Assembly (NCBI GenBank): GCA_038889075.1
Contig: JAWAHS010000011.1
Coordinates: 25,385-52,101 of the forward strand
Direction of reading: 5' to 3'
Source: Ignisphaera sp.
GTDB taxonomy: Archaea; Thermoproteota; Thermoprotei_A; Sulfolobales; Ignisphaeraceae
DNA length: 26,717 bases
Of this stretch, positions 1 to 26,717 are shown piece after piece. The notes below the pieces were generated by a model. It was not told the origin of the DNA. It searched no databases and saw nothing but the letters and a program-made list of their open reading frames with translations. Position 1 is the first letter of the stretch. Each line of letters opens with the position of its first letter. The position numbers were made by a program, and so were the translations under genes.

Positions 1-158
1 GCCGTCTCTGCAGCTCGGCAGAGAAAAGATTATGGATATCCTCTATGTTTAATTATGTATACATGGCCGCTGGTATAATGCTGCAGAGAAAAGGTTAATG
101 ACTAGAATAGGCCATTATCAATACAGCTTATTAGGTACATTGTGAAGATAGTATAATT

Positions 159-476
159 GGTGTGCAGGTAGGACTAGGGGGCTCGCCCTCCCCTGTACCC
201 GAAATGGGCGTATGCGGGGGTCAGTAACCCTGTTAACGGATCTGTAGAGTCCGTAGATGGAGATCGGTACCACTATGACCCTCGCCCTGTGGGGCTGGCG
301 ATGGTGGAGCTGCCTCTGGAGGGAGGCGGCTACCACCTTTGCAGGGGGAAAGTGGCCAGGCCCGGAAGGGAGCAACCTAACCCCTGGCGCCAGCGTTCAC
401 AGGTCAACGAGGTGAGGCTCGGTGCCGATCCTCTGTCTACGGACTCTATAGATTCGTTAACAGGGGGCTGCACACC
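159..476 (+). ncRNA. ffs: Archaeal SRP (7S) RNA
   Basis: Helix-8 signature GCCAGGCCCGGAAGGGAGCAAC at ~355-376; terminal helix GGTGTGCAG (159-167) pairs with CTGCACACC (468-476); long helix 228-271/421-465; TATA-like CTTATTA ~30 nt upstream; 318 nt. Confidence 0.93.
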
Positions 477-550
477 GTCTCTGAAGTAGATTCATGGTGT
501 CGTTGAATTTATCTGTTTTATGGTTGCTGTATTGTGGGTGTGGTGTAGGG

Positions 551-1606
551 ATGCGTATAGAGGTTATCGATGGTAAGCATGGTATAGTTAAGGTTAGGGT
601 TGATTCTGAGGATGATTTATGGCTGTTGAGTTTGCTGGTGTCTAGGGGGGATCTCGTCAAATCTGTTACATCTAGAGATGTTAGTATGGGTGAGGAGAAG
701 AGGAGGATTCCGATGATTCTAACTATCAGTGTTGAGAAGCTCGAATTTCAAGCATTTACTAATAGGCTTAGGATACACGGTATTGTTGTTGATGGTCCTG
801 AGAGATTTGGTGTTAAGGGTTCTCATCACACAATTTCAGTTGGTATTGGCGATGAGATTACGCTGTATAAGGGTGTCTGGAGCCCTAAGCTATTGGATGA
901 ATTTCTAAAACTTGTTAGACCTATAAAGCTTATTCTAGTAGCTGTAGATTTTGATGAGTATAGCATAGCATTGGTTCAGAGTCAGGGTATGAAGATCGTT
1001 GATGAGAAGACCATCTCGCTTCCTATTAGTGGCGAGGGGTTTGAGGAGGCTAAGGAAAGGGAGTTGAAGGAACTGGCTAGGAGAATTGTTGAAGCTGTTA
1101 AGAGATTCGGCATCAATACGGTGGTCATAGCATCTCCTGGTAGTATAAAGAATGAGCTTAAGAACTATGTAGAAGGGCTGTACCAAAATATACATGTATA
1201 CATCGATACGGTTGCGAATGGTGGATATGCTGGTCTACAGGAGCTTCTAAATAGAGATATTGTAAGAAGAATACTTAGAGATGTAGCTATCTCAGAAGCT
1301 GGGGAGATGCTCTCAGAATTCGATTATCTACTAGCTAAGGATATAAATAGAGTTGCCTATGGTTTGGAAAGTATAGAGCTTGCAGTAGCGATGGGTGCTA
1401 TAGAAAAGCTTGCTATAGTTGATGATATGCTCAGCAGCTTTGACGATACGAAAGATAGAGTTGAGAAGATTTTAAGAATAGCAGCTGAGAAGAATGCTAA
1501 AATAGTAATAGTACCCTCGGATACACCACCGGGGCAAAGGATAAGGATGTTAGGAGGAGCTATAGCAATACTTAGATACAGTGTAGAATTAGATAAGATA
1601 GAGTAG
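551..1606 (+). CDS. pelA: Pelota/Dom34 ribosome rescue protein
   Basis: Motifs EDDLWLL..GD.V...T.R, RLRIHG.VVDGPE...G.HHT, VAYG, GGAIAILRY. ATG at 551 after GGTG SD preferred over ORF-track start 494. Confidence 0.95.
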   Translation: MRIEVIDGKHGIVKVRVDSEDDLWLLSLLVSRGDLVKSVTSRDVSMGEEKRRIPMILTISVEKLEFQAFTNRLRIHGIVVDGPERFGVKGSHHTISVGIGDEITLYKGVWSPKLLDEFLKLVRPIKLILVAVDFDEYSIALVQSQGMKIVDEKTISLPISGEGFEEAKERELKELARRIVEAVKRFGINTVVIASPGSIKNELKNYVEGLYQNIHVYIDTVANGGYAGLQELLNRDIVRRILRDVAISEAGEMLSEFDYLLAKDINRVAYGLESIELAVAMGAIEKLAIVDDMLSSFDDTKDRVEKILRIAAEKNAKIVIVPSDTPPGQRIRMLGGAIAILRYSVELDKIE

Positions 1607-2815
1607 ATTGAAATAGCGAATAGCGGTAGCTACACTTATCTAGCAGCACCTACTTAGCATATATATGTTCCGATAACCATTAACCATAGTAGATAGCTCT
1701 GTATATAGATAGCTAGAACTGTTCCACGATCAGCATATTATAGAGGCCCGCATCCTATATAGAGATAGGGTTGTGAAGCATCCCAATACAGTCTAGATAC
1801 CTCTAAACCGTAAACAATACATGGATCAGCAATTCTGCCCAGTCAACTATACAATAAATAGACCGAACCATAGCTACCTTATACGATTTCTAGACCATCC
1901 ATCCAGTAGCATTTTAAGAAGCTACAGCGAACTCTACATAATGAATATACATAACTAAATGATAAAGAGGCGGACCTCTCTATACTATCTACAGTATGAT
2001 GGTAGGGAAGTATACGCTATAGGGAGAAGGTACACTAGCAGATAGAGCAGTTGATGTATCGATAAGTTGAATTTGAGAAAATAACTACTTTAGACTCTAT
2101 TAGGATGTGCTAGATCACATATGCTGGAATTTATGAGGAGATGCAATGCAGATTTATAATGGTATAGAATACAGTATTGTGTATGTAGAGATCTTAGGTA
2201 GCTAGAGGAGATTTTAGGTTTATGTAGCAGAGCTACTCTGATGCAGCTCACGAACTCCATTAGGTTTGCTTAAATCTACTTATGTATGGTTAAGCACCAC
2301 TTAACTTCACCAATAAACTATGGCTACTCCAGAGAAGCATTAGATGACACCGTGCGCTACCCATCAGGTGTAATATTCTGAAGAGGTCCCATTTAAGTGA
2401 TGTGGAGCCCATCGGTTTCCAATATTCTATTTGCAGTACAGAGTCTATTTACCATGCACCAAATTATCTATATAGAGAATGTCTATATTCTCTACATAGA
2501 TGTGTTCCAGTAGATTGAAACTCTCGATCACTATACGATTCACCATTCCAAATCATAGTAGATACTCTAGTAGATCTAATTGTATACGTAGCACATCTTC
2601 AGAGTTTTACCCCTAGATCTAGCACCTCTGTATAGAATTCTCAATAAACTGCCACACTGCTACGCTTAATTATAGAAACGATCGTAGATGCAGTATCTAT
2701 GTGGTGGTGTATGCACTGGTTGGTGGATCTATCCATATCTTTACCAGTTCATAGAGCGGTATCCTAATTTAGATTTTTAATTGTTTTGCTGATTACATAC
2801 TCCTGTGGTGTTTTT

Positions 2816-3493
2816 ATGGATGGAGGTGTGTTGCTCAAGGTCTCTGGCAAGATTATAAATCCTGATAAACCGGATGCTGTAAAGGGGTATGCAGAGGTTG
2901 TTAGGGAGGTTATATCCAGAGGATATAGAGTTGCTGTAGTAGTTGGTGGAGGACCATATGCACGAAGCTATATATCGTGTTCAAAAACTATTGGATTGAC
3001 CCAGGCACAATCTGATATGCTTGGTATAGAGATATCTAGAGTAAATGCACTTCTACTTGCATATGCTATAGGTGAAGGTGTGTATCTACCAGTGCCTAGG
3101 GGTATAGAGGAGGTTGAAAAGGCGTGGAGTATGGGTAGAGTTGTTGTTTTGGGAGGTCTTCAACCGGGGCAGTCAACAGCAGCTGTAGCTGCTATAGTTG
3201 CAGAGATTCTGGGGATTAGGAGGATACTGTATGCGACGGATGTCGATGGTATATACGATAGGGATCCTAAGGTGTATAGAGATGCTAGAAAGCTCGATAT
3301 CGTCTCACTGGATGAGCTACCGAAGGTTTTAAGCCAGAGATTTGAAGCAGGGGGCTATGAGCTTCTAGATCCGCTAGCAATATCCATCATTAGACGGAGC
3401 TGTATAGAGGTTACGGTATTCAATGGTCTACATCCATACAATGTTTATAGAGCGCTAGAGGGTTCTATTGGCACTAAGGTTAAGCCGTGTTAG
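2816..3493 (+). CDS. pyrH: Uridylate (UMP) kinase
   Basis: LKVSGK, VVVGGG..AR.YI, GGLQPGQST, ATDVDGIYDRDP; ATG 2816 follows GGTG SD (ORF track starts 2786). Confidence 0.93.
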   Translation: MDGGVLLKVSGKIINPDKPDAVKGYAEVVREVISRGYRVAVVVGGGPYARSYISCSKTIGLTQAQSDMLGIEISRVNALLLAYAIGEGVYLPVPRGIEEVEKAWSMGRVVVLGGLQPGQSTAAVAAIVAEILGIRRILYATDVDGIYDRDPKVYRDARKLDIVSLDELPKVLSQRFEAGGYELLDPLAISIIRRSCIEVTVFNGLHPYNVYRALEGSIGTKVKPC

Positions 3494-3570
3494 AAAAGCT
3501 TGGACTAAAGATAAAATATGCTTATAGCTCTTCTGAGGAATACATAGGGATAGCGGTTCGTATGCAATCT

Positions 3571-3630
3571 GTGGATGATGTTAATCCCGACCGCTCCTGA
3601 TTTGGTGAGGATGCGGTGGCTGTCTGACAT
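3571..3630 (+). ncRNA. Box C/D guide sRNA (candidate)
   Basis: C ATGATGT 3575-3581, D' CTGA 3597-3600, C' GTGAGGA 3605-3611, D CTGA 3624-3627; intergenic, ~55 nt. Confidence 0.75.
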
Positions 3631-3650
3631 GCTATGATCTAGGTGGATCT

Positions 3651-4811
3651 ATGATATTTTTAGTGACGTGTGATACAGGATTCGAAAACATCTTAGCCAA
3701 CGAACTTGTAGAGCTCACTAACGGTTCCGTAGGGCAGATCTCCAGTGGTAGGGTGTTCATAGAGGTATCCAGCAGTAGAGTTATCGATATCCTTAGATCT
3801 AGGACTGCTAATAATATGTACATGCTTATCGGTATCTATAATGGTATTACAAGGTTGGAGGAGATATACAATGTTATTAGAGGGCTGGAGTTTAGAGAGT
3901 TTATCAATCCTATGCAGAGTTTTGCAATAAGATCCGAGAGGATCGGCGAACACAGTTTTACAAGTATTGATATAAGTAGGGTTGCAGGGCAGGCTGTTAT
4001 AGATAGCTACATGGCCTCTAGGAATGTGAGGCTGAAGGTAGATCTAGAGAATCCGGATATCGAGATCTACGTTGAGTTGAATAGGGATAGACTTATAGTA
4101 GGCTTTGCACTACTCAGAGCCTCAATGCATATTAGGAGGTATAGGTTGTTCACACATCCTGCAGCACTAAAACCAACTATAGCTACATCCATGCTCAGGC
4201 TAGCTAAATGGCAACCTGCAGAAGGGATTGTAGATCCTATGTGTGGAGGTGGTACAATAGTTATCGAGGCAGCCTTGATAAGTAAAGGAATAGAAATTCC
4301 GTGCATCAATATGCAGCACATTAATGTAGATATGCTAAGAAAAGTGGTAAGCACCGTAGATGAGGAGCTGGAGAAACTATGTAGAAAAACTATGGAAGGA
4401 GACTACCATCGGGCACATATAGGGGTAGATATAAACCCCAGATTCATTGAGGGATCCACAATAAATGCTAAAAATGCAGGTGTAGATGATGCAACACTTT
4501 TCCTCACAGGCGACTCAATGAAAATTATCCCAAAGATTAAACAGATCGAACACGAATTTGGAGCTGAACTCAGCATAGCGGTATTCAATCCCCCCTATGG
4601 CCATAGAATGAGATGGGGAAAGCTTAGCGAGCTATATAGAAATACCCTAGATACGTTGAAGAATGCTGGTTTTAGAAGAGCTGTCTTCATAACCTCAGCT
4701 ATAAGAACTGCTGAGAATGTTTTAGCGAATCTTCCATACATAGCTGTGGATAGAATTAGAGTTATCCACGGAACGCTACCATCCTACGTCTATATAGTTG
4801 ACTTCAGGTAG
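3651..4811 (+). CDS. trm14: THUMP-domain tRNA (guanine-6-N2) methyltransferase, Trm14-like
   Basis: THUMP segment (SFAIRSERIGEHSFTS...VDLENPD), HPAALKPTIA, SAM motif DPMCGGGT, NPPYG. Confidence 0.85.
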   Translation: MIFLVTCDTGFENILANELVELTNGSVGQISSGRVFIEVSSSRVIDILRSRTANNMYMLIGIYNGITRLEEIYNVIRGLEFREFINPMQSFAIRSERIGEHSFTSIDISRVAGQAVIDSYMASRNVRLKVDLENPDIEIYVELNRDRLIVGFALLRASMHIRRYRLFTHPAALKPTIATSMLRLAKWQPAEGIVDPMCGGGTIVIEAALISKGIEIPCINMQHINVDMLRKVVSTVDEELEKLCRKTMEGDYHRAHIGVDINPRFIEGSTINAKNAGVDDATLFLTGDSMKIIPKIKQIEHEFGAELSIAVFNPPYGHRMRWGKLSELYRNTLDTLKNAGFRRAVFITSAIRTAENVLANLPYIAVDRIRVIHGTLPSYVYIVDFR

Positions 4812-4812
4812 T

Positions 4813-4876
4813 GCATCAGCTCGTCGCAGGATCTTCATATACTCCGATTGCTGTCTGGGGCGACATCATCATCTGC
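4813..4876 (-). ncRNA. Box C/D guide sRNA (candidate)
   Basis: Minus strand: C ATGATGA (4872-4866), D' CGGA, C' ATGAAGA, D CTGA (4819-4816), short terminal stem GCA/TGC. Confidence 0.7.
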
Positions 4877-4966
4877 CGAGTACCGAATTCCGCTAAACGA
4901 GAATTACAATCACCTAATTCAAATATAAACGCTGATAATAATACAGAGCTGAATTGTATATACATT

Positions 4967-6103
4967 TCACGCATGCTTGATATAGTTTTGATAGACGTTC
5001 CAGAGGTATAGCCTCTTTGGCTCTATATCGATGTTCAACTGATCAAGGTGTATATAGAGATCCAACAGCGCCTCCTCGTCACTCTTTGCCTGCCTTGGCG
5101 GATATTTAAAGTATGGAGCCGAGGCCCAGTATGGACATCCCTTAACACCTCTATTCTTTAGAACAGCTGCTAGTCTAACAACATCCATAAGAATGGCGGA
5201 TGCCATCGCCTTATCATCAACTACGAGTTTGAGATCCATTGTAATTGGAATTCCTAGGAATCCCCTAGCCTTAATGTAGATATACGAGACTTTGGTATTT
5301 CCGAGAAACGGTATATAGCCACTGGGACCTGCAAATATATTCTGTGAAATTTCCTCAGGTTTGGGCTGTGTTGAGGCAACAGCCATAGTCTTGCTCATCT
5401 TTTTACTCGTAAGTCTTGTCTGGTCAAGCATATTCTTAAAGTCTGTATTGCCACCTACATTAAGCTGGTACGATTCGATAATCTCAGCTCCTCTCATGGC
5501 TATCAAACTCGCAAGGGTTCTATGTACTATCGTTGAACCTAGCTGTCCTTTAATATCATCACCTAGGATGGGAGCACCATTCCTTTCAAACAATTCACAG
5601 TAGCTTTCATCGCTTGCTATAAACTCTGGTATACAGTTAACAAATGCTACACCAGCTCTAGCTGCAGCTTCAGCATAGAATCTCGATGCCCTCGCACTTC
5701 CAACAGGTAGGAGATTTACCAGTACATCAACGCGTAAACTCCTCAACTCTTCAACAATGTCATCGATTTCTGGTTCTCGTAGGGATGCAGGCTGGAAATC
5801 CTCAATCATGTGGCTGGCAACACCGTCTAGAATTCTACCCATCCTAACTACAACTCCCATTCTTCCAACATCTATAAACCTCGGTACAATATTTGGCTTA
5901 GCAAATATTGCCTCAGATACGTCTCTACCAACCTTATCCCTAGATATATCGATAGCGTATACGATCCTAATATCACCGGCTCTGTAACCACCGATAGTAT
6001 CGTGTATTAGACCGACGCTGCTACCTGACTGTTTATAGTATTCTATTGCTTGAATGAACATCGTAGCAATATTTCCCATGCCTACGATACCAACTCTAAC
6101 CAT
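4967..6103 (-). CDS. ino1: Myo-inositol-1-phosphate synthase
   Basis: Rossmann GIVGMGN, LVNLLPVGS, GDDIKGQLG, YQLNVGGNTDFKNM, SKKMSKT. Confidence 0.93.
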   Translation of the reverse strand: MVRVGIVGMGNIATMFIQAIEYYKQSGSSVGLIHDTIGGYRAGDIRIVYAIDISRDKVGRDVSEAIFAKPNIVPRFIDVGRMGVVVRMGRILDGVASHMIEDFQPASLREPEIDDIVEELRSLRVDVLVNLLPVGSARASRFYAEAAARAGVAFVNCIPEFIASDESYCELFERNGAPILGDDIKGQLGSTIVHRTLASLIAMRGAEIIESYQLNVGGNTDFKNMLDQTRLTSKKMSKTMAVASTQPKPEEISQNIFAGPSGYIPFLGNTKVSYIYIKARGFLGIPITMDLKLVVDDKAMASAILMDVVRLAAVLKNRGVKGCPYWASAPYFKYPPRQAKSDEEALLDLYIHLDQLNIDIEPKRLYLWNVYQNYIKHA

Positions 6104-6207
6104 ATTTATACCCAGATATATTTCTAGTCATATATATAGTAAGGGAGATATATAAAGCTTGTCCTAGTTAGGTATAGAGAAGTAGGAATACCATAGGGTG
6201 TAGATCT

Positions 6208-6525
6208 ATAGTAGAGTCAAGAGCCTTAAAAAGATTGAAAAGAAAGATAACAGTTGAAGTACTCTGGATCTATATAGCAAAGGCGCTGAAGAATGCACAG
6301 CCCCTTAGAGCATATGAAATTAGAAAGAAGCTGAGGGAGCTATACGGATTGAGGATCTCAACAATAACCGTATACAGTGTTGTCTATAGAATGTATAGAG
6401 AGGGGCTTCTTGAAAGGACTAATGTAGGAGGTGAAAACCTATATAGATTATCTAGAAAGGGTTTGGAGGAGCTCGAAAAAGCTCTAAAACTAATAGAATC
6501 TATAGTGGATATGCTTAGAGCGTAG
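6208..6525 (+). CDS. PadR-family winged-helix transcriptional regulator (start uncertain: ATA 6208 or TTG 6235)
   Basis: LWIYI..L...P..AYEI...L......TVYSVVYRM..EGLL...Y.LS.KG; frame open upstream to stop at ~6178. Confidence 0.8.
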   Translation: MVESRALKRLKRKITVEVLWIYIAKALKNAQPLRAYEIRKKLRELYGLRISTITVYSVVYRMYREGLLERTNVGGENLYRLSRKGLEELEKALKLIESIVDMLRA

Positions 6526-6539
6526 CAGCCTGGATATAG

Positions 6540-7013
6540 CTACCTTTTATAACCCGCAAACTTTCTAATCCTTGAAAGAAGACCGGATGTTCTAAGCGGA
6601 ACTACAATGCAGCCCTCTGATGCGAAGTGCTGTAGCGACAAGGCAATCAAACTATACTTTACACAAATACTGCTACCAACAACTCTAAATATGGCTCTAT
6701 TCAGATCAGGTCTAAATGAAATTAGAGTCAAGCCACAGTCCATTTTCACCACTGGACCCAAAAAGCTGCTGATACGTTTCTCAAGATCTTCACCAAATCT
6801 CCTAATATCAATACCATCATGGCACACCATCTTCACTAATATGTATCTCTTTATCCTTCTATACCTCTTCCTAGCTATAAGAGCCAATCCAAACTCGTCA
6901 ATAAGGCTATTTAGCACATAGCGCACATCTCTATATAGGAGAACGGCTATTGCTATAGATGTCAATGATAGTATAAGTGAAGCAAGTGCTATGTATATCA
7001 ACAATGTAGTCAC
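6540..7013 (-). CDS. RNase P protein Pop5/Rpp14 with N-terminal hydrophobic helix
   Basis: RRIKRYILV and VPLRTSG..SR Pop5-like motifs; start overlaps Rpp30 stop. Confidence 0.75.
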   Translation of the reverse strand: MTTLLIYIALASLILSLTSIAIAVLLYRDVRYVLNSLIDEFGLALIARKRYRRIKRYILVKMVCHDGIDIRRFGEDLEKRISSFLGPVVKMDCGLTLISFRPDLNRAIFRVVGSSICVKYSLIALSLQHFASEGCIVVPLRTSGLLSRIRKFAGYKR

Positions 7014-7672
7014 CTATAGCTGAGCCAAGTTAGGAGAAGTTCGGTAGGATAGACCTCTATAATAAGTCTTCTCTCTCTTTTTGTGAAACCCATATAGAAC
7101 AAGATGATATCTAGGTGTGTGAGTGAAAGCAGCCTCTTTCTGTCATCAGATGCTGTAGATACTACGGTGCCTACATCCAGCTTTAGAGCTCTCTCAATTA
7201 TATTGCCAAGCATGTACAGATTCTTCTCAATGGAGGCTCTGGAGTTTGGAGCGGTAAATATCTTAAGGAAAGGCTGCATGTGGATTTCAATATATTTACT
7301 CCTTGTACTAGACTGGTGCATAAAATTGATCTGACTCTCATCAATAACCCTAATGGAGCTAGGTGTTACGACAACTACCGAAAGTCTATGTGTTTTTGCA
7401 AGTCTCCTAGCACTAGCGGTATCTATTGGACTACAGCCAGCAAGGACGGATTTAGCTACCTCAAGGCATCTCTCGAACGATTGTTCAGTAATTTCAGTGA
7501 TCTTTCTTGGGATGAGCAGTACATCCCTATCCAATCTATGTACGTCATCCGTAAAGCACTCCGCTACTACACTGCTATTAAGGCCTAGAATAGCTACATC
7601 GCTATCTATAGATGTGAGATAGAAAAGTACATCGCTGCACCTATCAAGTGCCAGAAACATGTTTGCCTTCAT
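7010..7672 (-). CDS. RNase P protein Rpp30 (divergent)
   Basis: IDESQI...YIEI..PF, VVSTAS...LLS C-terminal pattern; canonical position between COG1325 and Pop5. Confidence 0.65.
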   Translation of the reverse strand: MKANMFLALDRCSDVLFYLTSIDSDVAILGLNSSVVAECFTDDVHRLDRDVLLIPRKITEITEQSFERCLEVAKSVLAGCSPIDTASARRLAKTHRLSVVVVTPSSIRVIDESQINFMHQSSTRSKYIEIHMQPFLKIFTAPNSRASIEKNLYMLGNIIERALKLDVGTVVSTASDDRKRLLSLTHLDIILFYMGFTKRERRLIIEVYPTELLLTWLSYR

Positions 7673-8132
7673 TTCTCCTAGCCTCTGTCAACATCCTTTC
7701 TAGGAACTCTCTTACAGCATCTTCAGATCTGATCATCGAGAATGATATGGAGATCTTTATCGAATCATCGCCCTCGTATAGAACTAGGTTGCCTAGGTAC
7801 GCCTCCTGCTTATCTATTCTCAAAAACAGTTTATTGTCCTTAACATTGTATCTCATGTCCAGTGAGCTGAGGAGGTACTTTTTATCGACATCGCTAATTG
7901 ATGATAGTATGTATTCCACTACCTTATATGCATCATCTCCCTTAAACCTTGCTTCAAGCTTTACTATAGGATTGCCATGGTAGCCGTGGAGAATCTCAGT
8001 GTGAAGCTGGGTTACAGATCTCAGATCTAGGGGGATAGCGTTCATTAGTGCCTTCTTAACCTTCTCTAAATCTTCTGTAGCATGGCAGTGTGTGGATAGG
8101 ATTACCTCTGAAAGCTCTATTCTTCTAATCAT
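7644..8132 (-). CDS. COG1325/DUF54 RNA-binding protein (exosome-superoperon associated)
   Basis: HATED.EKV, GYHGNPI, LFLRIDKQEAY.G motifs; ATG 8132 after AGGTG SD. Confidence 0.88.
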   Translation of the reverse strand: MIRRIELSEVILSTHCHATEDLEKVKKALMNAIPLDLRSVTQLHTEILHGYHGNPIVKLEARFKGDDAYKVVEYILSSISDVDKKYLLSSLDMRYNVKDNKLFLRIDKQEAYLGNLVLYEGDDSIKISISFSMIRSEDAVREFLERMLTEARRNEGKHVSGT

Positions 8133-8142
8133 TGTAGTACAC

Positions 8143-9363
8143 CTATGTTGCGGCAACTATTTCTATCACATCGTTATCTTTAAGAGTATAGTCCTTCCCT
8201 ACTCTCTGTTTAGTTTTAGCATCTATTGCGTATAGAAATCTCTTACCGAGATCTGTATGAACCATGTATGCAAGCTCTATCGCCTTAGTACCCCGTGGCA
8301 CGAGGTAGGAATCAGGTAGTATATTACCTTTACTATCTGTATATGAATCGGAGTCCTCAACAGGGTATACAACAATTCTATTCAATGCATCAAATATAGC
8401 TCTATTCAATGTTTGCTGAACGCCTGTTCCTCCAAACTCCTTCAATATTCTATTAATGCTCTCCAATACCCTCAATTGTTGCTGTGTAACGCCAGTCGCA
8501 TCCGTGATCTTAAATGACGGATCACCCGGTATGTACTCTATTATTTTCTTTTCGGCTGCTTTCCTAAGTATAAGTTCACCTAGAGCAGAGACAGGAACTA
8601 TAATTCTATCAGGCAGAGCCCTTCTCATCTCTTTTAAAACATCTACAGCCTCGGGAATATCGATTTTATTAGCAGCAATTATAATAGGCTTCGCTACAAT
8701 CCTTAGATTGTGTATAAACATCCTGAGCTCCTCATCCCTCCAACTAGATGGCTTTACGTTTTCAAGCTTTGAGAGTGCTAGAGCCTTAACAACGTGCTCC
8801 CTTGTTATAGAGAGTCCAGAGAGTCTCTGGGCAAGCGAATCCACAACCTGTCCAGGATTCAGGTGATCGAGACCTCTAGAGAATCTGGGCCAGTCACGCG
8901 AAATTATACCATACATCCACTCCTCGTATTCGTATTCAATGGTTAGAACATCGTCTATAGGGTTTCTGAAGCCAGGCTTTACAGGTCTGCCATCCTCATC
9001 AGTCGAACCCGAAGCATCCACAACGTGTATCAATGCATCTGCTTGTCTGATAGAGTCTAGGAATCTGTTTCCGAGACCTCTACCCTTATGTGCGTCTTTA
9101 ACCAGACCTGGTAAATCTACCAATACTATTGGAATGAAACGCTCTCCATTTATACATATGGATGTAACAGGGGTACACCTAGGGAGACCGAGTTCCCTAT
9201 GAATGCACGTCTTGCGTACATATGCTATACCTGTATTAGGCTCCATTGTTACAAAGGGTCTGTTCTCAATTTTTACAGTAATCAGTGTAGCTGCAGAGAA
9301 GAATGTTGATTTACCAACATTTGTCTTACCAAGTAAGCCTATGTAGATCTTTGGTGGAGCAAT
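8143..9363 (-). CDS. Obg/YchF-family translation-associated GTPase/ATPase (COG0012), ~406 aa with probable ATT start
   Basis: G1 GKTNVGKST and G2 RPFVT lie in frame upstream of ORF-track start 9246; DLPGL, NKID, C-terminal TGS (AYMVHTDL). Confidence 0.92.
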   Translation of the reverse strand: MAPPKIYIGLLGKTNVGKSTFFSAATLITVKIENRPFVTMEPNTGIAYVRKTCIHRELGLPRCTPVTSICINGERFIPIVLVDLPGLVKDAHKGRGLGNRFLDSIRQADALIHVVDASGSTDEDGRPVKPGFRNPIDDVLTIEYEYEEWMYGIISRDWPRFSRGLDHLNPGQVVDSLAQRLSGLSITREHVVKALALSKLENVKPSSWRDEELRMFIHNLRIVAKPIIIAANKIDIPEAVDVLKEMRRALPDRIIVPVSALGELILRKAAEKKIIEYIPGDPSFKITDATGVTQQQLRVLESINRILKEFGGTGVQQTLNRAIFDALNRIVVYPVEDSDSYTDSKGNILPDSYLVPRGTKAIELAYMVHTDLGKRFLYAIDAKTKQRVGKDYTLKDNDVIEIVAAT

Positions 9364-9469
9364 GGCTCTTTCACCTCATAGGTAGAAATTTCATCACAGC
9401 TTAAAACCTATTAACATTTATACGCTCTCTATGTAGTAGACCTGTAGAATAATGCAAAAGGTGCTCTAC

Positions 9470-10141
9470 TTGGCAAAATCTCTATACAGCTACATATCTG
9501 AGCAGTGGAAGAGACCGTACGAAGGTGAACATGGAAAGCTGATGAAACAGAGACTTATGGAGTGGCGTAGGCAGCCATCAATAGTTAGAGTTGAAAGACC
9601 GACGAGGCTAGATAAAGCTAGGAGACTTGGCTATAAGGTTAAAATAGGCTTTATAGTCGTACGGGTTAGGGTTAGGAAAGGTGGTCTGAGGAAGCCAAGA
9701 CCATCCTCGGGTAGGAGACCAAAAAGAATGGGTGTATATGGGCATTCGCCAAAAAAGAGTCTTAGGCTTATTGCTGAGGAAAGAGCAGCTAGAAAGTATA
9801 GAAATCTGGAGGTATTAAACAGCTACTACGTAGGGGAAGACGGTCTCTACAAATACTACGAGGTTATAATGGTCGACCCTTCACATCCTGCAATACTTAA
9901 TGACCCCGACATAAACTGGATTGCCAATACAAGCCAGCGTGGCAGAGTCTTCAGAGGAAAGACAGGTGCGGCTAGGAAAGCTAGAGGTCTACTCAGCTCT
10001 AGAGGTTTGAAGGGTACGCATAAATATAAGTGGAAGAAGAAAGCAAAGGAGAGAATGTATAGGAAGAGGCACGAGGCAAGCCGTGGTTCAAGGCTAATAG
10101 CACCAAAGGAAATATACGAGGATCTTGGTAGGGAAGGTTAG
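9470..10141 (+). CDS. rpl15e: 50S ribosomal protein L15e
   Basis: [46 protein letters not shown]; TTG 9470 after AGGTG. Confidence 0.97.
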
Positions 10142-10153
10142 CAGAGAGAAAAA
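10142..10153 (-). terminator. T-rich archaeal terminator candidate for the ATPase operon
   Basis: Minus-strand TTTTTCTCTCTGC directly after the ATPase stop, between convergent genes. Confidence 0.4.
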
Positions 10154-11239
10154 CTAGCTCTCTAAAGGATCCATATAGATAAACATAGGAGCCTCAAAGG
10201 GATACATCCTTACAACACATTCGCCTTGACCGCTTAGCTTAACTGCTCTATCAACTCCTTTTCTTGATAAATTCAAGTACCTCGATATTCTACTCCAATA
10301 GCTATGAGTCGGAGAAGCCATAGCTAGTAAAAGAGCTGAGCTACCGCTGATCGCATCAGCATACACCCCAACATCATCTATACTCTGCGTAGCCATGAAA
10401 AACGCAATGCCATATCCTCTCGAATAGCGTGTGAGAATCTGGATGAGTTCGTCTATTATGTGTGGTGCAACGTGCCATAATTCATCCAGCACCACAACCC
10501 TTTGTGGAGTATTTGAAAATGATAGGTTTGCATTCCTTAATATTCTATCAATTGTATAATATATTATGAAACTACTCAAGGCAGTGCTGCCTAGAAATAC
10601 CTCTTTTAAATTAAAAACACTATAACCATTCAGCACACCTTCTACTGGATCCGATCCTCTAGAAGGATATACTTCAAAGACCTTTACAAGATCATTTAAA
10701 GCATCGATATTTTCGACAACATCATACAAACGTTCAACCGGTTCACATCGGTAACAGATATACTTAATATTCTCATACAGCGTTCTGTATAGTGATGATG
10801 AAATTCCGTATACCTTTTGGAAAACTTTAAGAAACGCATTGACATTCTGTTCACTATTCACCCTACTATCATCGCAAAAGCATAGAGGTAGTGGCGTTTT
10901 CAATGGATTGAATTCACGTACATCTAGACCGCTAAACTTAAGTAAATGATAATGCTCAGCCTTTACATCAAAAACTGTGAGCACGGACTTGAACTTTTCA
11001 GCAATTCTATATGATAGAGTTGATAGCGCAACGCTCTTCCCAGAACCACTTGGACCAACAATAAATACATGCGATGTTATTGTAGAGCGGGGATCCCAAT
11101 ACACCTTTGAACCGTAGTCTAAGTCCATCCCTACATACAGACCCTCTACACCTTGGGTTTGAATACAGAGAGAGAGTAGCGGATTTACATATACTAGTGA
11201 GTCTACTAACAGTCTACTACCCTTCGGCTTTATAGCCTC
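10154..11239 (-). CDS. VirB4/HerA-like P-loop ATPase, C-terminal part (open frame extends 37 codons upstream of ATG 11128)
   Basis: GLYVG.D..G.KVYWD..SHVFIVGPSGSGKS (Walker A), FDVKAEH, VVVLDELWH (Walker B), RYSRGYG..FMATQS. Confidence 0.85.
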   Translation of the reverse strand, partial: EAIKPKGSRLLVDSLVYVNPLLSLCIQTQGVEGLYVGMDLDYGSKVYWDPRSTITSHVFIVGPSGSGKSVALSTLSYRIAEKFKSVLTVFDVKAEHYHLLKFSGLDVREFNPLKTPLPLCFCDDSRVNSEQNVNAFLKVFQKVYGISSSLYRTLYENIKYICYRCEPVERLYDVVENIDALNDLVKVFEVYPSRGSDPVEGVLNGYSVFNLKEVFLGSTALSSFIIYYTIDRILRNANLSFSNTPQRVVVLDELWHVAPHIIDELIQILTRYSRGYGIAFFMATQSIDDVGVYADAISGSSALLLAMASPTHSYWSRISRYLNLSRKGVDRAVKLSGQGECVVRMYPFEAPMFIYMDPLES

Positions 11240-11822
11240 AAAAATTGATTATATGAAGTGCCTTAAGGGGGTCCACCACGGGTTTCAATACAATATTCAT
11301 TGTATTCTTAGCGGTGTATTCGATCGTAGAGAGCCTCTCTATATAGGAGACATCATCGTCACATATAAATGCAATGATATTAGATACATCTACAGGGGTT
11401 ATACCTCTCAAAATTCTACGCCTTACATCAATTAGTTTCTCTACATAGCTACGTAATTTAGTGTTAGATTTATCGAGATCAAGCTCCACAAGCTTCATCT
11501 GCAATTTATGATTAATCTGTGAAATGTAGCTGTCTATATTTACAGGATGTAGAGAAAAATATGTAACGGTTTTACATCCCGGTATTGCAAATAGATTTAT
11601 GAAGCGCTTTACATGGTACACAATATCTGTATACTCCAATTCATTAACTGGAGCTGTACAGCTTGAAATTGTATAGAGTGCAATGATGCTACTTATACCA
11701 TCAGCCTCGCATTTAAATATGCCAGGCTTTACAGCACGGCATTTACCTATGGCAGTATTCCTTACAATATTTGATAAGATATACCTAATCTGGTGAAGAC
11801 CCATGACTATGTTTCTGAACAC
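11238..11822 (-). CDS. Hypothetical protein resembling the N-terminal/central region of VirB4-like ATPases; possible frameshift partner of downstream ATPase
   Basis: 194-aa ORF with helical hairpin (KLQMKLVELDLD..NTKLRSYVEKL...RRILRG) then strand-helix; ends AAT TTT TGA. Confidence 0.7.
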   Translation of the reverse strand: MFRNIVMGLHQIRYILSNIVRNTAIGKCRAVKPGIFKCEADGISSIIALYTISSCTAPVNELEYTDIVYHVKRFINLFAIPGCKTVTYFSLHPVNIDSYISQINHKLQMKLVELDLDKSNTKLRSYVEKLIDVRRRILRGITPVDVSNIIAFICDDDVSYIERLSTIEYTAKNTMNIVLKPVVDPLKALHIINF

Positions 11823-14250
11823 TGCTCCTAATCCCCAGAAGTGTAGCTATTTTTAAAGCGATACGATTCGTATAGAGAATAAGGTTCTTTAATGGAATAT
11901 CAATGCGTATCAATTTCATGCTGCCAGGCTCTATGACTATAAAGTTTGTATAGCCTTTGATAATTTCATCCAGATTGAATGGCAATTCTAGCCTTAATGC
12001 TTTACCCGGCTCTATACGGTGGAGGGAGTCTTGTGAAATGATATGGATGGGTAAATCAGTGCATCTGTTGATAATATTGACATGTATTTTCAACCCGTTG
12101 TTGTAACGTAGATGAGTATTGTCATTGTACATGCATCTGTGGGGTATCCTTACTCTAAGATGGGGATCCTTGCTGAGCTGTAGATTAAGTCCTTCAGTAA
12201 ACTCTGTATAGAATTTTCTATTATATTGAAGTAGTATAGTTGTGGTATCCTTTCTTTGCCTATCTAAAGCAACCTCTACTAGAATAGCTAGGATATCGTT
12301 ACATGGACTGATATCCGTGCAGCTACTACTGGATCTAATCACTCTATTACTACATATAACCTCAATACTGCTAAGCTCCATGTCAGCTCTCTCTAAAGGA
12401 GCAGTATCTATACATATACTTACGTTACCGCCTTTGGCATTGCTGATAGTATTTACAATGCTATCCATATCAATAATGTTTATATATGAAGATTTGATCA
12501 TCTGCCCAAGAATGGCGTTGCCGACCTCCTTAGCTACATATATGGAGTCGTTTGCTGATATTCTAGAATCTACATCAAATTTTACGATACCGTTTTTAAA
12601 GACACCTCTAACTATTCCACCCTCTTTAACTAGCAGAAATGTTTTTCCATTGATGGCCTCCCCTAACGATTTAGGTGGAATCACGATACTGCTAGAGGCT
12701 TCTCTATTAACTATATACATTTTATGCAGCTGGATCTCAGGAGGTCTTTTGCTATGAACTTCGATTTTCCTGTTACGGCTAATAGAAACTCTATATTCTC
12801 TCAGTAGACCTTGAATACCCAACGAAAATGTATCGGAATTACCGAATCTACTATCTATAGCAATGGTAGCAATACTCCTTAGAGAATCCACTCTATGGAT
12901 GCTGTATGGAAGCTCTCTATATCCTTCAAACTTCAATGGTGTATGAAGAGCGGCATCTGGAAGGGCAACAGATACATTTGTAGAAACATCGCGTAATAAA
13001 TGAGGATGTCGATCGATATACCGATCAATATATCTCAAATCTATAAAGGCTATCCTACCAATCCTATCGATACAAGTAATGATACCCTTTCCAATAGAGG
13101 AGCACCTAGCTATATATGAATGACTAGAGAGAATTCTTTCTAGATGGATACTGCTACCCATTTCAATAAAGTAAATCTCTATGCTATCTCCTCTTAGTAG
13201 TACCATATAGTCGCCTGAGATGTAGCCTAGAACTCTTCTACTGGAAGGAATCATTACAAAGGATAGATTATCCAAATCAAAAATATAGATACCTTTGCTA
13301 GTGGAGAGTAGTGCGAGATTTCTATGCGGATCCACTGATACATTATATACATCCTCTAGTCTAGTACTAATTAGAGAAAACTCTCTTTTTTCATCAATAG
13401 AGTAGAGGGTTAGAAAGTTCTTTGCGAAACCAAGTATGCTATTGTTAGATAGCAGAGCTAAGGGTTTGAGATGTCGGTTAAATTCTATGGTATTACACAA
13501 ACCATTCTTGTAATAAGCTATTACACCATTATTGGATAGCTCTATGTAAGCGATATTTGAGTATAGGTAGAGGATAGCATTAGATGATATGGAGATATCT
13601 CTATCTAATGGAAATTCGATACCATATAATCCATCAGATATTAGAACAGAGGCTTCTGTATTACTATTGAAACATACCAGGGCTTTATAGTGATTGTGTC
13701 TAAGAGCAGACAGGGAATCGCAGTAGCAATGCTCTATAAACTCTATATCGGTGTCTTTAACCACCATTTTATATATCTTTTGATTACGATTGCCATCTAA
13801 AAACACTACACGGTTCTCGAATCCAATGGGATACACATCTACACCTGTGGCAATACCGTCTATCGGTTTTACCTCCAGACCTCTATCTATGGAACTCGAG
13901 ATTATGCTCAAAGGAATGTTATCGAAGTTTGTTACAATTGCTGATGATATGTTAAGCGGATATACTCTACAGTCACTATAGTCAATTCTTAAGGGATCTA
14001 GTGCATATTGATCCATAACTGTGTTATAAGCATTTATGGAATCTCGATATCTGTATACAAATGGAGCTGAGGAAATGAATGGAAAACCATTGTAGCTATA
14101 GGCTATAAATGGGTGTGAGATGAGATACGTACCTCTTAACCTTAAGAGGGCAACTCTATCTGTTAGGTAGATATGCATAGATGTCTTATACGGATCAATA
14201 ATATCCTTCCGCAATTCTAAAAGCTGTATAATATCCTTAGCCATTTCCAT
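11785..14250 (-). CDS. Large beta-rich hypothetical protein (possible beta-propeller plus C-terminal Ig-like domain)
   Basis: 821-aa ORF; blade-like segments (LALLSTSKGIYIFDL, ITCIDRIGRIAFIDL); no clear signal peptide or TM helix. Confidence 0.7.
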   Translation of the reverse strand: MEMAKDIIQLLELRKDIIDPYKTSMHIYLTDRVALLRLRGTYLISHPFIAYSYNGFPFISSAPFVYRYRDSINAYNTVMDQYALDPLRIDYSDCRVYPLNISSAIVTNFDNIPLSIISSSIDRGLEVKPIDGIATGVDVYPIGFENRVVFLDGNRNQKIYKMVVKDTDIEFIEHCYCDSLSALRHNHYKALVCFNSNTEASVLISDGLYGIEFPLDRDISISSNAILYLYSNIAYIELSNNGVIAYYKNGLCNTIEFNRHLKPLALLSNNSILGFAKNFLTLYSIDEKREFSLISTRLEDVYNVSVDPHRNLALLSTSKGIYIFDLDNLSFVMIPSSRRVLGYISGDYMVLLRGDSIEIYFIEMGSSIHLERILSSHSYIARCSSIGKGIITCIDRIGRIAFIDLRYIDRYIDRHPHLLRDVSTNVSVALPDAALHTPLKFEGYRELPYSIHRVDSLRSIATIAIDSRFGNSDTFSLGIQGLLREYRVSISRNRKIEVHSKRPPEIQLHKMYIVNREASSSIVIPPKSLGEAINGKTFLLVKEGGIVRGVFKNGIVKFDVDSRISANDSIYVAKEVGNAILGQMIKSSYINIIDMDSIVNTISNAKGGNVSICIDTAPLERADMELSSIEVICSNRVIRSSSSCTDISPCNDILAILVEVALDRQRKDTTTILLQYNRKFYTEFTEGLNLQLSKDPHLRVRIPHRCMYNDNTHLRYNNGLKIHVNIINRCTDLPIHIISQDSLHRIEPGKALRLELPFNLDEIIKGYTNFIVIEPGSMKLIRIDIPLKNLILYTNRIALKIATLLGIRSSVQKHSHGSSPD

Positions 14251-14349
14251 CCCTATTAATTTGACAGAATATAAAGCGTATCTATTATCTATGAGGCTAG
14301 CTACTTATATCGTGTCTAGATTATTAAATCTAATTCAGGTGCATTTAAG

Positions 14350-14670
14350 TTGTCCCCAAGGGAAAAGCTATTAACAATATTATCAGCTCTAAAGGATAGA
14401 ATTGCATCACCAAGCGACATAATCGCCTCCACCGGACTGCCAAGGTATGAGGTACTAGCAGCATTTCATATACTAGAGGCCTTGAATATAATTAGCGTTG
14501 TCTATGTAAGGGGTAACTATAAGCTCTACAGACTCTCGGATTTGGGATTAAAATTGCTTAGCGCCCTAGGCGATAATAAGAGTTTCGATATAGTTATACA
14601 GTATGTAGAGGAAGGTAGTCATATAAATGCGAATCCGAATGAAGACCGTGTTCTAGCATCAACAACCTAA
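14350..14670 (+). CDS. Winged helix-turn-helix DNA-binding protein
   Basis: SPSDIIASTGLPRYEV....ILEALNII...YRLSDLG; TTG after AGGTG SD. Confidence 0.8.
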   Translation: MSPREKLLTILSALKDRIASPSDIIASTGLPRYEVLAAFHILEALNIISVVYVRGNYKLYRLSDLGLKLLSALGDNKSFDIVIQYVEEGSHINANPNEDRVLASTT

Positions 14671-14705
14671 AAATTTGCAGCTCTCAAAGATATACACGAT
14701 AAAAA

Positions 14706-15773
14706 TTGCGAAACATGTTTAAAAATGATTATATAGCTTTAGTGTTTGCACACACACTACGATTTTTAGGTGTCGATAGTGTAGTAATTAGCCGTAAAGC
14801 TGTAAAAAAGTATCTGTATTCAAGCAAGGGTAATTCGATAGAAATGCTGCACGCTATTATCAACAGTCTATTGCTTAGAAGAGTGAAAATATGCATGGAG
14901 GAAGTATACGGTATTCCTATGGGTTTCTATAAGGGAGTGCTACTTTTATATGATGTAAAGAGATGTATAGAGGCGAAATTCCATTTAATGGACATGTATG
15001 AAGAATGTACTACGGATGTAACAAATAATGTCATTTCACTCTTTCTAAAAATCTATACAAGAATTCCGATGATACTATTGGACGCCATCATATGGGAGCT
15101 CCATCATGATGAGGAAAAGAAAAAGGCTGTAAAGCAGTTGGCAGTTTTGATCAGCACAATAAGGAAAAGACTAACGGATCTTAATGCTATATTCGTTTCA
15201 CCTCCAACTGAGCTCATGAATTTTATGAAAGAAATGAACAGCGCTATAGAGATTGACGAAGGCTCTCTATACAAGATCCTAGACCCGTCTAAGACTATTA
15301 TACTAGATCCGTATGCTTCTGAAGAGCTAAGCGTACAGGATGTATTAGAGAATCAGTATTTTATTATAGGATTTCTTGTGGATGATAAATTTCCTAGACC
15401 CTATGCCACGTACATGTTAAAGCTTTTACGGGGAATAGATTTTAAAAGAAGATCAATAAAACTAAATGGATCTATAATAGGTGTTCCTAAGGAGATAAAT
15501 AAGATTATCGATATAATTCTCGATGTGAAACTAGGTGGTTTAATGCTAGAGGATGCGATAATAAGTAATATGAGTATTGATGATAAGATTCGGAGAATAA
15601 TATATGATATTGAGAAATACATAGCGGAAGGAAAGGTAATTGATGAACAGTGTATTAGAAGATTATCCGAATTCTATAATTTGGATAAAGGTCAGTTTGA
15701 AAAGATATATAAGAGAATTAGAAAGCTATTTAGTATCGCTGGGCAGAACATAGTAGGTCAATTTACCTCTTAG
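14706..15773 (+). CDS. trm10: Archaeal Trm10 tRNA (purine-9-N1) methyltransferase (SPOUT)
   Basis: ILDPYA.EEL, YFIIGFLVDD, RRSIKLNGSIIGVPKEINKII motifs. Confidence 0.8.
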   Translation: MRNMFKNDYIALVFAHTLRFLGVDSVVISRKAVKKYLYSSKGNSIEMLHAIINSLLLRRVKICMEEVYGIPMGFYKGVLLLYDVKRCIEAKFHLMDMYEECTTDVTNNVISLFLKIYTRIPMILLDAIIWELHHDEEKKKAVKQLAVLISTIRKRLTDLNAIFVSPPTELMNFMKEMNSAIEIDEGSLYKILDPSKTIILDPYASEELSVQDVLENQYFIIGFLVDDKFPRPYATYMLKLLRGIDFKRRSIKLNGSIIGVPKEINKIIDIILDVKLGGLMLEDAIISNMSIDDKIRRIIYDIEKYIAEGKVIDEQCIRRLSEFYNLDKGQFEKIYKRIRKLFSIAGQNIVGQFTS

Positions 15774-16514
15774 ATAATCCCGTATGATAGTTCTAGCAGC
15801 TTCATCAATATTTGGCTCTCTATCCCTCTTATTCATCCATCCTCTCTTAATAGCTATTTCCTCTAATATCTTTAGAGGCTCTGTTGATTGGACATGATAT
15901 GTATTGCTAATTATATCGATATCGAATTCTTTTAATTTTTCAATAATTTTCTGTGCTATTTTAACAGGGTTTTGAATTGCCTCAATAGGAGTTTTTCTGA
16001 TAATCATTTCTATATCATCACCCTCAGGTGGTATGATTCCCGGTGTATCAATTATATACACTCCTGGTAGTATCTTATAGAGTGTAGAACTTTTTGTATA
16101 GCCTGGCGATCCTGGATATGGACTAGTAGGAGCTGATTTAAAGCCCTTTAATGCATTAATCAAAGAAGATTTGCCAACCTTAGGATAGCCTACGAGAAGT
16201 ACTGTAGCCGGTCTGTGTACTATGGCTTTATCTAGGAAATTCTTTAACCTCTTAATACCAGCCAATGTTAGAGATGATATGTAAAATGTCTTAATGTTTT
16301 GGGTTGTGAAGTACTGTTGCCATTCTCTGCATACCCACATAGGAACGAGATCACACTTATTAATTACAATTATAAGTGTCTTGTTTAGATGTTCTATAAT
16401 CTTCTCAACTCTAATACTTCTAGTAGCAATAGGATTTCTAGCTTCCACAATTTCTAGGACTACATCGGCTCTATTAATAAGATTCCTTAAATTCCTCCAT
16501 GATAACAACATCAT
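15726..16514 (-). CDS. RbgA/YlqF-type circularly permuted GTPase
   Basis: G4 NKCD precedes G1 GYPKVGKSS, G2 PGYT, G3 DTPG; EARNP; start ATG 16514 (ORF track 16568). Confidence 0.92.
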   Translation of the reverse strand: MMLLSWRNLRNLINRADVVLEIVEARNPIATRSIRVEKIIEHLNKTLIIVINKCDLVPMWVCREWQQYFTTQNIKTFYISSLTLAGIKRLKNFLDKAIVHRPATVLLVGYPKVGKSSLINALKGFKSAPTSPYPGSPGYTKSSTLYKILPGVYIIDTPGIIPPEGDDIEMIIRKTPIEAIQNPVKIAQKIIEKLKEFDIDIISNTYHVQSTEPLKILEEIAIKRGWMNKRDREPNIDEAARTIIRDYLRGKLTYYVLPSDTK

Positions 16515-16602
16515 TCTAATTCCCTGGGTGATATCGATACCTACTTTCCTGTGGGGAAATAGATGCAAAACACCTTTTATACTTGAAACAGCATCTAATT
16601 AA

Positions 16603-16662
16603 CGGATGATGAGCTCGGTACTGTTGACGAATATATGTGATAGAGGTCTTGAGTGCTGATCA
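16603..16662 (+). ncRNA. Box C/D guide sRNA, predicted tRNA-Leu(CAA) guide
   Basis: C ATGATGA 16606-16612, D' TTGA 16624-16627, C' GTGATAG, D CTGA 16656-16659; TATA TTTTATA at ~16575. Confidence 0.75.
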
Positions 16663-16864
16663 CATATCGATATGACATCTTAAATGGTATATCATAAAAC
16701 ATTCCATGTTACTAAACGATGCCACATTTCTGTAACAAGTATACAAAGGGCAAATCGATGATTATCAGCAATTTGCCGATGTCGTAGAGTCTAAGAAGCA
16801 TATAAAGTTTTATCCTAGATGAGAATACTAATTAGATTGGACGAACCTGCTATAGAAGTGGGGG

Positions 16865-17218
16865 CTGGGAAACACGAAGTTTTGTCCACGCTGTGGAATG
16901 GTTATGAATCCTAGGTATGAGAATGGTGTGCAGATCCTAGCCTGTCCTAGATGTGGCTACAGAACAACAGTAACGCATACAGAAACGATGTCATTTAAGA
17001 AGAGCATGACGTTACATAAAATAATTGAGAAGAAGGAGCTCGTAGCATTAGATATACCTTCAACAGCTATTTACGCCAATAATATATCTTGCCCAAAGTG
17101 TAGTTCAAGAAACATATACTATTGGAGAAGACACGCCTCAGCTGCGGAAAGCTCTGATATCATCGAAAAGATATTTAGATGTGCTAACTGTGGCTATACA
17201 TGGAGTGAAGTAGAGTAA
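16865..17218 (+). CDS. TFS/RpoM-like two-zinc-ribbon transcription factor paralogue (start uncertain)
   Basis: KFCPRCG...CPRCGY (ribbon 1, starting upstream of ORF-track ATG 16898) and CPKC...CANCGYTW.E (ribbon 2). Confidence 0.82.
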   Translation: MGNTKFCPRCGMVMNPRYENGVQILACPRCGYRTTVTHTETMSFKKSMTLHKIIEKKELVALDIPSTAIYANNISCPKCSSRNIYYWRRHASAAESSDIIEKIFRCANCGYTWSEVE

Positions 17219-17517
17219 AGCGGTCGATACATTTTATTACACAAATGAATTTGGTGATGTACTCACCTCCTATGTGTATAAAATTCGAAACTTTGATAAC
17301 TCAATACCACCTTTTAGAATTTAATGCGATATCTAGCTAGATAGGAATCAACATATATAGTACCCATTTTCTTAACGAATAAACTATACATCATTGGTTT
17401 TAGAAAGCAGATATTAGGAAGACAAACTCTGGGAGATATTCATGAAAGTTTATTTATTAGACCCTGGTATATCTACTTACCAATGGGGAGCATTTCCGTG
17501 AAATTCCTATCCAACCC

Positions 17518-18954
17518 GTGATATGGATGATAGTGTTGCAAATGCTAGGATATGACAACGGCACCATTTTCACCAGCAAGCAACGTAGAGCTTTGATGAT
17601 ACTGTCACTTGTAGTAATAATAGCTTCTCTAAATATAGGACTGAACTACTATGATATTATGTGGTGGATCTCGTGGTATAAAATAGTGCAAACCCACGGA
17701 ATTACTTCAATACCATCAATATACGCCTTATGTGAAGCACCTACATGCAAGGCACCTTATCCACCTTTAGCAATACTAATATTTATAGCCAGCTATGCAC
17801 TTGCCAGTGCAATACCCTACGTGATTAGATATGTAGTATTGAAGTTAGTACTGGTGATCGCGCCTGCTATGATCGTCTTCTATATTCTTAAAAAATATCG
17901 TGGAATAGATGTAGCTATAATCTGGCTGTTGAACCTTCCACTCCTTCAAATAATTCTCGTGCTCCAATTTGATGTTCTAATAGCGATGTTCGTAATGCTG
18001 TCAACTCTCTATTTTATGTTTAATAAGCCGCACTACTCAGCACTCTTCATCACCTTAGCAACATTAATAAAGCCTGTGGCGGCTATTATACTACCTCTTC
18101 ATCTATTTCTCATGCTCATTAGAAGGGAATACAAGGCGTGCCTTAAATATCTATTAACATCTGCATTATTAACGGCCATACTCGTAGTACCATTTTTTAT
18201 AGCGTCACCTAGTAAATTTATAGAGAATCTGGTTCTATTCCATAGTTCTCGCGCACCCCAAGATCTTTCACTATGGGCGATAGCCACAGTACTTGAAGAG
18301 AGTAGAATTGTTGATGAGCTAAAATTTATCAATAATTTATGGCTAGTACCGTTTCTCATATGCTACTCAATTTCATTTGCAATTCTTTACAGGGCATCTA
18401 AGAAACAGAATATAGATAAACCCATACTATATGGAATCTTTATGGCTGCCTTTCCACTACTTCTACTCATAATGTTTAATAAAATTGGCAATCTTAACTA
18501 CCTCATATGGATTGTCCCAATATCTCTTCTCGTTCTTAATTCTAAGCATATCAAGAAATTCTATCTGCTAACATCATTAATTGTTTTACTGGGTTCCCTA
18601 CCCTATGCAATTATATTACTTTTAATGCCAGCATCAGCTAACATCCCAGTATTCATTGTAGAAGATTTGAGCTACTGGGATGCGAGGGCACTTATAATGC
18701 AGTCTATAAACTACTACATCATATACATGCTAACATTACTACAAGCATATATTGCAACGCCCCTAGCAGACTTCTCAACACCAGCTGAAATGCTAAAATT
18801 ATTCTCATATATTCTTCTAGAGTTGAATGGATTGAGAAGGATTTTACTAATTGTAGTAATTTTAGTATCGCAGTCCCTTCTTACTATTACAGCACTTTTT
18901 TATCTAACTACTATGTCTAGTCGCGATGTGAAGAGCATCAAAATCTTCACATAG
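17518..18954 (+). CDS. Multi-pass GT-C fold glycosyltransferase (GT87/PIG-M-like)
   Basis: ~11-12 hydrophobic segments with YPPL, QFD, LIKP, FH..R, FNK...NY..W motifs. Confidence 0.7.
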   Translation: MIWMIVLQMLGYDNGTIFTSKQRRALMILSLVVIIASLNIGLNYYDIMWWISWYKIVQTHGITSIPSIYALCEAPTCKAPYPPLAILIFIASYALASAIPYVIRYVVLKLVLVIAPAMIVFYILKKYRGIDVAIIWLLNLPLLQIILVLQFDVLIAMFVMLSTLYFMFNKPHYSALFITLATLIKPVAAIILPLHLFLMLIRREYKACLKYLLTSALLTAILVVPFFIASPSKFIENLVLFHSSRAPQDLSLWAIATVLEESRIVDELKFINNLWLVPFLICYSISFAILYRASKKQNIDKPILYGIFMAAFPLLLLIMFNKIGNLNYLIWIVPISLLVLNSKHIKKFYLLTSLIVLLGSLPYAIILLLMPASANIPVFIVEDLSYWDARALIMQSINYYIIYMLTLLQAYIATPLADFSTPAEMLKLFSYILLELNGLRRILLIVVILVSQSLLTITALFYLTTMSSRDVKSIKIFT

Positions 18955-19116
18955 TTGCGCACCACTCTCTACTTTTAATTGAAGTTCCTTATACGACAGA
19001 GCATTCTACACAGTTTTGCTATTCAATATGCATCAGAAGAACGGTCTCCAATAACTATTTTGAAGCAGTAGCAGAAAGGATATTCCCATACCCTGTTGGT
19101 GTTTTAGTTTTTAGTT

Positions 19117-19509
19117 TCAACACTTCAGTATATTGGTAGCAATTTCTGTGAAGCTTTTCCTCTGTTCATCGCTAAGCTTTTTTATTTTTTGATAGAGCTC
19201 CATATGTGCTTTATCCTTTTGCCTTACAAAATACGTTATGTGGTTAACTAAATGTCTAATATCATTAAATGTTCTATTGCATGCAGAACATCTCCAGCAG
19301 TTAGCTACAGATGTATGCGGTGGAGCTGTTTGTATCGACGGTTTTTCTATTTTTTCTACAGTTTTGTCTAGGTATAGTAGCGCTATGTTGTGCCACAGTT
19401 CATACGGATTTTCATTACATATGGCTGCAATGGACTTTACAACATCCATAGTAAATGGGGCGCCAACTTGCCGAGCTAATTCAATATATCTTTCTGAGCA
19501 TTCTCTCAT
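19117..19509 (-). CDS. Small C2H2-type zinc-finger protein
   Basis: CSAC-x12-H plus a downstream His; ATG after GGAG. Confidence 0.7.
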   Translation of the reverse strand: MRECSERYIELARQVGAPFTMDVVKSIAAICNENPYELWHNIALLYLDKTVEKIEKPSIQTAPPHTSVANCWRCSACNRTFNDIRHLVNHITYFVRQKDKAHMELYQKIKKLSDEQRKSFTEIATNILKC

Positions 19510-19597
19510 TACAGATCTCCAGCACGGTCTTTAAATAGATACTAGATAGAAATTTTAGCTGTACAGGATATTAAATTGCTTAGACTCTAGGAATTTT

Positions 19598-19651
19598 GTA
19601 TATGATGTAAAAAGAATTCTGAAGAGTGATGTGGCTTAGAAGGGCTGATAC
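19598..19651 (+). ncRNA. Box C/D guide sRNA, predicted tRNA-Arg(UCU) guide
   Basis: C ATGATGT 19602-19608, D' CTGA 19619-19622, C' GTGATGT 19626-19632, D CTGA 19645-19648. Confidence 0.8.
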
Positions 19652-19654
19652 TAA

Positions 19655-19894
19655 TTATACGATCTCAACATATATTTTCTTCGCTATACCTTTACTGATA
19701 CCAACCTGCGAATTTCTTATGTATACAACTACATGACCACCAGTGTTGTTAACGACAAATCCTTCAGTGCCAGGTACAAAACCCATTTGTAGTAATCTCT
19801 GCTTCAATCCGTGTCCAGCAATTATATCCTTTATCTTAAATTTTGTATTCCGAGCTAGGCTCTCCAGTGTAGCGATACTGCTATTGCTAGCCAT
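19655..19894 (-). CDS. feoA: FeoA family (SH3-like) protein
   Basis: QRLLQMGFVPG, VVVYIRNSQVGISKGIAKKIYV. Confidence 0.88.
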   Translation of the reverse strand: MASNSSIATLESLARNTKFKIKDIIAGHGLKQRLLQMGFVPGTEGFVVNNTGGHVVVYIRNSQVGISKGIAKKIYVEIV

Positions 19895-19984
19895 GTAGCT
19901 CTACCAGCAGATAGCTTCCTATGCAATTCGGCATTATTATATTGAAAGACTTATAAGCCTAGCGTCACTAATTCAAGTAGGGTG

Positions 19985-20078
19985 GCCGCCGTAGCTCAGC
20001 CCGGTGGAGCGCCGGACTCATAAACAGGATGGTATTTGGGAGATCCGGTGGTCGCGGGTTCAAGTCCCGCCGGCGGCA
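19985..20078 (+). tRNA. tRNA-Met(CAT), probably elongator, with 20-nt intron at 37/38 (20023-20042)
   Basis: Acceptor GCCGCCG/CGGCGGC-A, anticodon arm CCGGA-CTCATA..A-TCCGG, T-loop GGTTCAAGTCC; BHB-like CUCA/UGGG helix; CCA not encoded. Confidence 0.93.
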
Positions 20079-20135
20079 CTTCAATTACTCAATTAGATTC
20101 CTAACTAAAATAAATCTATCGAGTATAGTTAACCT

Positions 20136-20633
20136 ATGGTGTACTTGTTGATGAATCCAATAGGAAGCCTAGACGAGTTGCTCGACAACATAACGGTATG
20201 CGTCCTCTTAATGAATGACCGAAGTGGTTACAAGGAATTCGTTGATTGTATACCTGAGGCATTACATGCAATATATAGAATATCGATGGCACTAGGTGTT
20301 AAAATGAGATATCCAACCATCAGCATGATTCTCAACTATACAAGAGGTTTTAATAAATTAGAGGAATTTGATATAGAAGAAATAATTGAATTGTTGAAGG
20401 AACTGGTAAACAATAGCAATAGAGAGAATCCAAATAGAATCCTACAAAGAATATCAAGAATAGCCATGGGTAGGGAAATAGCCGTTAATGTAAATCCGAA
20501 AGATGCACTAGAGCTACTACTAGCAACACTCTATGCAATGTTTCTCTCAACATTGGATGATTCAGAAGAGTACGTACAGGAAATACCTATAATTTCAATA
20601 CCACAAACATCTGTAGGAACCATAACAGTTTAA
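20136..20633 (+). CDS. Hypothetical helical protein
   Basis: 165-aa ORF between two tRNAs; GGTG at 20138 suggests start ~20148-20151; no recognised motif. Confidence 0.6.
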   Translation: MVYLLMNPIGSLDELLDNITVCVLLMNDRSGYKEFVDCIPEALHAIYRISMALGVKMRYPTISMILNYTRGFNKLEEFDIEEIIELLKELVNNSNRENPNRILQRISRIAMGREIAVNVNPKDALELLLATLYAMFLSTLDDSEEYVQEIPIISIPQTSVGTITV

Positions 20634-20679
20634 AGGGCAGACTAGAAAACATATTTTATATCGAAAACATCCACAAAAT

Positions 20680-20756
20680 GGGGCCGTAGTTTAGCTTGGT
20701 AGAATGCGGGGCTTGGGCCCCCGTGGTCCGGGGTTCAAATCCCCGCGGCCCCACCA
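20680..20756 (+). tRNA. tRNA-Pro(TGG), CCA encoded
   Basis: GGGGCCG/CGGCCCC-ACCA, anticodon arm CGGGG-CTTGGGC-CCCCG, GGTTCAAATCC; TATA TTTTATAT ~25 nt upstream. Confidence 0.96.
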
Positions 20757-21122
20757 AATAGACTTGTGTTCTTGACATACTTGATGTTGTGCATGATGAA
20801 TATGTTAGCGAAGAGAATACTTTGATGACGTACCTGCTGTATAGAGTGGGGGAATAAAAACTGTAAGAGGGTGTATAAAGGTCTCCTAAGGTGTTACAAC
20901 TATAGCAAAGTATTCAAATGTAGAGCTGGTAGGAGTACATAACATACTGCTTAAAGCTAAGCCCATTAGCTCAAGCCATACCTCATTTTGGGTAGGGATA
21001 ACATGCTTGAGATAGGTGTGGAGCTCGATCCTGTCCTAGCACGGTGTATAGTCCTAAACCTCTCCATAGGAATACTAGACTTTAGTGTGGGATCTGTCTT
21101 TTGTAACAGTAATAATGATGAT

Positions 21123-21347
21123 TTAGGTAGCGTAGAATCTTGCATAAAGTGCTTCCACATCTCTTGGTGCAATAGTTATAGCATTTGTAGGGCATCTGAC
21201 TACACAGGCTCTACATCCAACACACTGATCTGAATGTTGAGGGATGGATTTCTTGTCAACTATTATAAACACCTTATTTGGACATACGGCATAACACTGT
21301 GCACATCCTATACACTTTGACTGATCTACAGATACCCTATAACTCAT
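21123..21347 (-). CDS. 2x[4Fe-4S] ferredoxin
   Basis: CIGCAQCYAVCP and CVGCRACVVRCP. Confidence 0.92.
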   Translation of the reverse strand: MSYRVSVDQSKCIGCAQCYAVCPNKVFIIVDKKSIPQHSDQCVGCRACVVRCPTNAITIAPRDVEALYARFYAT

Positions 21348-21350
21348 TTG

Positions 21351-22280
21351 CTAAACCCTTACAATCTCATAGTCCATTTTTCCAAGGCCTTTCCTATACA
21401 AGGCTTCAACCTGTATATAGGGATCTTTTCCATGAATTATGAAGAACTTGTTTTCACCTGGTTTCATACCTGCTTTTTCTGCAATGGAATTTGGCATTAC
21501 AGGAGCCTGGTTTATCAAATCTATAGTAGCTTTTTCTAGTGCAACTACATCATCGGAGGCCATTATACCTACATCTGGAATTATTGGTATGTCAGACCAG
21601 GGGGCGCAATCACATGTAGGGACAACATCCATTATATAGTTGATATGGAATACCTTGCTTTGCTTATTGAGGATAACTGCATGGAATGCATCGGCTAGTC
21701 CTTCTTGGAAAGCTCTACCTGTAGGATCATCCCTTTCAAGATTATGTATTGCTGAACGTGTATTCGGACCTACACAGCCCATTGATATATTCTTTACAGC
21801 ACCTCCGTATCCTGATGATGGATGGCCTTTGCTATGAGCAAAATTTATAAGAACATCAGCATAGAATACGCTTGTCCCAATCTCGACTTCATTTATTCTT
21901 AGCGGATTAGGTACACGTATCTTAACAAGATCTGTTTCCTTTATACCTGATACCGGAATTATAGGGGCGTTGACAATGCCATAGCCATAGCCATTTTCAA
22001 TACCTACTATTACATGCCTTAATCCCCAAGTATCCGTTATGAAAGGTATACCACCGAGCTTTCTAATATAGTCAACTAGTATCTTAACAAATATTGGTCT
22101 TATTGTTCTGTATCCTCCGTGATGCATATCGCCAACATGAATCTTTATAGCTACTATGTTACCTTCTGCAACAATATTTTTCAAGGGACTCATATCCAAT
22201 AGCTTGACAAATTTATATGGAAGACTGTACTCCTTTTCAAGCCTCTCCAACTTTGCATCTGCAAATAGTACCTTTGACAT
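21351..22280 (-). CDS. DUF362 (COG2768-like) Fe-S protein
   Basis: VAIKIHVG, AHSKGH...YGGAVKNISMGC, P.CDC, DVGIMASDD.VALEKA..DL. Confidence 0.85.
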   Translation of the reverse strand: MSKVLFADAKLERLEKEYSLPYKFVKLLDMSPLKNIVAEGNIVAIKIHVGDMHHGGYRTIRPIFVKILVDYIRKLGGIPFITDTWGLRHVIVGIENGYGYGIVNAPIIPVSGIKETDLVKIRVPNPLRINEVEIGTSVFYADVLINFAHSKGHPSSGYGGAVKNISMGCVGPNTRSAIHNLERDDPTGRAFQEGLADAFHAVILNKQSKVFHINYIMDVVPTCDCAPWSDIPIIPDVGIMASDDVVALEKATIDLINQAPVMPNSIAEKAGMKPGENKFFIIHGKDPYIQVEALYRKGLGKMDYEIVRV

Positions 22281-22568
22281 AGTGAACCACACGTTAATTT
22301 TATTATAGGGAAATAATTTTTGTTAAAAATAGTTTATAAATTTTTAGATCATGACGTCCAAGGATTCCATAATCGAATATAGGTATGGTGCCGTTAAAAA
22401 TAGTGTAGACCATTCCTTAGTATCTTGATTAAGTATGCTATTTCGAGCTCGGAATAAGGATATTGTAATTAGAACTCCATGAACATATGGTGATGCTGGT
22501 AATACTTGCGTGGAAAGGCTAATTCTAATGTTATAGAACATCTAAATATAAGATATGGAAAGCGTCCA

Positions 22569-24734
22569 TTAATGAGGAAATGCTAGGAATTTGGCTTCTT
22601 CCACTATCTTTTTGCCCCAGCCTTCACCTAAGAGTTTGACTACATCATCTTCTCTATCGATTACATCCTGTAAGGTTCTGATACCATGGCTTAGTAGAAT
22701 ACGTGCTCTAACTCTTCCAACATACTTTAGCTTTACTAATTCAAGTGCGTCTTCTTTAATTCCATGCTTTACTCTTATATTTAATAGTCTGAGATTATCG
22801 CTATGATTGGTCATATTGATGGTTTTGGCTATTATAGATGCTGCATATGTTAACCATTCACCATTTTCCTTTATAACTCTCAGATCCCCTGCTTCAATAC
22901 CGTATCTCTGTAGAATCTCCCTTTCAGGAACTTCATTTATCCAATCTCGCAAAATTAAACCTACTATAAAGCCTCGAAGCCAATCAACTTTAGGGTCGTT
23001 TATCTTGAACTCGAGATTTTCAGACGGAATTTCACCGTGCAATTCATAGCTATCAATGAGGTTGAGATAATACTCATATACACCTTTACTTATACTCACC
23101 TCAGAGAAATCGGGAGTCATACCAACTAGTGTTAGATAGTAGATTTCCGATGCTCTCTTAGCATGCATAAGACCGTCAACTATAATATAGCTGGTTATAG
23201 GATCTACATAAAGTCTTGAAGTAACTATACCGAGCTTTGATGGTACAAAGATAGTGTCTTCTTCACTACTCTTTGAAGAGATCATACCAATTTCCTCAAG
23301 TAGTGTCACTATCCTCTCTATTCTAGACTCAATAGTACTTAAACCCATTTTTGATGATGCAAATGAGTTAGAAAAGAATGCTATTAACTTACGTAATGTA
23401 GTAGCTTCACCAGAGGCTATTACAGCTAATACATGTCTCCTCAAGGCCTCACTACTCCATAGAACCGACTGTAATGGTTCAGGATTACCCTTTATATAAT
23501 AGAGGGGTTCACTTTGAGTTCTGGAATCCTTTGCAACAATTACTATTCCATATGGGTCGTATTGTGGTCTACCGGCACGTCCAGCAAGCTGTTTATATTC
23601 AAGAATAGGGATTCTCACCGTGCTTTTGCCATTAAAGAACTTTGTATTTATAATAACAACTCGTGCTGGAAGATTCACACCCATGGCAAGTGTTGGTGTT
23701 GCGGCAACATACTTTATTAACCTTTCACGAAAAGCCTCTTCGACAAATCTCCTCGCTTCCGGGGTTAAACCTGCGTGATGATATGAAGCACCGCATTTTA
23801 TTAATGGAGACAGCTTCTCATATTCAAAATCAGTAACATTTTCTCTAAGTTCTGTCAAGAGAAGATTTAATCGTTCCCGATCATTATCAGATAGATTGTT
23901 GCATAGTATATTTGAATATCTGTTAGCTAGTTCCTCGACCGCCTTCCTAGAATACCTGAATTCAAGTACGTTAAATCCTTCTCTAACAGCCCTCAAAATC
24001 CAATACTCGGTAACATCATTAACGATTACTGGAGTATCATTATCCGTAAGTTCACCAGGTATATGCATAATCCATCCTTTACCACTTCCTAGAGAATATG
24101 TTACGAATTCATATAGTTTGACAGGTCTCCATTCAGATTTAATAAGGTTTGCTCCAAGCCATTTTGCTAGCTCCTCTGGATTTCCAATTGTTGCTGAAAG
24201 ACCTACAATCTGGATACCCATCATCTTAGCTCTTATAGCAATCATTTCAACTATATGCCCCCGATTTTCATCACCAAGCATATGAAGCTCGTCAATAACT
24301 AGTGTACCAACCTTTCTTAACCATACTGGTTTTCTACGCATTATCGAATCCAATCTCTCGTAGGTTGAGACAATAATATCGTAATTTTCCAATCTAGCCA
24401 ACTCTTCGTCTGTAACTTCGTAATCCCCTATAGAAATCGCTGTTCTAATACCATACCTCTCCCACATCTTGAATTCATTAAATTTCTCATATGCAAGAGC
24501 TTTTAATGGACTAGTATAGATGCCTTTTAAACCCTTTAAAACAGCATTTACAAGGGCTATCTCTCCTACTAGTGTTTTGCCACTAGCTGTCGGTGCTGAA
24601 ACTACAATGCTATAACCATCTAAAAGACCATTCCGTAAAGCTTCCAACTGAGGCGGTGTAAAATCTACTATACCTTTATCCTTAAGTCCTTTAGCAATAA
24701 CATCATGCAACTTTCTGTTAATAGGATTTGCCAT
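22569..24734 (-). CDS. hel308: Hel308/Hjm Ski2-like SF2 helicase
   Basis: PTASGKT, DELH, LSAT, HHAGL, TPTLAMGVNLP, QLAGRAGRP, C-terminal HhH VGRVRAR. Confidence 0.92.
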   Translation of the reverse strand: MANPINRKLHDVIAKGLKDKGIVDFTPPQLEALRNGLLDGYSIVVSAPTASGKTLVGEIALVNAVLKGLKGIYTSPLKALAYEKFNEFKMWERYGIRTAISIGDYEVTDEELARLENYDIIVSTYERLDSIMRRKPVWLRKVGTLVIDELHMLGDENRGHIVEMIAIRAKMMGIQIVGLSATIGNPEELAKWLGANLIKSEWRPVKLYEFVTYSLGSGKGWIMHIPGELTDNDTPVIVNDVTEYWILRAVREGFNVLEFRYSRKAVEELANRYSNILCNNLSDNDRERLNLLLTELRENVTDFEYEKLSPLIKCGASYHHAGLTPEARRFVEEAFRERLIKYVAATPTLAMGVNLPARVVIINTKFFNGKSTVRIPILEYKQLAGRAGRPQYDPYGIVIVAKDSRTQSEPLYYIKGNPEPLQSVLWSSEALRRHVLAVIASGEATTLRKLIAFFSNSFASSKMGLSTIESRIERIVTLLEEIGMISSKSSEEDTIFVPSKLGIVTSRLYVDPITSYIIVDGLMHAKRASEIYYLTLVGMTPDFSEVSISKGVYEYYLNLIDSYELHGEIPSENLEFKINDPKVDWLRGFIVGLILRDWINEVPEREILQRYGIEAGDLRVIKENGEWLTYAASIIAKTINMTNHSDNLRLLNIRVKHGIKEDALELVKLKYVGRVRARILLSHGIRTLQDVIDREDDVVKLLGEGWGKKIVEEAKFLAFPH

Positions 24735-25186
24735 AGTATACGCTCACTTACCCAAATTATAGAGTTTATGGCAATATTAAAGTTAGAGAGCTTTAAGAGT
24801 ATTAGGGTATATCCATAGTAAATGTTTTATTTGATAATTAAGTGAATATTCTGGAAGACACCTTATCCGATTGCGTCTATATTCTACGGTTTAAAATATG
24901 GATCCGTGATGCCGACAAGTATGGTAAAATCATCACCATCCACGATCCATAATATTATAAAGAATGGTCGGATAATATTGAAATTTTCAATAGATTTAAA
25001 AGCTATCACGTCAAGTATAGGATACAATTTATATAATGGGATCACGTTCACCTTCATTTAAAGGAGTAAATACACTTCAATGATTAATACTGTTATGGAT
25101 GTTACCAATGAAAACACTTATTAACTATCCTGCTAAGTCCTTTTGAAATCGAAGATGATAGAATTGTTATATAAAAGAGATGAACC

Positions 25187-26704
25187 ATGTTAAAGAGAAT
25201 GCTTGTGGTATTTTTAGCACTATTTATAATATCCTTTCTAATTATGAATTATCTAAGGATAGACAATGATACAATAGGTTCAAAAATTATAGAAATGTGG
25301 CTAAATGAAAGAACTAACGGTTCGGCTTCAGTAAGTACACCACCAGATGTGAATTCCATTCAGCTTGTTTTGGAGCAGGCATTATCACTAGCACTATTTC
25401 TCTCTGTTATAGTGGCTACAATTATAAAAATTGAGTGGAGGGTATCTGTAGCGATACTATCGATATCAATAATAATTTTCTTAGGAATTGTACCACCATA
25501 TAATCTAATCCATAAATCTATAGAATGGAATTTAATAATATTCTTAATAGGTTCAATGACACTAGCAGGTCTCCTAAGAGAATTTGGCATATTTAGGTAC
25601 TTAGCTGTAAATATTGTCAGAATCAGTAAAGATAACCCATATGTATTCATCGTTATGATATCAATTCTATCATTCATAACATCAGCAATACTGGGCGAGG
25701 TCACAAGCATCGTATATGTTACCGTGATGATATTAGAGCTCTATTCAATACTTAAGATAGACGTCATCCCACTACTTATTGTGGCAGTATTAGCTACAAA
25801 TACAGGAAGTACAGCCCTCCCCGTAGGAAATCCCATTGGTGTATATCTTCTATTTTCAACTAATATGAATCTAAGCACATACATTCGATATTCACTTCCA
25901 GTAGCACTACTAAATATCATGGCGTTGCTGTTGATGGTCTTCTTAATATATAGAAATTATATAAATAAATTGAAAGGTGTATTAAAGGCGAGGAGAACAC
26001 ATTTACAAGCTTACGTAACACATTACTATACATCATTTAATGGTGTAAAAAGAAATTATTTAGATTACGGATTATTAATGTTCGTTCTATTTATTGTAGC
26101 TATAGCATTAAATGAACATATAGCACATATTATTTCAAAGATCACTCAACAGAATATAGATCCCCACTCATTACTTGCATTTACGCCATATATATTTATT
26201 GCTCTATGCCTTACAAAGATTTATCCTGAGGAGTTGCCAAAGTATATTGAAAGATCTGTAGAGTGGCCCTCTCTACTCTTCTTTATATGTCTTTTCATAC
26301 TTGGCTACTCTTTACAATATACAGGTGTAATGGCTAAATTAGTATATGCATTAACAAAATTGACCACATCAACAGCCGCATTACTACCACTACTGCTACT
26401 ATCTACAGCAACCTTAAGTGCAGTGCTAGATAATCTGTCTGTTATTGTAGCATTCACACCCATAGCTATTCTTTTAAATAGCTTAGGTCTAGCACCATTC
26501 ACAGTCTATTTTGCCTTGTTATATGGAGGTGTTTTTGGCGGTAATTATACCCCTATAGGCTCTACAGCAAATATAGTCGCAATCTCTATAGCTGAGAAAA
26601 GAAAGATTAAGATTGGCTGGAAGGTGTGGCTAGAGGTAGCATTTCTATCAACGACTGTACAAATTTTGATTGCATTGATATGGCTATATTCTGCATCTCT
26701 ATAG
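25187..26704 (+). CDS. ArsB/NhaD (IT superfamily) ion/anion permease
   Basis: ATNTGSTALPVGNP, SAVLDNL, FGGNYTPIGSTANIV; ~12 hydrophobic segments. Confidence 0.85.
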   Translation: MLKRMLVVFLALFIISFLIMNYLRIDNDTIGSKIIEMWLNERTNGSASVSTPPDVNSIQLVLEQALSLALFLSVIVATIIKIEWRVSVAILSISIIIFLGIVPPYNLIHKSIEWNLIIFLIGSMTLAGLLREFGIFRYLAVNIVRISKDNPYVFIVMISILSFITSAILGEVTSIVYVTVMILELYSILKIDVIPLLIVAVLATNTGSTALPVGNPIGVYLLFSTNMNLSTYIRYSLPVALLNIMALLLMVFLIYRNYINKLKGVLKARRTHLQAYVTHYYTSFNGVKRNYLDYGLLMFVLFIVAIALNEHIAHIISKITQQNIDPHSLLAFTPYIFIALCLTKIYPEELPKYIERSVEWPSLLFFICLFILGYSLQYTGVMAKLVYALTKLTTSTAALLPLLLLSTATLSAVLDNLSVIVAFTPIAILLNSLGLAPFTVYFALLYGGVFGGNYTPIGSTANIVAISIAEKRKIKIGWKVWLEVAFLSTTVQILIALIWLYSASL

Positions 26705-26717
26705 ATGGTAATCAGCG

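Follow-up and report, generated by a model that had tools for sequence, protein, structure and literature searches.

The window analysed here, a stretch of 26,717 nucleotides from the genome of an Ignisphaera sp., carries on its minus strand an open reading frame (the N-ORF) that ends at a TGA codon and is continued in the +1 frame by a second one encoding a P-loop ATPase domain (Table 1). The start candidates of the N-ORF are GTG 11822 and ATG 11804. At the junction, the minus strand reads ...CAT ATA ATC AAT TTT TGA G, with a T5 run at 11244-11240. There are 361 open codons in the +1 frame beyond the N-ORF end; in this frame a GLYVG element lies upstream of ATG 11128, and the 324-codon ORF contains a Walker A motif, GPSGSGKS, at about 11056-11033. 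At the proposed shift site the P-site codon would be UUU at 11243-11241 and the A-site codon UGA at 11240-11238; after a +1 slip the P-site UUU would occupy 11242-11240, and the next codon would be GAG at 11239-11237. Because a TAA at 11251-11249 closes the +1 frame, any frame switch is limited to 11248-11238. A preliminary description of this DNA had reported a 194-aa N-ORF ending ATC AAT TTT TGA G with its T5 run at 11240-11244, a +1 frame that runs GAG GCT ATA... for 37 stop-free codons into ATG 11128, the confinement of the switch to this site by the upstream TAA, and a fusion of 194+37+324 = 555 aa. When re-read from the sequence, the coordinates were exact and the frames correct, and translation with TGAG read as E gave 555 aa.

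Table 1. Features of the split cedB-like locus and of the ORF upstream of it (positions are those of the window).
Feature	Position	Strand	Remark
N-ORF (0 frame), 194 codons + TGA	11238..11822	minus	N-terminal domain of CedB/VirB4-like protein
Proposed shift site AAT TTT TGA (AAU_UUU_UGA)	11238..11246	minus	TTT_YGN site conserved in split orthologues
TAA that closes the +1 frame, three codons before GAG	11249..11251	minus	
Linker, 37 +1-frame codons, no ATG/GTG/TTG, conserved GLYVG at its end	11129..11239	minus	
324-codon ORF, ATG 11128 to TAG 10156-10154, HerA/VirB4-type P-loop ATPase domain	10154..11128	minus	
Putative whole recoded cedB-like gene, 555-aa product	10154..11822	minus	Read-through translation with TGAG = E
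821-codon ORF, overlaps the N-ORF start	11785..14250	minus	Directly upstream in 19 loci

The 821-codon upstream ORF, which had zero Pfam or NCBIfam matches, probably shares an operon with the N-ORF. The Shine-Dalgarno core used in our scans is also seen at 9377-9371 of the window. For a neighbouring GTPase gene, the apparent start codon is ATT, preceded by the Shine-Dalgarno motif GAGGTGA; the organism may thus be capable of non-canonical initiation.

To the NCBIfam profile of CedB (NF041017), the 555-aa fusion aligned across the junction, over residues 89-552 (E = 3.3e-41). Its score of 141.6 bits is below the profile cut-off of 700, which is exceeded by orthologues of family f13 (797 and 840 bits; these were reached with the same query). 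In a scan of the genome, the C half scored 129 bits against NF041017 and the next locus 32.4 bits; this is by far the best CedB-like locus of this genome. The N-ORF of family f6 aligned to CedB profile positions 58-215. Pfam matches were to DUF87, AAA_10 and the TraG P-loop, and both the GPSGSGKS (Walker A) and LDE motifs were conserved. An AlphaFold2 model of the fusion (pLDDT 90.4) has a confident N domain at residues 1-195, with the junction at its end, followed by low pLDDT at residues 196-225, and in the model M232, encoded by ATG 11128, lies within the first strand of the ATPase domain. The break coincides with a domain boundary, the kind of place at which genuine gene fissions are common as well. 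The best Foldseek matches were full-length TrwK/VirB4 proteins (E = 5.5e-18, 578 columns), while a PDB sequence search with the fusion returned 0 matches at E <= 0.01. The preliminary description had suggested that ATG 11128 is internal and had proposed modelling the fusion; the GLYVG element before this ATG and the position of M232 agree with the former, and the model is that of one VirB4-like protein. The fusion thus resembles Sulfolobaceae CedB (NF041017), the VirB4-like ATPase of the Ced system, in its best family match over both halves and in its two-domain VirB4-like fold, but differs in falling below the cut-off and in the result of a crude hydropathy scan of the N-ORF, where no window exceeded 1.8 and no hydrophobic N-terminal segment was found. 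In DNA import, CedB acts together with CedA, CedA1 and CedA2. It carries a membrane-anchoring segment, to judge from the mention of a 'TM-deleted CedB' in the paper concerned (PMC11868833). In databases and in the output of gene callers, the C half appears as a protein of its own, of 324-382 aa; these DUF87 proteins and the ~200-aa ORFs that go without a name in the same genomes are probably two parts of one CedB/VirB4 motor. Joining them in annotation would affect inference on which hyperthermophiles hold a complete DNA-import system.

Considering that a one-base excess in a homopolymer is a classic sequencing error, the locus might have been an assembly artefact, for which an A4 run in the reads had been named as the sign in the preliminary description, or a decaying pseudogene. 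However, independent metagenome contigs assembled in three other DNA studies cover 10100-11900 free of insertions and deletions and carry the same T5 run, and the same offset was found in 38 split genomes. An 847-nt contig from an RNA library also passed the junction ungapped with the genomic T5, showing at most co-transcription. Decay is at odds with dN/dS values of at most 0.2 in both halves and with the absence of further disruptions. Assembly error and pseudogene were therefore ruled out by the independent contigs, the shared offset and dN/dS, and we give them hardly any weight.

The split set comprised 38 loci, from 25 genomes of family f1 (including this genome) and 13 of family f6. The C half lay in the N frame +1 in 38/38 loci, with N-ORFs of 187-247 open codons and overlaps of 8-89 nt, and every overlap window contained one TTT_YGN site (38/38). 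The base after TTT was C in 32 loci and T in 6, the A-site forms being UUU_CGN in 32, UUU_UGA in 3 (this genome among them, the others being its two closest relatives) and UUU_UGU in 3. The third base of CGN was T, A, C or G, and AGR was never seen. The next +1 codon was always GNN, though it encoded E, D, V, A or G. T-TTT-YG was the sole invariant nucleotide block around the site; the T run itself varied in length, from T5 here and T4 in most Ignisphaera-like genomes to T6 in family f6 and the unsplit forms. UUU_CGN is the ancestral and commonest form and UGA a C-to-T variant. The 'TTT-TGA shifty stop' of the preliminary description therefore stood in part. The comparison it had proposed, for a TTT-TGA junction with the same +1 offset in orthologues, recovered the offset and the TTT slip codon in all 38 loci, but TGA, present in just three of them, is not the conserved signal. 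In-frame fusion in all orthologues, the outcome it had set against a frameshift, was true of more distant families only.

To place this conservation in context, other codons of the same alignment were counted. The junction Phe codon was TTT in 53/53 aligned rows, and the codon after it was CGN in 48, TGA in 3 and TGT in 3 of 54 rows. By contrast, at three further conserved Arg positions of these 54 rows, AGR was used 126 times and CGN 20 times, and control Asn, His, Asp, Lys, Gly and Pro columns used mixed synonymous codons. In this genome, TTT-CGN accounts for 66 of 1170 Phe-Arg pairs, and CGN codons, at 1.05-2.93 per 1000, are the rarest sense codons, against 34.4 for AGA; UGU, which occupies the A site in 3 loci, is not among the rare codons (6.3 per 1000). 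Single tRNA-Arg genes with anticodons GCG, CCG and UCG were found by ARAGORN (37 tRNAs, an incomplete set in which tRNA-Phe was missed), indicating that CGN is rare but decodable; a scarcity of tRNA for CGN was thus not supported. Genome-wide, in-frame TTT_CGN was mildly under-represented (66 observed versus about 91 expected), making high efficiency of the site alone unlikely; the corresponding figures for in-frame TTC_CGN were 39 and about 50. We also scanned the whole 1.95-Mb genome of the Ignisphaera sp. of this window for the geometry of the locus, that is, an in-frame TTT_YGN preceded by at least 100 open codons, followed within 20 codons by a 0-frame stop, and with at least 150 open +1 codons. 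The only match was this site, which, together with its recurrence in 38/38 split loci, places the arrangement beyond chance.

N-ORF orthologues were 29-71% identical. The homologue at 66% identity is labelled 'Sulfolobales archaeon', and Ignisphaera-labelled homologues are 35-38% identical. Values of dN/dS were 0.05-0.19 for the N part (12 pairs), 0.06-0.20 for the C part and 0.03-0.43 for the 36 codons immediately after the shift (10 of 12 pairs, those in which dS was unsaturated). Purifying selection therefore acts on the N half, the C half and the start-less linker. In a quick IQ-TREE phylogeny, the backbone of which is open, the best tree requires 2 changes to account for the split state, and 1 is also compatible with it.

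The orthologues in which the gene is unsplit carried the same motif. An in-frame TTT TTT CGN was present at the same place in 17/17 unsplit orthologues with an FFR motif, and the +1 frame closed after 7-15 codons (measured in 16). The trans-frame product was collinear with 30 aligned unsplit orthologues. Since TTT TTT CGN is conserved where there are no two ORFs to join, some function of the motif must be independent of joining them.

Taken together, the constant +1 offset in 38/38 loci, the invariant UUU-pyrimidine-G, the collinearity with unsplit CedB and the single VirB4-like fold support the proposal of the preliminary description that a +1 frameshift fuses two VirB4-like halves. We consider it probable that the full-length cedB-like product is made by programmed +1 ribosomal frameshifting. 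According to this model, a single gene would extend over two frames and encode a CedB-like VirB4-family ATPase, the motor by which crenarchaea import DNA (the Ced system). A ribosome translating the N-domain ORF would reach UUU with peptidyl-tRNA-Phe in the P site and a slowly decoded codon in the A site, UGA here and a rare CGN Arg codon in most relatives. During the pause, tRNA-Phe would move one base forward, onto UUU here or UUC in the relatives, and the next codon, GAG here and GNN always, would be read, followed by a flexible linker and the ATPase domain to give 555 aa. Non-slipping ribosomes would release the 194-aa N-domain protein. That ribosomes slip here is inferred, as are the efficiency with which they do so and any function of the short product; recoding, as already suggested in the preliminary description, would set the ratio of short to long product.

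Searches for accessory signals gave the following results. The 60 nt downstream of the site had fold z-scores of +0.44 to -2.06 in 12 loci, with nothing consistent that would mark a stimulator, although mononucleotide shuffles at 37 C are a weak test for a hyperthermophile. No conserved flanking block beyond T-TTT-YG was found in any of four groups, and an Rfam scan of 9000-15000 gave 0 matches. Some ATG, GTG or TTG was present in the linker in 32/38 loci, within 15 codons of the site in 28, and independent initiation is possible in those loci. In the other 6, including this one, the +1-frame ORF had no canonical start before the GxYxG strand. A conserved independent start was sought in the linkers of all 38 loci and none was found, the start codons not being positionally conserved. 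A Shine-Dalgarno core with a start or near-start codon occurred in the +1 frame in 3/38 loci, and in 1 and 6 loci in the other frames.

These observations bear on whether the two halves are instead made apart. In a true fission, an ancestral indel at the domain boundary would have split cedB into N and ATPase polypeptides that assemble with each other, the ATPase half being translated from ATG 11128 or from a non-canonical or variable linker start, by reinitiation or from an internal leaderless transcript. That the break falls exactly between the N domain and the low-confidence linker of the model would suit such a history, as would the many loci with a canonical linker start close to the site, the cataloguing of the C half as a protein of its own and the apparent ATT start of the neighbouring gene; in addition, retention of the motif in unsplit genes means that its conservation alone is no proof of ORF joining. 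We nevertheless regard fission as unlikely. The linker starts share no position and are missing at this locus among others, the Shine-Dalgarno and start-like combination is no more frequent in the +1 frame than in the other frames, and initiation at ATG 11128 would begin inside the first beta-strand of the ATPase core, past the conserved GxYxG. Moreover, linker codons that lack a start are under purifying selection, and fission leaves unexplained why the offset is always +1, why Arg never drifted to AGR and why first-base changes are only C to T.

Alternatively, the motif could serve another purpose, for instance pausing translation between the domains in a programmed way or acting as a signal in RNA or DNA, and have simply been retained next to the break, in which case split lineages would make no full-length protein. 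Its invariance in the unsplit FFR orthologues, where no frame change is needed, is what this explanation accounts for. A pause, however, needs Arg to be read, yet 6 split lineages have TGA or TGT with UUU-pyrimidine-G kept, and neither an RNA family match nor a conserved structure was found. Being a sub-case of fission, it also meets the same start-codon problem, and it seems to us quite improbable. Less probable still is transcriptional slippage on the T run, by which the frame would be restored in some mRNAs. The site is indeed a homopolymer, of four to six T depending on the lineage, but its invariant part is just T4 followed by pyrimidine-G, whereas documented transcriptional slippage needs runs of roughly 8 or more. 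The RNA-library contig had the genomic T5 and no gap, although contigs show the majority form only, and slippage leaves both the conserved G and the conservation of CGN unexplained.

Programmed frameshifting in the split genes raises a broader possibility, which we put forward tentatively and with more doubt than confidence. T-TTT-YG may be an ancient +1 recoding switch in cedB of many Desulfurococcaceae-like and Ignisphaera-like archaea, such that both the complete motor and a protein consisting of the N domain alone would be made in every lineage. Slipping would yield the short form in unsplit genes, as in influenza A PA-X; an indel beside the site in two families would have reversed the default, so that slipping would yield the long form, as in amalgaviruses. 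The hexa-T-CG kept in unsplit genes suggests that a type IV secretion-like ATPase has a short isoform that is regulated. In two Ced papers, searched for 'frameshift', no such isoform was found described; their supplements could list split cedB. If true, the ancient switch would provide the first case of +1 programmed frameshifting in a cellular archaeal gene, and would show that one UUU_CGN rule holds on eukaryote-like ribosomes, from archaea to animals.

Several known systems resemble the proposed one. A bacterial precedent for a +1 slip of the P-site tRNA at UGA is prfB (RF2), with CUU_UGA_C where this locus has UUU_UGA. In prfB, the slip depends on a Shine-Dalgarno-like stimulator placed a few bases before the shift codon and on RF2 autoregulation; the archaeal site, unlike prfB, has no conserved upstream element, and its stop is a derived variant present in 3/38 loci. 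The analogy to prfB drawn in the preliminary description thus holds as far as the slip at UGA is concerned, but is weaker than that to the UUU_CGN sites of amalgaviruses and PA-X. In amalgaviruses, ZbV-Z and influenza A, the established +1 motif is UUU_CGN, which shifts to U_UUC_GNN (PMC5880360). In amalgavirus ORF1+2 and in Zygosaccharomyces bailii virus Z, as reported, the motif and register are the same as here and ORF1 ends in Phe (PMC5880360, PMC5052127); in amalgaviruses the first new-frame residue is likewise V, A, D, E or G, all of them tolerated, the downstream ORF lacks a start and no obvious stimulatory structure is described. They differ in being dsRNA viruses that infect plants and fungi and rely on eukaryotic ribosomes, whereas ours is an archaeal chromosomal gene with UGA and UGU A-site variants and a site preceded by T (AAT or TTT). 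PA-X (UCC_UUU_CGU, +1) is described as having an in-frame UUU_CGU in a full-length gene, at which slipping yields the N domain plus a short tail, with low efficiency and no known stimulator (PMC5009743). This is the configuration of the 17 unsplit archaeal orthologues, in which frameshifting is putative; in the window, the default and shifted products are the reverse of those in PA-X.

UUU_Ynn is reported to be especially +1-prone in bacteria, and such sites, including that of Yersinia YopN-TyeA, shift tRNA-Phe from UUU to UUY to join adjacent ORFs of a secretion-system component (PMC5009743). YopN-TyeA is bacterial, low in efficiency and species-restricted, unlike the archaeal site, which spans two families. 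Within archaea, fucA1 of Saccharolobus solfataricus is a chromosomal gene in two ORFs, the full product of which needs a frameshift (PMC8211752). This is, however, a -1 shift on an A_AAA_AAT heptamer, and the homologues of other species are given as full length, whereas here the shift would be +1, of the UUU_CGN type, in 38 genomes. According to the same 2021 review (PMC8211752), the fucA1 event is the only frameshift demonstrated in a cellular archaeal gene, and a +1 event in archaea had been suggested only for one haloarchaeal virus; no report of a +1 frameshift in a cellular archaeal gene was found in our literature searches. The locus is a +1 candidate for which the comparative support is unusually strong (38 genomes, two families and constraint at the nucleotide level), and it shares the UUU_CGN signal of eukaryotic RNA viruses. 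In combination, this support and the shared signal make programmed +1 shifting in archaea, and its match to the eukaryotic rules, directly testable with one short cassette.

The minus strand of the window carries a cedB-like gene in two frames, and the layout given in the preliminary description was recovered element by element when the window was scanned for frames, stops, the T5 run and start codons. The junction reads ...CAT ATA ATC AAT TTT TGA GGC TAT AAA..., and the earliest ATG, GTG or TTG of the +1 frame is ATG 11128, 37 codons past it. When T-GAG is taken as one step, the two frames yield a read-through fusion of 555 aa (P0003).

Elements of the two-frame cedB-like gene, in window coordinates
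Feature	Position	Strand	Remark
0-frame N-ORF	11822-11238	-	194 codons, closes with TGA 11240-11238
T5 run	11244-11240	-	at proposed shift site
TAA shutting the +1 frame upstream of the junction	11251-11249	-	
+1-frame open stretch	GAG 11239 to TAG 10156-10154	-	361 codons

Pfam searches matched the +1-frame C half to DUF87 (the HerA central domain), AAA_10 and the TraG P-loop, and gave no match for the N half. P0003 matched the NCBIfam profile of the DNA import protein CedB (NF041017; E value 3.3e-41) with 141.6 bits, the cut-off of 700 lying far above, and the match crosses the junction, from residue 89 to 552 and from profile position 116 to 588 of 590. In a profile scan of the genome of the window (G000), the C half came out best for CedB at 129 bits, followed by a locus at 32.4 bits. 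Because the f13 orthologues found with the same query score 797 and 840 bits against the CedB profile, they are CedB proper; in an f6 example, the N-ORF covers profile positions 58-215 and the C part 248-588. Close homologues, from Ignisphaera sp., Ignisphaera aggregans and 'Sulfolobales archaeon', are named 'DUF87 domain-containing protein' and are 324-382 aa long, indicating that annotation covers the C half alone. The PDB, searched by sequence with the fusion, gave no matches. AlphaFold2 modeling of the fusion, as proposed in the preliminary description, gave a confident structure (87-row alignment; mean pLDDT 90.4, pTM 0.68) in which residues 1-195 form an N domain and residues 228-555 an ATPase domain, with a linker of low confidence between them (about 196-225). 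This model puts the F194/E195 junction where the final helix of the N domain ends, and M232, encoded by ATG 11128, within the ATPase core's first strand. Foldseek ranked full-length TrwK/VirB4 from the R388 type IV secretion system highest for the model (8rtd_O, E 5.5e-18, 578 columns), with the ATPase domains of HerA and VirB4 next.

Across 41 related genomes, the best C-half matches (28, each from a different genome) comprised 23 open frames of 346-404 aa and five of 593-615 aa. In an order-wide sample of 301 genomes, 24 of the 25 members of family f1 other than G000 had a match, all short forms (two clipped by contig ends), as did 13 of the 14 f6 genomes, again all short (385-405 aa). The f3, f4, f7, f8, f10, f12 and f13 orthologues occupy a single frame of 550-637 aa wherever not cut short; two f3 matches were shorter (141 and 313 aa). 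We compared 38 split loci (25 f1 genomes including G000, and 13 f6) with 30 unsplit ones. The C frame was the N frame +1 in all 38 split loci, each with an adjoining N-ORF of 187-247 open codons and a frame overlap of just 8-89 nt, and alignment to the unsplit orthologues was collinear across the junction. One locus (L028, G019:C7), labelled f1, genus g4, clusters with f6 in both cedB trees and has an f6-type TTT TTT CGA site plus a long linker; either gene transfer or a doubtful family label could account for this.

Immediately upstream, and overlapping the start of the N-ORF, lies an 821-codon ORF (11785-14250, minus strand) that has no Pfam or NCBIfam match and lacks any strongly hydrophobic window. 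The C-terminal portion of this ORF is kept directly upstream of the split gene at 19 loci, with 22-52% identity in 18 relatives; the unsplit loci L021, L022, L027 and L049 also have a large ORF there, ending 11-62 nt within the cedB frame. Its product may be an unrecognised CedB partner.

Every overlap in the 38 split loci contains one 0-frame TTT-YGN site. It is TTT CGN in 32 (CGT 13, CGG 8, CGC 7 and CGA 4), TTT TGT in three and TTT TGA in three (G000, G012 and G009). The +1 fusion of VirB4-like halves claimed in the preliminary description is thus supported by comparison, with the same offset throughout, but the shifty TGA stop on which it centered is a local variant, the conserved signal being UUU_CGN. 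The site reads TTT TTT CGN in f6 and one f1 genus, and AAT TTT YGN in the remaining f1 loci, one of which has AAA instead. The 0-frame stop follows 0-9 codons past the YGN codon, the 0-frame tail being unconserved, and every split locus opens the new frame with GNN, coding E, D, V, A or G. At the nucleotide level, no block other than T-TTT-YG is fixed, or almost fixed, in every one of the four groups.

To gauge this constraint, the gene served as its own control in 54 rows, made up of the 38 split loci plus 16 motif-bearing unsplit ones. Every one of 53 rows encodes the junction Phe as TTT, and the 0-frame codon after it reads CGN in 48, TGA in three, TGT in three and AGR in none. All other columns in which a single residue accounts for 85% or more of rows mix synonymous codons (Asn, AAT 31/AAC 15; His, CAT 23/CAC 28; Asp, GAT 40/GAC 14), and three conserved Arg columns pooled gave 126 AGR and 20 CGN. 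Kinship of the rows inflates the counts at the site, yet 15 or more genera are represented, and even close pairs approach saturation at synonymous sites (pS 0.30-0.72). In G000 (1442 long ORFs), no sense codons are rarer than CGN (1.05-2.93 per 1000; AGA, 34.4), TTT-CGN accounts for only 66 of 1170 Phe-Arg pairs, and of 20 FFR tripeptides one, another in-frame case, is encoded TTT TTT CGN. Other G000 codon pairs also fall below expectation (TTT-TGT, 27 observed versus 76 expected; TTT-TGC, 24 versus 40; TTT-TAG, 3 versus 17), and TTC-TGT and TTC-TGC lie above it; the deficit could reflect avoidance of slip-prone U-run-pyrimidine contexts.

The motif also occurs in unsplit genes. Wherever an unsplit orthologue has FFR at the homologous position (15 of 19 f3 rows, the sole f4 row and a contig of an uncultured Desulfurococcaceae archaeon), it is encoded by TTT TTT CGN (17/17; CGA 14, CGG 2, CGT 1), with neither TTC nor AGR; the +1 frame, measured in 16 of these, shuts 7-15 codons past it. 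The 14 other unsplit rows (f13, f12, f7, f10, f8 and four of f3) do not have the motif. Its presence in unsplit genes indicates that the signal is older than the split and is kept where joining ORFs needs none. Comparison of the f4 site (TTT TTT CGT GGG TTC) with that of f6 (TTT TTT CGG GTT T) suggests an indel immediately after CG.

Taken together, we consider it probable that the split cedB-like gene is expressed via programmed +1 ribosomal frameshifting. That T-TTT-YG serves another function, as its presence in unsplit genes might suggest, appears improbable. An artefact or pseudogene can practically be dismissed, given the indel-free independent contigs and the low dN/dS of both halves. 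Contigs from three other DNA studies (X3, X6 and X11) each span 10100-11900 in one piece with 5-7 substitutions and no indels, and in 12 close pairs dN/dS spanned 0.05-0.19 in the N part, 0.06-0.20 in the C part and, in the 10 pairs with unsaturated dS, 0.03-0.43 over the first 36 post-shift codons. Transcriptional slippage, which would restore the frame in the RNA, is very unlikely: an 847-nt metatranscriptomic-library contig (X16; 10982-11828) runs through the junction without a gap, at 12 substitutions. Since X16 may contain DNA, and contigs represent the majority form only, this is weak evidence for co-transcription and against bulk RNA-level correction.

A true fission, with the C half initiated independently, is unlikely. 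A start codon occurs within 15 codons of the site in 28 of the 38 loci, at variable positions, and in most species the C half could initiate independently. Six loci (L001, L005, L014, L019, L020 and L043) have no ATG, GTG or TTG in the +1 frame ahead of the ATPase core's GxYxG strand, and a Shine-Dalgarno match of at least 5 nt precedes a candidate canonical start in one of 38. With CTG, ATT, ATA and ATC also admitted, a Shine-Dalgarno core plus start-like codon was found in the +1 frame of three loci, and in one and six in the other frames; no conserved evidence for separate C-half initiation was found across the 38 split loci.

Elsewhere in the window, an Obg/YchF-like GTPase ORF on the minus strand, listed from ATG 9246, is missing its P-loop. 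The motif GLLGKTNVGKST lies upstream of that ATG in the same frame (region 9246-9378), where no ATG, GTG or TTG follows the stop at 9378-9376. A perfect GAGGTGA (9377-9371) placed 7 nt ahead of ATT 9363-9361 suggests that this ATT is the start codon.

Programmed frameshifting at the cedB site would resemble a published +1 motif, UUU_CGN shifting to U_UUC_GNN, of plant amalgaviruses, ZbV-Z and influenza A (UCC_UUU_CGU). In that report (PMC5880360), CGN is described as an arginine codon that is rarely used, any of the five GNN residues is accepted, and there is a slight preference for U ahead of the motif. The archaeal site agrees with this viral rule in every respect tested; G000 differs in that the A-site codon is now UGA (UUU_UGA), where the tRNA would re-pair UUU-to-UUU. 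According to PMC5009743, UUU_Ynn is particularly prone to +1 shifts in bacteria, and the influenza site has a very low efficiency with no evident stimulator; folding downstream of the cedB site found no stimulatory structure, and an Rfam scan gave no match. In-frame TTT_CGN is only mildly depleted in G000 (66 observed versus about 91 expected) and tRNA-Arg genes reading CGN are present, so the efficiency is probably low to moderate, with the 194-aa N-domain protein probably the major product.

In its available sections, a 2021 review of archaeal recoding (PMC8211752) has one demonstrated case, the -1 shift of fucA1, and a presumed +1 shift only in virus HSTV-2; the accessible part of the GeneTack survey mentions, for archaea, magnesium chelatase (-1). 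Two Ced-system papers do not contain the word 'frameshift', nor, in one, 'split', and the papers found for Ignisphaera and frameshifting looked unrelated. The UUU_CGN papers found concern viruses, largely amalgaviruses, plus the vertebrate ASXL genes. The frameshift mechanism itself is of a known kind; as far as our searches show, what is new is that it would operate in a gene of cellular archaea, how deeply the site is conserved and that it occurs in both split and unsplit forms.
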